Shown: one piece after another, positions 1 through 64,000 of the stretch
Position numbering within the stretch: position 1 is the stretch's first letter
How the letters are laid out: each line of letters opens with the position of its first letter
From: Gammaproteobacteria bacterium
GTDB lineage: Bacteria; Pseudomonadota; Gammaproteobacteria; Enterobacterales; Alteromonadaceae
Direction: 5' to 3'
Length of the DNA stretch: 64,000 bases
Assembly (NCBI GenBank): GCA_017302255.1
Contig: JAFLDV010000001.1
Span: 126,237-190,236, forward strand
The notes under the pieces: model-generated
What the model was told of the DNA's origin: nothing
Seen by the model: the letters and a program-made list of their open reading frames with translations, nothing else
The model's database searches: none
Position numbers and translations under genes: made by a program

Positions 1-1
1 A

Positions 2-1198
2 CAACAAGATGGCAAGATCCAGATCACCTTAGCGCCTGGACAAAATGAGCTATGGTTTAATTCGAATTTGCCGCTGTCTTCTACTTTAGCCCTCAGCAGC
101 CAGGAGCAGCAATTATATGTTGAACGTTGGTTATTAAAAGCGAGTCCAGATTGGCATATTACGAGCAGCGGCAATGCCGGACAATTCGCATCGGCGCAAC
201 AACCGGTATGGCGACCTTGGCCAGCTGAGCAAGTTGCCTTGCAATTTGAAAAGCCTCAAGCGTTAGCCGGAGCTGTGTTGACCGTCCTAGGTGCTCGCCT
301 GCACATCAGCCAAGGCGAACAGGTGCAACATGCAAGCCTGCATTTGAATCTATTGGCATCACAAACAGAGCCGTTGAAGATTACGTTGCCGGCAGATATC
401 CAGCTAACCAAAGCGAGCTTAAACGACACTATGTTGCCTCGCCAGCTCGCAGGTTCTGAATATCAGCTGCAAGTACCGCCAGGTACACATTCTCTGCTCT
501 TAGAGTGGGATCAATCCCAAACAATGCCGCTGCGTTTAACAACATCAGCCCTGAAATTAAGTGTGCCAGTTGCCAATATTTGGTTAGAACTTGAAAAGCC
601 GAATGACCGCTGGTTACTTGCCTTAGGAGGCCCAACTTCAGGACCGGCCTTATTGTTCTGGGGAATGTTAGCATTAGCACTGGCGTTAGCTTGGCTGGTA
701 GTGAAATCTGGCTTCACACCGCTAAAACTTCGTGATGGTATCTTATTATTTGTTGGTATGAGTGCCATCAGTTTATGGGTGCCAGTAATGTTAAGTTTCG
801 CTTTAGTGCTGGTGGGTTGGCGTGGCCGACAACAGGCACTTCAAGGTAACTGGGCGCGGCTTAGCGTATTGAGTCTAGTGCTGTTGCTGATCGGTGCGCT
901 GCTAGCATTATTAATTTCTGTACCACAAGGTTTGATGTCTTCGCCAGATATGGCCTTGCAACATGTGCATGGTGGCTACAACACGTTGATTTGGTATCAA
1001 GATTTTGCGCAAGCGGAGCTGCCACATGCATGGATATTTAGTTTACCGCTATGGGTTTATCAAATCGCAATGTTGTCATGGGCTCTCTGGCTCGCCAGTA
1101 GCTTATTACGTTGGTTACCATGGTGTTGGCAACAGCTAACCGCAGGTGGCTTCTGGCCGACGGCCAAAGTTAAAGCAGCGGACGCTGCACAGGTGTAG
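2..1198 (+). CDS. hypothetical membrane protein, 5'-truncated at window edge (C-terminal multi-TM region)
   Basis: Frame 2 is open from nt 2 with no stop before the listed ORF 68..1198. C-terminal third is hydrophobic (LALALAWLVV, LSLVLLLIGALLALLI, Trp-rich segments). No recognisable catalytic motif. Confidence 0.45.
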   Translation, partial: QQDGKIQITLAPGQNELWFNSNLPLSSTLALSSQEQQLYVERWLLKASPDWHITSSGNAGQFASAQQPVWRPWPAEQVALQFEKPQALAGAVLTVLGARLHISQGEQVQHASLHLNLLASQTEPLKITLPADIQLTKASLNDTMLPRQLAGSEYQLQVPPGTHSLLLEWDQSQTMPLRLTTSALKLSVPVANIWLELEKPNDRWLLALGGPTSGPALLFWGMLALALALAWLVVKSGFTPLKLRDGILLFVGMSAISLWVPVMLSFALVLVGWRGRQQALQGNWARLSVLSLVLLLIGALLALLISVPQGLMSSPDMALQHVHGGYNTLIWYQDFAQAELPHAWIFSLPLWVYQIAMLSWALWLASSLLRWLPWCWQQLTAGGFWPTAKVKAADAAQV

Positions 1199-1230
1199 TT
1201 TGATTAGAGGCTGCTTAGCCTGCTTGATAT

Positions 1231-1266
1231 GCCGATACTTTCTTTGGGATCAAAGAAAGTATCGGC
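1231..1266. repeat. REP-like perfect palindrome GCCGATACTTTCTTTG-ggat-CAAAGAAAGTATCGGC (family A)
   Basis: 16-bp perfect inverted repeat with a 4-nt loop, 33 bp after the stop of the upstream CDS. The same core (TACTTTCTTTG...CAAAGAAAGTA) recurs three times at 12629-12757. Confidence 0.7.
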
Positions 1267-1291
1267 TCCTACCGTCGACAGCATCACAAAA

Positions 1292-2248
1292 TCACGCGAC
1301 TTGTTTTTCTGCTAAGTGCAGTTCCATCGTGGCTTTTAGTAAGCGGAATAAAAGAATAGAAGCGTCAATTTCTTCTTTTCTGTTGGTCAAACTCTCTACG
1401 TTTAACCCCAATGGCAAATCTAACTGCGCACAGTGGTGAAGTATTTGCTGAAGATTATCGCGGCAAATACGGATTGATTCGTTTAATGGATTTTCTGCAT
1501 CCAGGATCCGATATTTCGCTGCTTGTGGCACCGAAATTCCGAGCCATTGCATAAATTCTAAGGTCTGTTCGCCACCGCATGGGGTGAAGGTCAAAATGAT
1601 GCGTTTTGGCGTTATGCCTTGTTGCTTGCAGCTGCGAGCGTAACTTGTCAGCAAATCGATAGTTGCTTGTGCATTATAGACAGCTTGAGTGATAAAGAAC
1701 TCACAGCCTTGTTTTGATTTCTCAATCAGGCGTTCGTGCTCATTCCCTTTGTTTGCATGTCGCTCAGCAATAGCGACACCGCCAAGATAAAATGGCGCAC
1801 TGTGATCGGCCAGCTTTTCGTAGGCTTCGCTCAGGCTAAGTTTTATAGTGCCGGTTGAAGATGGACTGCCAACCAACACTAAATTATGCAAATCATAATC
1901 GCTGCTGGTGGTATCAAGCCATTGGTTAAATTCTTCAGCATCACGTTGCGCCACACTTTTATAGGTGATGACGTCACGACGAGCTAGTTTACGCAACAAT
2001 TGGCCGTACTCACGCGGATCTAAGGTTGCATGGAATGGAAATGGCCGTTGTTCCGCAACGCGACTGCTTTCGTCTTGGATGTCATAAACTACAACACCGT
2101 CAAACTCGATCTCATTTAATCGCTTCAACAGTTTGCTGGCAATTCTCTCAACTTTATCTGCAGCGGTATCCGCTTTTGGCGGTGTAGTTCCGATCAAATA
2201 AACACCCTGCTTTGGGTCTTTGATTTTTTGCTTTAACGACAATGGCAT
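1292..2248 (-). CDS. methylenetetrahydrofolate reductase-like (MetF/MTHFR family) flavoprotein
   Basis: 318 aa with overall architecture resembling the MTHFR TIM-barrel family (pfam02219-like). Family assignment is by resemblance only. Confidence 0.5.
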   Translation of the reverse strand: MPLSLKQKIKDPKQGVYLIGTTPPKADTAADKVERIASKLLKRLNEIEFDGVVVYDIQDESSRVAEQRPFPFHATLDPREYGQLLRKLARRDVITYKSVAQRDAEEFNQWLDTTSSDYDLHNLVLVGSPSSTGTIKLSLSEAYEKLADHSAPFYLGGVAIAERHANKGNEHERLIEKSKQGCEFFITQAVYNAQATIDLLTSYARSCKQQGITPKRIILTFTPCGGEQTLEFMQWLGISVPQAAKYRILDAENPLNESIRICRDNLQQILHHCAQLDLPLGLNVESLTNRKEEIDASILLFRLLKATMELHLAEKQVA

Positions 2249-2556
2249 TTGCTAACTTCCCAAACAACTTGATACGGCTAAGTATACAGATGTTTGGATG
2301 GCTGGCCATCTAAATTTAAATGAATTTTTTCGATTATTCAGATTAGCAATGCTTAAGCTAAAGCTGATTATTCTTTAGTTATTGATTATTATAGTTTTTT
2401 ACTGGTGGCTTTATACTTTCCCTTTCGAGAAAAATTTGCTGCGCTAAGGGCAGATCTGTGGCAGCTAAAGCCACTTAAGGTGATCAGCAATAGAAGACTG
2501 CGCCTTTGAATCGTGAAATCAATTAAGCTTGGGCAGTGAGTGGCTTTTTAACAGGC

Positions 2557-2587
2557 AAAAAAAAAGCAGCCTAAGCTGCTTTTTTCG
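2557..2587 (-). terminator. rho-independent terminator (bidirectional hairpin)
   Basis: AAAAAAAAAGCAGCctaaGCTGCTTTTTTT: GC stem flanked by an A-run and a T-run, immediately downstream of the minus-strand CDS ending at 2600. Confidence 0.75.
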
Positions 2588-2599
2588 TACAATTCAAAA

Positions 2600-3202
2600 T
2601 TACTTTTGACGGCGACGTAACATCATACCGAACAAACCAACACCTAATAACAGGGCTGTTGCTGGAGCAGAAACTACGCTTACTGAGTCAAGCAAGTTGC
2701 CTTTGTAACCTGGAGTATTTGAAGTGAAACGGATAGTTGAACTTGTTGCTGAAGCAACAAAAGAACCGCTGAACGTGCTCCAAGCTGTGGTTACATGATC
2801 ATCAAGAACTTTAGTGAAATCACCGATGAAGAAAGTGAAAGATTCATCATTGTTTTGACGAGCACGGTAAGCAAAAGAGAAATTGTAAGTCTCACCAATT
2901 ACAGTAGCGAATGTTTGGTACAGTGACCACACACCTGGAACTACATTTGTATCTGGTAAGTGAGCATTTAATTCAATGTGTTGATTGCCAGTAAACGCGC
3001 CTGGAGTTGAATAATTCCAAACTTCTAAGTTAGTGCCTTTCCAGCCTAAATTAGTTACTGTGCTCAGATCAAAAAACGTCCAAGCTGCTGGCGCAATTTG
3101 TACATCTTCGAAATCGCCATTCACAATCAAGTTAGCTTGTGCATGAGTCGCTAAAAGGCTGCATGCTGCTAACAGTAGAGCTTTTATATTTAAAAATTTC
3201 AT
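2600..3202 (-). CDS. PEP-CTERM sorting-domain secreted protein
   Basis: Signal peptide MKFLNIKALLLAACSLLATHAQA. C-terminus VSAPATALLLGVGLFGMMLRRRQK is a PEP-CTERM-type anchor (TM helix plus basic tail). Start moved to the internal ATG at 3202, which has a better RBS context than the ORF-track start at 3274. Confidence 0.55.
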   Translation of the reverse strand: MKFLNIKALLLAACSLLATHAQANLIVNGDFEDVQIAPAAWTFFDLSTVTNLGWKGTNLEVWNYSTPGAFTGNQHIELNAHLPDTNVVPGVWSLYQTFATVIGETYNFSFAYRARQNNDESFTFFIGDFTKVLDDHVTTAWSTFSGSFVASATSSTIRFTSNTPGYKGNLLDSVSVVSAPATALLLGVGLFGMMLRRRQK

Positions 3203-3344
3203 CGCTACATCCAACCTATTACAAAATTCATTAAGGTTTACTACAACAAATCGCATTGTAACTGAACATTTCAAAAAAACATAGCTGTTTTTTTGTACTT
3301 TAGAGCGAGCTTTTTATCTGATTGGATGCAGTTCTTTTGTGAAT

Positions 3345-3620
3345 TTAACTATCCCATGATTTATTTGAAATATTAGAAATAGTTTCAGTAACTTGCGTTG
3401 CCACATCTTCGATTTCGTTTTGCGATTTTACTGCTCGGTCGACCAAAGACAGGCCAGTTTCTGAGTATAAGTTAGCATTTTTCATCAAATCCATAGCTGC
3501 AACAGTTAATTCTGAATTGCGCGCAACAACTGTTTGAATATCAACGGTGGAAGTGCTTGTTCGAGCCGCCAAGTTGCGAACTTCATCGGCGACAACGGCA
3601 AATCCTTGTTCGTGAAACAC
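3345..3620 (-). pseudogene. methyl-accepting chemotaxis protein C-terminal remnant
   Basis: GFAVVADEVRNLAARTSTS... aligns to the signalling-domain end of the intact MCP at 5089..7887 ([21 protein letters not shown]...). Upstream reading frame is broken by a stop 33 nt above the ATG and carries no HAMP or sensor domain. Confidence 0.55.
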
Positions 3621-4063
3621 TTGCGATTTGCTATCGCTGTGAAAGTTAATGGCTTAATCACATGGTTACGTCGAACAAAAATTGGATTGTCGGTCACCTC
3701 TAGTTACAAGCTTTCCTCTCGGGCATTTATCCGTTCCAATCTTCCAGTTTTGAATTGGCCGCAGTTGAAGGTCGGGTAGTTGTCGTTGTTTGGTTTCAAC
3801 TTAAACAGAAAACCTTAAATTAGATGTCATGAAAGCACTCAATATTCATCTATATTAATTGTACAGATTTCGCGCATTAATCAGCTAAAAGCTATCGACC
3901 AAATCTTGCGCTAAGTGAAAAATCAGGTACACTCCAGAGGACAAATGAGACATGAGCAATATTTTTGTTGTTTTTTCCGACATTATTGCCGAAGGCGATA
4001 TAAGCTGTTGAGATAACATCAGAGTTAAATCAATTAACTAGGTAATTCCTTCGAGGGTCATAT

Positions 4064-4993
4064 ATGTCTTCAAGCTTAAACTCGGTGAACCAGCGCACCA
4101 ATTTGGTTGGTCAAAACAGGTTTGAATTGTTGATGTTCCGACTAAATGGTCCACAGCCGTTTGGCATTAACGTCTTCAAAGTTAGAGAAGTTTTAAAGTG
4201 TCCAGAGCTTTCGGAAATGCCGGGTTCTAGTCCGCAAGTCCGTGGTATTGCCCATTTGCGCGGTGTGCCAATTACGGTCATTGACTTGAGTTTGGCCACT
4301 GGCGGCAGTGCTATCACTGATATTTCCAATGCCTTTGTATTAGTGACTGAATATAACCGCAGTACTCAAGGTTTCTTAGTCGGCGGTGTTGATCGCATTA
4401 TCAACGTCAACTGGGAACAAATTTCGCCGCCACCAAGCGGAGCAGGCAAAGCGCATTACCTGACAGCAGTGACTGAAATCGACGGTAAGTTGGTTCAGAT
4501 CATTGATGTTGAGAAAGTATTCTTCGAAATTTCTCCGGTAAATGAAGATGTAAGTCAGCAAGTCATTGAAGAGGCGCAGCAGATCGATTTCTCGAAAATG
4601 ACAGTATTAGTCGCTGATGACTCGATGATTGCCCGTAAACAAGTGAAGAATGCGCTGCAATCAATCGGCATCAATGTTGAATTAGTCAACGATGGGCGTT
4701 CCGCTCTCAATTGGTTGGAAGCAAAAGCCGCAGAACTTGGTGATAATTTAACTAAGGTTGTGCCTTTGTTGATTTCTGATATCGAAATGCCAGAGATGGA
4801 CGGTTACACCTTAACTGCAGAAATCAAAGCGAATCCAGATTTAAGAAATCTGCATATAGTATTACATTCATCCTTGAGCGGCGTATTCAACGAAGCAATG
4901 GTGAAGAAAGTTGGTGCCGATCAGTTTATTGCCAAATTCCACCCTGATGAGTTGGTTTTGGCAGTACAAAAATGGATGGGTAACAAAGGATAA
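4064..4993 (+). CDS. cheV: chemotaxis protein CheV (CheW-like domain fused to response-regulator receiver)
   Basis: N-terminal CheW-like region (FRLNGPQPFGINVFKVREV). C-terminal receiver (LVADDSMIARK, ISDIEMPEMDGYTL, phospho-acceptor Asp context). GAGGG RBS 8 nt upstream. Confidence 0.85.
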   Translation: MSSSLNSVNQRTNLVGQNRFELLMFRLNGPQPFGINVFKVREVLKCPELSEMPGSSPQVRGIAHLRGVPITVIDLSLATGGSAITDISNAFVLVTEYNRSTQGFLVGGVDRIINVNWEQISPPPSGAGKAHYLTAVTEIDGKLVQIIDVEKVFFEISPVNEDVSQQVIEEAQQIDFSKMTVLVADDSMIARKQVKNALQSIGINVELVNDGRSALNWLEAKAAELGDNLTKVVPLLISDIEMPEMDGYTLTAEIKANPDLRNLHIVLHSSLSGVFNEAMVKKVGADQFIAKFHPDELVLAVQKWMGNKG

Positions 4994-5088
4994 TTATTCG
5001 CTGCTGGTTATGTAAGCAGGCAAAGCTCGAACTGGGGTATGTTCGATTAAATCGTCAAAGGAATTGCGCTAATTGACAAGGTCAATCT

Positions 5089-7887
5089 ATGAAATTCCTG
5101 ATGATGTTTAATAATTTGGCGTTTGCAGTGAAGATGTCACTGCTCGGCCTGCTTACTGTTGTTATGGTTTTAGTGCCAACAGTCCCCTTAACTAAACAAC
5201 TCTCGGCAAACGTTGAATTTAATGCGCAAGAGCTGTCGGGTATAGCACCATCTAAATTCGCAGGTGCCTTACTTGCTGGACTACAGCAACATCGCGGCTT
5301 GTCGAGTTTTACATTAACTGGCGCAGATCAAAGTCAACGCGTACAAGCCGCTAACGCTGTTGACAATTTTTTTGCAAAATTATCTGAATCGGTACAGAGT
5401 GGCTTGCAGCTGCCGGCGCTCGCCAAAAAAATCCAGCAGTTAGATAAAGATTGGCAACGTCTGCAATCACAAGTGGCTGCCGGTAGTCTTACCCCAGCTG
5501 AATCGTTTTCGCAGCATACTCAAATCATTGATGTCTTAGTTCAGGATATTCAAAATCAAATTTTAGATAGTTCTGGTCTTAGTTATGACCCTGTCGCTGA
5601 AAGCTACCATTTAATTATTGGAGCTCTGCAAAATGCCCCACGCTTAATGGAAGATGTGTCGCAAGTCCGGGGTAATGGTGCTGCATTGTTGCGAAGCGGT
5701 ACGCAAGATCCGGTACAGCAGTCACTGGTAGTGCAGAATTTAGCTGCAGCGCAACAACCCTATCTCGATCTAATTCGAAATATCAAAGTCGCTGCTGGAC
5801 TCAGTGACAAAGCCAGCGTGAAGCAATTGCTTAATGAAACTAAGAAAATTGAGCTTGAGATCCAAGAATTACAGCAAAATGTGCAAGAGCATTTAATTCG
5901 ACCTGCGGCTTTAACATACTCACCAGAGTTATTTTTTAGTGATGCTAGCCAGGTGATTGACCATATCGATCAAGTTTCGCAAAGTGTTGCAGGTGTTTTA
6001 GAGCAGGTTTTGATTGAACGCGACCAAGATTACCGTGCAGAGCGCACACGACTCATCACCATAGTGCTGAGCTGTGCGCTAGCCTTTTTCTCTCTAGCGA
6101 TATATTTAGTGGTTAGCTTCTCGAGAGGTCTGAATGCCAACGTGCTAACAGCGCGGGCTATCATGGCGAAAGATTTTACCAAAGCCAAAGAAAGCGTACG
6201 CAAAGACGAAATCGGTGCGCTGCAGCGCGCAATGTTTGAAATGAATAAAGGGCTGGAACTTGCAGAACAACAGGCGCAGCAGTTAGCTGAGCGCGCTGCG
6301 TTGGATGCAGAAAAAGCAGCGCGAGATGCAGTAATTGCTCGAGAGAATCAGCGGATCCGCCAAGCCTTGGATGAGACATCAACGAATGTGTTGATTGTCG
6401 ATGCCGAACGCAAAGTGATTTACCTTAATAAATCAATTCTGGCGATGCTGCGCCGTGCGCAATCGACCTTACAACAAGATTTACCATATTTTGATACTGA
6501 AAAATTGTTGGGTGCGCCTGTTGATGTATTTGAAAAACAAACCTCGCAAGCCACTAGTTTCCTTTCCCGATTGGAACAAGCCGGGACAACAGATCTGTTA
6601 ATCGCAGGAATTCATCTTCGTGTGACGGCGACCACCATTTTTACCGAACATGGCGAGCGCTTGGGTACTGTGATCGAATGGTTAGACCGTAGCAATGAAG
6701 TGCAAGCTGAGCTAGAAGTTGAAGCTGTAGTGCAAGCTGCAGTTCGAGGTGACTTCCATTTACGGGTTCAACAACAGAATAAACATGGCTTTATGCTGAA
6801 AATTGCAGAGGGATTAAATAGCCTTACCGATACCTGCGAGCGCAGCTTAACTGATATTAGCCGTGTACTGCAGGCCATTGCTGATGGTGATTTAACGCAA
6901 AGAGTTAATGCAACTTACCAAGGCACCTTTGAAGAGTTAAAAGAAGGCTGTAACCAAACTGCCAATAAGCTCAGCGAAATGTTGTTAGAGATCCGCGATG
7001 CATCCTCGACCATCAATACCGCGGCTGATGAAATTTCGCGGGGTAATACGGATTTATCCAGCCGCACTGAAGAACAAGCGTCCAGCCTTGAGGAGACAGC
7101 CTCAAGTATGGAAGAGCTCAGTGGCACTGTGCGGCAGAATGCTGAAAATGCACAGCAAGCGAATAGACTGGCGGCAGAGGCATCGCAAGTTGCTGTAACT
7201 GGCGGTGATTTGATTCGACAAGTGGTTGATACCATGGCGTCGATAAATGAATCTGCTCGGCAAATCGCTGATATTATTGGTGTTATTGATGGCATCGCCT
7301 TCCAAACTAATATTCTGGCACTTAATGCGGCGGTAGAAGCTGCGCGGGCGGGGGAGCAAGGTCGAGGTTTTGCGGTGGTTGCGTCAGAGGTTCGCAGTCT
7401 CGCTCAGCGTTCAGCGAATGCCGCTAAAGATATCAAAGGACTGATTTCTGATTCCGTAACTAAGATAGGTAATGGCAATCATTTAGTGGGGCGCTCAGGC
7501 CAAACGATGCAAGATATTGTGGTGGCCATTAAACGCGTCAACGATTTAATGAGTGACATTGCTGCGGCGTCTGTAGAGCAAGCGACCGGTTTGGACGAAG
7601 TCAGTAAGTCAGTTAGCCAAATGGATAATATGACTCAGCAGAATGCGGCCTTGGTTGAAGAGGCTGCCGCAGCGGCAGAAAGCTTATTATCGCAAGCCAA
7701 TCAGCTAACCTCGCAAGTGTCGAAGTTCAAACTAGATGATGCGCCGCGAAAAGCGAGTGTTGTCGCACCAAGACTGCAGCAAGCAAAACCCAGAACTGCT
7801 GGCATGATTAAAAGCACTACCAGTAGCAGCAGTAAACAATTGCCGCGGCAACAAATGCCAGCAGATGATGAGTGGGAAGCGTTTTAA
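5089..7887 (+). CDS. methyl-accepting chemotaxis protein with large periplasmic sensor, HAMP and PAS-like regions
   Basis: Two TM segments flank a sensor domain of about 280 aa. Highly conserved MCP signalling motif [37 protein letters not shown]. 932 aa. Confidence 0.9.
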
Positions 7888-7904
7888 GTTGTTAAGTTAA
7901 GACA

Positions 7905-7935
7905 AAACGGCGTAGCTAGATGTAACTACGCCGTT
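7905..7935. terminator. bidirectional rho-independent terminator between convergent genes
   Basis: AAACGGCGTAGctagatgtaaCTACGCCGTTT hairpin with T-runs on both strands, between the MCP stop (7887) and the minus-strand CDS stop (7955). Confidence 0.75.
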
Positions 7936-7954
7936 TCTTTAATTACCTGCTCAA

Positions 7955-8569
7955 TTAATCGTTCGCCAGTTTAGGGATGGCTTTAGCGTAACTGACAAAA
8001 TGTGCAGCTAGCATGAGATGAAATAGCGCCATGGCGATGTCATCGTTAGCAATCAACGCAACACAGAGTGGCACTGCGAGTAGGCAACAAATAGCCAGGA
8101 CTATTAAGCGACGCGCAGCTATGTTTTGCAGTAGTGCTAGTAACATCAAAATCAGCGCGGCATCAGTAAACATACTAAAAAATCCGAGCTGGGGCAGTAA
8201 TGCCATAGCAAGTAAACTTGGTGCGAACCAAACAGGCAATCTGCCCCAAAGCCAGACTGTCGCAAACAGATAAAGCGGCATGGCGAAATTGCGCGAAATG
8301 CTAGACAACAAATCATGCAAGTCATCTAGACGATAACCCAGCACTTTGCTTGAAATGAGGTCGGCTGGAGCGCCTTGAGTCAGCGCGTAATAACGCACAG
8401 CCCCAAAGCTCGCAGTCGTCGCAATTGTCAGCAGCGCCAATACCAACAACGACCAAATGCTCGCTGCTTGTGGTGCTTCACTATCACCTACTTTATGTTG
8501 ACTGAGTTGCCATACAGCGAACAACAGCGCTAGCACTAAGCAGCCTTCGGCTATTGCGGTTAAGATCAT
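7955..8569 (-). CDS. hypothetical inner-membrane protein (about 6 TM)
   Basis: 204 aa, almost entirely hydrophobic helices, no motif recognised. Confidence 0.45.
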   Translation of the reverse strand: MILTAIAEGCLVLALLFAVWQLSQHKVGDSEAPQAASIWSLLVLALLTIATTASFGAVRYYALTQGAPADLISSKVLGYRLDDLHDLLSSISRNFAMPLYLFATVWLWGRLPVWFAPSLLAMALLPQLGFFSMFTDAALILMLLALLQNIAARRLIVLAICCLLAVPLCVALIANDDIAMALFHLMLAAHFVSYAKAIPKLAND

Positions 8570-8586
8570 TGTTTTTACTCCGAAAA

Positions 8587-8612
8587 AAGCCCCTGAGTAG
8601 GGGCTTTATTTT
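8587..8612 (-). terminator. rho-independent terminator downstream of TonB-dependent receptor gene
   Basis: AAAAAAGCCCCTgagtAGGGGCTTTATTTT hairpin with flanking A- and T-runs. Confidence 0.75.
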
Positions 8613-8655
8613 CTGTTGCGCTAAGTTGAATTACGCTTAGATTATGCCGTTCAAC

Positions 8656-11112
8656 TTAGAAGGTCCAGCCTAACTCTAAACCATACATCCTTGGCAAGCC
8701 TGGGGTGGCGATTGGCGAACCCACAGCCATTGCTTGGCCGCCTGTTTGGATAATGTATTTTTTATCCAGCAAGTTATTCACGTAGAGACCAACAAATAAT
8801 GGATGATTTTCGCTTTGCCAAACCACTTTGGTGTTAAGTAAACCAAAGGCGGAAATCGAGTTAAGCGCATCATCATTTAAGCCTTCAACGCTACCTTGTT
8901 CAAACGGCAGAATTGCTAATGTTGGGCCATCGACACCTTGAGTGCGGTCGCCGGTATAGCTGTAACTTAAGTGGAAGTTAAACTGACCGTTCATGCCCTT
9001 CACGTAGTAATCGATCGCTGCACTCGCTTGGTCTTCTGGCATCCCAGAAATTGGTTGTCCAACCTTGCTGCCACTGGTTTCCCAAGCGAAATATTGCCAG
9101 TTGGTATATTCGGTTTTGACATTGCCGTAGTTGGCGCTAATCAGCAAATCTTCGCTGGCTTGCCATTGCAGCTCGGTCTCAAAACCTTTGCCTTCGGCAT
9201 CAACGTTACGCAGGTTGTAGGTAGGGACATTGCCTGGCGCGCCAACCAACTCCAATTGCTGCAAGTTGGTATAGTCATATTGATAGGCGGACAGGTTTAA
9301 CCGTACTTTGTTATCCAACCATGTTGATTTCAAACCAATTTCAGAGTTCTTAACAGTCTCTTCTTTTACCGCGGGAGCTTCACCTAAAGTGTTAAAACCA
9401 CCGGCTTTAAAGCCTTCGGCGTATGACATATAGGTCATGACCTGATCGTTCCACTGGTAGTCTAGGACAACCCGAGGGGTAAACTTCGACCAATTTGCAT
9501 CTTGGTCAGCAGTTTGTGGCATAAAGGCAACTGCCAGTGGCACTTGGCCGACACCACCAAATGGTACTGTGAAGAAGTTTCTTGGCGCGCTGTGCAAGTA
9601 GAAATCTTTTTGATCAAAGGTGTACCGACCACCCAAAGTTAAATCAAGTTTATCGGTCACAGCATAGGTTGCATCGAAATAGATGGCCGAGCTGTCAGTC
9701 GTGCCTTCGTTTTCAAATTGCTCCATGTGTTGGCCCATGATTTTCAATTGGTTAGCCATAACCAACTGATTGCCGACAGTCGCTTGCGCTTGCGCAAAAG
9801 TCATGCCGCCCATCATTAACCGACCAATTTCGGTAGCAACTGCCTGACGCGCAGCTGGTGTTCCCATGGTCATATACGCGCCAGCAACGCCAGTGCCTAA
9901 TGGTAATTGCGACACCATGCGTGGATCGCCACCCATTTGCACAACAGCAAGGGCATCAAAGGTCAGCGTATTAAATGTTGCTTGAGTGATCTGTTCAATA
10001 TTTTCACGGAACCAGTTAGCGCCCAGAGTCCACTTCAGCTTGTCACCATTGTGACTTAAGCGGAATTCTTGACTGATTTGGTTTTGGTCTTCAATAAGGT
10101 TACTGGCGAAAAATGCGCGGGCAAAAGCAGAGCCGTCATCTTCCATCGCGTTGCCGCGGTCAAATTGACGATAAGCGGTAATTGAGGTGAACTTCATGTC
10201 CGAAATATCACGAGTATATTCTGCAGAGATACCAGCAACATCACGGCTTTCATGACCTTCGAAGTCGTATTCTATTGGACCAAATGGGTCGCCACTGCCA
10301 TAGCCAGTATTTAAGGTGACCGCCGGGCGCGCCTGTTGATCGATTTTTGAAACATCTGCTCGCACGACCAGGGCTGCACCTTGGTCAAGCGCCCATTCAA
10401 ACGAACTGCGCATCGACCAATCATTTTGGTTGCCATAACGAGTATCGCTATTTTTTACATCGAGATAGCCGTCACGAGTGTTGCGGTCAAAACTAAAACG
10501 CGCATTTAATGAATCGGTTAATGCCGAAGTCATTGATAACTCAAGTTTGCGCTTACCGTATTGACCTAAGGTCGCTTTAAATTGACCTTGTGGATCTGCG
10601 CTCGCGGCTTTGGTGATGATATGAATTGCACCAGCTGCCGAGTTGCGACCAAATAAGGTGCCTTGTGGACCTTTTAAGACTTCGACGCGCTCTACGTCAT
10701 TAAAGTTTAAGTTCGAGGTGCCCCGACGACCAACGTAAACACCATCGACATATACTGCAACTGCAGCGTCTAAACCGATCCCAAAGTCATTGGTCGAAAT
10801 ACCACGCACATTGAAAATTGTTTGCGTTGCTGTCGCGTTATTGGTTTCTAAACCTGGAGTGATGCGGCCCAAGTCATTGACGTTCACTAAGCCCATTTTT
10901 TCAATGGATTCGCTACTAAAGGCGGTGATGGCAATTGGTACTTGTTGGACGTTTTCCGCACGTTTTTGTGCAGTGACTTGAATAACTTCCAAACCTTGCT
11001 GTTCCTGCTCGGTTTGGCTTGAAGTTTCAACCATTTCTTCTGCATAAACGCTGACATTGGCAAGTGCCAATGAAACCGCGAGGCAAACTGGTGTGAGTGT
11101 GGTGAATTGCAT
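8656..11112 (-). CDS. TonB-dependent outer-membrane receptor
   Basis: Signal peptide MQFTTLTPVCLAVSLALANVSVYA. Plug and barrel motifs (TLFGRNSAAGAIHIITK). C-terminal ...YGLELGWTF ending in Phe. Start moved to the ATG at 11112, which has an AGGGGA RBS. Confidence 0.85.
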   Translation of the reverse strand: MQFTTLTPVCLAVSLALANVSVYAEEMVETSSQTEQEQQGLEVIQVTAQKRAENVQQVPIAITAFSSESIEKMGLVNVNDLGRITPGLETNNATATQTIFNVRGISTNDFGIGLDAAVAVYVDGVYVGRRGTSNLNFNDVERVEVLKGPQGTLFGRNSAAGAIHIITKAASADPQGQFKATLGQYGKRKLELSMTSALTDSLNARFSFDRNTRDGYLDVKNSDTRYGNQNDWSMRSSFEWALDQGAALVVRADVSKIDQQARPAVTLNTGYGSGDPFGPIEYDFEGHESRDVAGISAEYTRDISDMKFTSITAYRQFDRGNAMEDDGSAFARAFFASNLIEDQNQISQEFRLSHNGDKLKWTLGANWFRENIEQITQATFNTLTFDALAVVQMGGDPRMVSQLPLGTGVAGAYMTMGTPAARQAVATEIGRLMMGGMTFAQAQATVGNQLVMANQLKIMGQHMEQFENEGTTDSSAIYFDATYAVTDKLDLTLGGRYTFDQKDFYLHSAPRNFFTVPFGGVGQVPLAVAFMPQTADQDANWSKFTPRVVLDYQWNDQVMTYMSYAEGFKAGGFNTLGEAPAVKEETVKNSEIGLKSTWLDNKVRLNLSAYQYDYTNLQQLELVGAPGNVPTYNLRNVDAEGKGFETELQWQASEDLLISANYGNVKTEYTNWQYFAWETSGSKVGQPISGMPEDQASAAIDYYVKGMNGQFNFHLSYSYTGDRTQGVDGPTLAILPFEQGSVEGLNDDALNSISAFGLLNTKVVWQSENHPLFVGLYVNNLLDKKYIIQTGGQAMAVGSPIATPGLPRMYGLELGWTF

Positions 11113-11149
11113 ATCGTCCCCTGTTTTTCTGTTTTTCTGTTGATTCTTA

Positions 11150-12373
11150 TTATTGGTGAAGCATGGCTTCAGTCCGATTACGAGCGCCGGCAAGTAATAG
11201 AAAGGTGGTGATTGGCAGCCACAGTGCAGTAATCATTATCAGCACATTTTGTGGTATTAAAAATGACAACCCAACCAGTAACAGCACGTTTTTAGTCAAT
11301 TCAATGAGCACGTGCTGTGATCGCTGTTGTTGATAATAACCTTGGCAAAACAACATGCTGAGTAAGAAAAAACAGCCGGTGATGATTGTTGTGTTATCAA
11401 AGCTTGGCGCCATCAATAGGTAATACAGCACGACGGCAATCAGCGTCAGGTGTTGGCTAAAGGCGTAGATTTTTTGCCATTGACTTAGTGGTGAATCAAA
11501 TTTCACTTGCTGATACGGATTAAAGACTTTATTTGGGAATTTTTTGCGGACATCTTTTGGCCGCCAGCCAGTTTTCTTAAACCAAACCGCGATTTTGTCC
11601 TGCCAGCGCTCTGTGCGCCAACTGTCTTTGGCGAGCGCCCAATAGGTATCGATATTGGCCCAAATCGGGTTCCAACTCGCCAATGGTTTGGTGATGCCGA
11701 AAATCACCGGTTCGTTATCGAGTTCCGCTTGGAAAGTACCAAACCATTTATCCCAAAGGATAAAAACACCGCCATGGTTTTTATTCATATAAAGCGGGTT
11801 TTGTGCATGATGCACGCGGTGGTGACTTGGCGTCACAAAGATTGCTTCGTACCAAGCTGGCATGCGGTTGATGTGACGCGTATGCACCCAAAATTGGTAG
11901 ATTAAGTTCAGCGACCCAACAGTCACTAACATGTAAGGATCAATGCCAATTAACGCCATTGGCAAATAAAACATGAAACCAAAGAAACCACCACTGGTTT
12001 GCCGTAGTGCAGTGGTTAAGTTGTATTCTTCGCTTTGGTGATGAACGACATGACCCGCCCATAGCACATTGATTTCATGACTCATCCTATGAAACCAGTA
12101 ATAACTAAAGTCGTAGGCAATAAAGGCAAAAGCCCAAACCCACATTGAGTCGAGCCCAAGTTGGATTGGAGAAATATTCTGATAAATCAACACATAAAAA
12201 CTAATTTGAATGGTTTTTAGTGCGACGGCAGTGATTTGGCTCATCATGCCCAAATTCAGCGAATTCAACGCATCATTAAAGCGATAAGTCAGTTTTTGCT
12301 TGCGCCAATCTAGCCAGAGCTCTAGCAGGATTAAGGCGAAAAATAGTGGAATAGCGTAAATGATCAGGCTCAT
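11150..12373 (-). CDS. sterol desaturase / fatty-acid hydroxylase superfamily membrane protein
   Basis: Histidine boxes HRMSHEINVLWAGHVVHHQSEEYN and HHRVHH within multi-TM protein. Confidence 0.75.
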   Translation of the reverse strand: MSLIIYAIPLFFALILLELWLDWRKQKLTYRFNDALNSLNLGMMSQITAVALKTIQISFYVLIYQNISPIQLGLDSMWVWAFAFIAYDFSYYWFHRMSHEINVLWAGHVVHHQSEEYNLTTALRQTSGGFFGFMFYLPMALIGIDPYMLVTVGSLNLIYQFWVHTRHINRMPAWYEAIFVTPSHHRVHHAQNPLYMNKNHGGVFILWDKWFGTFQAELDNEPVIFGITKPLASWNPIWANIDTYWALAKDSWRTERWQDKIAVWFKKTGWRPKDVRKKFPNKVFNPYQQVKFDSPLSQWQKIYAFSQHLTLIAVVLYYLLMAPSFDNTTIITGCFFLLSMLFCQGYYQQQRSQHVLIELTKNVLLLVGLSFLIPQNVLIMITALWLPITTFLLLAGARNRTEAMLHQ

Positions 12374-12628
12374 AGGTTATTTAGTTATAAGTTATACCCA
12401 ACTGTTCAGACCAGACTAGCAGAGCGGTATGAATTGTCTATGGTTTTTTTTGTTAGAAATTGCGGCAAAAAAGCTGAAAAATTAAGCGATCCTCGCCATT
12501 TGTGCGAAATATAGTGGTTCAATGCAGCTAATTTGTAAATTTATATTTTCTTAAATGTTTAAGTTTTCTGTGGTGGTTTTTGACTATCGTCGGTGCACTT
12601 TTCGACTTGCAGTCGGCATGCTAGTTTT

Positions 12629-12757
12629 GCCGTTACTTTCTTTGATGCCAAAGAAAGTAACCAAAGACCACAATTCCTGCCGTTACTTTCTTTGATGCCA
12701 AAGTACACAGATTTGCCGATACTTTCTTTGATGCCAAAGAAAGTAACCAAAGAAAGG
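12629..12757. repeat. three direct copies of a hairpin motif (GCCGwTACTTTCTTTG-atgc-CAAAGAAAGTAACCAAAGA) at 12629, 12679 (partly degenerate) and 12715
   Basis: Direct reading shows spacing of 50 and 36 bp. Each copy holds a 12-bp-stem hairpin. The motif is related to the palindrome at 1231-1266. Confidence 0.7.
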
Positions 12758-13348
12758 CACCCCGGATCGCTCGAAAGCCCGAAGCAAATTCAAGTCTTTA
12801 AGGCACGGGCGAAACTCGCGGGCCGCTAGCGTCGGCCCGCTCAAACAGTCGCCCGTTTAAAACCTTAAAGTCTTGTTTTGCTCCGGCTCGCTTTACGGGG
12901 CCGTGAAGAGCAAGAGAGTTAGAAAAGCAAAAGCTCGTTTCTCTTGCTTTTGAACCCGCTATACCGAGCCGTTGGAAGATGCTGATCTGAAGTTTTAAGA
13001 AAACAACCGTCAAAACCAACATCTATTTGTGCCTTGCTGTCCCCTTCGGCCCCGTTGCAGCGAGCCGATGGAAAATGCTGTTCTGAGGTTTTAAGAAGAC
13101 GGTAGGCATAACCAATACCGATTTGTGCCTCGCTGTTGCTCTTCGGCCCCGTTGTAGCGAGCCGTTGGAAAATGCTGTTCTGAGGTTTTAAGAAAACGGC
13201 TGTTTGAGCTTGCTGACGTTAGCAGCAAGCGAGTTCCGTTTTCGCCTCAGAGCGGCAATTTTCCAGCGGGCTTTATACGGGCTTCGCCCTATCCTTCGGA
13301 CCCGCTAAAGCGGTTCAGCGCAAGCGCTGTCGAGCGATCCGGGGTGCC
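12756..13348. repeat. 593-bp non-coding segment bounded by 23-bp terminal inverted repeats (MITE-like or large structured RNA)
   Basis: GGCACCCCGGATCGCTCGAAAGC at 12756-12778 versus its reverse complement at 13326-13348 (22/23 match). The interior is packed with nested palindromes and a 97-bp tandem repeat. No convincing ORF. Confidence 0.4.
12965..13198. repeat. tandem repeat, period 96-97 bp, about 2.4 copies
   Basis: Units begin with CGAGCCG(A/T)TGGAAAATGCTG(T/A)TCTGAGGTTTTAAGAA at 12965, 13061 and 13158. The inter-unit parts also align (ATTTGTGCCT(T/C)GCTGT...CTTCGGCCCCGTTG(C/T)AG). Confidence 0.7.
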
Positions 13349-13443
13349 TTTGTAAAACCTACGGTTTTACCCCTTTGGGGCCAGCTAAAGCTGTCCAAAA
13401 CCGCTTCGCAGTTATGCCCATCAAACAATTTCAATTTTTGTTG

Positions 13444-13502
13444 TTGACAAAAATATCCAGCATTACTACATTTGTAGAAATCAAAACTACAAACGTAGTA
13501 AT
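13444..13502 (+). promoter_or_regulatory. blaI-like promoter with two BlaI/MecI-type operator dyads
   Basis: -35 TTGACA (13444-49), 17-bp spacer, -10 TACATT (13467-72). Dyad 1 CTACAttTGTAG (13466-77) overlaps the -10. Dyad 2 TACTACaaacGTAGTA (13486-13501) overlaps the SD just before the ATG at 13513. TACA/TGTA half-sites are the known BlaI/MecI/CopY box type. Confidence 0.55.
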
Positions 13503-13512
13503 AAGGTGAATC

Positions 13513-13884
13513 ATGAAGCTGAGTGAATTTGAACTTGATGTGATGCAGTTGCTTTGGCAGCACGAACCGAGTACTGCTGCGCAATTGCATGAGTATTTGT
13601 CTGCCAATAAAAAGGTGGCTTATACCACGGTGAAAACTATTGTCGACCGCTTGGAGCAGAAGGGCGCTGTTGAACGCGTTGGGCAACAAGGTCGCTCCAT
13701 TATTTATCGATCGATCGTTGCGCAAAGCACTATGTCTGACCAAGTAACACCAGGCTTTATGCAGCGCTTTTTTGGTGGCGACTCAAGAAGTTTTATCGCT
13801 CATTTTATTCAGCAAGAAGAACTAAATGAAGACGATATCAACTACTTACAAACCTTATTGAAGAACAAAAAACAAGCGAAGTAG
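13513..13884 (+). CDS. BlaI/MecI/CopY-family winged-helix transcriptional repressor
   Basis: 123 aa; LSEFELDVMQLLWQHEPSTAAQLHEYLSANKKVAYTTVKTIVDRLEQKG matches the penicillinase-repressor family fold and motif order. Confidence 0.8.
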   Translation: MKLSEFELDVMQLLWQHEPSTAAQLHEYLSANKKVAYTTVKTIVDRLEQKGAVERVGQQGRSIIYRSIVAQSTMSDQVTPGFMQRFFGGDSRSFIAHFIQQEELNEDDINYLQTLLKNKKQAK

Positions 13885-13894
13885 GTGCAATTTT

Positions 13895-15496
13895 ATGCTG
13901 GATTATTTAATCACTTGTGTTGCGATTAGCCTAAGCGCATTGGCTGCGGTTTGGGGGCTCAAACAAGCGCCAGCCAGAGTTGGATTTTATCTGCTCATGC
14001 TGGCGTTGATGAGTTGGTTTGTGCCTTGGCAGTGGCTGCCCGACACAGCGCTGCCCGAGGTTAGTGCGGAAGCTTGGTTGCTTCTTGGCTCTGTGGATCT
14101 GCAAACGCCGCTTTTAGCCCAAGCAGCCACGGTAGCCGCTTCATCGTCAGAGCAAATCCACTGGTTTCAACAGCTGACATTTGGCCATCTTGCCGCTGCA
14201 TTGTTTGGTACAGGATTAGTTTTATTTGCTTGGCGACTTTTCAACTATCTGTTGTTAATTAATCGCTTAGAGCACAGTGCCATGCAGAAAAATCAGCGCG
14301 ACGTCGATGGTGTTCAATATCCGATCCACGTGACGCAGCTGTTCACCCCAGCTATTGCGACCGGAATTTTTAAACCCACTATTTGGGTGGATAGTCAGTT
14401 ACTTCAACGCGACGAATTACCTTCAGTGCTGTTGCACGAGGCTACGCATATTAAACAGGGCGACCTTGTGTGGATATGGCTGATTTGTCTGTCGGAAAGT
14501 TTGTTTTGGTGGAATCCATTGAGCCGATTATTGGCATCAAAAGCCCGGCAGAAGTTGGAGCTTAGTTGTGACGAACAGTGTTATGCCAAGCTTAAACAAC
14601 AGTACCAATTAGACCTAGCGAGCTTATTGCTGCGACCACTCGCCGAGTCATCTGCTCAGCCACAGCATTGTGCGCAGGTGCTAAATATGGTCAACAGCAA
14701 AGATTTTAATGTGCAAAGAGTAAAAATGTTAAACAAGGAAAAAGTTATGAAGATGAAACATTTAGCTATCGTTATTGCCGCTTTATCAGTAAGTGCCGTT
14801 GCTGCAACCGCCATCGCTGCCAGTGAGTCCGTGGTGACGACGGATAAAATCGCTGTTGACCAGCCAAGTTTTAGTGCTGCATTTACCGATCAGCAGTCGA
14901 GCTTGTTAAAAGCTGCATTAAATGCCAAAAGTACGCAACCAGCGGAGTTAACTCAAGTTGTTGCCAATATCAACGCCTGGCAGAAAAATCGGATGCCGTT
15001 AATCGGCCGCGAAGAAGCGATGTTAAAGCTACAAGCTTTTAGTTTGTTAGCCCATGTCCAGCATAGATTAGGTTTATATCAGGATGTGATTAGCGATTTT
15101 GCCAGCTGGTACCCAGAAGGTTCTAAGGCGCCATTTTTCCTGCGGAACATCACCGCAATGTCATATTTGCAACTGAAACAACCTGATCTGGCACTCAATG
15201 AGTTGGCGATATTGCAATCCGAGATCGGCGACGATATTCGCCCTGGTTCAGTGCAGTTATTGGCAAAGGTTTACATTCAAAAAGGTGATTACGCTCAGGC
15301 GCTTGCTGCGCTGAATCACCCGGTAGTTCAAGATCACACCACCACGAATATGCTGAAATACTACATCTATACGCAGCAGAATGATGAGGTGCAGTTAGCG
15401 AAAATTAAAGCGCAGTTACCACAAGCGATTGCCAACAAACCTGCCGAGTTGCCGGATATCGGTGTGCCGGGCTCACCTCTGCTGGTAAAACTTTAA
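13895..15496 (+). CDS. BlaR1-like M56 peptidase-domain membrane signal transducer with C-terminal TPR-like periplasmic domain
   Basis: Four N-terminal TM helices. HEXXH zinc motif LLHEATHIKQGD followed by WWNPL (M56 family hallmarks). Second signal-like hydrophobic segment, then about 230 aa of helical repeats. 11 bp downstream of the repressor gene. Confidence 0.75.
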   Translation: MLDYLITCVAISLSALAAVWGLKQAPARVGFYLLMLALMSWFVPWQWLPDTALPEVSAEAWLLLGSVDLQTPLLAQAATVAASSSEQIHWFQQLTFGHLAAALFGTGLVLFAWRLFNYLLLINRLEHSAMQKNQRDVDGVQYPIHVTQLFTPAIATGIFKPTIWVDSQLLQRDELPSVLLHEATHIKQGDLVWIWLICLSESLFWWNPLSRLLASKARQKLELSCDEQCYAKLKQQYQLDLASLLLRPLAESSAQPQHCAQVLNMVNSKDFNVQRVKMLNKEKVMKMKHLAIVIAALSVSAVAATAIAASESVVTTDKIAVDQPSFSAAFTDQQSSLLKAALNAKSTQPAELTQVVANINAWQKNRMPLIGREEAMLKLQAFSLLAHVQHRLGLYQDVISDFASWYPEGSKAPFFLRNITAMSYLQLKQPDLALNELAILQSEIGDDIRPGSVQLLAKVYIQKGDYAQALAALNHPVVQDHTTTNMLKYYIYTQQNDEVQLAKIKAQLPQAIANKPAELPDIGVPGSPLLVKL

Positions 15497-15527
15497 TATC
15501 CAAATTCGCTTCAGAGTATTGCGCTAG

Positions 15528-15565
15528 ACCAGCGTCATGTCGGCCTTAGGCCGCAATGACGCTGG
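15528..15565. terminator. hairpin between convergent genes (possible terminator)
   Basis: CCAGCGTCATgtcggccttaggccgcaATGACGCTGG 10-bp stem with an inner palindrome. Only a weak T-run (cagttttag) on the plus side, none on the minus side. Confidence 0.35.
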
Positions 15566-15593
15566 CAGTTTTAGCGAAAGGTTGTTCATCACC

Positions 15594-16940
15594 CTAGCGC
15601 ATCGTCACCAGCTCTTCTGCGGAAGTAGGATGAATCGCCACGCAGTTATCAAAATCGGCTTTGGTAGCGCCCATTTTGATGGCGACAGCAAAACCTTGCA
15701 GCATTTCGTCGGCGCCATAGCCAATGATATGCAGACCGACGATTTTTTCATTGCTGCCGGCACACACCAACTTCATGCGTGTTGGCTCGCGGTGCGAGGT
15801 TAGTGCGCGATACATCGCAGTAAATTCACTTTGGTAAATTTTCACGCTATCGCCGTATTGTTGCCGCGCTTGCGCTTCGGTTAAGCCAATAGTGCCGATT
15901 GGTGGATGCGAAAATACCACTGTTGGCACTAAATCATAGTTAAGGTGCTCAGTCGGTTTATTGTTAAATAATCGCTCGGCGAGGCGTCGTCCTGCAGCAA
16001 CCGCAACAGGGGTTAATGCCACACGACCAGTGTTATCACCCACTGCATAAATATTTGGCACATTAGTGTTTTGATATTGATCGGTTGGAATAAAGCCTTG
16101 TTGATCAGTGCTAACCCCGGCAGCAGCTAGGTTTAAGTCAAAGGTATGCGGGACTCGACCAATGGCCCAAATTAAGCAATCAACTTCCAGCACAAAGCCA
16201 TTTTGTAAATGCACTAACAAGCTGCCGTCACTTGCGCGCTCGATGCTGGTGACTTGGCTTTGCGGGTGCAATTGGCAACCGTGTTGTTGCATTAAATCGC
16301 GCAAGGTATCACTCAAGATATCGTCAAAATGACGCAGCGCTTTTTCATGACGCACCAATAAATGTGTTTGCGCGCCCAGCGCTTGTAGCACGCCGGCAAT
16401 TTCAACTGCGATATAACCGGCACCAACTACTGCAACTCTTTTCGGACATTGTTGCAAAGCAAAAAAGCCATCGCTATCGATGCCAAGTTCAGCGCCTGGG
16501 ATTTGCGGCCAATCTGGTTTGCCGCCAGTGGCGATACAAATGTGGTCGGCACTGTAACGTTTGCCATCCACTTCGACGGTATTGGCATCGATAAATCGGG
16601 CAAAGCCTTGAATGACTTTGACATTGTTTTTAGCTAAAACTCGATCGTAAGAACCATGAATACGGCTGATATAAGCGTCGCGGCTAGCCAACAACGTTGT
16701 CCAATCTAGACTCGAGGCTTGAATATTAAACCCATAATCAGGCGCTAAGGTCAGCGCTTCGGCGATTTGACCGGCAAACCACATGGCTTTTTTCGGCACA
16801 CAACCAACATTCACGCAGGTGCCACCAAGGGCTTTGGCTTCGATGATTGCACATTTTTTTCCGTAACTGGCAGCTCGGTTGGCGCTGGCAATGCCGCCGC
16901 TACCACCACCAATAGCCAGATAATCAAAGTGTTCGGTCAT
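15594..16940 (-). CDS. gor: glutathione-disulfide reductase
   Basis: FAD motif [11 protein letters not shown], redox-active disulfide [14 protein letters not shown]-terminal [12 protein letters not shown]. 448 aa. Confidence 0.9.
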
Positions 16941-17081
16941 GTTGAATTCTCGTTGCTAAATTGCTTGCTTGTTATAGGGGGCGCCACCACAAAAAACAAG
17001 GGGTAAAAAACAACGGCGCGGTTCTAGATGGCTTATTGCAGTTGGTAGTATTACTGTATACTGATACAGTGATGACGGAAT

Positions 17082-18470
17082 ATGGTTGGTTATCAGGAGT
17101 TTGCCATGTCAATTATTGAAATTTGCTTGAGTGGCGCCGGCTTGGTGCTGTTGGCGATGTGCATTTATTTGTTTCAAAAGCGTCAACATCTCAGTATCGA
17201 ACTCGTACGGGCGCAAACGCTATTGCAGGGACAGCAGCAACAAAATCAAGAGCTTCGAAATCAATTAGATATGCAAGTCGACGATGCTAAAGAGCAGCAG
17301 CTTGAGTTTGCCAAGCTCAAAGAAAAGTTCGACCGGTTACAAGTGGTTTTGTCAGAAAAGCAGCTGCAGTTTCAGCAGCAACTGAGTTTGTTACAAGAGA
17401 ATAAACAACAGCTTAAGCAAGAGTTCGAACTGCTGGCTAACGAAATTCTTGAACGTAAGGGCGTTCAATTTCAGCAACAAAGCAGCCAAACATTGCAGCA
17501 ATTGCTTACGCCAGTGCAGGCAGAATTAAAGGGTTTTCGCGATAAAGTTGAGGCTATTCATACTGAAGAGTTAAAACAACGTTCGGAGCTTAAAACCGAG
17601 CTAGTGCAGTTACAAAAACTCAATATGGCAATTACCGACCAAGCCAGTCAGCTGACGAATGCCCTGCAAGGTCAAAAAAAGCTCCAAGGCAATTGGGGCG
17701 AGTTGATGTTGGAAAATGTGCTGGAAAATTCCGGTTTGCGTTTAGGGGTGGATTATCGACGGGAAGTGAGCTTCCAAAGTGAAGGCGGTCGACGTCGTCC
17801 GGACGTTATTATTGATTTACCTCAGCAAAAGCATTTAGTTGTGGATGCAAAAACCTCATTGATCGCCTATACCCGTTATGTGAATGCTGAGCATGAGACT
17901 GATCGTCGGCTGGCCTTGCAAGAACATTGTCAGGCAGTTAGTGATCGAATTTCCGAGTTGGCCGATAAAAGTTATTACCAGCTTGATGGTTTAAACTCAC
18001 CTGAAGTGGTGTTTATGTTTATTCCGATTGAGTCGGCCTATGTTGAAGCGCTAAAGCACGACCCATTGTTGTATCAAAAGGCGCTAGAACGAAATGTACT
18101 GGTGGCGACACCAACCACCTTACTGACTAGTTTGAATATTGTTCGGCAATTGTGGCGCTTTGAGCAGCAGAACCAACATAGTGCTGAGCTAGCTAAGCGC
18201 GCCGAGCGCTTTTACAGCAAACTCACTGCATTTTTAGAAAGTATGCAAGGCGTCGGCAAACAACTAGACAAAGCCAGAGAAAGTTATGATAGGGCTCTTG
18301 CGCAGTTGTACAGCGGTAAAGGAAATTTGATTAAACAAGCCGCCGAGTTTAAAGAACTTGGCGTCGCAGTAAAAACCGAGCTTGCCGCCGATTTAGTGGA
18401 AAAAGCGCAGTTAGAATTACCGCAAGGGGTTGAATTATCAAGAGTTGCTACAGGAATTTCCGACGATTAA
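17082..18470 (+). CDS. rmuC: DNA recombination protein RmuC
   Basis: N-terminal TM, long coiled coil, conserved RmuC core GNWGELMLENVLENSGL...RRPDVII. Confidence 0.8.
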   Translation: MVGYQEFAMSIIEICLSGAGLVLLAMCIYLFQKRQHLSIELVRAQTLLQGQQQQNQELRNQLDMQVDDAKEQQLEFAKLKEKFDRLQVVLSEKQLQFQQQLSLLQENKQQLKQEFELLANEILERKGVQFQQQSSQTLQQLLTPVQAELKGFRDKVEAIHTEELKQRSELKTELVQLQKLNMAITDQASQLTNALQGQKKLQGNWGELMLENVLENSGLRLGVDYRREVSFQSEGGRRRPDVIIDLPQQKHLVVDAKTSLIAYTRYVNAEHETDRRLALQEHCQAVSDRISELADKSYYQLDGLNSPEVVFMFIPIESAYVEALKHDPLLYQKALERNVLVATPTTLLTSLNIVRQLWRFEQQNQHSAELAKRAERFYSKLTAFLESMQGVGKQLDKARESYDRALAQLYSGKGNLIKQAAEFKELGVAVKTELAADLVEKAQLELPQGVELSRVATGISDD

Positions 18471-18475
18471 TCGGA

Positions 18476-19264
18476 ATGTTGCTGATTTTACTGCCACTTT
18501 CTGAAGTTGCAGTGGCAACGCCTGCGCCAACCGAACCCTGTCATTTGACTGCGCACTTAAATGAGTCACCGGAAACCGCCAAAGCTGAAGGCTTGACCCT
18601 GCCGCGTTGGTACGACTTACATCAACGCATCTTACGTTTACTTACTGATGAAGCCGGTTGCACCTTAGAGGTGGTGGGAAGTCCATGGCCCCGTTCGTTA
18701 AATTTACTCAAGAGCGGTGACATCGATTTGATGCTTACCGTGTCCTATACCGAAGAGCGTAATCAGTTTGCTGAATTTCTTGGTGTGCACTACATGGAAG
18801 AGTCGGTGTTGGTCATCGATAAACAATATGCCAGCCGGATCCGCAAATTAACCGATATTGGATTGTTACCCGGCTTTGTTGGGGTCCTGCGTGATGCTTA
18901 TTACGGTGAAGAATTTGAACAGGTTAAGGCTGATCCTGACTTTCAGCAGTATTTGTTGTACGCCAATACCTTAACGCAAAAGCTCAATATGCTTAAACGC
19001 CAGCGTGTGCTTGGCAGTGTCGAAGACAAAACCCAATTTGTTGAGTGGAACCGCCAATACCCAGAGCTCGCGCAACGTTATCAGATTGTACTCACTTTAC
19101 ATCGAGCGCCTGTGTATATCGTCGCAAGTCGGCAGGGTGTCTCGAAAGAGCTGCGGCAACATTTAAAAGATAGTTGGGCGAAAGTGTATGGCTCGCCAGA
19201 GCACTTAGCCATCCTCGCTGAATTTGGCTGGAGCTTAGATGAAAGCGATACCGCTGCCAGATAA
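18476..19264 (+). CDS. hypothetical periplasmic protein, solute-binding-protein family-3-like fold
   Basis: Signal-like N-terminus. Gestalt similar to orphan amino-acid-type SBP-domain proteins. Weak assignment. Confidence 0.35.
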   Translation: MLLILLPLSEVAVATPAPTEPCHLTAHLNESPETAKAEGLTLPRWYDLHQRILRLLTDEAGCTLEVVGSPWPRSLNLLKSGDIDLMLTVSYTEERNQFAEFLGVHYMEESVLVIDKQYASRIRKLTDIGLLPGFVGVLRDAYYGEEFEQVKADPDFQQYLLYANTLTQKLNMLKRQRVLGSVEDKTQFVEWNRQYPELAQRYQIVLTLHRAPVYIVASRQGVSKELRQHLKDSWAKVYGSPEHLAILAEFGWSLDESDTAAR

Positions 19265-19727
19265 CCCGCAGTTCATTTGGGTCGGTGGGGCTTTGGATCA
19301 GCACACTCGGCTACTTGGTCGACATGTGCGGGCAGATCAGCATTATGTACAATGGTTTGAACATCAACGCTTGCGCCGATTGCTACAAAACATCCCTGCA
19401 GAGCAAATTGTGCTGATTGGGCACAGTTATGGTGCAAGTACCGCGGCAAAATTGGTGGCGAAAGGCCATCAAGTCAATCTACTCATTACGCTGGATCCCG
19501 TCGGTTGGGGGCCAGTGGCACTCGCAAGAATCCCGCAATATTGCCAACATTGGCTGAACTTCAGAGCTGCCAACACTAAAGCGAACTTCGCTAACATCGT
19601 CGCTCGCGCTGGTGGTTGGTGGCAGCATGCCCCTCTCGATTTTGCGCATCAACATATTGATATCGACGCTGACCATGCGTTAGTCGTCAGCAAAGCTTTA
19701 ACTCGATTGGTATGGTCAGCAGCTTGA
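19239..19727 (+). CDS. small alpha/beta-hydrolase-fold protein
   Basis: GHSYG nucleophile elbow (GxSxG). 162 aa. Overlaps the upstream gene by 26 nt. Confidence 0.4.
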   Translation: MKAIPLPDNPQFIWVGGALDQHTRLLGRHVRADQHYVQWFEHQRLRRLLQNIPAEQIVLIGHSYGASTAAKLVAKGHQVNLLITLDPVGWGPVALARIPQYCQHWLNFRAANTKANFANIVARAGGWWQHAPLDFAHQHIDIDADHALVVSKALTRLVWSAA

Positions 19728-19894
19728 TGTGCGTGTTTGCAATTAACTGCGCAAGGGAAGCGTAAACTAAGAATTGCCCTGCACTTGGTCGCAGTAGATT
19801 ATGAGACGGTCGCATTGTGCAGAAAATGCAATGTGGCAGTTGGTGACAATTTTGTTATGCTGGATTTTTGCTAATTAGACTGGAGCTCATTGTT

Positions 19895-22090
19895 ATGCCT
19901 ATTCAAGGAACGTCATCGCTTAAAGGTTTTATGTTAACTGCGGTCGCAGTATCGTTATTGGCTGCATGTGGACCGAAACCATCGACTGAGGAGACTGCTG
20001 TGACTGCACCAGCCGCTGCAACCCAAGCGACCAAATTGACTTACCCGGTTACTGCTAAAGGTGAAGTTGTTGACACTTACTTCGACAGCCAAGTCGCAGA
20101 TCCATATCGTTGGTTAGAAGACGATCGCAGCGCGCAAACTGGTGACTGGGTTAAAGCGCAAAACAAAGTGACCTTCGACTATTTAGCGCAAATTAGTTAC
20201 CGCGAGCAAATTAAGCAACGTTTAGAAGCCTTGTGGAACTATGAAAAAATTGGCGCGCCAGCGACAGAAGGCGATTACACCTATTTCTATAAAAACGACG
20301 GTTTACAAAATCAGTTCGTGGTTTATCGGCAAAAAGCCGGTGCTGCTGCTGAAGTGTTTTTAGATCCAAATACCTTCTCTGCTGATGGCACAACCTCACT
20401 GGCGGATCTGCAATTTACTGAAGACGGTAAAATCGCAGCATACGCAATTTCTGAAGGTGGCAGCGATTGGCGCAAAGTAATTATCATCGATACCGAAACT
20501 AAGCAAAAACTTGAGCCTGAGCTGGTAGACGTGAAGTTCTCTGGCATTTCTTGGAAAGGCACAGACGGTTTCTTCTATTCAAGTTACGACAAACCGACCG
20601 GTAGTGAATTATCAGCGAAAACTGATCAACACAAATTGTATTACCACAAGTTGGGTACGGCGCAAAAAGATGACGTGGTGTTATTTGGTGCGACTGAAGC
20701 GGAAAAACACCGTTATGTCGGCGGTCAAGTTACTGAAGATGGAAAATATTTAGTCGTTTCTGCAGCAAACGCGACCTCTGGCAATAAGTTGTTAGTGAAA
20801 GATTTAACCAAGCCAGATAGCGCTTTTGTCACTTTAGACGGCGAAGGCAGCGCTGACTACACACTGGTCGATAGTGCTGGTGATGTGTTGTATTTCGAAA
20901 CCAACTTTAAAGCGCCAAATAAACGTCTGGTCGCTGTCGATATGAAAAATCCGGCGCAAGATAAGTGGCAGGACATCATTGCAGAAACCGGCAATGTGCT
21001 GTCAGTGAGTAAAGGCGGCGGTTCATTCTTCGCAACTTATATGGTTGATGCCGTATCGAAAGTCCAACAATACAGCTACGAAGGCAAATTAGTCCGTGAT
21101 ATTACCTTGCCGGGTGTTGGTACTGTCAGTGGGTTCGATGGCAAAGCGAAAGATACTACTTTGTATTTCACCTTTACCAACTACAGCACGCCAGGTTCTA
21201 TCTATGCGTTTAATCCGCAAGATGGCTCGTCACAAGTGCACTTTAAGCCAGCAGTGAAGTTCAATAGCGACGATTATGAATCGAAGCAGGTGTTCTACAC
21301 CTCGAAAGATGGCACCAAAGTGCCGATGATCATCACCGCGAAAAAAGGCATCAAACTCGATGGCACTAATCCAACCATGTTGTATGGCTACGGCGGTTTT
21401 AACGTCAGTCTGACCCCAAGTTTCAGCGTTTCCAACTTAGTGTGGATGGAGATGGGCGGCGTTTATGCAGTACCAAACCTGCGTGGTGGTGGTGAATACG
21501 GCAAAGCTTGGCATGATGCCGGTATTCAAATGCGCAAACAAAATGTGTTCGACGATTTTATTGCTGCTGGCGAATACTTGATTGCTAACAACTACACCTC
21601 TAGTGGCAAATTGGCTATTCGTGGTGGCTCTAACGGCGGTCTGTTGGTTGGTGCTGTGATGACACAACGCCCAGATCTAATGAAAGTTGCGTTACCAGGC
21701 GTCGGTGTATTGGACATGCTGCGTTACCATACCTTCACTGCAGGCGCAGGTTGGGGTTATGACTACGGCACCGCAGAGCAATCTAAAGAAATGTTCGCCT
21801 ACCTCAAAGGCTACTCACCAGTGCATAACGTGAAAGCCGATGTTGCGTATCCAGCGACGCTGGTGACAACTGGCGACCACGATGACCGCGTAGTGCCTGC
21901 ACACAGCTTTAAATTTGCAGCTGAGCTCCAAGCGAAAGCTGGCGGCACTAATCCACAGTTAATTCGTATTGAAACCAACGCCGGCCATGGCGCAGGGACG
22001 CCAGTGTCGAAATTAGTTGAACAAACTGCCGATACTTGGGGTTTCACTTTATGGAATATGGGAGTCACCAGTATTCCAGAAGTGAAGTAA
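19895..22090 (+). CDS. prolyl oligopeptidase (S9A family) lipoprotein
   Basis: Lipobox LLAACG. Beta-propeller N-domain. Catalytic-domain motifs [19 protein letters not shown] (Ser nucleophile) and the Asp/His region. GGAG RBS before the ATG at 19895. Confidence 0.85.
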
Positions 22091-22122
22091 TGCGAAGGTC
22101 AACACCTTAACTGTACCTCTGA

Positions 22123-22156
22123 ATAACGCCGGTTTTAAACCGGCGTTATGCTTTTT
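22123..22156 (+). terminator. rho-independent terminator
   Basis: ATAACGCCGGttttaaaCCGGCGTTATgcTTTTT. Confidence 0.8.
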
Positions 22157-22366
22157 CAGCCGACTAAAAGCGAAGTATCAGCATTAGCGGTGTGGCTTTT
22201 GGGGGGCGATGTTGTCCCTAACACGCTGATTTTTCGCCATGAAAATACGACTTACATCAATATTGTTACAATTTGACAAGAATTTCTCAGCGAACACGCG
22301 TGACTTTTTTTTGAGCAGTGCTATCTTAAACAAAAATATAACGGATGTACCTGAAAGGGAGTTGTT

Positions 22367-22693
22367 ATGCTGGTAACTTTGATTGGCTGGTTCATTTTAT
22401 TGGCGGGCATGCTGCTCATTCGTTTTCCTCATTTTTGCCAAGTGCTCCGCCAAGAGGATGAAGCCTTGTGGTTACAACTTGATTCACCGAGCGGTTATGC
22501 GCTGGTCGACCACGGCAAGACTATTGAAGTTTTTAGTTGGTTACTCGAGCGCGGTTTCGAACAATCCTCCAGTCAAGAAGTGCAGCAACTTGGTATCAGT
22601 GCCTACAAACAAGCCTTTATTGCTCGGACTCTTATGTTTAGTGGTTTGAGTCTGATGGTGCTTGGGTTATTGCATCGAATCTTTTTTGTGTGA
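22367..22693 (+). CDS. small hypothetical membrane protein
   Basis: 108 aa with N- and C-terminal TM helices. Overlapping alternative-frame ORF 22383..22649 makes the call uncertain. Confidence 0.3.
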   Translation: MLVTLIGWFILLAGMLLIRFPHFCQVLRQEDEALWLQLDSPSGYALVDHGKTIEVFSWLLERGFEQSSSQEVQQLGISAYKQAFIARTLMFSGLSLMVLGLLHRIFFV

Positions 22694-22728
22694 TACTGCC
22701 GCTATAGTTTAATGATTAGTTCGAGTTT

Positions 22729-23796
22729 TTGTTAATGCATCAAGGCTGTATTGCTCACTGTGAGCCAACCGGTTTCTTTAGAACAAAAGCCCTTGTGCAT
22801 TTTGCTTGTTTTACTCTTTTCTTGTTTTGCTCCCCGCTCTATGCGGCCACTGTGGTGATAACGCTGCAAAATGGCGACAGAATTAGTGGTGAGCTAGTCG
22901 ACGAAACACCCACGCAGCTGCAAATCAAAACCTCTTATGCGGCAATTATTGCCGTTGATAAAACTCAGATCAGTCAAATGCAACCTTCAGCTGACAGCGC
23001 GCAAGCGTCGAATCAGCAGGCAGACGTTGCGCCAACTGCGACGGTCGCAAGTCCAGTCGCTGAAACTTCGGCGAAGCAACCATGGCATTTGGACGTCGAT
23101 ATCAGCGCCAGCAATCGCCGTGGTAAAGAGCAATCGGATAATTTAAGTATCAGTAGCGACTGGGAATTGCGGGACTTGGCATGGCGTTACAGTATTGGTG
23201 CCGAATTTGATTATGAAATAAAGCAAAACGTACGCAAAGCTCATAAGTACAGCATCAATCCTGGTCTCGATTATTTCTATAGTGAACAAGTGTTTGGTCG
23301 CGCTAAGCTCGACTACAGCTATAACTTTCTGGCTGCCGATTACAAAAACATTGATGTCAGCATGGGCCCAGGCTTTAGTTTTTTTAAAGACAGAGATGAA
23401 TTGCGGCTGGAATTGATGGCCTTAGTTGGGGTGAAAAAAGCCTATTTCCGCGGTGATGAGTTTTTGCTGGCGTTACTTGGTCAGCGTGAATCGATCCGTT
23501 TTCGCTTTGCTTCGCTTGATTACGACTATCAGTATCAACTCCCGGCAACAGCCTTAGAATGGTATGCCAAAGGTTCAATTCTAAAAATGCTTGATCAACC
23601 CATCGAGTTATTGGACTTTAAATATGAAGTGCATAACGAAATGGGCGTGCGGTATTGGCTGACCGACAAAATTCGTCTTAGTTGGTCGGTTCAGCATGAT
23701 TGGACTGGTATCGATTTGGTGCTCAGCGATGGCACAGTTCACCCGTTAGATATCAAAGACATCCGGCAAAAGCTGAGCATTGGTGCCAGCTTCTAA
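22729..23796 (+). CDS. outer-membrane beta-barrel protein, DUF481/YdiY-like
   Basis: Signal peptide. N-terminal ...ITLQNGDRISGELVDETP... segment typical of DUF481. Alternating beta-strand pattern. C-terminal ...LSIGASF ending in Phe. Confidence 0.45.
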   Translation: MLMHQGCIAHCEPTGFFRTKALVHFACFTLFLFCSPLYAATVVITLQNGDRISGELVDETPTQLQIKTSYAAIIAVDKTQISQMQPSADSAQASNQQADVAPTATVASPVAETSAKQPWHLDVDISASNRRGKEQSDNLSISSDWELRDLAWRYSIGAEFDYEIKQNVRKAHKYSINPGLDYFYSEQVFGRAKLDYSYNFLAADYKNIDVSMGPGFSFFKDRDELRLELMALVGVKKAYFRGDEFLLALLGQRESIRFRFASLDYDYQYQLPATALEWYAKGSILKMLDQPIELLDFKYEVHNEMGVRYWLTDKIRLSWSVQHDWTGIDLVLSDGTVHPLDIKDIRQKLSIGASF

Positions 23797-24144
23797 CTCA
23801 CCTGTGCCTTGCCAAAGAGGGCAATGCCAGCGCTAAAAGCGTGGCGTTCCTTGTCTTGCCGAGCCGCACGCTAAATGCCTCTAGAAATCGACTTTCGCCA
23901 TCAACTCCTGGGCTTAGTGGTCGCTTAGCTATTCATCCGAGCTAAATAGCGATTATGGTGACAAAATAGTGAAATTTTTGATCCGCGCTAGTATACAAAA
24001 CTGCCTAAATTTTCCGCAACTGTAAAGCTTCTGCATTCGAATTCATTAGGCAGTACAAAAAATGTCATCTATGTTCAGACCCAGCCGGCCAACAAACAAC
24101 AAGAGCCGGTAAAGACGATACTATCAACATGGCAAGGATTAATT

Positions 24145-26145
24145 ATGAAACTTTCACATGCGGCTGCAGCTCTGCTGTTGGCCTCATCGAGTAATGCCGC
24201 ATTCGCGGCGGCACCGACCACATTTGTACATTTATTTGAATGGCGCTGGAGTGATGTTGCGCAAGAATGCGAAACGTTTTTAGGACCGAATGGCTTCGCC
24301 GCCGTTCAGGTTTCTCCACCAAATGAGCATATTCAAGGCTCGCAGTGGTGGACGCGTTATCAACCCGTGAGTTATCTGTTGGAGAGTCGCGGTGGCAGTC
24401 GTGCGGCTTTTATCAACATGGTCCAACGTTGTAATGCCGCAGGCGTTGCAATTTATGTCGATGCGATTATCAACCACATGGCCAATGGCAGTGGCGTCGG
24501 GACCGCGGGCAGTAACTACGGCAATCGCCAATATCCAATTTATTCAGGTCAAGATTTCCATGCAGCATGTGCCATCAATGGCTCTGATTACGGCAACAAT
24601 CGTTGGCGTGTACAGAATTGCGAGCTCTCGGGTTTACCAGATTTAAATACTGGTTTGCCTTATGTGCAAAACACTATCGCCGCCTACATGAATGAACTGA
24701 CCAGCTTAGGCGTGAAAGGTTTCCGTTTGGATGCAGCTAAGCACATGTCGGTTGAAGACATTGCCGCGATCCGGGGCAAATTGACTGGCGCGCCATTGAT
24801 TTACCAAGAAGTAATTGACCAAGGTGGTGAAGCAATCACTTCCAGCGAATACACCGGCCAAGGTTTGGTCATTGAATTCAAATACAGTACACAGCTCGGC
24901 AACGTATTTAAAACTGGTCGTTTAGCGTCTCTACGCAATTTTGGCGAAGGTTGGGGCTTTTTACCGAGCAGTCGCGCCGTAGTTTTTGTGGATAACCATG
25001 ATAACCAACGCGGCCATGGCGGTGCGGGCAATGTAGTGACCTACAAAGATGGTCGTATGTATGACTTAGCCAACGTGTTTATGCTGGCGTACCCCTACGG
25101 CTATACCCAAGTAATGTCGAGCTATGACTACAAAGGCGATACCGACGCTGGCGGTCCAGTGATCCCGGTCCATCAAAATGGTCAGTTGAACTGTTTCGGC
25201 ACTGACTGGAAGTGTGAGCATCGTTGGAGTTACATCGCAGGTGCAGCGCAATTCCGCAATAATACCGTCAACGAATGGCGTGTCACCAATTGGTGGGATA
25301 ACGGCAATAACCAGATTGCGTTTGGTCGTGGTGCTGCCGGTTTTGTTGCGATAAACAAAGAAAGTTATGCATTAAATACCAGTTTGGCTACCAGTATGGC
25401 GCCAGGTCAGTATTGTAACGTGCTCAAAGGTAAACGCAGCAGTGACCAAAAATCTTGTACCGGCGAGGTGATTACTGTTGGTGGCGACGGTCGGATCCAA
25501 GCAAATGTTGCCTCTTGGGATGCGTTTGCTATTCATCAAGATAGCAAACTAACGACCGGTGGTGGCACTCCGGGGGCGGATTGGCAGCGCACGGTAGTGT
25601 TTATCCAAGCGCAAACCTTAAGTGGCCAAGACATGTTTGTCCGCGGCGGTCTTGATCATCAAGTGGCTCTTAACCAAAAAGGTTTAAGTTGCACCGCGAC
25701 GAACTTCTTGTGTGCAATGCCTATTCGCCATCGGAATCTGAAAAACGCGACTACAGCGCCATGGAAAGCTAACGACAATTACCTCGATTGGTACGGTCGC
25801 GAAGCAAGTCAAAGCGCAACTGCAGAAGGCACTCCGCTGGATTGGACCACCAATCTATGGCCGAGCAGTTGGGGCGCACTACGCACAGTGCCGGTGGATG
25901 GTTATGGTCAAGAAGTCCTTAACACGTTCGGTCAGCACTACTGGATGATGGATGTAGATATGGACTGCAGCAAAACCCTGAACGGTTGGTTTGAGCTGAA
26001 GGCGTATGTGAAAAATGGTCAAGGATGGGAAGGGGATATCAGTCAAGCGAATCCACCTTACTCAACCAAAAACCACTTGGCACAGTGTGGCAAATTAAAC
26101 AAATTTGAATTTGGTAGTTCTGCGGCATTAGTAACCAACTTGTAA
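24145..26145 (+). CDS. amyA: chloride-dependent alpha-amylase (GH13) with about 190-aa C-terminal extension
   Basis: Near-colinear with the Pseudoalteromonas haloplanktis/animal-type enzyme: [51 protein letters not shown]. Signal peptide present. Confidence 0.9.
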
Positions 26146-26190
26146 ACTATGATCCATCGGAGTAGGCTAAAAACCAGTTCCGGCAAAACC

Positions 26191-26218
26191 AAGGCAACTC
26201 AATGAGTTGCCTTTTTTG
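26191..26218 (+). terminator. rho-independent terminator after amyA
   Basis: AAGGCAACTCaatGAGTTGCCTTTTTTG. Confidence 0.8.
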
Positions 26219-26288
26219 CTCAAGGGAACCTGTGTTGGTTCATCGACCTTACGGGTAAAGATTAATAGCTTTGCAGAGGTAACTTGGG

Positions 26289-26648
26289 ATGGGTTTGATT
26301 TCACAACTATTGATAGGTTTTGTCGCGCTACTGCACTTTTATATTTTAGTGTTGGAAATGTTTTTATGGACCAGCCCGAAGGGGCGCAAAGTTTTTGGTT
26401 TGACTGAAGAATTTGCTGAGCAGTCGAAAGTGCTAGCGGCAAACCAAGGCTTGTACAACGGCTTTCTCGCGGCAGGGTTAAGTTGGGCACTACTGCAAGG
26501 ATCCAGCGGAACTGCGACGGCGATTTTTTTCTTAAGTTGTGTGTTGGTGGCGGGTGTTTACGGTGGGATAACTGCAAAGCCGAAAATTCTGTTTATTCAA
26601 GCCATGCCAGCCGCAGTATCATTGCTAGCGATTTGGTTCGCCATTTAA
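26289..26648 (+). CDS. DUF1304-family small membrane protein
   Basis: 119 aa with 4 TM segments and the LHFYILVLEMFLW... pattern typical of DUF1304. Confidence 0.5.
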   Translation: MGLISQLLIGFVALLHFYILVLEMFLWTSPKGRKVFGLTEEFAEQSKVLAANQGLYNGFLAAGLSWALLQGSSGTATAIFFLSCVLVAGVYGGITAKPKILFIQAMPAAVSLLAIWFAI

Positions 26649-26755
26649 CAAAAATGCCGTTCCAACGAGCTCGCGAAATGATTCGCTAAGTCGTTTAGAA
26701 CGGCAATTTTTCTTGATGCTTCGAAGCGATAATCTGCTAACTGAGACGTTCGCGC

Positions 26756-27337
26756 TTAGAATCGATATTTTTCTGCACCAGGAATTGGCGCATCTTCTTC
26801 GTACACAACAACTTGCACATCGCGGTCACGATCTCGAACTTTCTTGCAGAATTCTGCTTTCTGGTTAGAGCCGATTTGTTTTGCTTCTCTGTTGCATGAC
26901 ATCAACTGTGCCTTCACGCCATATTTGGCGATATGTTGGTCGATGATTTTTTGCAGTTGTTCACGTTGCTCTGCAGTCAGCTTTGCCGTTAACCCGTCAT
27001 AGTTTTTTTGCCAGGTTGGTTCTCTTTGTTCAAGCGATACTGCCATCCACACTAAACCTTGCACCATATCTGGTTCGGTACCGGCACCAGCTAAGTAGTA
27101 TGAACCGACAATATTCTGTGCAACCTTTTCACCGTAACGCGCATATTGCAGCAGTACTGGGAATGCATCGGCATGACGGTTTTGCTGTGCTTGGCGCAGC
27201 GCGATAGTCAGTGGTGATTCGTATGCCAAGTTTTTCACTAACACTGTTTTGCCTGCAGCAAAAGCTGAAGTGCTAGAGAAAATTAATGCTGTTAAGCCCA
27301 TCATTAAAATTGAACGTTTCATGGTAAGTCCCTTCAT
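26756..27337 (-). CDS. periplasmic Sel1/TPR-like repeat protein
   Basis: Signal peptide MKRSILMMGLTALIFSSTSAFA. AQNIVGSYYLAGAGTEPDMVQGLVWMAVS Sel1-like repeat. Confidence 0.5.
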   Translation of the reverse strand: MKGLTMKRSILMMGLTALIFSSTSAFAAGKTVLVKNLAYESPLTIALRQAQQNRHADAFPVLLQYARYGEKVAQNIVGSYYLAGAGTEPDMVQGLVWMAVSLEQREPTWQKNYDGLTAKLTAEQREQLQKIIDQHIAKYGVKAQLMSCNREAKQIGSNQKAEFCKKVRDRDRDVQVVVYEEDAPIPGAEKYRF

Positions 27338-27748
27338 ACAGTTGATGAAGACATCCTAACTGAGGTTTGAGAGAAATAGTCATTTCATTGTTTAACGATT
27401 TGTAACAAGTAATATAAGGCATGGACTGAACGCTCTTCAGTGATTATGTAGAAGAATAACTAATTAACCAATTGAATTTAAATGATTTAATTGTTGGGTG
27501 CTTTATGGGTCATTCAGAAGGAACACTGCCACATCGCTGATATGCTTGTTACTGCCCTTACGGAACTTGATACATCAAGTTACATTTGGTGCACTAGTTT
27601 CCCAATGGGATAGCGCTATTTCTCAACTTTGCTTGGGATTTGGCGTCGGGATAGTTAGCAATCCTAGTTCATTTAAAATTCAGTCATTGCCTGTAGTTTG
27701 GTAGCCATTAATTTGCCACAAACAATTTAGCAATGTTAAGGAACTACA

Positions 27749-28549
27749 ATGAGCTTTATCTATCAAGCACTTAGCCGCCAATTTCGCTCTTCGCAAAGTG
27801 CTCGCGTTATGACAACAGCACTGACTGTTGTTGCTATGCTGTTTGGGCTTAATGGTTGTTCGAGTTATACAACTCCGGGCGCGGGCGTGCAGTTAACGCA
27901 ACTCGCCGATGCCGATATCAATGAATTGATGGCCAAGCAGCCCGCGGCGAAATTCCCTGCACGAATTGCTTTTACCCGAGTGCAAGCTTCAGGGTATTCG
28001 GCTTACGGTACTGGAAGTTATGGCAATGGAGCATTCAGCGTTGTTACATCGAGAGAAATGGAAAACGAAGCCGAATTTATGAAACTCGGCCAAATGGAAG
28101 GCGTGGCGGGTGTTGCGCCACTCAACCGAATTTTACTTCCCGCGCAATTGTTCTCGATTAAAGACTTACGACTCGCCGCGGCCCGTCTACAAACCGATAT
28201 GCTATTGGTGTATACCTTTGACACCAGCTTTCATGTGGGCTCCCAGCATTTCGCGCCACTCAACGCTATTGCCTTGGGGTTTCTAGAAAACAAAGAAATC
28301 ACGGTAACCACCACTGCATCAGCGGCATTATTTGATGTGCGCACCGAGTTTTTGTATGGCGTTGCTGAAAGCACTGCACAACAAAGTGGGATGTCTTCCG
28401 TGTGGAGCGAGGAAAGTGAAGTCGATGATTTACGGAAAAAAGCGGAGCAAGCTGCCTTTAAAAGTTTAGTGCCGGAAATGGCGAAGACTTGGCAGCGACT
28501 AGTGAAACAGTATCAAGTGAAGCCGCCATTAGCGGCAGCGCCACAATAA
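27749..28549 (+). CDS. hypothetical lipoprotein
   Basis: Lipobox LFGLNGCSS after hydrophobic stretch. True start may be the internal ATG near 27809. Confidence 0.45.
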   Translation: MSFIYQALSRQFRSSQSARVMTTALTVVAMLFGLNGCSSYTTPGAGVQLTQLADADINELMAKQPAAKFPARIAFTRVQASGYSAYGTGSYGNGAFSVVTSREMENEAEFMKLGQMEGVAGVAPLNRILLPAQLFSIKDLRLAAARLQTDMLLVYTFDTSFHVGSQHFAPLNAIALGFLENKEITVTTTASAALFDVRTEFLYGVAESTAQQSGMSSVWSEESEVDDLRKKAEQAAFKSLVPEMAKTWQRLVKQYQVKPPLAAAPQ

Positions 28550-28576
28550 AACTCTGCTTGCAAAGACTCAAAAAAA

Positions 28577-28609
28577 AGCCCACCGATGTTGCCATGGTGG
28601 GCTTTTTTT
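28577..28609. terminator. bidirectional rho-independent terminator
   Basis: AAAAAAAGCCCACCgatgttgccatGGTGGGCTTTTTTT between convergent genes (28549 and 28659). Confidence 0.8.
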
Positions 28610-28658
28610 GTGGTTTTGGCGTGTTGCTACAGGGTTTTAGCTGCCGCAACTTGCTGAT

Positions 28659-29555
28659 TTACATATCAATATATTGCGGCCAGCCCAGCAGTGGGTTTTG
28701 CAGCCCTTGTTTGTGCTCAAAGGCATCCAGTTTTTCTGGCGATGCATCTTCCAAGGCTAAACTGCGATATTTACGGGCAAACTCCAAGGTTTTTAGCATG
28801 GCTTTGCCAAAATTATCGCCCAAGTCTTGGCGAATTGCACTGGCGATGCCCGCCGGTAACTCCGCAAGCGCGGACTCGGTTTGTAGCATCAAATAATCGG
28901 CGCTAAACCAGCGGTCTTGCATTTCAATCTGGCGAATACGCTGCTTTAAATCCTGTTTCACTTTGCCATTACTGCAGATGGTGCGGTAAATAATCACCTC
29001 AGCCAACATACCTTCAAGGCTAAAGTGCTCAAACGGATCTAGTTGCGTGTGGTAGAAAAACGATTGTTTCACCACGGCAATCGCGTTGCGGCGATTAGAT
29101 TCAACCAACGCTTGCTGATATTGCTGTAAACCATGCCATTCTTCGGCATCTGGTGGGCTTGAAATATCACGCAGCAATTGCTCATCAACATCGCCGTATA
29201 ACGATTTGCGGCTGCCGGCTTTCGCGCTCACGGTGCTGAGCATATGCCAGCCTTTTTGAAATGGCTTGACCACGCCATCCGCGTTGTTGAGTAAACTCAG
29301 CGCTTTCGCTAAATCATTCCCCGACATTTCGCTCAGCCCCAAACTCACCACGCCGATAATGTCGTGCGCTGCTTGTTCGAGCAAATGCATTTTGTACTTG
29401 TTGTAAAACTTATCGGCAAACTTCAGGCTCATCAGCACTGCTTTATTTTTAATTTCAGCAAGTTGCACACTAGTAAGCAGCTGTTCGGCTTGGCCATAAG
29501 CCAATACTTGGCTAAAAAACGGCCCTTGATTTTGTTCGCGAACGACTAATTGCAT
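28659..29555 (-). CDS. hypothetical protein (298 aa), last gene of the J-domain module
   Basis: Coding-like composition. Start 11 nt after the upstream stop. No recognisable motif. Confidence 0.5.
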   Translation of the reverse strand: MQLVVREQNQGPFFSQVLAYGQAEQLLTSVQLAEIKNKAVLMSLKFADKFYNKYKMHLLEQAAHDIIGVVSLGLSEMSGNDLAKALSLLNNADGVVKPFQKGWHMLSTVSAKAGSRKSLYGDVDEQLLRDISSPPDAEEWHGLQQYQQALVESNRRNAIAVVKQSFFYHTQLDPFEHFSLEGMLAEVIIYRTICSNGKVKQDLKQRIRQIEMQDRWFSADYLMLQTESALAELPAGIASAIRQDLGDNFGKAMLKTLEFARKYRSLALEDASPEKLDAFEHKQGLQNPLLGWPQYIDM

Positions 29556-29566
29556 TTGCGGGTCCT

Positions 29567-30328
29567 TTAGTCCAGAAAGCTAAACATATCATCCACTTCG
29601 GCGTACTCATCAGTGGCCTGATTTTTCTCTTTGGCTTGCATAACGAGCTCAGTCGCAAACTTATTGATGATGTTTTCCCAGCCCGAGTTGTCGTTGCGCA
29701 CCAAACTCTTGATGGCTTGCTCAACTTCCGGGGTTAGCTGGCGAATCAGCGCCAACAAACTGCGTGGGTCGTCAAAACCTAAGCCATGCACTTCTTCATT
29801 TAAATGCCGCTCGGTGTAACTGACCGCTTCTTCTAAATCTTCCTCTTCTTCGTGCAATAAATCATGCACTTCGTCTTCGTCGTCCAGCACTTCGCCGCGA
29901 TAGATTTCGATGAAGGGAATAGATAAATAGAAGAGACCTGCCGCATCTTCAGCGATACAAGTTAAGATTTCTGCCTGTTTTTCTTCGCTCTCTTGCGTGC
30001 GAATTAGGTAGGTCAAAAAATCAAAAGTATGCTGTTTCAGCTCTTCCGCGTTATTTTTGATTTTCTCTTCCCAATACAGCGGTTGTTGGCAGACGATGTC
30101 GCGGATTTTCTCTGGCGTCATCAGTTCTGAAATAATCGATGGGAACGAAATATCGTGTTGGCTATTAATTTGCGTCAAGGTGACGATGTCAATTTGCTCA
30201 ATCACTTCAACGAGTTGTGCATCTGACATGGTGTTCGCGATGATTTCAAAACGTTTACTGGCTTGTTTAGGTTCAACAATCGCCAGTTCTTTGATTTCCG
30301 CAACGGTGATTTCGATTAGATTATTCAT
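29567..30328 (-). CDS. hypothetical highly acidic protein (253 aa)
   Basis: Asp/Glu-rich (DDEDEVHDLLHEEEEDLEE). Its ATG overlaps the upstream stop (TGATG). Confidence 0.5.
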   Translation of the reverse strand: MNNLIEITVAEIKELAIVEPKQASKRFEIIANTMSDAQLVEVIEQIDIVTLTQINSQHDISFPSIISELMTPEKIRDIVCQQPLYWEEKIKNNAEELKQHTFDFLTYLIRTQESEEKQAEILTCIAEDAAGLFYLSIPFIEIYRGEVLDDEDEVHDLLHEEEEDLEEAVSYTERHLNEEVHGLGFDDPRSLLALIRQLTPEVEQAIKSLVRNDNSGWENIINKFATELVMQAKEKNQATDEYAEVDDMFSFLD

Positions 30329-30894
30329 CAGCGATCCTCTCCTTTAAAGCGAACTTCGTCATATTGGTCGTCGTAACCATCTTCGTCGTCTTCATCGCGA
30401 CCTTCGTAGTCATCTTGGGCTTGGTCACGATCGTCGTAATCTTCTTCGCCATGCTCTTCATCCTGACGGTCGTCGGCATCTTTCGCGCTGCGCGCTGGGC
30501 CGTTACCTTGGGTTTCCAGCAGATACAGCACCGCACAAGCTTCAATTAATAAGTCTTGCGAGTAATCGCGGATTTTTTTCACCAATGGTAAATCGTCGTT
30601 GCTAAAGGCAACCGTGACTTTGAAATCGTCCCAAGCCGGCATGGTTTTGGTGTTGATCCAATGCGACCACTTGAGCTTGGCTTCTTTACTGAATTTCACC
30701 CGGCCAAATAACGCGACAGGTAAATATTCCGGCAAGCTTTCCAGCATCTCTGGATCGGCCATCAAAATGGTTTTCATTTTGCCAGTAAATTGCGCCAAGG
30801 CCTTTGGTGTTTCTGGGTCGTTGTAAGATTCAATGTTTTCATAAGCATCGGTTTTTAATTGATTTAACCGAGCAACATCCAGTTTTTTGGTCAT
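30328..30894 (-). CDS. hypothetical protein with poly-acidic C-terminal tail
   Basis: C-terminal 50 aa is almost entirely D/E/Y/R (DEEHGEEDYDDRDQAQDDYEGRDEDDEDGYDD). GAGG RBS before the ATG at 30894. The ORF-track start at 30924 would overlap the upstream gene. Confidence 0.5.
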   Translation of the reverse strand: MTKKLDVARLNQLKTDAYENIESYNDPETPKALAQFTGKMKTILMADPEMLESLPEYLPVALFGRVKFSKEAKLKWSHWINTKTMPAWDDFKVTVAFSNDDLPLVKKIRDYSQDLLIEACAVLYLLETQGNGPARSAKDADDRQDEEHGEEDYDDRDQAQDDYEGRDEDDEDGYDDQYDEVRFKGEDR

Positions 30895-30902
30895 GGAAAA
30901 CC

Positions 30903-31187
30903 TCAAGGATAAAATTGGTCCCACAGCTCTTTCATTGCTGCGGTTGGATCTGTGACGATGACGTTATTAAAGTCTTTGATAAATGCCGCTTTTTGCTTGG
31001 GATCTGACAGCACTTCATAGGCTTGTTTCACCCGCTGTAACTGCACTGCAGCATCGGCTTTTTCGTCTTCGGATAAGCCTAATAACTTATCTGGATGGTA
31101 CTTATTCGACCATCGTTTATAGGCTTTTTTAATTTCTTCTTCGGTGGCGCTGGCTTTAACCCCAAGCACCCGGAAATGGTTAATCAT
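30903..31187 (-). CDS. small J-domain (DnaJ-like) protein
   Basis: MINHFRVLGV...EEEIKKAYKRWSNKYHPDK with the HPD tripeptide and J-domain helix pattern. AGGA RBS before the ATG at 31187. The longer ORF from 31298 would add a hydrophobic N-terminus but lacks an RBS and runs through REP-like repeats. Confidence 0.65.
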   Translation of the reverse strand: MINHFRVLGVKASATEEEIKKAYKRWSNKYHPDKLLGLSEDEKADAAVQLQRVKQAYEVLSDPKQKAAFIKDFNNVIVTDPTAAMKELWDQFYP

Positions 31188-31340
31188 AGCAAATCCTGTC
31201 TTGCTGCGGACACGCTGTCGAACCGCTAAATGGCTGGTGAAAAACACAAATTTCACCGAGAAGCCGATAATAGCAGAAATCGAAGGCGGCAGAGTCATTG
31301 AAATTGGAATTGCGTCATAAACAGTATTAATAAAGGGGTG

Positions 31341-31380
31341 CAGAGTCGTTTGTTTCCCAAAATCAAAATCAACGACTCTG
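31341..31380. repeat. REP-like palindrome, family B (CAGAGTCGTT...AACGACTCTG)
   Basis: Perfect 10-bp stem with a 20-nt loop in the 231-bp gap between the SPFH and J-domain genes. A half copy GCAGAGTCATTGA lies at 31287-31299. A second full copy is at 36341-36373. Confidence 0.65.
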
Positions 31381-31418
31381 ACGCTTTAGCTTACCGATGG
31401 TTGGTGTTGCACTGGCCT

Positions 31419-32582
31419 TTAACTTGCGGCTTTACGATCGGTCAGTTTCACTAAGTCGTTCATCACGCCATCCAAGCCGCCGTAGACGTTTAGGTTCTGG
31501 ATGCGGGCGGTGATTTTTTCTAACACCTCCAGCTCTTTTAACCGTAACAGTACCGGGTTGCCTTCCATCACTTTGGCGGTGTTGTGCAATGAGCGAGTGG
31601 CTTGTGTTTCCTCTTGCCGTTTAATCAGATTCGCTTCCGCCAGTTTTTGCGCTTCGACCACTTGTGTCAGGATCGCTTTCATTTCACCTGGCAAAATAAT
31701 GTCACGTGCGCCCACGGAATGTAAGGCGATGCCAAATTTTTCCGCTTTACTACTGACGATGGTTGCCACTTGTTGATTGAGCAGATTTTTATCGACCAAC
31801 AGCTCGTCCAGCGTTTGTGTGCTGACTACGGTGCGCAACGCGAGCTGCAGCTCACGATACAAATAATCCTTCACATCAACCAGTTGCGAACGCACCTGTT
31901 CGGCATCAACAATTTGCCACATGGCAGATAAATTGACCCGCAGGCTGACCCGGTCTTTAGTCAGAATGTCTTGACCGTTGATTTCCATATTTTGTAAGCG
32001 TAAATCAAAGCTTTTTACCTGCAATTCCCGGCCGAACTTCCACCACAAGTGCAAGCCACTGCAAAGTTCGGCGTGAGTTTTGCCATTGCATAGTAAAAAG
32101 CCGGTGTGGCCTTCTGGTAAGGTGGTACTTAACACCGCTGGCAGTAAAGCTTTGAGCAACAATGGCTCTCGGCTTTGATGCAATAGCGCGGTCAACTCAC
32201 TTGGAACTTCAAACTTTTCAGCGATATCAATCAGCTGCAGTTGAATTGCTTGATGGCCAAGCCAATAAGCACCGCGCTGACCAGGCGCTTTGATATCTTT
32301 GAGGTTGGCATTTTCATAGACCAAGCCAACTTCGTGGGCGCCGGTCTGCCAGTGTTTGATATAAGGCGCAAACAGCTGCGGATAACGCTCAGCCAAAAAC
32401 AGCAGCTCGGTGCTGAGTTCTTGCTGTAATGGGTTATTGATTTGCACATTTTGCACGCTAAGTTGTTGCTGCCAATCCCAAAATGTGTAGACACCTGTTG
32501 GCAGAATTTTGTGTAATTGTTGGTTTTTGAACAACAGCACCAATTGACTGTCACTTACCGTGATTTTCTTTAAAAATTGCAT
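31419..32582 (-). CDS. SPFH/band-7 (stomatin/HflKC-like) domain protein with about 170-aa N-terminal extension
   Basis: C-terminal half matches SPFH-domain order: ...RVSLRVNLSAMWQIVDAEQV..., ...GARDIILPGEMKAILTQVVEAQKLAEANLIKRQEETQATRSL...VLLRLKELEVLEKI. AGGAGAAG RBS. Confidence 0.55.
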   Translation of the reverse strand: MQFLKKITVSDSQLVLLFKNQQLHKILPTGVYTFWDWQQQLSVQNVQINNPLQQELSTELLFLAERYPQLFAPYIKHWQTGAHEVGLVYENANLKDIKAPGQRGAYWLGHQAIQLQLIDIAEKFEVPSELTALLHQSREPLLLKALLPAVLSTTLPEGHTGFLLCNGKTHAELCSGLHLWWKFGRELQVKSFDLRLQNMEINGQDILTKDRVSLRVNLSAMWQIVDAEQVRSQLVDVKDYLYRELQLALRTVVSTQTLDELLVDKNLLNQQVATIVSSKAEKFGIALHSVGARDIILPGEMKAILTQVVEAQKLAEANLIKRQEETQATRSLHNTAKVMEGNPVLLRLKELEVLEKITARIQNLNVYGGLDGVMNDLVKLTDRKAAS

Positions 32583-32601
32583 GATTTTGCTTCTCCTTGC
32601 C

Positions 32602-32619
32602 TAGCAACTGCGGTTGCTA
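32602..32619. promoter_or_regulatory. perfect 7-bp inverted repeat TAGCAAC-tgcg-GTTGCTA in the leader of the SPFH gene (candidate operator or 5'UTR hairpin)
   Basis: Lies 20-37 nt upstream of the SPFH start codon, just downstream of a possible TTACAA-N17-ATTGAA promoter on the minus strand. Confidence 0.3.
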
Positions 32620-32860
32620 ATTTTCAATAAAGTGGGGCTGTTGTCTTGTAATGGCGCATTTAACGTCAGGTAATGGGCTGGAAAACTACGGTAGTGCTGG
32701 TTTTATTAGAGCACTACAGTTTTCTGCGCATCACCGAGTGGTTCGCTGCGGCATTACTTGACTGGTTTCCTTTTTCAGCCATTTTCATCTTGGTTCATCC
32801 CCTGAACCGCCTTTACCCAGCCCCTAGTTTTTTGGTTTGGAACCCTCACAACTTACTTTT

Positions 32861-32926
32861 GCTTGTCGGAATCGAACCGACACCAACCATGGGAGTGGTT
32901 GCTCTACCAGTTGAGCTATCGCTGGT
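32861..32926 (-). ncRNA. partial tRNA-like element (D-arm plus short stem plus T-arm, no acceptor pairing)
   Basis: Minus-strand RNA GCGAUAGCUCAACUGGUAGAGC...GUCGGUUCGAUUCCGAC has a canonical D-loop and T-loop (GGTTCGATTCC), but the anticodon region is a stem with a 6-nt loop and no complementary acceptor strands exist. Confidence 0.4.
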
Positions 32927-32995
32927 TTCCCGCAAGGGATTCGAACCCTTATCTCCATCGAGATGGCGCTTTTCCAGTTAAGCTAACGGGAATTT
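32927..32995 (-). ncRNA. tRNA-mimic element (acceptor stem, D-arm, T-arm, encoded ACCA, anticodon arm replaced by mini-hairpin); Y-RNA/YrlA-like
   Basis: Minus-strand RNA UUCCCGU-UA-GCUUaacuggaaAAGC-g-CCAUCUCGAUGGAGAU-AAGGGuucgaauCCCUU-GCGGGAA-A-CCA. 7-bp acceptor stem (6 WC plus 1 GU), 4-bp D stem with a GG-containing loop, canonical T-arm, discriminator A plus CCA. The central stem has only a 4-nt loop, so no anticodon. Confidence 0.5.
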
Positions 32996-33227
32996 TTATC
33001 CTCAGTGGCTTGCGGTAAACACTCAGCCAAAGGCTGGTGCTCCAGTCGGCATCAATGCCGAACCTTTGCTGGCCACTGATACAACGAGGGTGCTCTAACC
33101 CTCGTGTCAGATAAATTCGTTGGCGGCAACTAGGTTGCCTGCCTGCATGCCGTCCTTGGCAAAACTTGTGTCTTTGGCGCAAAAGCCCGTGAACACAACG
33201 TCCGTGTTATGACCCTTTGTGATACAA

Positions 33228-34454
33228 CTAGCCTTTGACACACAACACTTGCTTGAGCGTGTGCATGATTTCCACCAGGTCATTTTGGGCGGCCATGACT
33301 TGTTCAATAGGCTTATAGGCCGCTGGTGTCTCGTCTAACACCGCTTCATCTTGTCGACATTCAACACCTTGTAATGCTTCTAAATGCTCAGCCATGGAAA
33401 CGCGTTTTTTCGCTTCAGTCCGTGACATCACGCGCCCAGCACCATGACTGCAACTACAAAAACTTTCTTCATTGCCAAGACCACGCACAATGTAAGAACG
33501 CGCGCCCATGCTGCCTGGAATAATGCCTAGCTCACCTTTGCGCGCACTCACTGCGCCCTTGCGAGTGACCCATACATCTTTGCCGTAGTGATGTTCGAGC
33601 CGAATGTAATTGTGATGACAATTAATCGCCTCGACTTCGGCGGTGATTGGCAGTTTCAGCACATCACACATGGCTTTTAAGGTGCGTTGCATCATTACTG
33701 CACGGTTCGCTTTGGCGAAATCCTGCGCCCAAGCCACCGCTTCAACATAGTCCTGAAAATGCTCACTTCCTTCGCGCAAATACGCCAATTCTTGATCTGG
33801 CAATTGGATAAATTGCCGTTCCATATCCCGTTTCGCCTGTTCAATAAAGTGCGTGCCAATGCGATTGCCGACGCCACGTGAACCGCTGTGCAACATCACC
33901 CAGACCTGTTGGGTTTCGTCGATGCAGATCTCGATAAAATGATTTCCAGTACCGAGCGTGCCCAAGTGATTCAAATTGTTTGTGTTTTTCAAAAACGGGT
34001 GCTTCTCGCACAAAGCCGTAAAGCCAGCATCTAAAGTTGACCATGCATGTTGCACATCCGCTGGCGCATTGGACCAGGCGCCTTTATCACGCTGTCCGCG
34101 TAATTTTGGACCGCCACCATGAGGCACACAGCGCTCAATTTCATGACGCAGCGCAGTGAGTGAATCTGGCAGTTGCGACGCGGTTAAGTTGGTTTTTGCT
34201 GCCATCATGCCGCAGCCCAGATCCACACCAACTGCCGCCGGGATCACTGCATTTAGGGTTGGGATCACACTGCCGATAGTGGCGCCTTTGCCCAAATGTA
34301 CATCTGGCATCACCGCAATCCATTTGTGGATAAACGGCATTTGCGCCATGTTGACCACCTGTTGGCGGGCGTTTGGGTCGAAGGTCACTCCCTTCACCCA
34401 GGCTTTCACCATGGTTTGACCTGGTGCTTGGATAATTTCTGCATTACTGCTCAT
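33228..34454 (-). CDS. rtcB: RNA-splicing ligase RtcB
   Basis: 408 aa. Conserved RtcB metal/GTP-binding motifs (HxGxG-like VMLHSGSRGVGN, CSHGAGRVMSRTEAKK with the active-site His). RBS present. Confidence 0.9.
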   Translation of the reverse strand: MSSNAEIIQAPGQTMVKAWVKGVTFDPNARQQVVNMAQMPFIHKWIAVMPDVHLGKGATIGSVIPTLNAVIPAAVGVDLGCGMMAAKTNLTASQLPDSLTALRHEIERCVPHGGGPKLRGQRDKGAWSNAPADVQHAWSTLDAGFTALCEKHPFLKNTNNLNHLGTLGTGNHFIEICIDETQQVWVMLHSGSRGVGNRIGTHFIEQAKRDMERQFIQLPDQELAYLREGSEHFQDYVEAVAWAQDFAKANRAVMMQRTLKAMCDVLKLPITAEVEAINCHHNYIRLEHHYGKDVWVTRKGAVSARKGELGIIPGSMGARSYIVRGLGNEESFCSCSHGAGRVMSRTEAKKRVSMAEHLEALQGVECRQDEAVLDETPAAYKPIEQVMAAQNDLVEIMHTLKQVLCVKG

Positions 34455-34538
34455 TGCACTTTCCTTATGGTTATTCTGCTTTCAGCCTATCCGACGGACC
34501 GGGTAGCGCTTGTTGGATATGTTCTATATTTCTGTTGA

Positions 34539-34556
34539 TTGCAGATGCGGTGCCAA
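34539..34556 (-). promoter_or_regulatory. sigma-54 (RpoN) -24/-12 promoter for rtcB
   Basis: Minus strand reads TTGGCACcgcatcTGCAA, i.e. TGGCAC-N6-TGCA with exact consensus spacing (GG at -24, GC at -12). Sits about 85 nt upstream of the rtcB ATG and faces the divergent sigma-54 activator gene rtcR. Confidence 0.8.
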
Positions 34557-34691
34557 CTTCAGTGAAATTGCCAAATAAAATTTTAAGTGATTGAAAGTAA
34601 AATAATTAATATTTTATTTGAATTCAGCTGATTAAATTAATGATTCCGGTATACTGGGTTAATCTATCTAAAAAGATAACAAAATATCCAA

Positions 34692-36329
34692 ATGAATAAT
34701 GTGCTGATTGGTGTTTTAGGGTCGCGACTGGACCATGCTGGCTTTAACAATAAACGTTGGGATCGTTGGCGCCCTTCGGTGTCACTGCTGATGCATCAAG
34801 AGTTGGTGATTGATCAGTATGTGCTGTTATACCTGCCAGATGATGAGCCTTTGTTAGCTATCACTTTGTTAGATATCGCGAAAATTTCGCCAGGCACTCA
34901 AGTACGGCCTATTTGCATGCAAATTGCCGATCCTTGGGACTTGGAGGAAGTGTATGGCGTGTTGCTGGATATCTCGTGGGAATTGAACTGGGATATCGAG
35001 CGCAATAACTATTACGTCAACATCACCACTGGCACGCATGTGACTCAGATCTGCCTGTTTTTGTTGAACGAAGCGCATTATCTGCCAGGCAAGCTTTTGC
35101 AGTTATCGCCAAGTAAGCAAAGCATCGCGGGCACCTACCATTTAATCGATTTGGATTTATCGCAATACGATCAAATTGCTTCGCGTTTTGCCCGGGAATC
35201 GGCGGATGCAGTTGAATTATTAAAAGGCGGCATCGCCACACGCAGTGGTACATTTAATGCGCTCATTACTCAGTTAGAGCAGGTTGCCGTGCGCAGCAAG
35301 GCGCCGATATTACTGCAAGGTCCGACGGGGGCAGGTAAATCGCAGCTGGCGAAACGGATATATCAGCTGAAAAAACACCGTGGGCAGCTGAATGGTCCCT
35401 TGGTGGAGGTCAACTGCGCGACGTTACGTGGTGATAATGCCATGTCTGCGCTATTTGGCCATGTCAAAGGCGCATTTACTGGCGCCAATCAATTGCGTTT
35501 GGGCTTGTTGCGCGAAGCTGATCAAGGCTTGTTGTTTCTCGATGAAATTGCCGAGCTCGGCTTAGACGAACAAGCCATGCTGCTGCGCGCTATTGAAGAG
35601 AAACAGTTTATGCCGCTTGGCGGCGATAAGCTGGTGAGTAGCGAGTTCCAGCTTATTGCCGGCAGTCATCAGGATTTATTTGCGCTGGTGCAAGCGGGAT
35701 TATTCCGTGAAGATTTGCTGGCGCGGATTAATCTGTGGACTTACCAATTACCGTCGTTGCGGGAACGACTCGAGGATCTAGAGCCGAATTTAACGCACGA
35801 GCTGGAGAAATTCAGCCGTGAGGCCGGGCATAAAGTCGATTTTAATCGGGCAGCGCGTCTGCAATATTTGCAATTTGCCCACACACCAGAAGCGTTATGG
35901 CGAGCAAATTTTCGTGATTTAAATTCCAGTATCACAAGGATGGCAACGCTCGCCGATGGCGGTCGGATCACCGAGGAGTTAGTGGCGCAAGAAATTGGCC
36001 GACTGCAACATAGCTGGCAACGTTTTTTGCCTGAAACTAGTTCTAGCAATTCCTTGAGCTCGAGCGATTGGCAAAGTGACTGCCACAGCATTTGTGCAGA
36101 ATTTTTGTCTGCAAGCCAAGTTCAAGATCTTGATTTATTTGATCAACTGCAGCTGGCGCAAGTGCTGCAAATCTGCAAGCAAGCGACCTCGTTGGCGGAA
36201 GCAGGCCGCACGCTATTTGCGCAAAGTCGGCTACGAAAAAGCGCCGCCAACGATAGTCATCGACTCAAACAGTATCTTGCGAAATACCAACTCGAGTTTC
36301 AGCAAATCAAAGCGGCAATGATGAGGTAA
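34692..36329 (+). CDS. rtcR: sigma-54-dependent transcriptional activator RtcR (CARF-like N-domain, AAA+ core, C-terminal HTH)
   Basis: Walker A GPTGAGKSQLAKRIY, sigma-54 interaction GAFTGA motif, ESELFGH-like ALFGHVKGAFTGA. N-terminal 180 aa matches the RtcR-specific sensor-domain layout. Divergent from rtcB. Confidence 0.85.
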   Translation: MNNVLIGVLGSRLDHAGFNNKRWDRWRPSVSLLMHQELVIDQYVLLYLPDDEPLLAITLLDIAKISPGTQVRPICMQIADPWDLEEVYGVLLDISWELNWDIERNNYYVNITTGTHVTQICLFLLNEAHYLPGKLLQLSPSKQSIAGTYHLIDLDLSQYDQIASRFARESADAVELLKGGIATRSGTFNALITQLEQVAVRSKAPILLQGPTGAGKSQLAKRIYQLKKHRGQLNGPLVEVNCATLRGDNAMSALFGHVKGAFTGANQLRLGLLREADQGLLFLDEIAELGLDEQAMLLRAIEEKQFMPLGGDKLVSSEFQLIAGSHQDLFALVQAGLFREDLLARINLWTYQLPSLRERLEDLEPNLTHELEKFSREAGHKVDFNRAARLQYLQFAHTPEALWRANFRDLNSSITRMATLADGGRITEELVAQEIGRLQHSWQRFLPETSSSNSLSSSDWQSDCHSICAEFLSASQVQDLDLFDQLQLAQVLQICKQATSLAEAGRTLFAQSRLRKSAANDSHRLKQYLAKYQLEFQQIKAAMMR

Positions 36330-36340
36330 GCGATGGGGGC

Positions 36341-36373
36341 AGAGTCATTGATTGTTTGGGATCAACGACTCTA
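36341..36373. repeat. REP-like palindrome, family B, second copy (between convergent rtcR and amidohydrolase genes)
   Basis: GGGGGCAGAGTCATTGATtgtttgggATCAACGACTCTAACC, 11/12-bp stem. Shares the GGGkGCAGAGTC...CAACGACTCTrAC frame with 31335-31382. Confidence 0.6.
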
Positions 36374-36419
36374 ACCTAATGATTTCACCGCATTGGTTTT
36401 TGCCTAATTGCTTTACAGC

Positions 36420-38318
36420 TTAGTGTTGCAGTTTGATGTTATCGATATCAAAGCTGAAGTTGCCGGGTTGTTTCGCGCTCCACAGAATCATGTTGATTTG
36501 GCTGGTATCGGTTTGGCTGAGCTCTGAAAGCTTCAGGCTGTGACTTTGCCAAGTGTCATTAATGGTCAGCGTCCGCAATTCTGGTTGCATACTGCCGTTG
36601 GTGAAGATCATCAACTGGATTTGGGTGGATGCCGCTCCGGCAGTCTTTGCTGCGGCAATGTCCGTAGCACTGGCGCTCTTGCTCTGCGCTGTTGCCGAGA
36701 TGCGCAGGTCAAAACTGATGCTGCTGCCTTGCTGGAAGTTGGCGCCTTGTTCAAAACTAGCGCCCGGCAAATAACTCACGCCAGCCCATGGAAATTGGCT
36801 GTCCATGCTTAAGTTGCCATGCACTTGTACATAACCATCAGAGTGCCAAGTCAGTTTGGCAACCGAGCTGCCGTGCATCATTTCATCGCTGGTGGCACTC
36901 ACTGCTAAACCTTGGGTTGGCATTTCGCTTTGGCTGAAATCGGCGAGTGTGCCAAGTGTTAACGCTTTTGCGGTCGACGCTTGGGTAGGTTCGGTGCCTA
37001 ACCGCGCATAGCCATTTTTCCATACCTGCAGTGGGCGGGTGAGTGTGAGTAAGTCATGGCCATTTTCCACTAATAGCAAATCAGCGCGCATGCCGATTTT
37101 GATAAAGCCGCGCTCAGGCAAACTAAACTCAGTTGCTGGCAAGCTGGTCGCGGCGCGAAGCGCGGCTTCCACCGATAAACCTGCTTCTTGCAGCAATAAC
37201 AACTCGACGCTCAGGCTGATGCCATGTGCAGTGCCTGGATTTGGCGCATCGGTACCGGCGAGCAGGCGTATGCCGTGTTGTTGCATGGCCGCGGTGTTGG
37301 CCATCATGTTGTCGTAAAGGCTGGCTGGAATATTAAATTGGCTAAAGCTCTTCGCAAGATTGCTGCGACTGACCGCATCGAGTGCAATTCGGCTGTCGTT
37401 TAACAGCCATTTCTCATTGGCGGTATGGCGGCTCATCGCTTCATGCACTGCCATAGTTGGGATAACAAAAATGTCGCGGTTTTTCAGTTCGGTGAGCAGC
37501 GCATCTTGAATACGTGATTCAAAAAAGCCATGCACTAAGCCATCGGCACCGGCGCGCGCGGCATCCAGCGCTGATTGCTGATCTTGAATGTGCACCACCG
37601 CCAACATTTGCTCGGCATGGGCGGCGTTGACCAAGGCAATTAAGGTTGCTTGGTCAATTGAAGGCATCAAGCGCCGTGGCGCTTTCGCCGATTGATAAAC
37701 GATTTTCAGATAATCCGACCCTTCGGCTTTGCGCGCTTTGACAAACTCAAGCGCTTGTTCTGGCCCAGTAATCACCGGAATTTGCATGCCATATTCGGTG
37801 CCATGGCCTTTGGGTGCTGTGGCCAAAATGCCTGCGCTCCATAAGTCGGCTTGATTGCTTTGGCTTGTTTCGCTTCTAAGTGGTTTGGCTGCTTGTAGCA
37901 CTGCAGGTTGGGTAAACATATCCAGCACTGTCGTCACGCCATATTGGCTTTGCCTGGTTAGCGCATCACCAAAAGCATGGACATGCGCATCGATTAAACC
38001 GGGTAATAACGTCTGGCCGTTGGTGTTTACCAGTGGTTTATTGGGGGCTGGGTTTTGCGCGCTAATTCGGCTGATTTTGCCGTCTTCGATTTCGACATAC
38101 TTGAGCGCTGTTGAAAATTGCTCGCCGTCAAAAATCTCCACCGGGCCTATAACAAAACTGTTGGTGGTATTGTCACTACCGAGACGTTGTGGTGCAGGCT
38201 CTGTCTGCGATGTTGTTTGCAACTCCGGCTCTGGCAGTAGCGAGAAAAAGCCAGCGATTGCTAGCACCGCGAGTGTTGGCCACAGCCAAAACGGCAAGCC
38301 ATTTTTTGAAGGTGTCAT
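36420..38318 (-). CDS. secreted amidohydrolase-family metallohydrolase with about 180-aa C-terminal beta-rich extension
   Basis: Signal/TM N-terminus. Metal-binding LPGLIDAHVHAF (HxH). Later ...GTDAPNPGTAHG.... The C-terminal 180 aa has no match I recognise. Confidence 0.7.
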   Translation of the reverse strand: MTPSKNGLPFWLWPTLAVLAIAGFFSLLPEPELQTTSQTEPAPQRLGSDNTTNSFVIGPVEIFDGEQFSTALKYVEIEDGKISRISAQNPAPNKPLVNTNGQTLLPGLIDAHVHAFGDALTRQSQYGVTTVLDMFTQPAVLQAAKPLRSETSQSNQADLWSAGILATAPKGHGTEYGMQIPVITGPEQALEFVKARKAEGSDYLKIVYQSAKAPRRLMPSIDQATLIALVNAAHAEQMLAVVHIQDQQSALDAARAGADGLVHGFFESRIQDALLTELKNRDIFVIPTMAVHEAMSRHTANEKWLLNDSRIALDAVSRSNLAKSFSQFNIPASLYDNMMANTAAMQQHGIRLLAGTDAPNPGTAHGISLSVELLLLQEAGLSVEAALRAATSLPATEFSLPERGFIKIGMRADLLLVENGHDLLTLTRPLQVWKNGYARLGTEPTQASTAKALTLGTLADFSQSEMPTQGLAVSATSDEMMHGSSVAKLTWHSDGYVQVHGNLSMDSQFPWAGVSYLPGASFEQGANFQQGSSISFDLRISATAQSKSASATDIAAAKTAGAASTQIQLMIFTNGSMQPELRTLTINDTWQSHSLKLSELSQTDTSQINMILWSAKQPGNFSFDIDNIKLQH

Positions 38319-38382
38319 GTTGATTTCCTTGATGCGCTAAAGCGTTGGCGCGATGGCTAGCAGTAGCCACCGCGCAATTTGG

Positions 38383-39189
38383 TTATTGCCGGGTGTTGGT
38401 GGTTTGGCGAAAGGCGCGAGTGGCGAGTGCGACCATCACTAAGCAAAACAATAAGATAGCAAGCAGATGCGGCCAGCTCGTTGCAGTCGCTTTCACTCCA
38501 ACCACTTGATAAGCCAATTGCGAAAAATGGTAGCTTGGCAGTGCCCACGCGAATTGTTGCAAAGCCGCTGGTAACAAATGGATTGGGATCCACAGCCCGC
38601 CTAAAAACGCCATCGGCAGATAAATCAGGTTGACGGTAGCAGGTGCCGCTTTCGCCGATAAGGTTAAGCCAAGCCACAGGCCAAACAGACAAAATGGCAC
38701 TGTGCCGAGCATCAACACTGCAGCTAAGCCGAGCCAAATATGGGTTTCCAGTCGCACACCACCAAAGATGGCGGCAACGCTAAATAACAACACGATGATG
38801 ATTAAGGCAAAGCCAAGGCTTGAGCAGATTTTACCGAAAATATAAGCACTGACTGGTGCCGGCGCTATTTGCTTCATCGCGAGCCATCCTTGAGTTCTCT
38901 CGTTGGCGACATTGACGCCGAAATTAAACAGGGCAGGGCCCATCACGCCAAAACATCCGTAAGACGCCAGCAGATAGACATTTTGTCCGCCTTGGCCAAA
39001 TAACACGCCAAACAGCAGGTAAAACATCACCGGGAAAATCAAACTTGGGATGACAAAACCTGGGGTGCGAAATAGCGACAGTGCATCCATCCGCGCTTCT
39101 AGCGCTAATAACTGCAGACGTTGGCGCACTGACAACCACGGCGTAAATGCAGTTGATTCGGTAACTTGCTGATGCAGAGGACTGTTCAT
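38383..39189 (-). CDS. ABC-2 family transporter permease
   Basis: 6 TM helices, 268 aa. 4-nt overlap (ATGA) with the upstream ATPase gene. Confidence 0.65.
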   Translation of the reverse strand: MNSPLHQQVTESTAFTPWLSVRQRLQLLALEARMDALSLFRTPGFVIPSLIFPVMFYLLFGVLFGQGGQNVYLLASYGCFGVMGPALFNFGVNVANERTQGWLAMKQIAPAPVSAYIFGKICSSLGFALIIIVLLFSVAAIFGGVRLETHIWLGLAAVLMLGTVPFCLFGLWLGLTLSAKAAPATVNLIYLPMAFLGGLWIPIHLLPAALQQFAWALPSYHFSQLAYQVVGVKATATSWPHLLAILLFCLVMVALATRAFRQTTNTRQ

Positions 39190-40121
39190 GCCATAGCTCC
39201 TTGGTTGGCGGTTAGTTGTAAAAACGCATGTTCTAAACTCAGTGGTTGTACTGACAGTTGGCTCAGCGCTAAATCAAGCGCCAGCAGTTGCCGCAGGGTT
39301 TGTTCGGGCTGTTCGCTATCGATAAGTAACCGTTGGCTGCCTTCGCCATCGGCGCTGGGGTTAGCCCCGATTACTTCGACCTGACGCACGTATGGCCAAC
39401 TAGCCACCAGCGCGCTGTCTAGCGAGCTGTGGCAATCGATACGACGTAATAGGCTTTGCGCTTTTAACGCGGTTGGGCTGGCATCAGCAATAAAGTGGCC
39501 GTCTTTGAGCACCAAAATACGACTGGCGAGTTGATCGGCTTCTTCCAAATAATGGGTAGTTAAAATCACGCTAATACCAGCAGCAGCTGCGGCGCGAATA
39601 TGCTGCCAAAATGCTTGGCGAGCAGCGACATCAAGGCCAACTGTAGGCTCGTCGAGGAACAATAACTGTGGTTTACCAACCATCGCCAAGGCAAACAATA
39701 ACGATTGCTGCTGGCCACCTGACAAAGTGCTAAAGCGTTGATCGATAAAACTCGCCAGCCCAAAATTCGCAATTAAATCAGCGGTTGGCATCGGCGCTGG
39801 GTAATATGCCGAGAACAGTTGCAAATGCTCACGGCCAGTGAGATTGCCAGGCAGGCTCGCTTGCTGCAGCATCACGCCAATTTTACCGCGCAGTGACATC
39901 TGCTGTTTGAGTGCGCTCACTGGCTGACCAAATAATTGGATCTGGCCTTGGTCGGGGCGCAGCATGCCAAGCAATGTTTGTAAAAACGTGGTTTTGCCAG
40001 CGCCGTTTGCGCCTAAAATCGCCACGATTTCACCGCTTTCTAAACGAAAATCAAGCTGGTCTAAGACCAAATGGTTGCCGTAAGTTTTACTAAGCTGAGA
40101 GACTTCAATGTAAGGCTGCAT
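39186..40121 (-). CDS. ABC transporter ATP-binding protein
   Basis: Walker A GANGAGKTT, signature LSGGQQQ, Walker B LLFLDEPTVGLD, H-loop. Confidence 0.85.
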   Translation of the reverse strand: MQPYIEVSQLSKTYGNHLVLDQLDFRLESGEIVAILGANGAGKTTFLQTLLGMLRPDQGQIQLFGQPVSALKQQMSLRGKIGVMLQQASLPGNLTGREHLQLFSAYYPAPMPTADLIANFGLASFIDQRFSTLSGGQQQSLLFALAMVGKPQLLFLDEPTVGLDVAARQAFWQHIRAAAAAGISVILTTHYLEEADQLASRILVLKDGHFIADASPTALKAQSLLRRIDCHSSLDSALVASWPYVRQVEVIGANPSADGEGSQRLLIDSEQPEQTLRQLLALDLALSQLSVQPLSLEHAFLQLTANQGAMA

Positions 40122-40283
40122 AACTCATGTCCATGGTTATTGTTGATGCAGCTATTGTGCGGGGAATTGAGTTGAAAGCTTAGGTTGCCCCGTCATGGAT
40201 ATCGCGTGACAAATGTCATCATTATGGTTTGACTCGGCAAGCAAATTATCGTTTGATAACCTAGTAGAAGCTTGTGAAGGGGG

Positions 40284-41180
40284 ATGAGAGTGAGCGGCGA
40301 ATGGATTTTTAGCCAATTAGCAGCATGGCACAGTATCTGTTGTCGCATTGCCGGACGCAGCACTGTGTTTGGCGCACTATTATTCGCAAGCGCTGCTCTG
40401 CACGCCGAACCCCTAGTGCTATTGCATGCTATCCCTGCCATTGAAGCGACTGCTGAATCCGAACTTAAACAAAGTGAATTGAAATTACTGCAAAAAGTAA
40501 TGGCCAGTTATGGTGATAGCTATCGCGTTGAAGGCGATGTCAGTCGTAAACGAGCTATCGAAATCTTGGCGCAAGATCAGCCTGCTTGTATTCCAATGAT
40601 GTTAAAAACTCCGGAGCGGGAAGCGCGTATGAGCTTCAGTCAGCCATATATGATTGAAGAAGGGCTGCGTTTGGTGGTGTTAACTAGTTCACCTTGGCAG
40701 CAAAAACTGGATGAATTACAAAAAGCTGGGCCAATCAGCTTGCAGCAATTGCTCAGTATGGATAAAGGCCCAATTATTGGTATTGATAACAACCGTAGTT
40801 TTGGCGTGAAGGTCGATGAGTTGTTACAACGCCATGCTGGACATCGCGCTATCTATATTCGCACCAGCGCGCTGCAGTATTTGGATACTATGGAGCCGAT
40901 GCTCGACAAAAAGTATGTCGATATCATGATTGAATACGGCAAAGTAGCCAAACGCACGCCGCTAAAACTGAGTGTTTATCCTTTCGCCGAAGCGGACTCT
41001 TTTGTTATGAGTTATTTCTCCTGTGCATTGACCGAAAAAGGTCAGAGTTTTGTGGCTGCGTTAAATCGCGCCATCGCCAAATCCATTGATAAATCTGACT
41101 ATCAGCAGCTGATGTTTGAAGAAATTGCGCCAAATTTACGCCCTCAGGCTAAGCAGATCTGGCGACGAGTTACCAAGTAA
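40284..41180 (+). CDS. hypothetical periplasmic protein (SBP-like fold?)
   Basis: Hydrophobic signal-like segment STVFGALLFASAALHA. The true start is probably downstream of 40284 at an unidentified codon. No motif recognised. Confidence 0.35.
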   Translation: MRVSGEWIFSQLAAWHSICCRIAGRSTVFGALLFASAALHAEPLVLLHAIPAIEATAESELKQSELKLLQKVMASYGDSYRVEGDVSRKRAIEILAQDQPACIPMMLKTPEREARMSFSQPYMIEEGLRLVVLTSSPWQQKLDELQKAGPISLQQLLSMDKGPIIGIDNNRSFGVKVDELLQRHAGHRAIYIRTSALQYLDTMEPMLDKKYVDIMIEYGKVAKRTPLKLSVYPFAEADSFVMSYFSCALTEKGQSFVAALNRAIAKSIDKSDYQQLMFEEIAPNLRPQAKQIWRRVTK

Positions 41181-41276
41181 CAAGTCAGTTAATGCAGGAT
41201 AATCCTTGTTTTGTACCAATCGGTATTGTATTCTGCCGCGTATTGTTCGTCTCACCTCTAATTTTGGAGAATCTCG

Positions 41277-42344
41277 ATGACTGATTTATTTCAACCAGTG
41301 CAGTTAGGTGCGCTTACTTTAGCTAACCGTATTATCATGGCGCCGCTGACGCGTTGCCGCGCTGATGCTGACCATGTGCCAACCGCTATCATGGCCGAGC
41401 ATTATGCACAGCGCGCTAGTGCTGGTTTAATCGTTGCCGAAGCGACCATGGTTGCCGAAGGCAATTCGGCGTTTTGGCGCGAGCCTGGTATTTATTCCGA
41501 AGCGCAAATCGCTGGCTGGAAACAAGTCACAGATGCGGTGCATGCCAAAGGCGGCCGCATCTTCTTACAAATTTGGCATGGTGGCCGTGCTTGTCACCCA
41601 GCGCTTAACAACGGCGCAATTCCGGTTTCTGCCTCAGCCATTGCTATTGACGATACAGTGCACACGCCAGAAGGCAAATTGCCTTATGCCACACCACGCG
41701 CGCTGGAAGATGCTGAAATTCCAGCAATTATTGAGCATTTCCGTCAGGCGGCAGTAAACGCCAAAGCCGCCGGTTTCGACGGTGTCGAAGTGCATGGAGC
41801 CAATGGCTATTTACTTGACCAGTTCCTGCGTGATGGTTCGAACAAACGTGAAGGTGCTTATGGCGGCAGCTTAGCCAATCGCGCGCGTTTGTTGTTAGAA
41901 GTCATTCAAGCTGTGGTTGGTGTTTGGGGTTCAGATCGGGTCGGCGTGCGGATTTCGCCACTCAACAGCTACAACAGCATGCTTGATAGCGACCCTGTTG
42001 GCTTAACCCGTTATGTTGCTTCCGCACTTAACTCGTTGAATTTGGCCTATTTGCATTTAATGCGCGCTGATTTTATGGGCGTGCAACACGCCGATGTCGT
42101 AACTGCGGCGCGTGAAGTGTATCAAGGCAATTTAATTGGCAACATGGGCTATCAGCACGACGAAGCGCAAGCTGCAGTTGCTAGTGGCCAGTTGCAAGCT
42201 GTTGCGATTGGCGCCTTGTTTATTGCAAACCCAGATTTAGTGGCACGTCTGCAGCAAGGTGCGCCATTAGCGCAACCAGATCCGTCGACTTTCTACACCC
42301 AAGATGCCAAGGGCTATACGGATTACCCGGCGCTTAGTAACTAA
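41277..42344 (+). CDS. nemA: Old Yellow Enzyme-family NADH:flavin oxidoreductase (N-ethylmaleimide reductase-like)
   Basis: Colinear with E. coli NemA: LANRIIMAPLTR, LQIWHGGR, GFDGVEVHGANGYLLDQFL, NRARLLLEV, IANPDLVARLQ. Confidence 0.8.
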   Translation: MTDLFQPVQLGALTLANRIIMAPLTRCRADADHVPTAIMAEHYAQRASAGLIVAEATMVAEGNSAFWREPGIYSEAQIAGWKQVTDAVHAKGGRIFLQIWHGGRACHPALNNGAIPVSASAIAIDDTVHTPEGKLPYATPRALEDAEIPAIIEHFRQAAVNAKAAGFDGVEVHGANGYLLDQFLRDGSNKREGAYGGSLANRARLLLEVIQAVVGVWGSDRVGVRISPLNSYNSMLDSDPVGLTRYVASALNSLNLAYLHLMRADFMGVQHADVVTAAREVYQGNLIGNMGYQHDEAQAAVASGQLQAVAIGALFIANPDLVARLQQGAPLAQPDPSTFYTQDAKGYTDYPALSN

Positions 42345-42418
42345 GAGCTGAGTAACTAAGTGCTTATTAAACAAATGCTTAGGATCTAAGTTTTAAGGCT
42401 CGCCCCGCAGAAAAAATC

Positions 42419-42447
42419 AGGCACCAAGGAATTGGTGCCTTTTTTTA
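42419..42447 (+). terminator. rho-independent terminator after nemA-like gene
   Basis: AGGCACCAAggaaTTGGTGCCTTTTTTT. Confidence 0.8.
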
Positions 42448-42467
42448 TTGCTGTGTTCTCGAGTGCT

Positions 42468-42510
42468 GATTGCCAGTGTTAATTGCCAGTGTTAATGCCA
42501 GTGTTAATTG
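42468..42510. repeat. short tandem repeat (TGCCAGTGTTAAT-like, 12-13 bp period, about 3.3 copies)
   Basis: GCTGATTGCCAGTGTTAATTGCCAGTGTTAATGCCAGTGTTAATTG, read directly. Confidence 0.7.
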
Positions 42511-42936
42511 TTACTTGGCTGCTTCAGCGCTTTGCCCCTCAGCAGTTGACCACAGGTGCAAACGCAATTGCTCGGCGATGTCCGGCGTAATTGGCGCAGA
42601 GCGCTTTTGCGCAAAATCATAATGCACCAACACCACCACGCCAGTGGCGCAGACACGCCCTTGCTGCACGGCTTGTTGCGTCACTTCAAATGAGCTGTTG
42701 CCAATTCGACTGACGCCGGTGTTGATGGTGACAGGTTCGCCGTAAAACAGCTCGGCATGAAACTCCACGCTAAATTTTGCCAAGATCAGTCGCCATTGCG
42801 CTGGGTCAAGGTTCGATGTAAAAAATTTGAAAATAGGATCGCGGCACCCTTCAAACCAAATCGGCAATACGGTATTGTTGATGTGTCCCAGCGCGTCGGT
42901 CTCGCTAAAACGAGGTTGAATGCTTTCAGTGAACAT
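42511..42936 (-). CDS. hotdog-fold acyl-CoA thioesterase (YbgC/4HBT-like)
   Basis: 141 aa, N-terminal ...RFSETDALGHINNTVLPIWFE... with the catalytic Asp context of the 4HBT family. Confidence 0.65.
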   Translation of the reverse strand: MFTESIQPRFSETDALGHINNTVLPIWFEGCRDPIFKFFTSNLDPAQWRLILAKFSVEFHAELFYGEPVTINTGVSRIGNSSFEVTQQAVQQGRVCATGVVVLVHYDFAQKRSAPITPDIAEQLRLHLWSTAEGQSAEAAK

Positions 42937-42947
42937 AAGGTTTATTC

Positions 42948-43652
42948 ATGTCTGATTTTATTGAAGTCTATGATAATGCGTTAAGTCCCGAGCTTTGTCA
43001 GCAGCTTATAAACACCTTTGAGCAAAGTCCGCATAAAAAGCCGGGCCGCACCGGTGGTGGTGTTGATGTTAACAAAAAGATTAGTACCGATTTGTATCTC
43101 AACGACCATGTCGAATATCGGGATTTGTTAAACCAAGTGATCGCGGTCACCACAAAGCACGCCGCTGAGTATTTTAAGAAATATCATTTTGCCTTGATTG
43201 CGCCGGTGGCATTAACTATCCAGCACCCAGAAACTGGCGAGGCTGTGGCATTAACCCATGAAAATTATCAAGAATTTGGTTCAAGCAAAGCCGAAGATTT
43301 TATGCGGTTGTTGTATCGGTTAGGGCCAATTCAAGCGCAAAAATATGATGCCGGCAAAGGCAATTACAACTACTGGCACTGCGAAGTGTATCCACAGGCA
43401 CCACACAACGAGCCACTGCATCGCACCTTATTGTTTATGTTTTATTTAAACGACGTCGCCGAAGGCGGCGAAACCGAATTTTACTACCAACAACGCGCCT
43501 TAAAACCCAAAGCCGGCACTATGGTCATAGCCCCCGCCTATTTCACCCACACCCACCGCGGTTGCATTCCGGTATCCAACGACAAATACATTCTGACCAG
43601 CTGGATTTTAATTCAACGCGCTGAAACATTGTATGGGCCTTCGGCGGGTTGA
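42948..43652 (+). CDS. putative 2OG-Fe(II) oxygenase-superfamily protein
   Basis: Possible HxD...H triad (H..E at WHCEVY, FTHTHRG) in a jelly-roll-sized protein. Assignment tentative. Confidence 0.35.
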   Translation: MSDFIEVYDNALSPELCQQLINTFEQSPHKKPGRTGGGVDVNKKISTDLYLNDHVEYRDLLNQVIAVTTKHAAEYFKKYHFALIAPVALTIQHPETGEAVALTHENYQEFGSSKAEDFMRLLYRLGPIQAQKYDAGKGNYNYWHCEVYPQAPHNEPLHRTLLFMFYLNDVAEGGETEFYYQQRALKPKAGTMVIAPAYFTHTHRGCIPVSNDKYILTSWILIQRAETLYGPSAG

Positions 43653-43731
43653 GGTTAGCCGAGGGACTGCGACTTTCGGTTTGTTGATTGTGGTTGTTTG
43701 CATTTGGTCGCAGAAAAGTTTGGGAACTAAT

Positions 43732-44046
43732 ATGAATTTAGAACAGTTAAAGAACGACACAGCTTTACTGAAAGCTATTCTAGAACGTATAGCTTTGGAA
43801 GACGAATATGCAGTGATTGCGTTACGGGTCTTGGGTCCGCTGTTTAAGGATATTGAGTCTGGGAAATTTCAACGAGCTTTGAGTCGGGATGAGCTACCGA
43901 CTCCAGGGGTTTTACATCACTCAAGCCGCCTGCGAATACATGAGGATTTAGAAAATGCTTGGTATTCATTTCAGAGTTCGGTGACTGGCGGTTTCCCAGA
44001 TGACAATCCAATCATAAAAGCCCTTAGATCTATAGATAACCAGTAA
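43732..44046 (+). CDS. hypothetical protein
   Basis: ORF with an internal ATG (MNLEQ...) after a region overlapping the upstream gene. No motif recognised. Confidence 0.3.
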   Translation: MNLEQLKNDTALLKAILERIALEDEYAVIALRVLGPLFKDIESGKFQRALSRDELPTPGVLHHSSRLRIHEDLENAWYSFQSSVTGGFPDDNPIIKALRSIDNQ

Positions 44047-44316
44047 TCTTGAAGCCCCTTTAGCAACTAGTCTTGGACGGCCATAAGTGAAACGTGGACA
44101 TCCACAATTTAAAAAATGGCTGTCATTAGTTAGGATTGAAAGCTGCAAATGCAGGTAAATGGTGGGGATACCTGTTTGGAACCCGCCCGCCAGTCCACTG
44201 CAGCTAGTAAGTTAACGCATCAGAATATGAAGCCATTTGAAGGATACGTTATTTCATTTAATAACTTCGGTGAACAAAATATGTGAATGAAGATGGATTC
44301 TTGGAGATAGACGACT

Positions 44317-45153
44317 ATGGCTAAGGAAAAATACTGGATACAAGAGTCAAAAAGTTACTTTAAGGAGTTTCAGGGCAGACTTGGAAAAAACTTGGAAGCT
44401 AATATTGCTCGATATACTGGTTTTATAGATGAATTGGCCGCAAAATCAGAACCAGATCTGGGGCGGGCCGCTATGAATGCGGGCTTTTTGGGTTATCAAG
44501 TAAGTTTGTTGATGACCGACAGTTATTGCAAAAGTGATTGGCCCAATTATTTATGCTATCGAACCCTTGCTACTACCTTAAATCTAAAGTTGATCACATG
44601 GACGGTTTTAGAGTTTAAGTCTAAGTCTTCTGAATATAGTGATTTTATGATAGAAAACTTGTCTGCAGGGGCAATTATACAAGGCTGTACATTACCTTTA
44701 ATTCTTGAAGGTGATGAGATAGCACTAAATATTCTATTGCAAACAATGGATTATATGGATGCGCCCTTTCACATGGCATTTTCTGAAAAAATAGCGCCTT
44801 TTTATCGAGATTTAATTCTTTTTAAACTTGGGCTAGGACCCAAAACTGAATTTGATGTATTTGCAGCGGAAAAAAGGTATGAATATTTAGCTTGGCGATA
44901 CAAATTTGCGCTGAAACCAAGTAAAAACGTTGATTTTCAGATGGGATTAGTACCCGATGAGTTGATAACGGATTATTTAATCCATGATAGAAATGTTGAA
45001 GCTGAATTTATGCGAGACCCGCATTTTGTTCGGTTGCAAGGCGCGCTGGACGCAATTCGTAGCGGGCAGGCAGCTCAATTACAACATGAAGGTTTAAAAG
45101 TTGCGATAGCTAAACTCTCGAAACTAAACCTGGATAGCCACTTTTCAAACTAA
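44317..45153 (+). CDS. hypothetical protein (AT-rich gene)
   Basis: 278 aa. Gene is visibly more AT-rich than its neighbours. No signal peptide or motif recognised. Confidence 0.4.
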   Translation: MAKEKYWIQESKSYFKEFQGRLGKNLEANIARYTGFIDELAAKSEPDLGRAAMNAGFLGYQVSLLMTDSYCKSDWPNYLCYRTLATTLNLKLITWTVLEFKSKSSEYSDFMIENLSAGAIIQGCTLPLILEGDEIALNILLQTMDYMDAPFHMAFSEKIAPFYRDLILFKLGLGPKTEFDVFAAEKRYEYLAWRYKFALKPSKNVDFQMGLVPDELITDYLIHDRNVEAEFMRDPHFVRLQGALDAIRSGQAAQLQHEGLKVAIAKLSKLNLDSHFSN

Positions 45154-45272
45154 TTCTGATCTGCCATAAATTTAACCAAGCGTGGCCAGCCACCTTTTGA
45201 TAGTTGACTAGCCACAGTAGAGCCGAGCATTAATGCTTATTCTTGCAGCTCGAACTTACTCAAATTGAAAAA

Positions 45273-45602
45273 TTATCTATTTGTTTGAGTGGCTTGCAGC
45301 GACACAACTTTACCGCTAATCACTCTGGCTTCGATGAGATGCTCGCCACCTATTGACCCTTTCAGTTTGTAGATGAGTATTTGCTCGTCGCTGTCCACTT
45401 GCTCGCCGTCCTGGTTGATTTTCGGTATTGTTTCAGAGCTCATGGGGCTCCCCGCAACATTCATCAACTCAGTTTTACTCATGCCGGAATAGATTAATTT
45501 GCCACTATCTAACCGAAACGACCCGCTAGCCCAAGCCGAATTCACCGCAAAAGTGATCACTAAAACACCCAATTTTATGAACTTAGAAATATTATTACTC
45601 AT
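45273..45602 (-). CDS. hypothetical small secreted protein
   Basis: Signal peptide KFIKLGVLVITFAVNSAWA. 109 aa. Confidence 0.4.
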   Translation of the reverse strand: MSNNISKFIKLGVLVITFAVNSAWASGSFRLDSGKLIYSGMSKTELMNVAGSPMSSETIPKINQDGEQVDSDEQILIYKLKGSIGGEHLIEARVISGKVVSLQATQTNR

Positions 45603-45675
45603 CGTTAATTCCGTTTTCTACAGTTTGTGTTGTTAACCAATCCCTTGGGATTTTTGTCAGTTGGAAAAGGCTTTT

Positions 45676-45999
45676 CTAACCTTTATGGTTTTTAAAATCA
45701 TGTTGCTCGTCACAGTTCTCCATCAGCATTTTTAGTGCAGCCTCAGATTTAGCTGTCGAGGCTGAATCTAGCTGACATTGCAGGCGCGCTTTTTCCCGAG
45801 GCAGCATGATGCTGTCGTCATAAATTGCCTCGCATTTTTGTTTGATAACCAGCGCGGCAGCATCAAATTCTGCACGGGGTAAATAGTCTTGAACACACTG
45901 CATATAAGCATCGTCATTGGCCATACAATTCGTGGCGAATAATGAGACAACCAAACAGCTATATTTAAACATAAGCATTTCTCCTTGAATTGCTTTCAA
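45676..45999 (-). CDS. hypothetical small secreted Cys-rich protein
   Basis: Signal-like N-terminus. 6 cysteines in about 85 mature residues. Confidence 0.35.
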   Translation of the reverse strand: MKAIQGEMLMFKYSCLVVSLFATNCMANDDAYMQCVQDYLPRAEFDAAALVIKQKCEAIYDDSIMLPREKARLQCQLDSASTAKSEAALKMLMENCDEQHDFKNHKG

Positions 46000-46354
46000 A
46001 TTATTATCTTTTTAATGACTTGAAACTGAACAACATTTTAACAAATAACTTAATTATATTCTGCGCGACAATCTTCCCATACCAGCATTTGGCGAAAAGC
46101 GCTGATCATTTCGCCCTTTTCGCAAATCCTGCGAGGCAGAGGCGTTGATTGCTATGTAATTGTGAGTGGCTTAGAAGTCATGATCCGGCAGTAATTTGGT
46201 TGATCACTAAGGAAAGGCTGGTTTGCTAAAATCCACTAGATGTAGGGTTCGTCTGCCGAAGGCATTATTTCTTTGTTTTTGAAATCATGTGCTGTTGGCG
46301 CTTTGATTACCGCTGAGGTGATAAGGGCATTTTGCCGCTGCTACTGAAATAAAA

Positions 46355-46392
46355 AAGCGAGCTTCGAAACATCCTAAGAAGCTCGCTTTTAT
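46355..46392 (-). terminator. rho-independent terminator downstream of Yip1-family gene
   Basis: AAAAAAGCGAGCTTCgaaacatcctaaGAAGCTCGCTTTTAT. Confidence 0.75.
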
Positions 46393-46407
46393 GTCAGTGG
46401 AACACCG

Positions 46408-47010
46408 CTAAATCAAATTGACCACGGGCAATAAATTATTGGTAATCAATATGGCAAAGCTTGCCATGACCACCACCAACAATACTAAGCCGCTAGTTAC
46501 CACTGCGCTGGCATAGATAAAGCCGCGATCTTCAGGGATGTGCATCATAATCGGGACGCCGGTGTAAAGCAGATACACCGCATAACAAAGGCCCGCGAGA
46601 CCGGCGAGAGTCATTGCCCAAAGTTCCGGATAAAGCGCGACAAAACCCACCATAAACAGCGGTGTTGAGGTGTAAGCTGCCAACTCCATTGCGTGAGTGA
46701 AACTCGGCGTTGCGCCAAAAGTAACTGCCATCCATTTAATTAAGGCTGCTAGTGCAAAGACTCCTGCTATCAAGGCGAGATACATAGCTGCGGCAAGCAC
46801 CAAACCGCTTTGGCTACTCAGTGTCGTAACTGGTCCATTAGCAATCTGCCAACCGATATAAACTGCTGAATAATAAGCGCTTAGCGCCGGGATAAACGCA
46901 AGTAGAATCACATGCAATAAGCTACTGAAAAAAGACTCTTTGTCGTGATCTATGCGATCCCATTCTGTTTTTGGATGTGTATATAAACCCCAAATATGAC
47001 TAAGCACCAT
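46408..47010 (-). CDS. Yip1-family membrane protein
   Basis: 200 aa, 5 TM helices after a short hydrophilic N-terminus (Yip1 domain layout). Confidence 0.5.
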   Translation of the reverse strand: MVLSHIWGLYTHPKTEWDRIDHDKESFFSSLLHVILLAFIPALSAYYSAVYIGWQIANGPVTTLSSQSGLVLAAAMYLALIAGVFALAALIKWMAVTFGATPSFTHAMELAAYTSTPLFMVGFVALYPELWAMTLAGLAGLCYAVYLLYTGVPIMMHIPEDRGFIYASAVVTSGLVLLVVVMASFAILITNNLLPVVNLI

Positions 47011-47428
47011 GATGTAATCCTCGTCTGACGTTTTAACTTTTCAGGCTTAGCCACTCTAACGTCATCCACCAGACGCACTTGACTAACCGACAGCCTGCAA
47101 TTGTGGCGATGACAATGTTGCCTCGCGTTAATTAGTACGCAGCGAGCCCAAGCACCAGTTCAGTTTGCTGGCGAAAAAACACGCAGTTGCTTATTTGCCT
47201 TAATTGTTTGGCCTTAAATGTTCAGCCCTGAGTGTTCGGCCTGAAAAGTTCGAGTAAAACGTCCAAGTAAAATTTGGGTGATGAAGCCGCGAATACTCTT
47301 TGCCACCGCGTTGGATTTGCCTCCAACGACTGGAGGCGTGGGTATGTTTTGCTGGGCTTCAGTGATGGACTTAAAAAAGTTGCTAACCTTGTTTAAGTCC
47401 ATGCTTTTACGGCAGTTAATTCGTGGGC

Positions 47429-48388
47429 TTAAAACGCAAGGTTTAGCGTTTGCTTCATTAACCGATGCAATTCCGCTTTTTGATAATCAGGATGGTGGAT
47501 CCCGTCTTTGAGTAAAGTGAAGCCTGTGGCTTTTAAACAACCTTGATAGGCTTTGCTTACGGCGGTTTGGTTGGCAGTGAGTGCGAATGGTTCGCTGTCT
47601 ATGGCATTCGCAGCACAGCCATTAATTCGGATAAAGCGGGCAATGGTGTCATTCAAGCTATTGATCACATTGCCTGACGTGGTTACGCGCCCATCAATCG
47701 GCATATCGGTATCATTGCTGCCATGTAGATGGTGAATCACAACGGGAACTGCAGGATTACAAGCAGTTAAATCACCACGCAATTGCCCCGAGATTGCAAA
47801 TGCCGCTTTCACCCGGGTGGGCACTGAGCAGGCTAATTGATATGCCATCATTGCGCCTGCGGAAAAGCCAATAGCAGCAACTTTGCTATTATCAGCCTGA
47901 TACTCTGTCACTAATTTGTCGATGATCGCTAAGCTTAATTCGGTATCTTTACTTTGTGTATTTACCGCAACGTTGCTTTCCCAAGCCCAATCTGGCCCGC
48001 CAATTGGCATGGCAATTAGGGCATTATTGTTATTGGCATATTGTTGAAGTGCGAGAAAACTTTCGAGCTTTCTAGGCGTGCCATATGATGGTGGCGAGCC
48101 ATAGAATGCCAAAATGATGCTAGGTCCCGGCTGTTTCACCGCTGGGCTCAGCAGTAAAAAATTACGGTTATTTAATGTTAAGCACTGCTCACCACTTTTC
48201 ACTTCGCCACAAGGAGTTTGCTGCACTGTCTCGGTCGGCACTTCGCTTGGGCCTGAGCCACCACTACAACCCAATAATATTGTCATCAAGCTGATTGCGC
48301 TTAATTTCAGGGCTATTTTGGCAGGGCTGTTTGAGGTTTGTGTTGAGGTCATTAACCCCGGTACCACTATTTGCATTAATCGCTTCAT
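47429..48388 (-). CDS. secreted esterase, PHB-depolymerase/feruloyl-esterase-like alpha/beta hydrolase
   Basis: Lipoprotein-like signal (LLGCSGGSG). GFSAGAMM nucleophile elbow. Confidence 0.55.
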   Translation of the reverse strand: MKRLMQIVVPGLMTSTQTSNSPAKIALKLSAISLMTILLGCSGGSGPSEVPTETVQQTPCGEVKSGEQCLTLNNRNFLLLSPAVKQPGPSIILAFYGSPPSYGTPRKLESFLALQQYANNNNALIAMPIGGPDWAWESNVAVNTQSKDTELSLAIIDKLVTEYQADNSKVAAIGFSAGAMMAYQLACSVPTRVKAAFAISGQLRGDLTACNPAVPVVIHHLHGSNDTDMPIDGRVTTSGNVINSLNDTIARFIRINGCAANAIDSEPFALTANQTAVSKAYQGCLKATGFTLLKDGIHHPDYQKAELHRLMKQTLNLAF

Positions 48389-48568
48389 TATTCCATCCGT
48401 TGATCTTTTGCTGAGAATTCATGATGTTGCTGAAATGGAATTCCATACAGCATCTACTGGCAAAGGCTACGATTTGTTATAGTGGATGACCATAAGCAAA
48501 ACCTTATAAAAAACTGATGAAAAGCTTACGAAGCGCTAAATGTAAGAAGTAATTCGCTGAATGAACAT

Positions 48569-48603
48569 TGCTAGTTGCTAGTTGCTAGTTGCTAGTTGCA
48601 AGT
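48569..48603. repeat. heptanucleotide tandem repeat (TTGCTAG) x about 5
   Basis: CATTGCTAGTTGCTAGTTGCTAGTTGCTAGTTGCAAG, about 180 bp upstream of the esterase start codon. Confidence 0.75.
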
Positions 48604-48764
48604 GATAAGGGACTGCGAGAGTTTCAAAAGACAACACGAGAGCAAATGATCTTCTAATCACAAGGGCTGACGCTCATGCGTTATTTTTGCGGAGAGTAAC
48701 TTGATATGAATTTAATTTTTAAAAGGGTTGGCGACACGGAGTAACCCTGCCGCCATGCTGAGAA

Positions 48765-49229
48765 TTAAATACTATTTACCGTCAAAATCATTTTCAGGTG
48801 CGGGATGTCATCTTCTAGGTAGGGTTCGCTAGCGGCGACAAAGCCCATGCTTTCATAGAAACGTTGAAGGTAACATTGCGCTGAAATGTGCACATCTTTG
48901 CCCGGCCAGCCTTCTTTTGCTGTGGCGATGGCTTTGGCAACCAGTAATTCACCCAGACCAAGCCGACGAGCAGTTTGTGCAACACAAACTCGGCCAACGC
49001 CAGGGGCATCTTTGAAGCTCACGCCTGGTGGCAAAATGCGGCTGTAACCTAGGATTTTATCGGCCTTTTTCAGCAAAATATGCCGAGTTTCTGGGTGCAA
49101 ATCTTTTTCATCAAGTTCTGGATAAGGACAGTTTTGTTCAACCACGAACACGTCAACTCGCAGCTGCAGCAGTGCATAAAGCGTGTAGGTGTCGAGTTCA
49201 GAAAACCGCAGAATATGCCATTCCATCAT
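48765..49229 (-). CDS. GNAT-family N-acetyltransferase (ElaA-like)
   Basis: Acetyl-CoA binding motif VAQTARRLGLGELLV (Q/R-x-x-G-x-G/A). 154 aa. Confidence 0.7.
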   Translation of the reverse strand: MMEWHILRFSELDTYTLYALLQLRVDVFVVEQNCPYPELDEKDLHPETRHILLKKADKILGYSRILPPGVSFKDAPGVGRVCVAQTARRLGLGELLVAKAIATAKEGWPGKDVHISAQCYLQRFYESMGFVAASEPYLEDDIPHLKMILTVNSI

Positions 49230-49613
49230 TTGTCGTGCAAACCTCAGTGGCTATTGATTTGCTTACTATATCAGAGCTTGGCCGGTGTTACCTAGTGTTG
49301 CCGTTGTTGAAACGACGAGAATGGTGGCTGTCCTCAATTGCACTGTCCAATTGCATCCTCAATTGCACATCGAGAATGGTGCATCGAGATTGGTGGCTGT
49401 ACATATTTGCATCTTGATTCGTACCCTATCTGCCGAAATTTGCTGCGAGGCTGTATTAAAACTGAATAGGCAAGACTTTAATTTCACCGCGATGGAAATA
49501 AAGTCCTTGGCGCTGGCTGGTCGCTATGGGGGGATTTCGGGTATAATTTGCGCACTTTTTCGACGGTCAACTAAGCTTGTTCCGTTGTTGTTGCTGCCAT
49601 CTCTAACCCTTGT

Positions 49614-51020
49614 GTGACTATGACCCTGAAAAAAATCGCGTTATATAAACTCGCTATCTTAGCCGTGTTAATGGTTTCGTTAGTGCTGAGCTACATCCCT
49701 GATCGGCCTTGGCAAACACCAGCGGCAGATATTGCCACGCAAAATTTTCATACAATCGAATTTGACGACCAAGGCGAACCGCATGATGCCAAGCAGTGGC
49801 AAGGTTTACAGGCACGGCTGCGTCAAAGTGGTAATGCGCAGCAAGAACTCATCATTTTTATCCATGGTTGGCATCATAATGCGGCATCGACCGATGAGAA
49901 CTTCATTGCTTTTCAAAACTTTTATCAGCAAATGGCGCAAAGCGATAAGCAGCGAAATCTGATTGGCTTATATATTGGTTGGCGTGGCGATAAGTACGAT
50001 CCGTTTTGGTTAGATGGTTCAGACGATGCCGAAAGTATGGTCGAGCCTTTAGACTTTCCAACGATTTTTCAGCGTAAAACTGTTGCCAGCCGGATTGGCA
50101 AACAAGGCATGTCGCAATTATTAGATGCGTTGGACGCTGAAATCAGCGCTGGTTATCTGCAACGTTATACCGTGATTGGTCATAGTTTAGGTGGTGCGGT
50201 CGCGCTGCACGCTAGTAAAGACCGGATCCGCCAAGCAATCATCGACAAACGGGAAAACCCAAACTTATTTATTCTGTTAAATCCGGCTGTAAACGTTGAT
50301 GAATATAAACCTTTAGATACCTTGCTGAGCATCGATCGGCAAAAGCCGGCGATGGTCGTGCTGCAATCCAAAGGCGACTACGCCTTAAAAGAAGCGTTTC
50401 GCTGGATGAAGGATGGCCAAAGAGCGATGGGCAATTCATGGGCTATAACCCATGATGTGGCGCGTTGTCCGCGGGCTGACTGTTCAAGGACTGACTTCTT
50501 ACCACCGGCTATGTTGAAGCACGATGCCATTCCTGGTTGCGCTATGACACTAGGAACTTCGGGCTGGAAAATTCGGGCTCGACTGCAAAGTCGCACCAAC
50601 GTACAAACCTGTCCTGACGCCAATATGCAAGCAGTCTGGGTGTTATCGGTAACTGATGACATTATCAACGGCCATAACGGCATTTTGACCCCGGATCACG
50701 CGATAGCACTGTCCGAAATCATGGGACTGATTGACCACTATCGCAACCAAATCCCGGTATCGGCAGTGACTGAGGTGCCAGCTGCGGAGTCGGGCGAAAC
50801 TGAGTTGTTATTGCCAGCAGAAGAGGGCAGCCAGCAAGCGCCGGATCCAATGCCAGAGTCCAAAGCTGAGTCGACCGACGAGAATCCGCCAGCCACAGCG
50901 CCAGTGGATAAAAGCGTTGAGCCTTCTGCAGCACCGACAGATGAACCAACCGCAGAGCCTAGCGCAGAGTCAATCAAGCAAAATGATGGCACTGTTGTGG
51001 AACCATCAACAGCAAGATAA
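49614..51020 (+). CDS. alpha/beta-hydrolase (lipase/esterase-like) with Pro/Glu/Ala-rich C-terminal tail
   Basis: N-terminal TM/signal. GHSLGG nucleophile elbow. C-terminal 90 aa of low-complexity PAAESGETELLLPAEEGSQQAPDPMPESKAESTDENPPATAPV.... Confidence 0.55.
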   Translation: MTMTLKKIALYKLAILAVLMVSLVLSYIPDRPWQTPAADIATQNFHTIEFDDQGEPHDAKQWQGLQARLRQSGNAQQELIIFIHGWHHNAASTDENFIAFQNFYQQMAQSDKQRNLIGLYIGWRGDKYDPFWLDGSDDAESMVEPLDFPTIFQRKTVASRIGKQGMSQLLDALDAEISAGYLQRYTVIGHSLGGAVALHASKDRIRQAIIDKRENPNLFILLNPAVNVDEYKPLDTLLSIDRQKPAMVVLQSKGDYALKEAFRWMKDGQRAMGNSWAITHDVARCPRADCSRTDFLPPAMLKHDAIPGCAMTLGTSGWKIRARLQSRTNVQTCPDANMQAVWVLSVTDDIINGHNGILTPDHAIALSEIMGLIDHYRNQIPVSAVTEVPAAESGETELLLPAEEGSQQAPDPMPESKAESTDENPPATAPVDKSVEPSAAPTDEPTAEPSAESIKQNDGTVVEPSTAR

Positions 51021-51128
51021 ATCGTTTTAAGCTTAGAGGCGATATCACCGAAACTTGCTATTACCACATAGAAAGTTTCGGCTTGTTCGGTACTGATAGA
51101 GAGTGGCACACATACACTAACAACAGTA

Positions 51129-51737
51129 TTACTGCTGCGTTGGTTTGTCGGTTTTGATAACCATAGTGCCGGCAATTAAATCGTGAACACTCAACTTTTT
51201 CTTACTAATCACTAGCGCAATCGAATCAGCTAAAAGAAAAAATAGGCCAACGGGAGAACTTAGTAATACCCACTTTGGCTGATACTGTTGCAAAAGGCTG
51301 TTTCGTTCAAGCCATCCGTGCTCGAAAAAGATTGAAGGGACTGGAATGTTATTAAAAGCTTCGATGTTGCCTAACACGCCGATAAGCCCAAGGATTAAAT
51401 AAGGGGAATAACGTAAGTTCGCCTGAGCAAAGCCAATTGGACTGCCATCCAGGCGTACAATCTGAATGCCCATTGCCATTTTGCCTAAGGTTGCACCGTA
51501 CTTAGTCGTTAAATACAACTGATAAATAATCGACAACACGCCAGGCACGACTAACGTTAGTAAATAAAGTGAGTTATTGCCTAAAGTTATCAGTATTATG
51601 GCTAGTAAAGCCAAGCCCAATGCAACCGAATCAATTAAATGCGCGGCCACTCGACGCCAAAACCCTGCATATTGCGGCTCAGTTGGTGGCGCAACTTCAG
51701 GTAATTCTGAATTGGTTTCGTTTTGAAAATCAGACAT
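51129..51737 (-). CDS. RDD-family membrane protein
   Basis: FWRRVAAHLIDSVALGLAL (RDD motif region), 3 TM. Confidence 0.65.
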   Translation of the reverse strand: MSDFQNETNSELPEVAPPTEPQYAGFWRRVAAHLIDSVALGLALLAIILITLGNNSLYLLTLVVPGVLSIIYQLYLTTKYGATLGKMAMGIQIVRLDGSPIGFAQANLRYSPYLILGLIGVLGNIEAFNNIPVPSIFFEHGWLERNSLLQQYQPKWVLLSSPVGLFFLLADSIALVISKKKLSVHDLIAGTMVIKTDKPTQQ

Positions 51738-51786
51738 CTATAAATTCCTTTTAATACTTGATAAAAATTTCAGGTATGTTGCTGTA

Positions 51787-52677
51787 TTAATGCAGCAAAA
51801 TCAATATAGTGCCGCCGACGGTCATCACTGCCCCGAGCCAGGCGCCAAGCGCAGGCCGACGTTTGTAAACAAGCCACAGCAAGGGCACCACCACCACAGG
51901 GCTGATAGAAGAAAGCATCGCCACCATACCGGCATCACCTTGCTTTAAGGCTTGTAAAATTAGAGTCATGCCAATCCCCATAGAGAGCAGTGCATTAAAT
52001 GCGACCATACCAAGTACTTTTGGGGTCATGGCATTTTGGGTTTTGGCAACTTGAAAACCACACCATAACAACACCAAGTGGCAAACCAGGGCGGTGGTCA
52101 TGCGCACCGCCGAAGCAGCTACGGCATCAATGTCGGTTTCCATTAATGGTTTTAACATTAAAGTCGAAACAGCCTGACATAAGGCCGATAGCAAGCCAAG
52201 CGCAATACCTATGCCTAATTCATGGCTGCCAGCTTCCCAGTGATGCTGCTCACAGGCTCTTTTGCCGAACAAAATTGCTGTCATCACACCGGTAACTAAT
52301 AAACCACAGCCAACGAGCGTCCAGCCCCAAATGGTTTCACCTAAAAACCAATAGGCGAGTAGTGCTGAAAACAGCGCATGGGTTGCGAATAAAACCCCCG
52401 CACGCCGAGGGCCTAGTCGATTCATCGCCGCAAATAATGCGGTATCGCCAATTAAAATGCCGATGACCCCAGATAGCGCCAGTAACCAAAGTTGATTGAC
52501 GGGAAGGGTTTGCCAGCCGCCAGTAGCTATCGCAAGGCTCCATAACAGCAAACTTGCGCAGGTCATGCGCCAGCGGGTAAAAGCAAAAGCGCCCAAATGT
52601 GCTGACGCCGGTGCTGAAATTAAACTACCGATGGCCCAGCAACATGCTGCGGTAAGTGCCATCCATTCATAACTCAT
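51787..52677 (-). CDS. DMT-superfamily (EamA-like) transporter
   Basis: 10 TM helices in two EamA-like halves, 296 aa. Lies 9 bp downstream of the cysM stop. Confidence 0.7.
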   Translation of the reverse strand: MSYEWMALTAACCWAIGSLISAPASAHLGAFAFTRWRMTCASLLLWSLAIATGGWQTLPVNQLWLLALSGVIGILIGDTALFAAMNRLGPRRAGVLFATHALFSALLAYWFLGETIWGWTLVGCGLLVTGVMTAILFGKRACEQHHWEAGSHELGIGIALGLLSALCQAVSTLMLKPLMETDIDAVAASAVRMTTALVCHLVLLWCGFQVAKTQNAMTPKVLGMVAFNALLSMGIGMTLILQALKQGDAGMVAMLSSISPVVVVPLLWLVYKRRPALGAWLGAVMTVGGTILILLH

Positions 52678-52685
52678 GACAATCC

Positions 52686-53609
52686 CTAATCGTTAAATAA
52701 GCCAGAAGACAAGTAGCGATCACCACGATCACAAATAATGGCCACAATCACGCTGCCCGGTTGTTGCTCTGCGATTTGCAAGGCGGCGAAGACGGCACCA
52801 CCAGAGCTGACCCCGGCACAAATACCTTCTTCGCGGGCGAGTCGTCGCGTGGTAGCTACAGCGTCGGCTTCGTTGATATCCAGCACTGTATCAACCTTCG
52901 CTCGTTGGAAAAATCCTGGCAGATATTCTTCTGGCCAGCGTCTGATCCCAGGGATCGAGCTGCCCGCAGAGGGTTGTAAACCGACAATTTCGATGGCTGG
53001 ATTTTGCTGCTTTAAAAAGGCGGAAGTGCCCATAATGGTGCCGGTTGTGCCCATGCTAGAGACGAAATGGGTGAGGCGGCCATGACTTTGCTGCCAAATT
53101 TCCGGGCCAGTGCTGTGAAGGTGCGCAGCTGGATTATCCACATTGTTAAATTGGTCGAGCACAATACCTAAGCCTTGTTGTTGCATGTGCAGCGCTAAAT
53201 CACGAGCGCCTTCCATACCTTGGCTTTTGGTCACCAAAATCAACTCTGCGCCATAGGCTTGCATTGAAGCTTTGCGCTCAGCTGTGGCGTTGTCGGGCAT
53301 GATAAGAATCATGCGATAGCCTTTGATGGCTGCAGCCATTGCCAATGCAATGCCAGTATTGCCAGAGGTGGCTTCAATCAGAGTATCACCGGGTTTGATA
53401 TCACCACGCAGTTCAGCCTGCACAATCATATTGAGCGCCGGGCGATCTTTTACAGAGCCTGCAGGGTTGTTGCCTTCAAGTTTCAACAACACAGTACTTT
53501 GAGTATGCGCGGCCATACGTTGCAATCGCACTAATGGGGTATGTCCGACAAAATCGGCAACTGTCGGGAAATCAGCGAAAGATTGAACAGAAGTGGATGG
53601 CGTCGACAT
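52686..53609 (-). CDS. cysM: cysteine synthase B (O-acetylserine sulfhydrylase B)
   Basis: Near-colinear with E. coli CysM: TPLVRLQRM, LKLEGNNPAGSVKDRPAL, PLP-Lys context, SGNTGIALAMAAAIKGYRM, GMEGARDLAL, GLQPSAGSSIPGIRRWP, DRGDRYLS. Start at the ATG 53609 with a GGAG RBS; the ORF-track start at 53684 adds 25 non-homologous residues. Confidence 0.85.
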   Translation of the reverse strand: MSTPSTSVQSFADFPTVADFVGHTPLVRLQRMAAHTQSTVLLKLEGNNPAGSVKDRPALNMIVQAELRGDIKPGDTLIEATSGNTGIALAMAAAIKGYRMILIMPDNATAERKASMQAYGAELILVTKSQGMEGARDLALHMQQQGLGIVLDQFNNVDNPAAHLHSTGPEIWQQSHGRLTHFVSSMGTTGTIMGTSAFLKQQNPAIEIVGLQPSAGSSIPGIRRWPEEYLPGFFQRAKVDTVLDINEADAVATTRRLAREEGICAGVSSGGAVFAALQIAEQQPGSVIVAIICDRGDRYLSSGLFND

Positions 53610-53692
53610 ACAAAGCTCCGGCAGCAAGAATGGCGACAATTGTACCGGAAGCGGCAGGGGCAAAGTAGTCCTTCGCCCCGGCAATTACAGTT

Positions 53693-55126
53693 TTACAGTT
53701 TTTGTACCAGTTCCACCCGGCGGTTAAGCTGTTTACCGGCAGCGCTGGTATTGTTGCTGGCTGGCGCAAAAGGCCCAACACCATGCGCTTCTAAACGCGA
53801 CGCGCTGATTTGATGTTGATCCGTTAAGGCTTTCACCACAGCTTGCGCCCGTTGTTCAGACAATTGTTGGTTCGCTTGGCTATTGCCAGTATCGTCAGTA
53901 TGACCGACCACGTATAACTTCAAGCTGGCATTTTGTTTCAGTAAAGTGGCGATTTCCGTTAAGGCCGCTTTTGATTCGGCTTTAACTTCCGCTTTCCCCG
54001 TGTCGAAATAAATGCCGTAAATCAGTGCTTTACCCGCAGTTTCAAGCTGGCGTTTTAGTTCGCTGGCATCTGCTTTTACCAAGTCAGTTTGCACAGCCTT
54101 AGTCGATAAAATCACTTGCTGCACACGCACGGTACTCTCATAAGCGCCGATAAAAAGCGCGACATAATGCTCTTGGCCGCCTGTCGTTAATTTCGCCACT
54201 GTGTAATAGGCTTTGCGATAGAAATTATAGACATCGTTATGTTGTGAAACTGCATCGCCGACTTTTCGTAAGGCATCTTCGCCACTGCACTCAGTTGGTT
54301 TACACAGCACGACTTGACTAAATCCAGCTTTTTTCAGTGCATTTTGATAGTTTTCGAACACTTTGAGTGTCGATACTTGTTTAATATCATACGCATGCTG
54401 TGATAAATCACCTTGCAAGGTTAAGGCTTTTTGCCCCGGTACTGGCATGGTAAATGTTTCGGTATCGACCTTTTTGTGGCGATCTAAATTCGCCCCTGGA
54501 TAACGCGAAAGCATTGGATGATCAAGTTCGAGATCATCGGCGTTCTCTGTAGCATCAGGCTCTGCACTGGTTTTTAACCCGTCGAGATTTACTTGGATGA
54601 GATCGGTCTTGAAGGTTTTGCCTTGCACAATCACTTGGTTCACTCGTGTTTCTGAGTTGTAATTGGCAATGTACCAAGCGGCATATACAGGGCCTTCAGG
54701 CAGATCTTTTTTCACCAGGAAATAGTAGGGTTGATGGTGATAGTTATAGACTTCACCGGGGATGGCGAGTTGATTGCCAAGCAGTTCCCCATCCTCTGGA
54801 CCGCATGCAGCGCCTTCACATTTGAATACCACATTGAAGCCTGCTTTATTGAACGCTTCCTGATAGTTTTTTGCCACCTGCATTGAAGATACTTGTTCAA
54901 TATCGTAAACATGACGAGTCACTTCGCCAAGCGCAGTAATCTTACTAAATTGCTTACCAGTCACAGCGCCATTGGGTAACTCAAATTGGTCATAATCGAT
55001 GCGTTGGTAACGGTCTATTTCCGCGCCAGGATAAGCGGAGAAAAGCGGGTGATCTGCTTCCTCTGCGATGGCTTGATAAGACAGGGCTGATAACACCAAG
55101 AGTGAAATTGAAGAGAGTTTGTTCAT
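53693..55126 (-). CDS. OmpA-family protein with duplicated N-terminal domain
   Basis: Signal peptide. Two homologous modules of about 170 aa (HPLFSAYPGAEIDRY.../HPMLSRYPGANLDRH...; HVYDIEQVSSMQVAKNYQEAFNKAGF/HAYDIKQVSTLKVFENYQNALKKAGF). C-terminal OmpA peptidoglycan-binding domain (YFDTGKAE...NRRVEL). Confidence 0.7.
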   Translation of the reverse strand: MNKLSSISLLVLSALSYQAIAEEADHPLFSAYPGAEIDRYQRIDYDQFELPNGAVTGKQFSKITALGEVTRHVYDIEQVSSMQVAKNYQEAFNKAGFNVVFKCEGAACGPEDGELLGNQLAIPGEVYNYHHQPYYFLVKKDLPEGPVYAAWYIANYNSETRVNQVIVQGKTFKTDLIQVNLDGLKTSAEPDATENADDLELDHPMLSRYPGANLDRHKKVDTETFTMPVPGQKALTLQGDLSQHAYDIKQVSTLKVFENYQNALKKAGFSQVVLCKPTECSGEDALRKVGDAVSQHNDVYNFYRKAYYTVAKLTTGGQEHYVALFIGAYESTVRVQQVILSTKAVQTDLVKADASELKRQLETAGKALIYGIYFDTGKAEVKAESKAALTEIATLLKQNASLKLYVVGHTDDTGNSQANQQLSEQRAQAVVKALTDQHQISASRLEAHGVGPFAPASNNTSAAGKQLNRRVELVQKL

Positions 55127-55227
55127 GCAAATTCCTTGTGGCATGTGGCTGTTAAAAATTGAAGATGATGCTTTGGCGCTGAATTTTTCCTGAATGAAAT
55201 CAGGGCAAAATTCAGCGCTTTATTTGA

Positions 55228-56013
55228 CTAAACCGCTGCAGTAATGCGTTTTAAGTTATCGACAATGACCGCGCACGCGATCCCAACATTCAGTGACTCC
55301 GCATCGCCAAAGGCTGGAATAGTAATTCGTTGCTGGATATGCGCAGCAATTGCCGGGCTAATGCCATTGGCTTCGTTGCCTAGAACCACATAACCGCCTG
55401 TTGAACGCATTGGCAATTGGTGCACATTGTCACCGCCTAGAAAAGCGCCAAGTACGGGTTGTTTCGCTTTCTGCAACCAAGTTGCTATATCGCCATAGTG
55501 CAATTGCACTCGCAAAAAAGAGCCTTTGGCACTGGCGATAACTTTGGGGTTAAACACATCGACAGTGTCGGATGAACATAAAATTTGTTTGATACCGTAC
55601 CAATCGGCGATGCGGATAATAGTGCCTAAATTGCCTGGATCGTTGACGTTATCCAGCACTAAGGTCCAGTTGTTGGCCGTTTCGCTAAACTGCTGTTGTG
55701 CAGGGATCGCCACCACCGCCAAAGCTGCGTTGTTGCTGGTGAAAGTGCCGACATGCTCAAGTTCGCTTGCGGTACACGGGTGACTCAGTTCAGCGGCGGC
55801 GCAGGCATCTGGGTAACGGTCGAGAAAATCGGCGGTACCAAACAACGCCTTCACTTGCCAACCAGACGCCAGCACTTCCAGTACAGCTTTTTCGCCTTCG
55901 ACAAAAAATAACTGCTCGGCTTTGCGGTACTTTTTTAACTGCAGCGATTTAATTAATTTCGACCATTTCTGGCTAATCATAAAATTTAAATACTCATTAT
56001 AAGGTTGGGGCAA
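55228..56013 (-). CDS. TrmH/SpoU-family RNA 2'-O-methyltransferase
   Basis: SPOUT motifs LVLDNVNDPGNLGTIIR, VVLGNEANGIS, ITIPAFGDAESLNVGIACAVIV. Confidence 0.7.
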   Translation of the reverse strand: MPQPYNEYLNFMISQKWSKLIKSLQLKKYRKAEQLFFVEGEKAVLEVLASGWQVKALFGTADFLDRYPDACAAAELSHPCTASELEHVGTFTSNNAALAVVAIPAQQQFSETANNWTLVLDNVNDPGNLGTIIRIADWYGIKQILCSSDTVDVFNPKVIASAKGSFLRVQLHYGDIATWLQKAKQPVLGAFLGGDNVHQLPMRSTGGYVVLGNEANGISPAIAAHIQQRITIPAFGDAESLNVGIACAVIVDNLKRITAAV

Positions 56014-56046
56014 ACTGCTGGCGGATCCTCGCCAGCATAAAGTCGA

Positions 56047-57780
56047 TTAGTCCAGCTGAGTTTTAGCCGCTGGTTTCGCTTCAGCGACAAGTTTGCCGCC
56101 CACGTATGTTTGTAGGACTGTTGTTTGCCAAATCTGCTTCGGATCAACGGTAAAAATATCTTGGTCAAGGAGGATAAAGTCAGCCCATTGCCCTTGGCTT
56201 AAGCTGCCCATTGCTTGTTCTTGATAGGCGCCGTAAGCGGCATCTGTGGTGAAACAACGCAGCGCTTCTACCAAACTTAACTTCTGCTCAGGTAACCAAC
56301 CACCTTCTGGTTGATTATTATGGTCTTGGCGAGTGACCGCAGCGTGCAAGCCATGAAACGGGTTCGCCAACTCTACCGGATAATCGGAACCGCAAACGAC
56401 GGGGTTGCCCATATCAACGAGCGTGCGCCAAGCATAAGCGCCGCGTAAACGGGCTACACCTAAACGATCGCCAGCCATGTTTTTATCGGACGTGGCATGG
56501 GTTGGTTGCATGGATGGCAGTACTTGCAACCTGGCAAATCGCGCTAAATCCTTTGGCGCAATCACTTGCGCATGTTCAACACGATTGCGGCTTTTCGCTC
56601 GCGCAGCTGGTGTTTGCAGCACTTCAAAGCGATCCAAAACCAAGCGGTTGGCTCTATCGCCGATAGCATGCACATTGGCTTGGAAGCCGCTATCGAGCGT
56701 AAGCTTCATCACTGCGGTAAGTGCGTCTGGTTGAGTTAACAGTAACCCCATTTCACCTGGTTTATCGTCATAAGCGGAAAGCAGAGCCGCGCCGCGACTG
56801 CCCAAAGCGCCGTCGCCATAAATTTTCACCGAGCGCACATCGAGGATATCCTGCGGATCGTCAATTGGTCCTGCGGCGAGTCGTGTTGCTAAGTTCGCAT
56901 CTGTCGCCGATAACATCGCATAAATGCGCAGTGGGATTTTATGTTCGCTCGCCATTTGCTGATAAACCGAAAGATTGGCTTCATCGACGCCGGCATCATG
57001 GGTACTAGTGATACCGAGCGCTAACAAATGTTGGTAAGCCGCATTCAGTGCCGCGGCTATTTCAGCTGCGTTTGGTTTGGGAATTTGTTTTTCAATTAAT
57101 AACATGGCGTTATCTATTAACACGCCAGTCGGGTTGCCTTGTTTATCGCGCTGAATTTGACCACCCGGTGGGTCGATACTGTCTTTGTTAATGCCTGCGA
57201 GTTGCAAGGCTTTGCTGTTCGCCCAACCAGCATGGCCGTCGACACGGGATAACCAGACTGGCCGATCTTTAACTGCTTCGTCGATTAACGCTAAGGTTGG
57301 GAATTGTTTGCTTGGCCAGAGGACTTGGTTCCAGCCACGACCTAAAATCCATTGTGCTTGCGGCTGTTGTTTAGCAAATGCCGTTACTTTGGCCACGGCA
57401 TGAGCCTCGCTATTGGTATCGCGAAGTTCGACTTGGCTGAGGTTTTGCCCCAAATTGAGCACATGGCCATGGCCGTCGATCAATCCGGGGATTAGTGCTT
57501 GGCCTTTGGCATCGATGATTTTTGCCTCGGCATATTCTTTGGCTAAATCCGCGTTACCACGGGCGAGCACTTTGCCGGAAGCATCATCAAACACCAAAGT
57601 TTGAAATTGCACTAACTGGCGTTTCTCGTCAAAGCCATAACCTTGTGCGTTGGTGACTACAACTGGCGCGGCCATCGCTTGGCTGACGCCAGCAACAGCT
57701 AATGCCACGCAGCTTAATTTGCATAGCATCACTTTGCTAAATAAACGTGGGGATGCGGTCCCTTTCCTTGATAACGACAT
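56047..57780 (-). CDS. secreted amidohydrolase-3-family metallohydrolase (YtcJ-like)
   Basis: Signal peptide. GLIDGHGHV HxH motif. Start at the ATG 57780 with an AGGAG RBS. Confidence 0.7.
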   Translation of the reverse strand: MSLSRKGTASPRLFSKVMLCKLSCVALAVAGVSQAMAAPVVVTNAQGYGFDEKRQLVQFQTLVFDDASGKVLARGNADLAKEYAEAKIIDAKGQALIPGLIDGHGHVLNLGQNLSQVELRDTNSEAHAVAKVTAFAKQQPQAQWILGRGWNQVLWPSKQFPTLALIDEAVKDRPVWLSRVDGHAGWANSKALQLAGINKDSIDPPGGQIQRDKQGNPTGVLIDNAMLLIEKQIPKPNAAEIAAALNAAYQHLLALGITSTHDAGVDEANLSVYQQMASEHKIPLRIYAMLSATDANLATRLAAGPIDDPQDILDVRSVKIYGDGALGSRGAALLSAYDDKPGEMGLLLTQPDALTAVMKLTLDSGFQANVHAIGDRANRLVLDRFEVLQTPAARAKSRNRVEHAQVIAPKDLARFARLQVLPSMQPTHATSDKNMAGDRLGVARLRGAYAWRTLVDMGNPVVCGSDYPVELANPFHGLHAAVTRQDHNNQPEGGWLPEQKLSLVEALRCFTTDAAYGAYQEQAMGSLSQGQWADFILLDQDIFTVDPKQIWQTTVLQTYVGGKLVAEAKPAAKTQLD

Positions 57781-57821
57781 AACCTGCTCCTGGGATTCGG
57801 TAGGGCGGGGACGCAATGCTT

Positions 57822-58757
57822 TTAGCGATATTTTTTCTTTGCTTTACGTGCCCGTTCTTTTTCGCGCTCAGCTTTTTCTTTTTCTATCCGCGCTTGTTCT
57901 AACTTAGCATCGGCTAATTCTTGTGTCACCATATCTGGCGTTTCCAGAGTCACGGGACCAAACAAACCGGCGCGCAGTTCGGTAATTAAAATAGCGCCGG
58001 CTTTGTTTAAATCGACAACACCGCCTCGCACCATACAACCGCGGCGCTCGCCAATAGCATCTAACAACGCAATGTCATTCTCTGGTTGTTCTTTTAACTG
58101 ATATCGCGCCATCACTTGCTGCGGATAAGCTTTTAATAAATAGTCAGCGGCAAACATCGCAATGTCGGCATAGTCAAACGCAGTATCTTTGATAGCTCCA
58201 GTAACCGCTAAACGATAACCACAGCTAGCCGGGCTTAACTTCGGCCATAAAAAGCCTGGTGTGTCGGTCAAAATCACATTGTTATCGAGTTTGATCCGTT
58301 GCTGGGCTTTGGTGACACCAGCTTCGTTGCCGGTCTTAGCAATAATTCGACCGGCTAGGGTATTGATTAACGTGGATTTACCAACGTTTGGAATACCCAT
58401 AATCATTGCGCGTGGACCACGAACGTCAAAGTTACGGTCTGGCAATAACTCAGTACACAAGTCTAACAAAGCCCGAATTTGTTCCGGATTTTGCTGACTG
58501 ATCGGGATGGCTTTCACGCCCGCTTGTTGTTCGTAGTGTTGCTGCCACAATGCAGTAATTGCCGGATCGGCTAAGTCAGCTTTGTTCAATACTTTAATAC
58601 AAGGAGTGTCGCCTCGAAGTTCGGGCACCAGCGGATTTTCGCTAGAGAACGGAATACGCGCATCAATCATCTCGATAATCACGTCAACTTGTGGCATGAC
58701 TTCGGCAATTTCTTTGCGGGCTTTGTGCATATGGCCCGGGAACCAGTTAATCGACAT
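57822..58757 (-). CDS. ylqF: ribosome biogenesis GTPase YlqF/RbgA with Lys/Arg/Glu-rich C-terminal tail
   Basis: MSINWFPGHMHKA start typical of YlqF. Circularly permuted GTPase motifs (NKADL before GIPNVGKST). C-terminal EKAEREKERARKAKKKYR. Confidence 0.8.
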   Translation of the reverse strand: MSINWFPGHMHKARKEIAEVMPQVDVIIEMIDARIPFSSENPLVPELRGDTPCIKVLNKADLADPAITALWQQHYEQQAGVKAIPISQQNPEQIRALLDLCTELLPDRNFDVRGPRAMIMGIPNVGKSTLINTLAGRIIAKTGNEAGVTKAQQRIKLDNNVILTDTPGFLWPKLSPASCGYRLAVTGAIKDTAFDYADIAMFAADYLLKAYPQQVMARYQLKEQPENDIALLDAIGERRGCMVRGGVVDLNKAGAILITELRAGLFGPVTLETPDMVTQELADAKLEQARIEKEKAEREKERARKAKKKYR

Positions 58758-58985
58758 AACCAACCTGTAAAAAAGCATCTAATAATGCGCATAGTTTACC
58801 TTGTTCACTGGGTGCGCCCCTGCATTTTTTTGGTTTGCAGGGCAAAAAAAGCCAAATTGCGCGGGTTTTTTCATATTTTTGCCAAAAAAACCGTGAATTT
58901 GTTACAGTTTTTCCGGTCTATGCTGCTGGAATATGCGTATCCTATGGGCATCAGGGCCCAGTCAATTCATTTTAGGGAGAAAATA

Positions 58986-60455
58986 ATGTCCGGTGTTTTT
59001 CGAGCCTCTGCCGCTGTGTTGTCGGTTTTTGCTGCGCAGTTGCTTGCTGCTTCTTCTGCTTTTGCTGTCAGTTTTCAACCGAAAACGGTGCCATTAGGCC
59101 ATCCAGCAAATGGCGATATTGTGCATTTAACCGGGAGTTCACTGCTCGCAGTCTCTGGCCACAATACCGAAAAACGCTGGTTGAGTATGATTGACGTGAC
59201 CTCTGGCAAAGCGACTCCAGTGCCATTGCTCAAACAATTGCAGTTTTTTCAGCGCGCAAAATTGGCAGGCTCTGAACAACATCAATTGGTTGGTCTAGCG
59301 ACTGACGGACTCTGGCGTTTTGATATCAGCGCCCAAAAATGGCTGCCGCTGGTTACTGGCAGTTCAATGTACCGAGTCGTCGATGCAAAACGGTTATTAA
59401 GTTTGGATTTTAGTTTTGATCTGAATGGCGATGGCCTCAGCGACTTTTTAGTTCCAGATTTTAATGCTTGGCATTTGTTCATACAGCAAGCGGACGGCAG
59501 TTTTGTGCAAGACGATTTGGCGCTGGATAGTGAAATGATGGTCTTCAATGACCGGTCAAACTATGAGGCGAAAAAGCCACAAATTGTTGATTTAAATGCT
59601 GATGGTCGTCTTGATGTCGCGTTCGCAGTTGATGATAGTTTGACGGTGTTTGCGCAATCGCCAGCAGGGCGTTTTACCACAAGTTATTCGTTACCTTTAG
59701 GTGTGGGTTTAACACCTGATGCGCAGGCGCAGCAACGTCCTGGCGATGGCCGTAGTTTTGAAAATTTGGTGTTGACGCGATTAGAGCGCTTAGCAGATAT
59801 CAACGGTGACGGTGTGGTCGATGTCGTGGTGCAACAACAGCATTATATTGATGCAATGGAGCAAAATTACAATTACCTCATCCATTACGGCAGCTTGCAA
59901 AATGAATGGGTGCGCTTTAAGGGTAAACCTGATCAGCAAATCAACACGTCGGGCATCCAATTTGATGTGACCTTTGCCGATTTAGATAATGACAAGCGGC
60001 TAGATTTTTATACTCCAGTTGCGCAAATTGGTATTGGCGCCATAGTGCGAGCATTGGTCTCCGGAAGTGCGGATATTGAAATGCAATTTTACAAACAACG
60101 TCCGGACGGCAGTTTTGGTGATAAACCAACTTACCGGCAGGAAATGACGGTTGAGATTAAAATCACTAGCGGTCAGGTCAATATGTCAGTCGCGACGGTG
60201 TTAAAAGGCGCAGACGGCAAAGCTAGTTTGTTGCTGGCTGATGATGAAGATACACTTCGGGTCTACGCCCCAGTTGGTGCTAAGCTATTCTCTGACAAGA
60301 GCGTTAAACAAAGTATTGAGTTGCCACTACGTGGTATCGAAAGTATGGTCGTTGACGTTAATGGCGATGGCAAAGAAGACTTGGTGTTGCCTTATACCAA
60401 TCAGGAAAGCAAAGCGAGTTTGACCAACCAAGTGCAGATCTTGCTGCAACAATGA
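58986..60455 (+). CDS. secreted FG-GAP/VCBS-type repeat beta-propeller protein
   Basis: Signal peptide MSGVFRASAAVLSVFAAQLLAASSAFA. Repeated Ca-binding-like loops DLNGDGLSDFLVPDF, DLNADGRLDVAFA, DINGDGVVDVVV, DVNGDGKEDLVLP. AGGGAGA RBS before the ATG 58986. The ORF-track start (58689) overlaps ylqF. Confidence 0.6.
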   Translation: MSGVFRASAAVLSVFAAQLLAASSAFAVSFQPKTVPLGHPANGDIVHLTGSSLLAVSGHNTEKRWLSMIDVTSGKATPVPLLKQLQFFQRAKLAGSEQHQLVGLATDGLWRFDISAQKWLPLVTGSSMYRVVDAKRLLSLDFSFDLNGDGLSDFLVPDFNAWHLFIQQADGSFVQDDLALDSEMMVFNDRSNYEAKKPQIVDLNADGRLDVAFAVDDSLTVFAQSPAGRFTTSYSLPLGVGLTPDAQAQQRPGDGRSFENLVLTRLERLADINGDGVVDVVVQQQHYIDAMEQNYNYLIHYGSLQNEWVRFKGKPDQQINTSGIQFDVTFADLDNDKRLDFYTPVAQIGIGAIVRALVSGSADIEMQFYKQRPDGSFGDKPTYRQEMTVEIKITSGQVNMSVATVLKGADGKASLLLADDEDTLRVYAPVGAKLFSDKSVKQSIELPLRGIESMVVDVNGDGKEDLVLPYTNQESKASLTNQVQILLQQ

Positions 60456-62044
60456 CGTGGTTGTTAGCCCGTGCTTATGGGCACTTGTTACTGCTTGGCC
60501 TTTGCGCTTGGGGGCTAATGTGGCTCCTTTGCGCTTGGCTTGCTCAGGCGTTGGTGTTTTTCATGCCCGCAGCCGACGCCGTGTTGTGGAGTTCACTCGC
60601 GGGTTTGCCAATTGTTTTGCTGGTTGGCTGGTTTGGTATTTCGCGCCGAGCGCTCAAGCAAATGCACAAATACTGGGGGCTATTGCTCATCACATTCGTG
60701 ACCGTGATTTGGAGCAGTGGCACCGCCAGTTATTTTCGAATTGAATTAGATACTTGGTCTTTACCACAAGCTGCTCAAGAACAATTGGCTGTGCAGCAAA
60801 AGAGTGAAGCAGGGCTTGATGACATCGCGTTGCAAGCGCTCACAGCTACTGCGATACCAATGGTTCAGCTGCACTTGCAAGAGCAAGCTGCAACCGCAAA
60901 CACTTGGTATATACAGCTGCCCAGTGCTCGCGCGCCATATTTCACCCTGAATTGGCAGAGCGCCGATCGTAGCATGCATCAGCAACTCCTTGACCGTTCT
61001 GGCAAACCCCTTGTTGCGGCAGCTGAAGTAAAATGGTCGGATCCGCCGCGACTTGGCAGCTGGTTTTTTCAACTCCATTACACCTTGTTCGGAGCTCTCG
61101 GCGACGTCAGTCGGTATGTCGTAGCATTCACTGCACTATTGCTATTGTGGTTAAGTTTGAGCGGCATACGTTTATGGCTAATAAGACGAAAATATGCAGA
61201 GCAAGCGAGTGCCTCTTCGCAGCTACGCCAACAAGTAGTCGCGCTGACGCCTGCTGTCACCAAAGCTGCTGTCGCCAAAGCTGAGCATTGGCATATTTGG
61301 TCTGGGCTCATGGCATTGCCAAGTTTATTGCTGGTCAGTACTAGTGCTTTAGTGACGATGTTGTGGCAGTTAAACACTAGTCCGCTGAACACCTTATACG
61401 CTGAGAATAACGGGCAGTTTTATGCTGAAGTACTGCCTTGGCTTGGTGGCAGTCACCAAGCTGTTGGCACGTCACCCGTGGTAAACTTGCAGCAGTTGTT
61501 GGCGGCGCATTCTCGTTTTCCTGTTGGAAAAATTCAGGTAAATCAACCAGGAGCTGACAATAGCACAGTGCTTTTGACGCAGGCGGCTGAGAGCCAAGTT
61601 AGCAATCAACTGGCGCAAGTAGTTTATGACCGGCAGGGGCAAGTGCTGCAATCCAGCGACAGTCAGAGTCGCGCAGGCATGCAGCTACGCAGTTATTGGT
61701 ATGGTCTGCATCAGGCGTTGTTTGCCGGACCCTTGCTTCGCATGTTGATGGCAATCGCCAGTGCATTGTTACTGCTGGTGATGTGGTTTGGACTTCGGCA
61801 ATGGCGAGCTCGAACGGTGTTAGCGTGGTATTGGCAGGCGCTCGTATCGACGATATTGCCCGGCGTGCCGCTGGTGATGTTGAGCATGGTAGCGGTTTTG
61901 CCGTTGTGGTCGCAATTCGCACAGATGCCTTCAGCATTATTTACTGAACATCCGTCTTATGCAGGGCAATTGTTAGTCGGTCTTGGCTTGTGCCTGATGA
62001 TTAACTTGTGGCGATTTAAATTGCTTCGAACCAACCAGCAATAA
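60452..62044 (+). CDS. PepSY-associated TM (PepSY_TM) membrane protein
   Basis: Multiple TM helices separated by two periplasmic loops, typical PepSY-TM layout. ATGA start/stop overlap with the FG-GAP gene. Confidence 0.55.
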   Translation: MTWLLARAYGHLLLLGLCAWGLMWLLCAWLAQALVFFMPAADAVLWSSLAGLPIVLLVGWFGISRRALKQMHKYWGLLLITFVTVIWSSGTASYFRIELDTWSLPQAAQEQLAVQQKSEAGLDDIALQALTATAIPMVQLHLQEQAATANTWYIQLPSARAPYFTLNWQSADRSMHQQLLDRSGKPLVAAAEVKWSDPPRLGSWFFQLHYTLFGALGDVSRYVVAFTALLLLWLSLSGIRLWLIRRKYAEQASASSQLRQQVVALTPAVTKAAVAKAEHWHIWSGLMALPSLLLVSTSALVTMLWQLNTSPLNTLYAENNGQFYAEVLPWLGGSHQAVGTSPVVNLQQLLAAHSRFPVGKIQVNQPGADNSTVLLTQAAESQVSNQLAQVVYDRQGQVLQSSDSQSRAGMQLRSYWYGLHQALFAGPLLRMLMAIASALLLLVMWFGLRQWRARTVLAWYWQALVSTILPGVPLVMLSMVAVLPLWSQFAQMPSALFTEHPSYAGQLLVGLGLCLMINLWRFKLLRTNQQ

Positions 62045-62086
62045 AACATCGCTGGTTGGATTACAGAGTAGTGGCGCCAAAAAAAT

Positions 62087-62959
62087 TTATGATTGGCTGG
62101 TGATGCTTAAACTTGCGCAAAGCTTTGGCATCTTTTCGGCAGTCATGCCCTCATGCAGAAAACTCGAGGTTGAGCTTAAGCTTGCACGGGTTTTGTCGTC
62201 TGCCGCCATCACTTGATCTATCCACGTGCTATGTTTGGAAACCCTGGTATATAACTCTTTGACGCCGTATTCGCCGACATCTTTAAACCAAGAATCGACT
62301 CTAGAACTCACACCTAATAAATAATAACCGTCAGATTTTGCCAAAAACGCTGGACCGCCACTGTCACCATTGCCAGAGACACCTTCTAGTTCCAATGCCT
62401 TGTCACCAGTGTCGAAAATGAACTGCAGATCCGAGCCAGTCACAGCTGAAACTTGATTTTGCGCTTTGCGCAGAACACCTTTGTTGTCTTTATAGCCAAC
62501 GGTTTCGCCGGTTAATCCATGTCCTGTGCCGCCACTGCCGATAAACCATAGCGTTTGCTGTTTTTCATCATGCTGGCGGTATAGTTTGGCTGGTTGCACA
62601 CTCAATACCGGCTTAGCCAATTTAATTAATGCCAGATCATTTTGTCCGCCAAGTTGATAACTTGGAAAACTGTAACGCGCTTGTACGGCGACTAATTCAT
62701 TGCCGACTTTAATTGTTTGCCCTTCTCCCAAGCAAAAAACCGTATGGGCAGCGGTTAACACCCACTCAGGGGCAATCAAAGTGCCGTGTACGCCGATATT
62801 GTAGAAAGTGACTAAGGGTGGAAAATCCGCAGCTGTAGCCAAATAGTTTTCAGCGGGCTTGTCATGGCGGATCACGATTGCAGAAGCTGGCAGGGCAAAC
62901 AAACTAGTCGCAAGCAAACCGCAACAGCCAAATAGTCTTCGAATAGCAATGTTGTTCAT
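62087..62959 (-). CDS. secreted trypsin-like (S1) serine protease
   Basis: Signal peptide. His motif VLTAAHTV. Ser motif GDSGGPAF. Asp region NDLALIKL. Confidence 0.7.
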   Translation of the reverse strand: MNNIAIRRLFGCCGLLATSLFALPASAIVIRHDKPAENYLATAADFPPLVTFYNIGVHGTLIAPEWVLTAAHTVFCLGEGQTIKVGNELVAVQARYSFPSYQLGGQNDLALIKLAKPVLSVQPAKLYRQHDEKQQTLWFIGSGGTGHGLTGETVGYKDNKGVLRKAQNQVSAVTGSDLQFIFDTGDKALELEGVSGNGDSGGPAFLAKSDGYYLLGVSSRVDSWFKDVGEYGVKELYTRVSKHSTWIDQVMAADDKTRASLSSTSSFLHEGMTAEKMPKLCASLSITSQS

Positions 62960-63267
62960 TGTGACGTCCTTTATCAGTAGTTAGCTGTTTTCAGGTTGGC
63001 ATAAAAAATAAAGCTATTTAAGTCAATAAATGTAAGGGGATATGTGATCAAGTGAGCAACTCGAGCTGATGCGTTATCACCTTTAGTTATAGACGAATAC
63101 TTTTTGATTCTTTTTATTTTGACCAAAATCTATTAGGCTGCGCATCTTGGGATGTTCAGACGTCTGAATATCCATGTTCTGTGCGGCGGTTAAGCTTCGC
63201 TAAAATCCGGCGCAGAATGTTGGCAATAGTCACCGAAACACGGTGCAGATTTTGGGCGGAATGAACT

Positions 63268-64000
63268 TTGGCATTGTTTCAACGCAAACATAAACCGGTA
63301 TTGCCAGGCTTTGGCTTGTCGATGGGGTTTACTTCCTTTTATATCAGCCTATTGGTATTTTTGCCGCTTGCCGCATTAGTACTAAAAACGCTGGAATTAG
63401 ATTGGGATAGCTTTGTCAAAGTGGTCGCCAGTAAACGCGCGATTGCCAGTTATCAGCTGACGTTTGGCGCTTCATTTGTGGCAGCGTTAATTAACTTAGT
63501 CTTCGGATTATTGGTGGCTTGGGTGCTAGTTCGTTATCAATTCCCTGGCAAGAAAATTCTAGACGCCTTGGTTGATTTGCCTTTTGCCTTACCAACCGCA
63601 GTCGCTGGTATTGCGTTAACCGCGTTATATGCGCCGAACGGTTGGATCGGTCAGTATTTTGCTGCACTCGATATCAAAATTGCTTACACACCTATTGGTA
63701 TTACCTTGGCGCTAGTCTTTATCGGTTTGCCGTTTGTGGTAAGGACGGTGCAGCCAGTACTAGAAGATTTAGAAAAAGAATTAGAAGAAGCCGCCGCTAG
63801 CCTCGGTGCAAATCGCTGGCAAACTTTTTGCCGAGTGATATTCCCGGCGTTGATCCCATCGCTATTAACCGGCTTCGCCTTAGCATTCGCTAGAGCTATT
63901 GGTGAGTACGGTTCGGTCGTGTTTATCAGTGGCAACATGCCGTTTCGTACTGAAATTACCCCATTGTTAATCATGTCACGTCTTGAACAGTTTGATTACG
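63268..64000 (+). CDS. cysT: sulfate/thiosulfate ABC transporter permease CysT (CysU), 3'-truncated at window edge
   Basis: [27 protein letters not shown]...[26 protein letters not shown] is colinear with E. coli CysU. The start codon is uncertain: TTG at 63268 or 63274 after an in-frame TGA at 63262. Confidence 0.6.

Follow-up and report, generated by a model that had tools for sequence, protein, structure and literature searches.

The spacer upstream of blaI carries a member of a dispersed mosaic repeat family with a fold conserved on one strand

In the window, i.e. the whole 64-kb stretch of DNA that was analysed, a spacer of 1.1 kb separates a FA_hydroxylase-family gene (11150-12373, minus strand) on its left from a BlaI/Penicillinase_R gene (13513-13884, plus strand) on its right, the latter being followed at its 3' side by a gene for a BlaR-like peptidase M56. 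The question raised by this locus is what the spacer consists of. The initial annotation, which had identified the flanking genes correctly as being of the hydroxylase/desaturase type and blaI-like, described five separate features, namely three hairpins, a nested cruciform, another inverted repeat, a tandem repeat and terminal inverted repeats, and suggested structured RNAs or a decayed mobile element inserted into the blaI-blaR1 leader. All five features proved to be real, but they are not independent: everything listed forms part of one structured object, and the spacer represents a single copy from a family of dispersed non-coding repeats. It is neither junk nor the leader of blaI.

The absence of a credible ORF, as initially stated, was borne out. 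No ORF of the spacer region gave a Pfam match at E<=0.1, the short ORFs present there are 44-78 aa long, and the reiterated peptide LSLMPK is the translation product of the hairpin repeat. The Rfam scan proposed in the initial annotation yielded no relevant match in 12300-13600: at the gathering threshold Rfam 15 reported only two tRNA matches for the window, both outside the spacer, and at E<=10 the best match in 12300-13600 was a microRNA model with 24.8 bits against a threshold of 80.

The element upstream of blaI is built around two rod hairpins of ~150 nt, which are inverted with their 5' ends facing inward (left rod on the minus strand, right rod on the plus strand). At its left side lies an array of the hairpin P4 (12629-12747, minus strand) with complete copies of 13-bp stems at 12629-12661 and 12715-12747 and a truncated copy at 12679-12703 (minus strand), the start-to-start spacings being 50 and 36 bp. 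These are the three hairpins noticed earlier; the motif has 0 matches in shuffles of the window, as 0 matches are expected from shuffles for each repeat of the spacer, and its copies represent amplified versions of the 3'-terminal hairpin of a larger unit. The array is followed by the left junction with the 3' strand of the closing helix P0 (12748-12781, minus strand) and by the left rod (12765-12912, minus strand), a 148-nt extended hairpin with the helices P1-P2-P3 and conserved internal loops (cmsearch 156.7 bits, E 2e-41), the core of which is the nested cruciform placed at 12790-12874. Folded on the minus strand it reaches -70.4 kcal/mol (z = -5.5).

Between the 5' ends of the two units, a central inverted repeat AAGAGCAAGAGA ... 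TCTCTTGCTTTT (12906-12951, strandless; formerly located around 12908-12950) is built from the CT-rich 5'-flank motif of each unit, its 12-nt arms at 12906-12917 and 12940-12951 being 92% complementary. Two partial tandem duplications of the right rod's 5' half and its upstream flank (12938-13135, plus strand, 96-bp period) account for the supposed 97-bp tandem repeat, for which TRF reported 12965-13200, a period of 96, 2.4 copies and 84% matches; the partial nhmmer matches at 12947-13004 and 13042-13102 correspond to model positions 4-64. The right rod (13136-13283, plus strand; 156.9 bits), again a 148-nt extended hairpin, belongs to the same family as the left one and differs from it in stem sequence. 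It folds with -75.6 kcal/mol on the plus strand versus -57.3 on the opposite strand, and the fold z-scores altogether range from -5.2 to -6.7.

A mini-module of 56 nt, M1 (13275-13330, plus strand), is nested at the closing junction of the right rod, where it lies between GGGCTTT and CGAGCG, and has the order hairpin, CCTTCGGACC, hairpin, TTCA, hairpin, TGT. Next to it comes the right junction and P0 3' strand (13331-13351, plus strand) located inside the right "terminal" inverted repeat (13326-13351), whose left counterpart (12753-12778) is contained in the left junction. These repeats of 26 nt are 96% complementary and 547 nt apart, and they belong, as does the cruciform, to the two inverted copies of a ~250-300-nt unit. 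A second mini-module, M2 (13352-13413, plus strand; ~66 nt if intact), is nested 3' of GCCTTT; in comparison with the loci L002 and L009 its 3' end and the P4 hairpin of the right unit are deleted here, and L006 carries the empty M2 site, in which GGGGTGCCTTT is joined to CTTTGG. Apart from the blaI-upstream locus, the family is represented in the 64-kb window only by a solo P4-type hairpin between two convergent genes, a perfect palindrome of 36 bp (1231-1266, strandless), and the orthologous site in L033 and L051 is occupied by a full unit.

The building block of ~250-300 nt comprises the closing helix P0, the ~150-nt rod P1-P3 and the 3' hairpins P4 and P5; its junction is closed and optional modules form additional branches. 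The rod stems are variable in sequence yet complementary, with invariant loops in between (AGGTTTTAA, TGTYTGAGC, GACGNTAGC and GCGAGTT) that remain the same in hosts from 45% to 65% GC. In the rod alignment 92.6% of the cells are paired versus 72.1% in shuffles, compensatory changes occur in 30 of the 41 base pairs, and double-sided changes affect 160 cells, whereas shuffles give 53 and slid controls no more than 62. Covariation was also detected in P0b, P4 and P5, and at other loci as well P4 terminates the structured unit and its stem covaries. Fold z-scores and covariation show the structure to be real and selected. Across the family 71 G-U/G-T pairs were counted versus a single A-C, and therefore one specific strand folds; the G-U pairs at alignment columns 24-139 and 50-113 are invariant. 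The fold is conserved on a single strand, which is compatible with RNA and single-stranded DNA alike.

Further loci were retrieved from metagenomes using a 20-mer of the right unit that spans the M1 junction. The search gave 37 loci, a biased sample since all were found via this junction; four were removed as chance matches, and ~26 unrelated contexts from Rheinheimera-like bacteria remain. In many of them homology breaks off sharply at window position 13351. The family model obtained 44 cmsearch matches, and both rods of the blaI locus rank with ~157 bits at the top of the family, so that the element is not obviously decayed. Diverged copies (48-103 bits) are present in the IMG/VR contigs L066-L068, which are GC-rich and represent prophage regions. 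Four additional loci obtained with a relaxed pattern from viral contigs are regarded as chance matches because none agreed with the family model, three giving no match to it and L069 13.3 bits (E 0.077).

With 12600-13430 as the query, blastn found no match among plasmids and phages, neither to an IS nor to anything else, and a scan of genome contigs with the 19-nt core of the "terminal" repeat returned lone chance matches only, in GC-rich Actinomycetota, Acidobacteriota and other unrelated genomes of high GC content. Nothing relevant was found in the literature on Rheinheimera in combination with MITE/REPIN or on multicopy structured repeats. The repeat family is apparently undescribed; it consists of mosaic repeats of Rheinheimera-like Gammaproteobacteria with remoter relatives in GC-rich hosts.

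Strains that share an identical BlaI protein differ in spacer length from 399 to 1405 bp, with one to nine copies of the P4 hairpin, a variable copy number of the 96-bp tandem repeat and either no or two complete rod cores, which is the presence/absence polymorphism that the initial annotation had regarded as a sign of mobility. The rods are absent from L003 and L010, both with identical BlaI, and L002 has only two degraded ones (24-25 bits). Hence strains of one and the same species can dispense with the rods. Since the ortholog L036 (~84-88% identity) carries the element too, its presence at the blaI locus is old, and it is thus more plausible that alleles without rods arose by deletion between P4 palindromes than that they represent empty target sites. 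Of the short-read contigs obtained for the blaI locus, most stop within ~250 bp or less upstream of blaI, owing either to repeats or to strain variation.

The mini-modules are nested in a site-specific manner. Every one of them is located directly 3' of CTTT or TTTT and terminates in TGT or TTT. Exact pairs of filled and empty sites (L048 versus L045/L063; L038 versus L035; columns 201-212 of the alignment A1, which holds the filled and empty versions of the M1 site) revealed no target duplication. Both orientations occur solely in the palindromic P4, where the target is present on both strands. The distance from the module's 5' end to hairpin a is 2-4 nt, and that from hairpin c to the 3' end is 3 nt; RNAalifold recovered the central hairpin b alone, as a and c are too divergent between subfamilies to be aligned, their complementarity being visible by eye. 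Mini-modules were found inside units only and are absent from thousands of other CTTT sites, so either the target needs context beyond CTTT or their spread reflects recombination among units and not free transposition. Split module ends, which would be a sign of an autonomous element, were not found across the loci.

All nine close rod pairs are in the (-,+) orientation with inward-facing 5' ends, and the segment between paired units ranges from ~60 bp to several kb. Distant (-,+) pairs bracket ParDE together with DUF7010, a T2SSE/methyltransferase plus AAA_5 pair, and a NACHT gene whose contig also contains Mu-like phage genes; in two of the three cargo-bearing pairs, which belong to the loci L043, L050 and L068, the cargo has a GC content of 38% versus 50-61% in the flanks. 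At their outer ends the arms merge gradually into additional hairpin modules and arrays, and no target-site duplication could be delimited. The motif search for HUH/RAYT-like ORFs or transposases in 395 kb of loci plus the window was negative. Clustering of ORFs across the loci did not reveal any gene family recurrently linked to the units, the clusters consisting only of widespread families, sensor kinases and the like, and of pseudo-ORFs that derive from the repeats.

Based on these data we favour, at about even odds, the reading that the element is a non-autonomous mosaic repeat which is mobilised or recombined as folded single-stranded DNA. It would act at the DNA level, with one strand (5' centre to 3' outer end) folding when single-stranded, e.g. 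at the replication fork, and a trans-acting HUH/Y1-type enzyme comparable to that of IS200/IS605 or REP/RAYT would presumably recognise the fold, copying or inserting both the units and the mini-modules of 56-66 nt. The latter would land 3' of CTTT/TTTT within other units without target duplication, whereupon palindromic and tandem parts would expand, contract and be deleted by slippage and recombination, which would explain the spacer lengths of 399-1405 bp between strains. In this reading single-stranded DNA rather than RNA would be the active form, and the units may currently be mobile. Against the model stand the negative searches for an enzyme gene and a linked gene family in the loci, the confinement of the mini-modules to units and the age of the element at the blaI locus. 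In addition, the (-,+) inverted arms are unlike IS200/IS605, whose two ends share one strand; a canonical GT[AG]G foot as in REPs is missing; and functional RNAs typically show what is seen here, namely G-U pairs that do not vary, several helices in a closed fold and conserved loops.

Among known systems, REP/BIME/REPIN elements are mobilised by RAYT (TnpA-REP) enzymes of the Y1 HUH type (PMC6006769; see also PMC3116915). A REP is a palindromic unit of 21-65 nt with GT[AG]G 0-2 nt 5' of the hairpin foot; the basic unit of two inverted copies is dispersed over many intergenic sites per genome, and the cognate single-copy tnpA-REP (HUH/Y1) gene is flanked by repeats (PMC6006769). The family described here is likewise intergenic, dispersed and non-coding, with two inverted hairpin units as its basic arrangement, mosaic clusters of variable unit number, solo hairpins at gene 3' ends, hairpins that fold on one strand and an element that itself lacks a transposase. 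However, its unit is far larger (~250-300 nt), contains a three-helix rod of 150 nt whose internal loops are invariant, and lacks the GT[AG]G foot, P4 being preceded by CTTTGG and the rod foot GAGCCG by GTnnAGY (GTAAAGC, GTTAAGT, GTTGGAGC and others). It also differs in the lack of a RAYT ORF with HUH plus Y motifs in the sequences searched, in its low copy density in the window and in the related mini-modules nested at CTTT sites.

Non-autonomous (PATE-like) elements derived from IS200/IS605 transpose by a single-strand "peel and paste" mechanism. The mini-modules alone resemble them, namely in the orientation-specific insertion 3' of CTTT without target duplication, the subterminal hairpins at both ends, the folding on one strand and the lack of terminal inverted repeats. 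In contrast to IS200/IS605, no TnpA/TnpB was seen in the loci and the mini-modules occur only within other units, while the large units form inverted pairs and do not have subterminal hairpins of this kind. The neisserial NIME, rhizobial RIME, pneumococcal BOX and Correia elements are modular mosaics with variable internal tandem modules between conserved ends. By description they share the mosaic modularity and the long hairpin potential with the present family, a sequence relationship not being expected, but they are short and are not known to covary in structure at comparable depth.

Integron attC sites are variable in sequence, conserve a strand-specific single-strand hairpin with R''/R' boxes (RYYYAAC ... 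GTTRRRY) at its foot, and carry promoterless accessory or toxin-antitoxin cassettes in same-orientation arrays beside intI. The units described here share the maintenance of a strand-specific hairpin despite sequence variation as well as the association with accessory and toxin-antitoxin cassettes. Unlike in attC, the rod foot is GAGCCG/CGGGCT without such boxes, and the units flank their cargo in inverted rather than direct orientation, with neither intI nor a same-orientation array. Resemblances to a retron, a K-turn, an IHF site or domain V of group II introns were rejected, being either not conserved across copies or missing their defining neighbours.

A tentative but serious possibility is that the units encode a multicopy structured non-coding RNA (~250-300 nt). 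It would be transcribed outward from the AT-rich centre of the pair, its conserved loops would serve to bind a protein or to make tertiary contacts, and it would be dispersed by duplication or as part of a mobile element, comparable to RNA-OUT of IS10 or to IS200/IS605 and IS110 guide RNAs. The covariation in 30 of 41 pairs, the ratio of 71 G-U to one A-C including the invariant G-U pairs, the closed junction with optional modules as extra branches and the loops unchanged over the range of host GC are consistent with it, and the always divergent pairs would suit a shared central promoter region. On the other hand, promoter and terminator scans including 110 nt upstream of every unit revealed no conserved transcription signal: neither was a -35/-10 conserved upstream of the conserved 5' motif in any of the units inspected, nor did the terminator scan of the units detect an intrinsic terminator 3' of P5. 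The lack of an Rfam match, the DNA-level, target-strand-specific rule of mini-module insertion with either orientation in P4, and the existence of same-species strains that do without rods also speak against an RNA gene.

Rather doubtful, in our estimation, is the broader idea that the rod unit is an undescribed structured motif whose two inverted copies serve as the arms of a new cassette carrier or integration platform. The arms may fold as single-stranded DNA or be outward-transcribed RNAs around a freely exchangeable centre, which would be empty at the blaI locus and filled elsewhere with foreign accessory or defence genes (NACHT, ParDE). They may be serviced by a putative enzyme and have become host to miniature derivatives of themselves, and such a platform, occurring from Rheinheimera-like hosts of ~45% GC to hosts of ~60% GC, one of the latter represented by a contig with Mu-like phage genes, may be a relative of neither REP nor IS605.

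It seems unlikely that the element is a conventional MITE or mobile insertion cassette that is moved as double-stranded DNA by a DDE transposase. In that case its arms would be long terminal inverted repeats, and its larger relatives would be the versions with cargo. The inverted arms around a centre of ~60 bp to 3.6 kb, the foreign-looking cargo and the near-identical arms of L068 would agree with such an origin. However, a double-stranded binding site provides no reason for compensation within an arm or for the 71:1 asymmetry of G-U over A-C, and the two arms of a short pair are not true terminal inverted repeats because their stem sequences differ. Moreover, neither a target-site duplication nor a sharp outer end is definable, and blastn against plasmids and phages found no IS.

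A cis-regulatory leader or operator (riboswitch, attenuator) of blaI-blaR1 or of the divergent hydroxylase gene, suggested by the position between both genes and by each unit pointing at its neighbouring gene, appears very improbable. The sigma-70-like promoter of blaI (TTGACA-17-TACATT, 13444-13472, plus strand), which marks the boundary of the element, and a putative BlaI-type operator dyad, TACTACATTTGTAG-N9-CTACAAACGTAGTA (13464-13500, plus strand), are both located outside and downstream of it, and the segment 13420-13512 containing them is 97-99% identical among alleles whether the element is present or absent. The initially assumed insertion into the blaI-blaR1 leader is therefore not upheld, and the element is no blaI leader since rod-less alleles with identical BlaI, among them L003 and L010, keep both promoters. 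Furthermore, the same units occur in ~26 unrelated contexts, the gene on their 3' side being co-oriented in 8 cases and opposite in 11 without any bias. At the blaI locus the element lies between two divergent promoters and touches neither, and is thus likely to be neutral for both blaI and the hydroxylase gene. That the spacer is junk rich in palindromes by chance, or that it contains a protein-coding gene so far overlooked, for which nothing but the short ORFs could be cited, can practically be dismissed in view of the shuffles, the fold z-scores, the lack of Pfam matches and a conservation over many loci with compensatory changes that is incompatible with coding.

Bacterial intergenic repeats are mostly short and selection on their structure has rarely been demonstrated. 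The family described here may be a multicopy structured RNA of a new kind; otherwise it is a recognition element of single-stranded DNA that is unusually elaborate. Its inverted arms, which in some cases surround foreign toxin-antitoxin and NACHT genes, may mark an insertion route for accessory and defence cassettes. The repeats cause length polymorphism between strains as well as ORF-like artefacts such as LSLMPK, and their recognition leads to better annotation.

The spacer 12374-13512 is located between a sterol-desaturase/FA_hydroxylase-family gene (11150-12373, minus strand) and a gene encoding a BlaI-family repressor (13513-13884, plus strand). An M56 BlaR-like gene comes next after the latter. 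Proteins near-identical to those of the window carry the label Rheinheimera sp. The initial annotation had described the spacer as gene-free and rich in stable hairpins. Indeed, none of its ORFs had a Pfam match and all five claimed features were found: a hairpin repeat (12629-12747), a 26-nt inverted repeat (arms 12753-12778 and 13326-13351), a 12-nt inverted repeat (12906-12951), 2.4 copies of a 96-bp tandem repeat (12965-13200) and a long hairpin around 12790-12874. Two copies of the reportedly three-copy hairpin motif are complete, the third being truncated. According to shuffled controls zero matches are expected for each repeat, and folding of the long hairpins gave z-scores between -5.2 and -6.7. 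The Rfam search of the spacer detected no family, neither at the gathering threshold nor at E<=10. Elsewhere in the window, at 32865-32992 (minus strand), two adjacent Rfam tRNA matches (one of 47.1 bits, the other of 30.5 bits and limited to model positions 8-63) may represent tRNA fragments or pseudo-tRNAs; ARAGORN called no tRNA anywhere in the window.

The alignment of metagenome copies revealed that the presumed 600-bp element with terminal inverted repeats consists of two inverted copies of a single structured unit. The nested cruciform is the core of the left copy, the terminal repeats are the junction sequence CGAGCGATCCGGGGTGCCTTT that comes after each unit core, and the 96-bp tandem repeat is the partially triplicated 5' half of the right copy. 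Amplification of P4, the 3'-terminal hairpin of the unit, accounts for the three hairpins; depending on the allele, 1 to 9 copies of P4 occur. A covariance model of the rod, the core of the unit, detected exactly two full rods in the window (156.9 and 156.7 bits) and 44 matches in the loci fetched for comparison (numbered with L), among them diverged copies from three IMG/VR contigs, which scored 48-103 bits. The three full-length rod copies in these contigs have a GC content of about 65%.

The rod comprises 148 nt and three helices, P1 (about 25 bp), P2 (7 bp) and P3 (9 bp), separated by the invariant unpaired segments AGGTTTTAA, TGTYTGAGC, the loop GACGNTAGC and GCGAGTT, and is flanked by CCCCGTnnAGYGAGCCG on the 5' side and CGGGCTTT on the 3' side. 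Among 18 distinct copies, standard pairs account for 92.6% of the pair cells compared to 72.1% in column shuffles. Both-side changes occur in 30 of the 41 pairs, amounting to 160 cells, compared to 53 for the shuffles and no more than 62 when partners were slid by 1-3 columns. In a wider alignment two helices close the rod, one of 5-6 bp (CCCCG/CGGGG) and a covarying one of 2 bp (AGC or AGT with GCT or ACG), and the hairpins P4 and P5 located 3' of the rod likewise covary. The rod fold is a property of one strand: G-U/G-T pairs outnumber A-C pairs by 71 to 1, and the folding energy of the right rod is -75.6 kcal/mol for its own strand versus -57.3 kcal/mol for the complement. A purely double-stranded explanation, such as a cruciform or homogenisation of terminal inverted repeats, is therefore ruled out.

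A 20-mer from the right end of the element retrieved 37 metagenome loci, four of which were chance matches. The remaining ones represent about 26 unrelated genomic contexts, with the blaI locus itself only in L036, an ortholog of about 84-88% identity that also has the element. A second locus in the window, between two convergent genes, contains a solo P4-type 36-bp perfect palindrome (GCCGATACTTTCTTTGGGATCAAAGAAAGTATCGGC, 1231-1266), and the orthologous site in the more distant relatives L033 and L051 (flank 73-76% identical) harbours a full structured unit. All nine close rod pairs are in (-,+) orientation, which is unchanged by reverse complementation, with the 5' ends inward and a gap of about 30-350 bp. 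Three of four distant pairs are likewise (-,+) and enclose accessory genes: ParD/ParE and DUF7010 (L043, 1586-3607), a T2SSE-methyltransferase fusion and an AAA_5 ATPase (L050, 6054-9981), and a NACHT NTPase (L068, 1241-4370) on a viral contig with Mu-like phage genes (Mor, gp16-like and Bro-like neighbours). In two of these three pairs, L043 and L068, the cargo has 38% GC compared to 50-61% in the flanks. Three tandem repeats of ~120 bp adjoin a unit in L030 (about 860-1130), and short repeats, (GGGGCGGCCT)n/(GGGGTGCC)n, lie within one arm in L068 (about 1140-1250).

The units further vary by the presence or absence of 56-66-nt inserts of one architecture (hairpin, CCYTTCGGRCC, hairpin, TTCA or TCCA, hairpin, and TGT or, in few copies, TTT), which form at least five subfamilies and were seen solely within units. 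The window contains M1 (13275-13330) and the 3'-truncated M2 (13352-13413). Every such mini-module directly follows CTTT or TTTT, and exactly matching filled and empty forms of the same site show zero duplicated bases. Insertions in both orientations are confined to the P4 stem, whose palindromic sequence offers the target on either strand. Since the conserved 5' motif of the large unit is similar to the central motif of the mini-modules, and GCTTTT immediately precedes several large units, mini-modules and large units look related. Small extra inserts also recur inside the rods of L031, L032, L037, L039, L043 and L045 in the rod alignment (TCGTGTGACGCCCA at the P3 loop, TCGYGYGRCGACC after TTTTAA), which suggests another class of nested mini-insert.

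The blaI spacer is hypervariable. Among contigs encoding an identical BlaI its length is 399 bp (L003), 450 bp (L010), 994 bp (L002), 1061 bp (L001), 1139 bp (window) and 1405 bp (L006), while the first ~290 bp on the hydroxylase side and the last ~93 bp on the blaI side are 97-99% identical where retained. The rod-less L003 and L010 have just one or two P4 palindromes between unchanged outer flanks; the best reading is that recombination between P4 copies caused deletions in them, rather than that they are virgin target sites. The P4 hairpin and the M2 end are missing from the right unit of the window. In L001 a gene for a GerE-type response regulator replaces the hydroxylase gene and is joined at the hairpin array, indicating a rearrangement at the repeats. 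The rearranged upstream region and a (GTT)n microsatellite in an extra 96-bp repeat copy were noted at 4307-5000 and about 5590-5632 of L001. Each of five Logan short-read contigs with identical blaI (L004, L005, L007, L008, L009) ends no more than about 250 bp upstream of the gene, either within the element or at its edge, consistent with an assembly interrupted by repeats or strain variation. A promoter-like site (TTGACA-17-TACATT, 13444-13472) and an overlapping dyad TACTACATTTGTAG-N9-CTACAAACGTAGTA (13464-13500), probably the BlaI operator, are located downstream of the element and kept in every blaI allele compared. Thus, the element lies outside the blaI leader, contrary to its earlier placement in the blaI-blaR1 leader. 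The dyad probably also explains a weak Rfam match to RT-6 that overlaps it (13422-13483).

The element therefore belongs to a dispersed, modular, non-coding repeat family with a single-stranded fold under selection. The structure behind the earlier proposal, a structured ncRNA or a mobile element, holds, and the data fit folded DNA and folded RNA alike. We favour, at about even probability, a DNA-level non-autonomous element whose units a trans-acting enzyme would recognise as folded single-stranded DNA, because insertion of the mini-modules is specific for target and strand and leaves no duplication, the units have neither transcription signals nor a relation to neighbouring genes, and the inverted doublets and mosaic arrays match the habit of BIMEs and REPINs (PMC6006769). 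The insertion signature is shared with IS200/IS605, for which HUH/Y1 single-strand transposition has been described, and with REP/RAYT, for which it has been proposed (PMC6006769). However, the units lack the canonical REP foot and exceed any REP several-fold in size, and the finding of neither a mobilising enzyme nor a transposase-like ORF linked to the units counts against the DNA-level reading.

A functional RNA appears less probable, though a serious contender. Invariant G-U pairs, like the conserved internal loops, are expected of one, but no conserved promoter or terminator was found at the units, and the gene on their 3' side shows no orientation preference (8 co-oriented, 11 opposite). 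A mobile element with ends encoding an outward RNA is possible as well.

On the defining features that were tested, the repeat family does not qualify as a REP, an attC site, a blaI leader or any Rfam family, and the IS200/IS605 definition applies only in part. That it represents a more distinct entity, whether a structured-arm cassette platform or a new multicopy RNA, seems rather unlikely, and we file the family with the bacterial interspersed mosaic and miniature non-autonomous repeats, as a new variant.

Follow-up and report, generated by a model that had tools for sequence, protein, structure and literature searches.

The atcJABC system has been characterised in Shewanella oneidensis MR-1, where the phenotype is cold sensitivity and the published operon comprises four genes (Maillot et al. 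2019, PMC6715715). Experimental papers on it span 2019 to 2026; bioRxiv 10.64898/2026.09.07.749886 describes the binding of AtcB to RNA polymerase (RNAP), the residues D37/D60 and W89, and how the system is distributed. As in class C J-domain adaptor systems encoded in operons, HscB-IscU-HscA among them, a short dedicated J protein is encoded beside its own client or adaptor and directs Hsp70, but the Atc client is an RNAP-binding protein complex instead of an Fe-S scaffold, and the general DnaK is used with no dedicated Hsp70. Another close described system is the association of RtcB, a Band-7 protein and b7a-tRNA, which bioRxiv 10.1101/312249 credits to Burroughs and Aravind (2016). In P. 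aeruginosa, PaFlo8 sits within the rtc locus, and its deletion was without phenotype in the assays reported (PMC13086221).

In the window (the whole 64,000-nt stretch analysed), these two units, both already described, were found side by side (Table 1). With a probability of about 0.93, the region consists of the atcJABC cold-adaptation operon of a Rheinheimera-like gammaproteobacterium and a separate SPFH gene of an Rtc RNA-repair unit. The sequence-only reading had combined five minus-strand ORFs into one module belonging to no described system; all five ORFs, and the junctions reported between them, were present, and the main yield of the present analysis is their correct annotation, i.e. 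the labels atcJ, atcA, atcB and atcC, and the grouping of the SPFH gene with the rtc locus.

Table 1. Coordinates of the features in the window, in order of position
Feature	Position	Strand	Description
Bidirectional intrinsic terminator	28570-28609	both	Common to atcC and a convergent 266-aa gene
atcC	28659-29555	minus	298 aa, pI 6.0; putative adaptor for the AtcJ C-terminus and AtcB, by orthology
atcB	29567-30328	minus	253 aa, pI 4.28; putative RNAP-binding component, by orthology
atcA	30328-30894	minus	188 aa, pI 4.37; globular N-terminal part and Asp/Glu/Tyr-rich C-terminal tail
atcJ	30903-31187	minus	94 aa, class C J-domain protein; HPD 31-33, C-terminal PX7W 81-89
Predicted atc promoter	31267-31275	minus	Extended -10 TGCTATTAT inside the conserved TTCTGCTATNAT motif; 79 nt 5' of the atcJ ATG
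Right half-site of palindromic element	31288-31304		Beside copy 1
Palindromic element, copy 1	31342-31379		Between the SPFH stop and the predicted atc promoter
SPFH/Band-7 ("slipin family") gene	31419-32582	minus	387 aa
Two tandem tRNA-like elements	32926-32992 and 32857-32923	minus	Between rtcB and the SPFH gene
rtcB, RNA ligase gene	33228-34454	minus	Pfam RtcB 434.9 bits
Sigma-54-type promoter-like site	34540-34555	minus	TGGCACCGCATCTGCA; 86 nt upstream of rtcB
rtcR, divergent sigma-54 activator	34692-36329	plus	Pfam RtcR 221.7 bits, Sigma54_activat 157.1 bits
Palindromic element, copy 2	36341-36372		Just past the rtcR stop

Profile searches identified the four genes as atcJABC, overturning the view that no described system matched, and all four products passed the cut-offs of NCBIfam equivalog models: AtcJ, NF050028 (180.1 bits, cut-off 150); AtcA, NF047888 (274.7 bits, cut-off 200); AtcB, NF047889 (471.2 bits, cut-off 440); and AtcC, NF047890 (482.9 bits, cut-off 370), the last over its full length (residues 1-298). 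Newer Pfam families also matched the identical genes, namely PF27445 (AtcA, a precomputed match) for atcA and AtcB_N and AtcB_C for atcB, and the SPFH and J domains that had been recognised from the letters alone were recovered as Pfam Band_7 (88.9 bits) and DnaJ (67.7 bits). The HPD of the J protein was likewise confirmed, as was the Asp/Glu/Tyr tail of the 188-aa protein, whose last ~50 residues are rich in these residues by composition. Of the three proteins described as acidic, AtcA and AtcB are strongly so but AtcC is not, as judged from their pI values.

On the basis of sequence, the four genes are the orthologues of S. oneidensis SO_1850, SO_1849, SO_1848 and SO_1846, respectively. The two operons share 1) gene order and tight coupling, 2) an AtcJ of 94 aa and an AtcC of 298 aa, 3) the HPD tripeptide (31-33), W89 within PX7W (PTAAMKELW at AtcJ 81-89 here) and the AtcB Asp pair, D36/D59 here aligning with D37/D60 of the Shewanella xiamenensis orthologue and corresponding to D37/D60 of S. 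oneidensis, and 4) an acidic disordered AtcA tail, judged here from composition. They differ in host genus and in protein sequence, Shewanella Atc orthologues being approximately 60-74% identical to the proteins here, and atcJ and atcA are separated by 8 nt in the window versus 120 bp in S. oneidensis; a gap of 8-24 bp is the majority form (PMC6715715). No functional distinction between the two would be predicted from these comparisons. The remaining junctions were as first described, namely a TGATG overlap of the atcA stop and atcB start, and 11 nt between atcB and atcC. As the coupled starts had suggested, atcJABC is a single translationally coupled unit. The ORF list has the J gene with 131 aa, from a start that was rejected as an artefact: in 77 of 77 loci the start codon giving 94 aa is conserved, with a Shine-Dalgarno sequence of the AGGA type ahead of it, and an in-frame upstream ATG adding at least 20 residues was found in only 7 of them.

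Orthologues of atcC were recovered from 80 genomes of other species, with AtcC identities of 58-98%; of the four Atc proteins, AtcB is the best conserved (72-97%). Gene neighbourhoods, which had been proposed as a check on the module, kept atcJ-atcA-atcB-atcC in this order on one strand in all 77 related loci that extend far enough, and the conserved unit did not include the SPFH gene. In 75 of the 77 loci, representing four genera, the TTCTGCTATNAT motif with its extended -10 was located upstream of atcJ at a distance of 35-101 nt; a single outlier lay at 232 nt, and the background rate is 0.007 per 250 nt. This predicted promoter motif is kept whatever the upstream gene, and it fits the reported constitutive expression of atc; it is a small addition to the two Atc papers (PMC6715715 and bioRxiv 10.64898/2026.09.07.749886), which make no mention of a promoter. 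At the other end, the strong terminator noticed earlier was verified: it has the form A7-GCCCACC-loop-GGTGGGC-T8, and the 101-nt stretch containing it (28560-28660) folds with -38.2 kcal/mol (z = -5.08 versus shuffles). The segment from 28570 to 31275 is thus predicted to be one self-contained transcription unit.

Since experiments have been performed only in other organisms, the function of Atc here is taken from orthology, at 60-74% identity to the Shewanella proteins. By analogy with the Shewanella work, the HPD of AtcJ would bind DnaK and stimulate its ATPase, and the 21-residue C-terminal peptide of AtcJ (PX7W, with W89 essential) would bind AtcC with nanomolar affinity; AtcC would in turn bind AtcB, and AtcB would bind RNAP via its two conserved Asp residues. 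Coupling of DnaK to RNAP through Atc would be required for growth in the cold, for which AtcA with its acidic tail would be dispensable. The earlier suggestion that a stand-alone J domain recruits DnaK to partners encoded downstream is the published mechanism of AtcJ (PMC6715715).

The acidity of AtcA and AtcB might also be read in another way, i.e. as that of nucleic-acid mimics in an anti-phage defence or toxin-antitoxin-like system, and such a reading would accommodate both the toxicity of overproduced AtcB, which arises because RNAP is blocked (bioRxiv 10.64898/2026.09.07.749886), and the variable, palindrome-bracketed slot adjoining the operon. However, none of the five proteins matched a PADLOC model at E <= 0.001, which also leaves the idea of a defence complex without a match, and the published phenotype is cold sensitivity. 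In addition, no recovered genome of Rheinheimera, Alishewanella or Arsukibacterium lacked atc, a core-genome behaviour and not the patchy one of a defence island, and it is inherited vertically in congruence with the species tree (bioRxiv 10.64898/2026.09.07.749886). A defence or toxin-antitoxin role is, in our judgement, extremely improbable.

The SPFH gene belongs, outside atc, to the Rtc RNA-repair unit as the Band-7 part of rtcR / rtcB - tRNA-like - Band-7. The homologue adjoined rtcR/rtcB in 42 of the 53 SPFH-homologue loci counted as informative, i.e. those with 2 kb or more of sequence upstream. The arrangement resembles the RtcB/Band-7/b7a-tRNA association in having a divergent rtcR followed by rtcB, one or two tRNA-like elements and a Band-7 protein of ~387 aa on one strand, and differs from it in that rtcA was not found among these genes or next to them in the window and that the tRNA-like element is present in two tandem copies. 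This pair scored 47.1 and 30.5 bits with the Rfam tRNA model (hits at 32865-32992, minus strand) and 63.3 and 59.7 bits with a custom model, R1, and ARAGORN did not call the elements at 32857-32992 as tRNA; they match the described "b7a-tRNA". At 66 of 68 SPFH loci, including some without rtcB, R1 detected tRNA-like elements in the ~600 bp preceding the SPFH gene, and this tight pairing, extending to rtcB-less loci, is a second small addition.

The N-terminus of the SPFH protein, previously regarded as unique, proved in an alignment to be conserved across the ~387-aa slipin family. No transmembrane or hydrophobic segment was predicted in the protein (maximal Kyte-Doolittle value over 19 residues, 1.03). 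Such a protein would lack the membrane anchor of an HflK/HflC modulator of FtsH, and this assignment was rejected, also on scores of 27.2 against a cut-off of 159.4 (TIGR01933) and 21.5 against 134.4 (TIGR01932). The sigma-54-type site upstream of rtcB has one mismatch to TGGCAC-N5-TTGCW; it is a consensus match only, and matches with up to two mismatches are no commoner in the window than expected by chance. Control by RtcR, proposed earlier for all five genes, is plausible for the SPFH gene. For atc, a shared RtcR regulon is unsupported, because the operon has its own conserved predicted promoter and none of 80 atc loci lies beside rtcB, which answers in the negative the earlier question of whether the genes always neighbour it.

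The SPFH-atcJ gap of 231 nt had been described as containing REP-like hairpins; one hairpin was found, neither several nor a generic REP, and it forms a palindromic element of which a second copy lies past rtcR. The two copies bracket the rtcR-rtcB-tRNA-like-SPFH block, and the same element flanks a different gene block in another locus (L001). The T-tract after the gap hairpin (CACCCCTTTATT) is weak, so that some read-through from SPFH/rtcB into atcJ is possible.

Could the five genes nevertheless act together, for example with SPFH as a scaffold organising the DnaK-recruiting complex and with co-regulation of all by RtcR along with rtcB? They lie on one strand, both this strain and near-identical relatives have the SPFH gene directly 5' of atcJ, and the hairpin between them is not a canonical strong terminator. 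Against this, SPFH was missing at 80 of 80 atc loci of other species, including the nearest one (98% AtcC identity), and homologues of RtcB and RtcR were likewise found at none of these 80; conversely, among the 53 informative SPFH-homologue loci only the window's own strain had atc, SPFH loci elsewhere having no atc genes. In a near-identical strain (locus L085), two unrelated genes on the opposite strand are located between SPFH and atcJ. The predicted promoter motif of atcJ, conserved and independent of the upstream gene, and the four-gene composition of the published operon (PMC6715715) also speak against a five-gene unit. By these neighbourhood statistics the idea is already largely refuted, and we regard it as very improbable.

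Two separate units thus remain the preferred reading, and the adjacency of Rtc/SPFH and atc is specific to this lineage, in which a variable slot lies beside the predicted atc promoter. It may be imagined that the slot is a cassette-exchange site and that transcription of the RtcR-controlled rtcB-tRNA-like-SPFH unit, induced by RNA damage, reads through the weak hairpin into atcJABC, coupling RNA repair to DnaK-dependent modulation of RNAP; we consider this extension very improbable. The palindrome-bounded variable slot carrying the Rtc/SPFH block is itself a further small addition.

Five open reading frames were found by ORF listing on the minus strand at the positions proposed for an uncharacterised five-gene module, separated in order by gaps of 231 nt and 8 nt, a TGATG overlap and a gap of 11 nt. 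The 94-aa second product has HPD at residues 31–33, and the C-terminal end of the 188-aa product is an Asp/Glu/Tyr-rich tail. Three acidic proteins had been claimed; two are strongly so (pI 4.37 and 4.28), whereas the third has a pI of 6.0. Pfam matched the first protein to Band_7 and the second to DnaJ; the other three had no significant match, a DUF6154 hit on AtcC (17.2 bits versus a cut-off of 27) being taken as chance. PADLOC defence-system models matched none of the five proteins. With NCBIfam models of the equivalog type, which have curated cut-offs, all four genes downstream of the SPFH gene scored above the thresholds for AtcJ, AtcA, AtcB and AtcC, respectively, and precomputed matches to the newer Pfam families PF27445 (AtcA), PF27486 (AtcB_N) and PF27450 (AtcB_C) were available for identical genes on public contigs.

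Features of the atc and Rtc/SPFH region and of two related loci (window coordinates unless stated)
Feature	Coordinates	Strand	Detail
Secreted-looking protein gene	26756–27337	(-)	193 aa
Putative lipoprotein gene	27749–28549	(+)	266 aa
Terminator 3′ of atcC	28570–28609		A7-GCCCACC...GGTGGGC-T8
atcC	28659–29555	(-)	NCBIfam NF047890, 482.9 bits (cut-off 370)
atcB	29567–30328	(-)	NCBIfam NF047889, 471.2 bits (cut-off 440)
atcA	30328–30894	(-)	NCBIfam NF047888, 274.7 bits (cut-off 200)
atcJ	30903–31187	(-)	NCBIfam NF050028, 180.1 bits (cut-off 150)
Predicted atc extended -10	31267–31275	(-)	TGCTATTAT
Palindrome half-site	31288–31304		abuts predicted atc promoter
Palindrome copies	31342–31379; 36341–36372
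SPFH gene	31419–32582	(-)
tRNA-like elements	32857–32992	(-)	Rfam tRNA model
rtcB	33228–34454	(-)
Sigma-54-type site	34540–34555	(-)	TGGCACCGCATCTGCA
rtcR	34692–36329	(+)
Palindrome copies, L001	3361–3393; 8230–8262		nearest related genome
Palindromic element, L085	1482–1525; 4068–4090		near-identical strain

In Shewanella oneidensis, the atcJABC operon begins with atcJ (SO_1850; Maillot et al. 2019, PMC6715715). The atcJ product is a class C J-domain protein of 94 aa with HPD at 31–33 that stimulates the DnaK ATPase and binds AtcC through a 21-residue C-terminal extension, while AtcC binds AtcB; removing atcJ, atcB or atcC, though not atcA, abolished growth at 7 °C (PMC6715715). According to a 2026 preprint (10.64898/2026.09.07.749886), AtcC binding needs W89 of a PX7W motif, AtcB contacts RNA polymerase via D37 and D60, and the operon, whose gene order never varies, is present in 294 reference proteomes, the majority from aquatic Beta- and Gammaproteobacteria. 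Residues 81–89 of the window AtcJ (PTAAMKELW) form the PX7W motif with W89 present, and D36 and D59 of its AtcB were aligned with D37 and D60 of a Shewanella orthologue. A sequence search of the PDB returned no solved structure of AtcB or AtcC.

When one genome per species was scanned, 80 atcC loci were recovered, in Rheinheimera, Alishewanella, Arsukibacterium and Shewanella, and tblastn placed atcJ, atcA, atcB and atcC in this order on one strand in all 77 loci that reached far enough. The window proteins were about 60–74% identical to their Shewanella counterparts; AtcB was the most conserved of the four and AtcA the least, a ranking that matches the phylogenetic analysis in the preprint (10.64898/2026.09.07.749886). 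Since the closest genome is a Rheinheimera-like MAG (AtcC identity 98%), the host organism is Rheinheimera-like. None of the 80 loci had an SPFH, RtcB or RtcR homologue. The conserved unit here is atcJABC, an already characterised system, and the module that the sequence-only reading had considered unassignable is thereby refuted on that reading's own terms. In 77 of 77 loci, the 94-aa AtcJ starts at the same conserved ATG, with an AGGA-type Shine-Dalgarno before it. A 131-aa version of the J gene (ATG at 31298) lacks a Shine-Dalgarno and was rejected as an artefact; an upstream in-frame ATG adding at least 20 residues occurred in only 7 of the 77 orthologues.

The SPFH gene is part of a different, already described module. 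Its family, named "slipin family protein" at NCBI, is widespread and about 387 aa long, and assignment to HflK/HflC was rejected, with scores far below the cut-offs and no transmembrane or hydrophobic segment. The exact protein was found on 13 contigs, all of the same lineage; one of these contigs, L085, has two Lcl_C genes on the opposite strand between it and atcJ. In three of four contexts looked up, rtcR and rtcB preceded the SPFH homologue at a distance of about 600 bp, and atc genes were lacking. A metagenome scan provided 80 further loci. Together with the four, 53 had at least 2 kb upstream, of which 31 carried a same-strand upstream rtcB and 11 the order rtcR-SPFH-rtcB, and atc genes stood beside the homologue only in the window's own strain.

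The gap between rtcB and the SPFH gene gave Rfam tRNA-like matches of 47.1 and 30.5 bits, in which ARAGORN called no tRNA, and Rfam detected similar elements in other SPFH loci. In 66 of 68 loci, a covariance model built on them found one to three tandem same-strand copies, located about 250–600 bp upstream of the SPFH gene. They were also kept in loci without rtcB, such as that of Methylomicrobium agile (L087); therefore, the tightest linkage is between the tRNA-like RNA and Band-7, not between Band-7 and rtcB. The window's arrangement fits an association of RtcB, Band-7 and "b7a-tRNA" that bioRxiv 10.1101/312249 credits to Burroughs and Aravind (2016). PaFlo8 of P. aeruginosa, whose deletion had no phenotype in the reported assays, lies within the rtc locus (PMC13086221), a placement like that of the window SPFH gene. 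A sigma-54-type site was located 86 nt 5′ of rtcB, facing the divergent rtcR, and no rtcA was seen in the rtc locus of the window.

A palindrome (AGAGTCRTT-N-AAYGACTCT) has exactly two copies in the 64-kb window, none being expected by chance, and these flank the block of rtcR, rtcB, tRNA-like elements and SPFH gene. The nearest genome (L001) carries two identical 46-bp copies of this palindrome, which flank an alternative block of three unrelated genes in the same slot, between an amidohydrolase gene and atcJ, and in L085 a further two-gene block lies between hairpin and half-site. By eye, the palindrome showed no resemblance to the consensus of an integron attC or XerCD dif. The slot looks like a cassette slot with REP-like palindromes at its bounds. 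On these grounds, the adjacency of atc and Rtc is an accident of this variable slot, specific to the lineage; read-through from the Rtc/SPFH side into atcJ may occur, but the comparative evidence gave it no support.

Alignment of the upstream regions revealed a conserved extended -10, TTCTG(C/T)TA(T/G)NAT, shared by Rheinheimera, Alishewanella, Arsukibacterium and Shewanella and located 35–101 nt 5′ of the atcJ ATG in 75 of 77 loci (one outlier, 232 nt), with a background rate of 0.007 per 250 nt. The predicted site implies a putative atcJ 5′ UTR of about 70 nt. A generic sigma-70 scan gave fewer sites than in shuffles and overlooked this element, and neither PMC6715715 nor the preprint (10.64898/2026.09.07.749886) mentions a promoter for atc. 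Similarly, the generic terminator scan overlooked the real terminator because its loop exceeds 8 nt; it was found by folding (101-nt stretch, -38.2 kcal/mol, z = -5.1). An Rfam Thr_leader match at 28526–28611 (32.4 bits versus a gathering score of 55) was taken as chance, since it falls below the gathering score and overlaps the hairpin and T-run of the terminator. The predicted promoter, together with the terminator, makes atcJABC a self-contained unit.

It was also noticed that about 2 kb of the window (26611–28573) is missing in L001, which has 126 bp there instead. This region forms another variable slot, on the opposite flank of the atc operon, and contains the genes for the 266-aa and 193-aa products, neither of which gave a Pfam match. 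The operon itself (window 28573–31301, L001 8252–10991) is 91% identical in nucleotide sequence versus 73–81% for the flanking syntenic genes, and third-codon-position identity is 73–83% for the atc genes and 50–67% for the flanking genes; codon constraint is one possible cause of this difference, and a recent recombination event covering exactly the operon is another.

Follow-up and report, generated by a model that had tools for sequence, protein, structure and literature searches.

To our knowledge, the repair targets and cofactors of bacterial RtcB are still largely an open question. In the 64,000-nt stretch of gammaproteobacterial DNA studied here (hereafter the window), two tRNA-shaped modules lie in tandem, abutting each other, on the minus strand between the gene of this RNA ligase and a gene encoding a Band-7 protein. 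What RNA do these modules belong to, and what may it do? The first-pass annotation of the window described them as tRNA mimics of the YrlA type (bacterial Y RNAs), linked to RtcB and situated between the ligase gene and an SPFH/J-domain module. Our analysis leads to a different assignment. The tandem pair is real and recurs in many proteobacteria. Its RNA belongs, as a divergent new member, to a class that was predicted earlier, the band-7-associated tRNA-like RNAs (b7a-tRNA), and is not a new kind of Y RNA.

Loci and covariance models

Genome loci for the comparison, 80 in total, were fetched via alignment of the Band-7 protein. They span Cellvibrio, Methylobacter, Methylomicrobium, Thiothrix, Gallionella, Methylophilaceae and Leucothrix. 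The Band-7 family itself is present in at least 586 genomes. The closest relative of the window is locus L081, whose Band-7 protein is 86% identical to that of the window. Two covariance models were built, and the window was left out of both: R1, a model of the domain found 5' of the modules, from 60 loci, and R2, a model of the tandem pair, from 59 other genomes. Metagenomes were also scanned with a pattern, which proved too loose: 57 of the 80 loci listed by it contained no T-arm and were chance matches, and only the few tandem-bearing ones were informative.

Two tRNA-like modules

All features of the locus are collected in Table 1. The modules begin 235 nt past the rtcB stop codon on the minus strand. 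The place indicated by the first-pass annotation was right, and the sequence features that it listed (D- and T-arms, loops of 4–6 nt, acceptor stem, ACCA) are all present on this strand; the offset from rtcB had been given as 230 nt, and module 1 as 32995–32927, where we find 32992–32923.

Module 1 combines the 7-bp acceptor stem, a D-arm with GG, and a T-arm of the form GUUCRANYC. Module 2 has the D-arm and the T-arm, and its acceptor stem is reduced to 2 bp, compared to 5–6 bp in relatives. Both modules exceed the gathering score of the Rfam tRNA model, which is 29. Module 1 scores 47.1 bits at 32992–32926 (E = 6e-7 for the 64-kb window, model positions 1–71), and module 2 scores 30.5 bits at 32918–32865 (E = 0.024, model positions 8–63, that is, without the acceptor stem). 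When each module is folded on its own, the minimum-energy structure is a cloverleaf, with z = −2.5 for module 1 and, for module 2 with its 2-bp acceptor stem, z = −1.3.

ARAGORN calls no tRNA gene and no tmRNA gene in the whole 64-kb window, and there is no Rfam match to tmRNA in the window either. Both modules are rejected by ARAGORN because their anticodon loops are 4 and 6 nt long; the canonical 5-bp anticodon stem with a 7-nt loop is absent from both. Passing the tRNA model while yielding no ARAGORN call, they are non-decoding tRNA mimics, as had been proposed.

Table 1. Features of the rtcB–Band-7 locus, in the direction of the minus strand except for the divergent rtcR gene
Feature	Position	Strand	Sequence or structure	Basis
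rtcR	34692..36329	plus, divergent	RtcR CARF-like domain and sigma-54 AAA+ activator	Pfam RtcR 6.8e-66, Sigma54_activat 4.3e-46
sigma-54-type −24/−12 promoter-like element	34541..34555	minus	TGGCACCGCATCTGC	pattern search
rtcB	33228..34454	minus	RNA 3'-phosphate ligase	Pfam RtcB 5.1e-130
5' structured domain	32995..33115	minus		fold, comparison with L081, family covariation, weak R1 match
5' domain, P1	33115-33110 with 33000-32995	minus	UUUAUC paired with GAUAAA	
5' domain, P1a	33106-33082	minus	inserted hairpin	
5' domain, P2 of three-way-junction core		minus	AUCAGUGGC/GCCACUGA	
5' domain, P3		minus	UCGGCA-UUGA-UGCCGA	
5' domain, P4		minus	GAGCA...UGUUU, encloses GCC-UUU-GGC	
tRNA-like module 1	32992-32926, plus CCA 32925-32923	minus		sequence, Rfam tRNA model, fold, R2
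Module 1, acceptor stem		minus	7 bp, UUCCCGU/GCGGGAA	
Module 1, D-arm		minus	GCUU-AACUGGAA-AAGC, contains GG	
Module 1, anticodon-arm substitute		minus	5-bp stem CCAUC/GAUGG, 4-nt loop UCGA	
Module 1, T-arm		minus	AAGGG-UUCGAAU-CCCUU	
Module 1, discriminator and tail	32926; 32925-32923	minus	A; genomically encoded CCA	
tRNA-like module 2	~32922-32858	minus		sequence, Rfam tRNA model, covariation in relatives, fold
Module 2, acceptor stem		minus	2-bp remnant only	
Module 2, D-arm		minus	GCUC-AACUGGUA-GAGC	
Module 2, stem and loop		minus	5-bp stem AACCA/UGGUU, 6-nt loop CUCCCA	
Module 2, T-arm		minus	GUCGG-UUCGAUU-CCGAC	
3' structured domain and Band-7 mRNA leader	32583..32857	minus		blocks shared with L081, helix in relatives
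Small hairpin	32834..32844	minus	GGUU-CCA-AACC	assigned by position only
Candidate closing helix	32824-32818 with 32640-32634	minus	GGGGCUG paired with CAGCCCC	
Band-7/SPFH ("slipin family") gene	31419..32582	minus	387 aa	Pfam Band_7 5.5e-25

Conservation of the tandem pair

A BLASTN search of the 80 loci with the 645-nt spacer between rtcB and the Band-7 gene yielded four weak matches only; thus the RNA family is visible solely by motifs and structure. A scan with a regular expression detected two T-arms 64–80 nt apart in 70 of the 80 loci, mostly 250–500 nt 5' of the Band-7 start. Model R2 matches 5' of the 387-aa-type Band-7 gene, on the strand of this gene, in 79 of the 80 loci, which bears out the expectation that the elements are conserved in syntenic loci. 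In the window it gives a single full-length match (32994–32856, 84.4 bits, E = 1e-21), whereas genuine single tRNAs reach only 35–52 bits. The tandem modules are absent from the related slipin loci of E. coli and Citrobacter.

Sixty-two sequences were aligned with MAFFT. Over the two cloverleaves and the hairpin downstream of them, pairing holds in 94.3% of cells, and 34 of the 46 pairs show compensatory changes. When the 3' partners were shifted as a control, pairing fell to 24–41%. Module 1 of the relatives has a 7-bp acceptor stem and a shortened or variable anticodon arm, the region from the D-stem to the T-stem having the canonical length of 23 nt in only 4 of the 62 sequences. An N-CCA tail follows this module in at least 23 of the 62 sequences, a count that is too low because alignment gaps split some tails; an encoded CCA is not universal. 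Module 2 begins within a few nucleotides of this tail. It has a covarying acceptor stem of 5–6 bp (UGCUA/UAGCA or CACUA/UAGUG, depending on the lineage), an essentially invariant D-arm and, in 49 of the 62 sequences, a 5-bp stem with a 7-nt loop; 37 different loop sequences occur among the 62. Most modules of the relatives are called tRNAs by ARAGORN. The "anticodons" it gives them change erratically, even between close relatives, among Asn, Leu, Phe, Arg, Met, Stop and undetermined; hence the modules are non-decoding.

The window carries the most degenerate copy seen. In L081, module 1 is kept: its ACCA is retained, and the stub stem has undergone a compensatory change from CCAUC/GAUGG to CCAUG/CAUGG. 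Module 2 of L081 has lost its D-arm, and its T-loop is shortened, indicating that this module is decaying in the lineage. Since it decays both in the window and in L081 while the Band-7 gene remains intact, at least module 2 is dispensable here. Module 1 and the domain 5' of it are much better conserved between the two loci than the start of the spacer.

Such decay could mean that the modules are former tRNA genes or a functionless remnant of an integration site, as the missing acceptor stem of module 2 in the window, its missing D-arm in L081 and the rejection of both modules by ARAGORN might suggest. We find this hardly credible. The tandem pair occupies the same place in nearly all of the sampled genomes, which belong to several orders; its pairs are preserved by compensatory changes; no tRNA gene exists in the window; and the conservation relative to L081 is concentrated in module 1 and the 5' domain rather than at the start of the spacer. 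The elements are thus not att-site debris: the remnant reading is refuted for the family and for module 1, and may hold partly for module 2 in this lineage.

Flanking structured domains

Two aspects of the locus had escaped the first-pass annotation: the Band-7 gene as the constant partner, and the position of the modules in the middle of a much larger conserved structured RNA.

A structured domain lies directly 5' of module 1 in every locus examined. RNAalifold and pair counts give a three-way junction with covariation, in which 82% of cells are paired in P2, 97% in P3 and 96% in P4; one pair of P4 alternates between G-C and A-U in 27–28 sequences. The hairpin loop of P3 resembles a T-loop and contains GGUUC, and the joining strands of the junction, AGCGG, CUGAC and GUAUCG, are nearly invariant in the family. 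In 18 loci held out from model R1, this domain is matched one time per locus, the E-values ranging from 8e-5 to 1.5e-21. Under default filters R1 has no match in the window, L081, L082, L084 and L085; with the filters off and the search limited to 801 nt, the window yields a weak full-length match (33077–33004, 13.3 bits, E = 1.8e-4). The window region folds with z = −5.7 relative to shuffled sequence and is approximately 95% identical to its counterpart in L081, with compensatory changes, whereas the first 100 nt past rtcB show no conservation between the two loci. We call the 5' domain of the window a putative divergent homologue of the family domain, mainly from its position, its fold and the near-identity with L081. 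A known ribozyme or riboswitch was considered for this domain, given the CUGA motif and the three-way junction, yet no Rfam family matched it at E ≤ 1 in the window and five relatives. For the same six sequences Rfam 15 contains no family corresponding to the 5' or to the 3' flanking domain.

On the other side, module 2 is followed in the family by a hairpin, typically CUACC-N7-GGUAG, with 94% of cells paired and compensatory changes at all four counted pairs; in the window, the small hairpin GGUU-CCA-AACC occupies this position. The 3' domain of the relatives extends over about 250 nt and in 30 of 51 loci is closed by a long-range helix of 9 bp or more, compared to 4.6 loci expected from shuffled sequences; this helix is formed by 25 distinct sequence pairs. 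It joins the region from +45 to +95 past the second T-arm with the region from −62 to −22 before the ATG codon; often the 3' strand of this helix resembles GGAGG and the 5' strand CCUCC. In the window, the homology of the 3' domain was judged by eye, and the blocks conserved with L081 include ...GCCGCAGCGAACCACUCGGUGAUGCGCAGAAAAC... and ...GCGCCAUUACAAG... Two candidates within this domain were discarded. An ORF of 24 codons (approximately 32794–32720, delineated by eye) is not conserved in L081 and was dropped for this reason. A hairpin at about 32716–32690 followed by UUUU, regarded as a possible terminator, is not called by the terminator scan, and L081 has a different hairpin-capable sequence at this place.

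Gene neighborhood and promoters

As described in the first-pass annotation, the modules belong to an RtcR/RtcB locus with neither Rsr nor RtcA; rtcB lies directly upstream of them, and the locus has a divergent rtcR gene and a sigma-54 motif. The window contains 30 ORFs of 280 aa or more, in none of which a TROVE (Rsr) or RTC (RtcA) domain was detected, and no TROVE/Rsr protein is encoded by the called genes of L081–L085. The J-domain gene is another matter. The J-domain ORF and the next three ORFs encode AtcJ, AtcA, AtcB and AtcC, each scoring above its NCBIfam cut-off, and atcJABC is a cold-adaptation operon. Atc genes do not occur beside the Band-7 gene in any of the 80 relatives or in L081, the closest relative; so the SPFH gene and the J-domain gene are two unrelated units, and the supposed SPFH/J-domain module dissolves.

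The promoter-like element TGGCACCGCATCTGC is located 87 nt 5' of the rtcB start codon. The scan of the minus strand of the spacer between rtcB and the Band-7 gene revealed no sigma-70-like promoter and no intrinsic terminator, so that co-transcription of the RNA with both genes would be the simplest reading. On the same strand, the T-arm motif of module 2 begins 295 nt 5' of the Band-7 ATG codon. Probably, rtcB, the structured RNA and the Band-7 gene form one transcript starting from the TGGCACCGCATCTGC element, if the latter acts as a promoter as its sequence suggests.

Across the relatives, the constant partner of the RNA is the Band-7 gene and not rtcB. Of the 80 loci, 57 encode RtcB and 50 encode RtcR; 3' of the Band-7 gene they share no conserved gene. 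When metagenomes were searched starting from the RNA, Band-7 was present in all six tandem-bearing matches that had enough downstream DNA. Where rtcB is not adjacent, the sigma-54 motif TGGCAC-N5-TTGCA precedes module 1 in 14 of 33 loci, at a distance of 111–130 nt (position −175 in one of the 14); where rtcB is adjacent, none of 37 loci has this motif 5' of module 1. A Tpt1/KptA gene lies behind the Band-7 gene in five Thiothrix loci, and an RlaP gene, behind the related slipin gene in Citrobacter. These neighbors tie the Band-7 protein to RNA repair.

Since the RNA always occurs in cis to the Band-7 gene, at a nearly fixed distance and with no terminator in between, a cis-acting leader would account for the arrangement equally well. 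The spacer would then be an mRNA element, in which the modules serve as RNase P/RNase E signals separating the rtcB and Band-7 messages, the new ends are protected as by mascRNA, and the 3' domain tunes translation of Band-7; no RNP acting in trans would exist. In most loci the second T-arm is 250–320 nt from the ATG codon, always on the Band-7 strand, and no promoter intervenes. The long-range helix ending 22–62 nt before the ATG, with strands that often resemble GGAGG and CCUCC, would suit such a leader, as would the abutment of module 2 to the tail of module 1, by which one RNase P cut would make both ends. A plain processing signal, however, needs neither two modules with D- and T-arms, one D-arm being invariant, nor a covarying 75-nt three-way junction maintained across several bacterial orders. 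Moreover, the 5' domain and the modules are also kept in loci that have a sigma-54 promoter of their own, where there is no upstream gene to separate. We consider the leader, the main rival of our reading, fairly unlikely to be the whole explanation.

The variability of the loops in module 2 might point to a further role, that of a decoy or sentinel. [quoted passage not shown] A hypervariable 7-nt loop, as seen in most relatives, is what a bait might have. But the RNA itself is behind an RtcR/sigma-54 promoter and thus cannot be the primary sensor, its strict linkage is with Band-7 and not with rtcR, neither module of the window has a 7-nt loop, and module 2 of L081 is nearly gone. As an explanation of this RNA the decoy is improbable; in relatives with 7-nt loops the RNA might act as a decoy or RtcR ligand, but such a role fits the window poorly.

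Band-7 protein

The 387-aa Band-7 protein has no evident transmembrane segment in its sequence. Its AlphaFold2 model (pLDDT 80) comprises two N-terminal beta repeats, the SPFH domain and long helices. Foldseek matched this model to stomatin, HflK/C and prohibitin. The major vault protein was matched over more columns, about 430–476, including the N-terminal beta repeats, though with a low TM-score of about 0.4 and an rmsd of 13–15 Å; over the SPFH part, stomatin and HflK/C are the better matches. In its predicted structure, the protein thus resembles ring- and cage-forming SPFH proteins. No homologue of it was found in the phage collection.

Comparison with known RNAs

Wang et al. (bioRxiv 10.1101/312249) summarise the work of Burroughs and Aravind (Nucleic Acids Res 2016, gkw722), who predicted b7a-tRNA, a non-coding RNA that is tRNA-like and encoded beside Band-7 and RtcB genes; it is a computational prediction without experimental validation, is regarded as a functional analogue of YrlA, and occasionally exchanges partners with it. 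The RNA of the window fits this summarised description on every feature compared: it is tRNA-like and encoded beside Band-7 and RtcB with no Ro60. The role proposed for b7a-tRNA is to provide the Band-7 scaffold with an RNA partner during RNA repair. Judging from motifs, structure and gene order, the tandem modules are very probably the tRNA-like core of a family of the b7a type. The novelty implied by the first-pass annotation is not supported, as an RtcB-linked, Band-7-associated tRNA-like RNA had already been predicted (bioRxiv 10.1101/312249). What differs from the summarised description is the presence of two abutting modules flanked by the 5' three-way junction and the 3' domain, as well as the degeneracy of the window copy, with its 4-nt and 6-nt loops and an almost vanished acceptor stem in module 2. 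Relative to the 2016 description as it appears in the secondary summary, the tandem layout may be new, and so may both flanking domains; in the accessible literature, where the 2016 paper is represented by this summary, we found no description of the flanking domains.

The likeness to YrlA had been the basis of the initial assignment. YrlA (Chen et al. 2014, PMC4201824) is likewise a tRNA mimic of RtcR-controlled rtcB loci with similar D-arm and T-arm sequences, and is proposed to be an adaptor RNA that connects a ring-shaped protein to an effector; that of M. smegmatis has a 7-bp acceptor stem, is cleaved by RNase P and has CCA added to it. YrlA differs in consisting of a single module, in which the T-arm precedes the D-arm and a long closing stem contains the Ro-binding motif. 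The window RNA, by contrast, consists of normally ordered cloverleaves. The YrlA model (Rfam RF02553) scores 22.8 bits in the window, far below its gathering score of 69, and the match spans only the module junction, beginning in the T-arm of module 1 and ending in the D-arm of module 2, because YrlA carries the T-arm before the D-arm. The relatives score 26–39.5 bits, the top one being L060, which is matched over the full model length. No long stem joins the 5' and 3' ends: the covarying helices are those of the two cloverleaves and the local helices of the 5' domain. In the search for the Ro-binding motif GNCGAAN0-1G, the sole CGAA near the 5' end, in CAACGAAU (33122–33115), is without the G that the motif requires and is not part of the conserved helices.

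Could the window RNA nevertheless be a YrlA-type Y RNA that has lost its Ro60 partner? The sub-threshold junction matches, the D-arm UAGCUCA..GGUAGAGC, which is identical to the near-invariant D-arm of YrlA, and the exchange of partners between YrlA and b7a-tRNA mentioned in the published summary (bioRxiv 10.1101/312249) would fit such an origin. Against it stand scores that are all below the gathering score, the absence of Rsr/TROVE from the window ORFs of at least 280 aa and from the called genes of the close relatives, the missing end stem and the normal order of the arms. We consider this origin very improbable, and the assignment to YrlA is withdrawn in favor of the b7a type.

Two further systems offer parallels. 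The tRNA-like elements mascRNA and MEN-beta are located at the 3' ends of MALAT1 and NEAT1 and form a cloverleaf with a shortened anticodon arm; the RNase P cut matures the upstream RNA and frees a small CCA-bearing tRNA-like RNA. They share with the window RNA a cloverleaf of this form inside a longer transcript, and are the model for the cis-processing explanation. They are eukaryotic, single modules of unrelated sequence, unlike the tandem studied here, for which processing is predicted. The vault particle consists of the major vault protein with its SPFH-like shoulder, TEP1 with a TROVE domain, and vault RNA. It combines an SPFH-type cage protein with a small structured RNA; for the window, the likeness would come from the Band-7 model.

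Proposed mechanism

Taken as a whole, we hold with slightly better than even confidence that the locus produces a b7a-type RNA that is non-decoding, controlled by RtcR and sigma-54, always located 5' of a soluble Band-7 gene and usually 3' of rtcB. For its action we offer a tentative scheme, to which we give somewhat less than even credence: the RNA would be a partner of the Band-7 oligomer and present tRNA-shaped modules. In the window, one transcript of rtcB, the RNA and Band-7 would probably be made. The RNA part would fold into four parts, the 5' three-way junction, module 1, the degenerating module 2 and the 3' domain, and the L-shaped modules could be recognised by tRNA-processing enzymes. 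RNase P would cut 5' of module 1, and trimming would halt at the encoded CCA. The product would serve as a dedicated RNA subunit of the Band-7 oligomer, offering RtcB or other enzymes of tRNA repair a handle in the shape of a tRNA, much as Y RNA does for Ro60 in rsr-rtcB operons. The most extended version of this scheme, in which the modules form the central portion of an RNA with three parts, some 0.6 kb long, and this entire RNA is the subunit of a soluble stomatin- or vault-like SPFH particle serving repair of the RtcB type, is doubtful.

Implications

Among RtcB systems, the Band-7/b7a-tRNA branch is a prediction that, as stated in the published summary, was never tested (bioRxiv 10.1101/312249). 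The present analysis gives concrete targets in it: the boundaries of the modules, a fold backed by covariation, and two covariance models by which the RNA can be recognised in most relatives. The sigma-54 promoter fixes the likely 5' end of the RNA in loci where rtcB is not adjacent. By keeping module 1 and the 5' domain while module 2 decays, the lineage of the window shows which parts are dispensable. The two conserved domains that flank the modules may be the actual protein-binding parts of this RNA.

Architecture of the RNA region

A third T-arm-like hairpin occurs approximately 63–68 nt past module 2, the second of the tandem tRNA-like elements between rtcB and the Band-7/SPFH (slipin) gene, in Methylophilaceae and their relatives (loci L054, L060, L063, L071 and L074), and another locus, L075, contains three separate matches to R2, the covariance model of the tandem pair. 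Therefore the number of modules varies. The model of YrlA, the bacterial Y RNA, aligns successively with the anticodon region of module 1, its T-arm, the inter-module linker and the D-arm of module 2. In this alignment, YrlA resembles a 3' half-module with the following module's 5' half attached, a hint that YrlA and the tandem RNAs of the b7a type, the predicted band-7-associated tRNA-like class, are linked in evolution.

The region between module 2 and the Band-7 gene forms a conserved structured domain, which had no match among Rfam families. It contains a GCCC-GNRA-GGGC hairpin and the conserved islands CUGCCUU..GGGU, GCGCAAAC and CGCCAUAAAG, and is closed by a long-range helix whose 5' and 3' strands are often CCUCC-like and GGAGG-like, respectively. 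Helices of 9 bp or more were found in 30 of 51 loci, compared to 4.6 expected.

RNA/Band-7 units that lack an adjacent rtcB carry their own sigma-54 −24/−12 motif at a set distance 5' of module 1, approximately 111–130 nt upstream (L045–L055, L064, L065, L073 and others). Given this fixed spacing, transcription of such units likely starts where the 5' domain, which precedes module 1, begins.

Coordinates of the features discussed in the text
Feature	Locus	Position	Strand	Remarks
YrlA-model match	L060	5541-5650		39.5 bits, full model length
YrlA-model match	window	32953-32901
3' structured domain	window	32583-32857	minus	about 250 nt, conserved; module 2 to Band-7 start codon
3' structured domain, example in a relative	L013	5743-6003
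Band-7 protein gene	window	31419-32582		structure model m2b24ad1429ba
atcJABC cold-adaptation operon	window	28659-31298	minus	four ORFs (AtcJ, AtcA, AtcB, AtcC); NCBIfam
Tpt1/KptA RNA 2'-phosphotransferase	L049	7170-7766		Pfam, 5.5e-53
Slipin-unit leader region, E. coli E2865 chromosome	L088	2888-3200
Slipin unit, Citrobacter freundii	L087	4555-6922

The Band-7 protein and downstream genes

The N-terminus of the Band-7 protein contains two beta-rich repeats (residues 1–150, approximately), for which no Pfam match was found. In the predicted structure, these repeats, the SPFH domain and the long helices align with the major vault protein over approximately 430–476 columns, the TM-score being low (about 0.4).

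In the window, each of the four atcJABC ORFs 3' of the Band-7 gene passes the NCBIfam cut-off. The operon was found at none of the 80 related Band-7 loci; it is separate from, and unrelated to, the rtc/Band-7 unit. The only recurrent gene 3' of Band-7 among 69 loci is Tpt1/KptA, beginning approximately 34 nt past Band-7 in five of them (L049 and four other Thiothrix-type loci).

Related units in E. coli and Citrobacter

Of 5426 complete E. coli genomes, 1629 have a related slipin gene (about 39–41% identical), followed by an RlaP nucleotidyltransferase gene, beside yjbD. Upstream of the slipin gene are a sigma-54 motif (TGGCACGCTTCTCGCA) and an unannotated leader, approximately 300 nt long, in which there is one T-arm-like hairpin (UGGGUUCGAUUCCCA). 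This leader yielded neither Rfam tRNA matches nor matches to R2 or to R1, the model of the 5' domain; the sole notable R1 match in the E. coli locus lies within the coding sequence of the slipin. The slipin–RlaP unit of Citrobacter is divergent from rtcR and lacks rtcB. The E. coli and Citrobacter units could be tractable for experiments.
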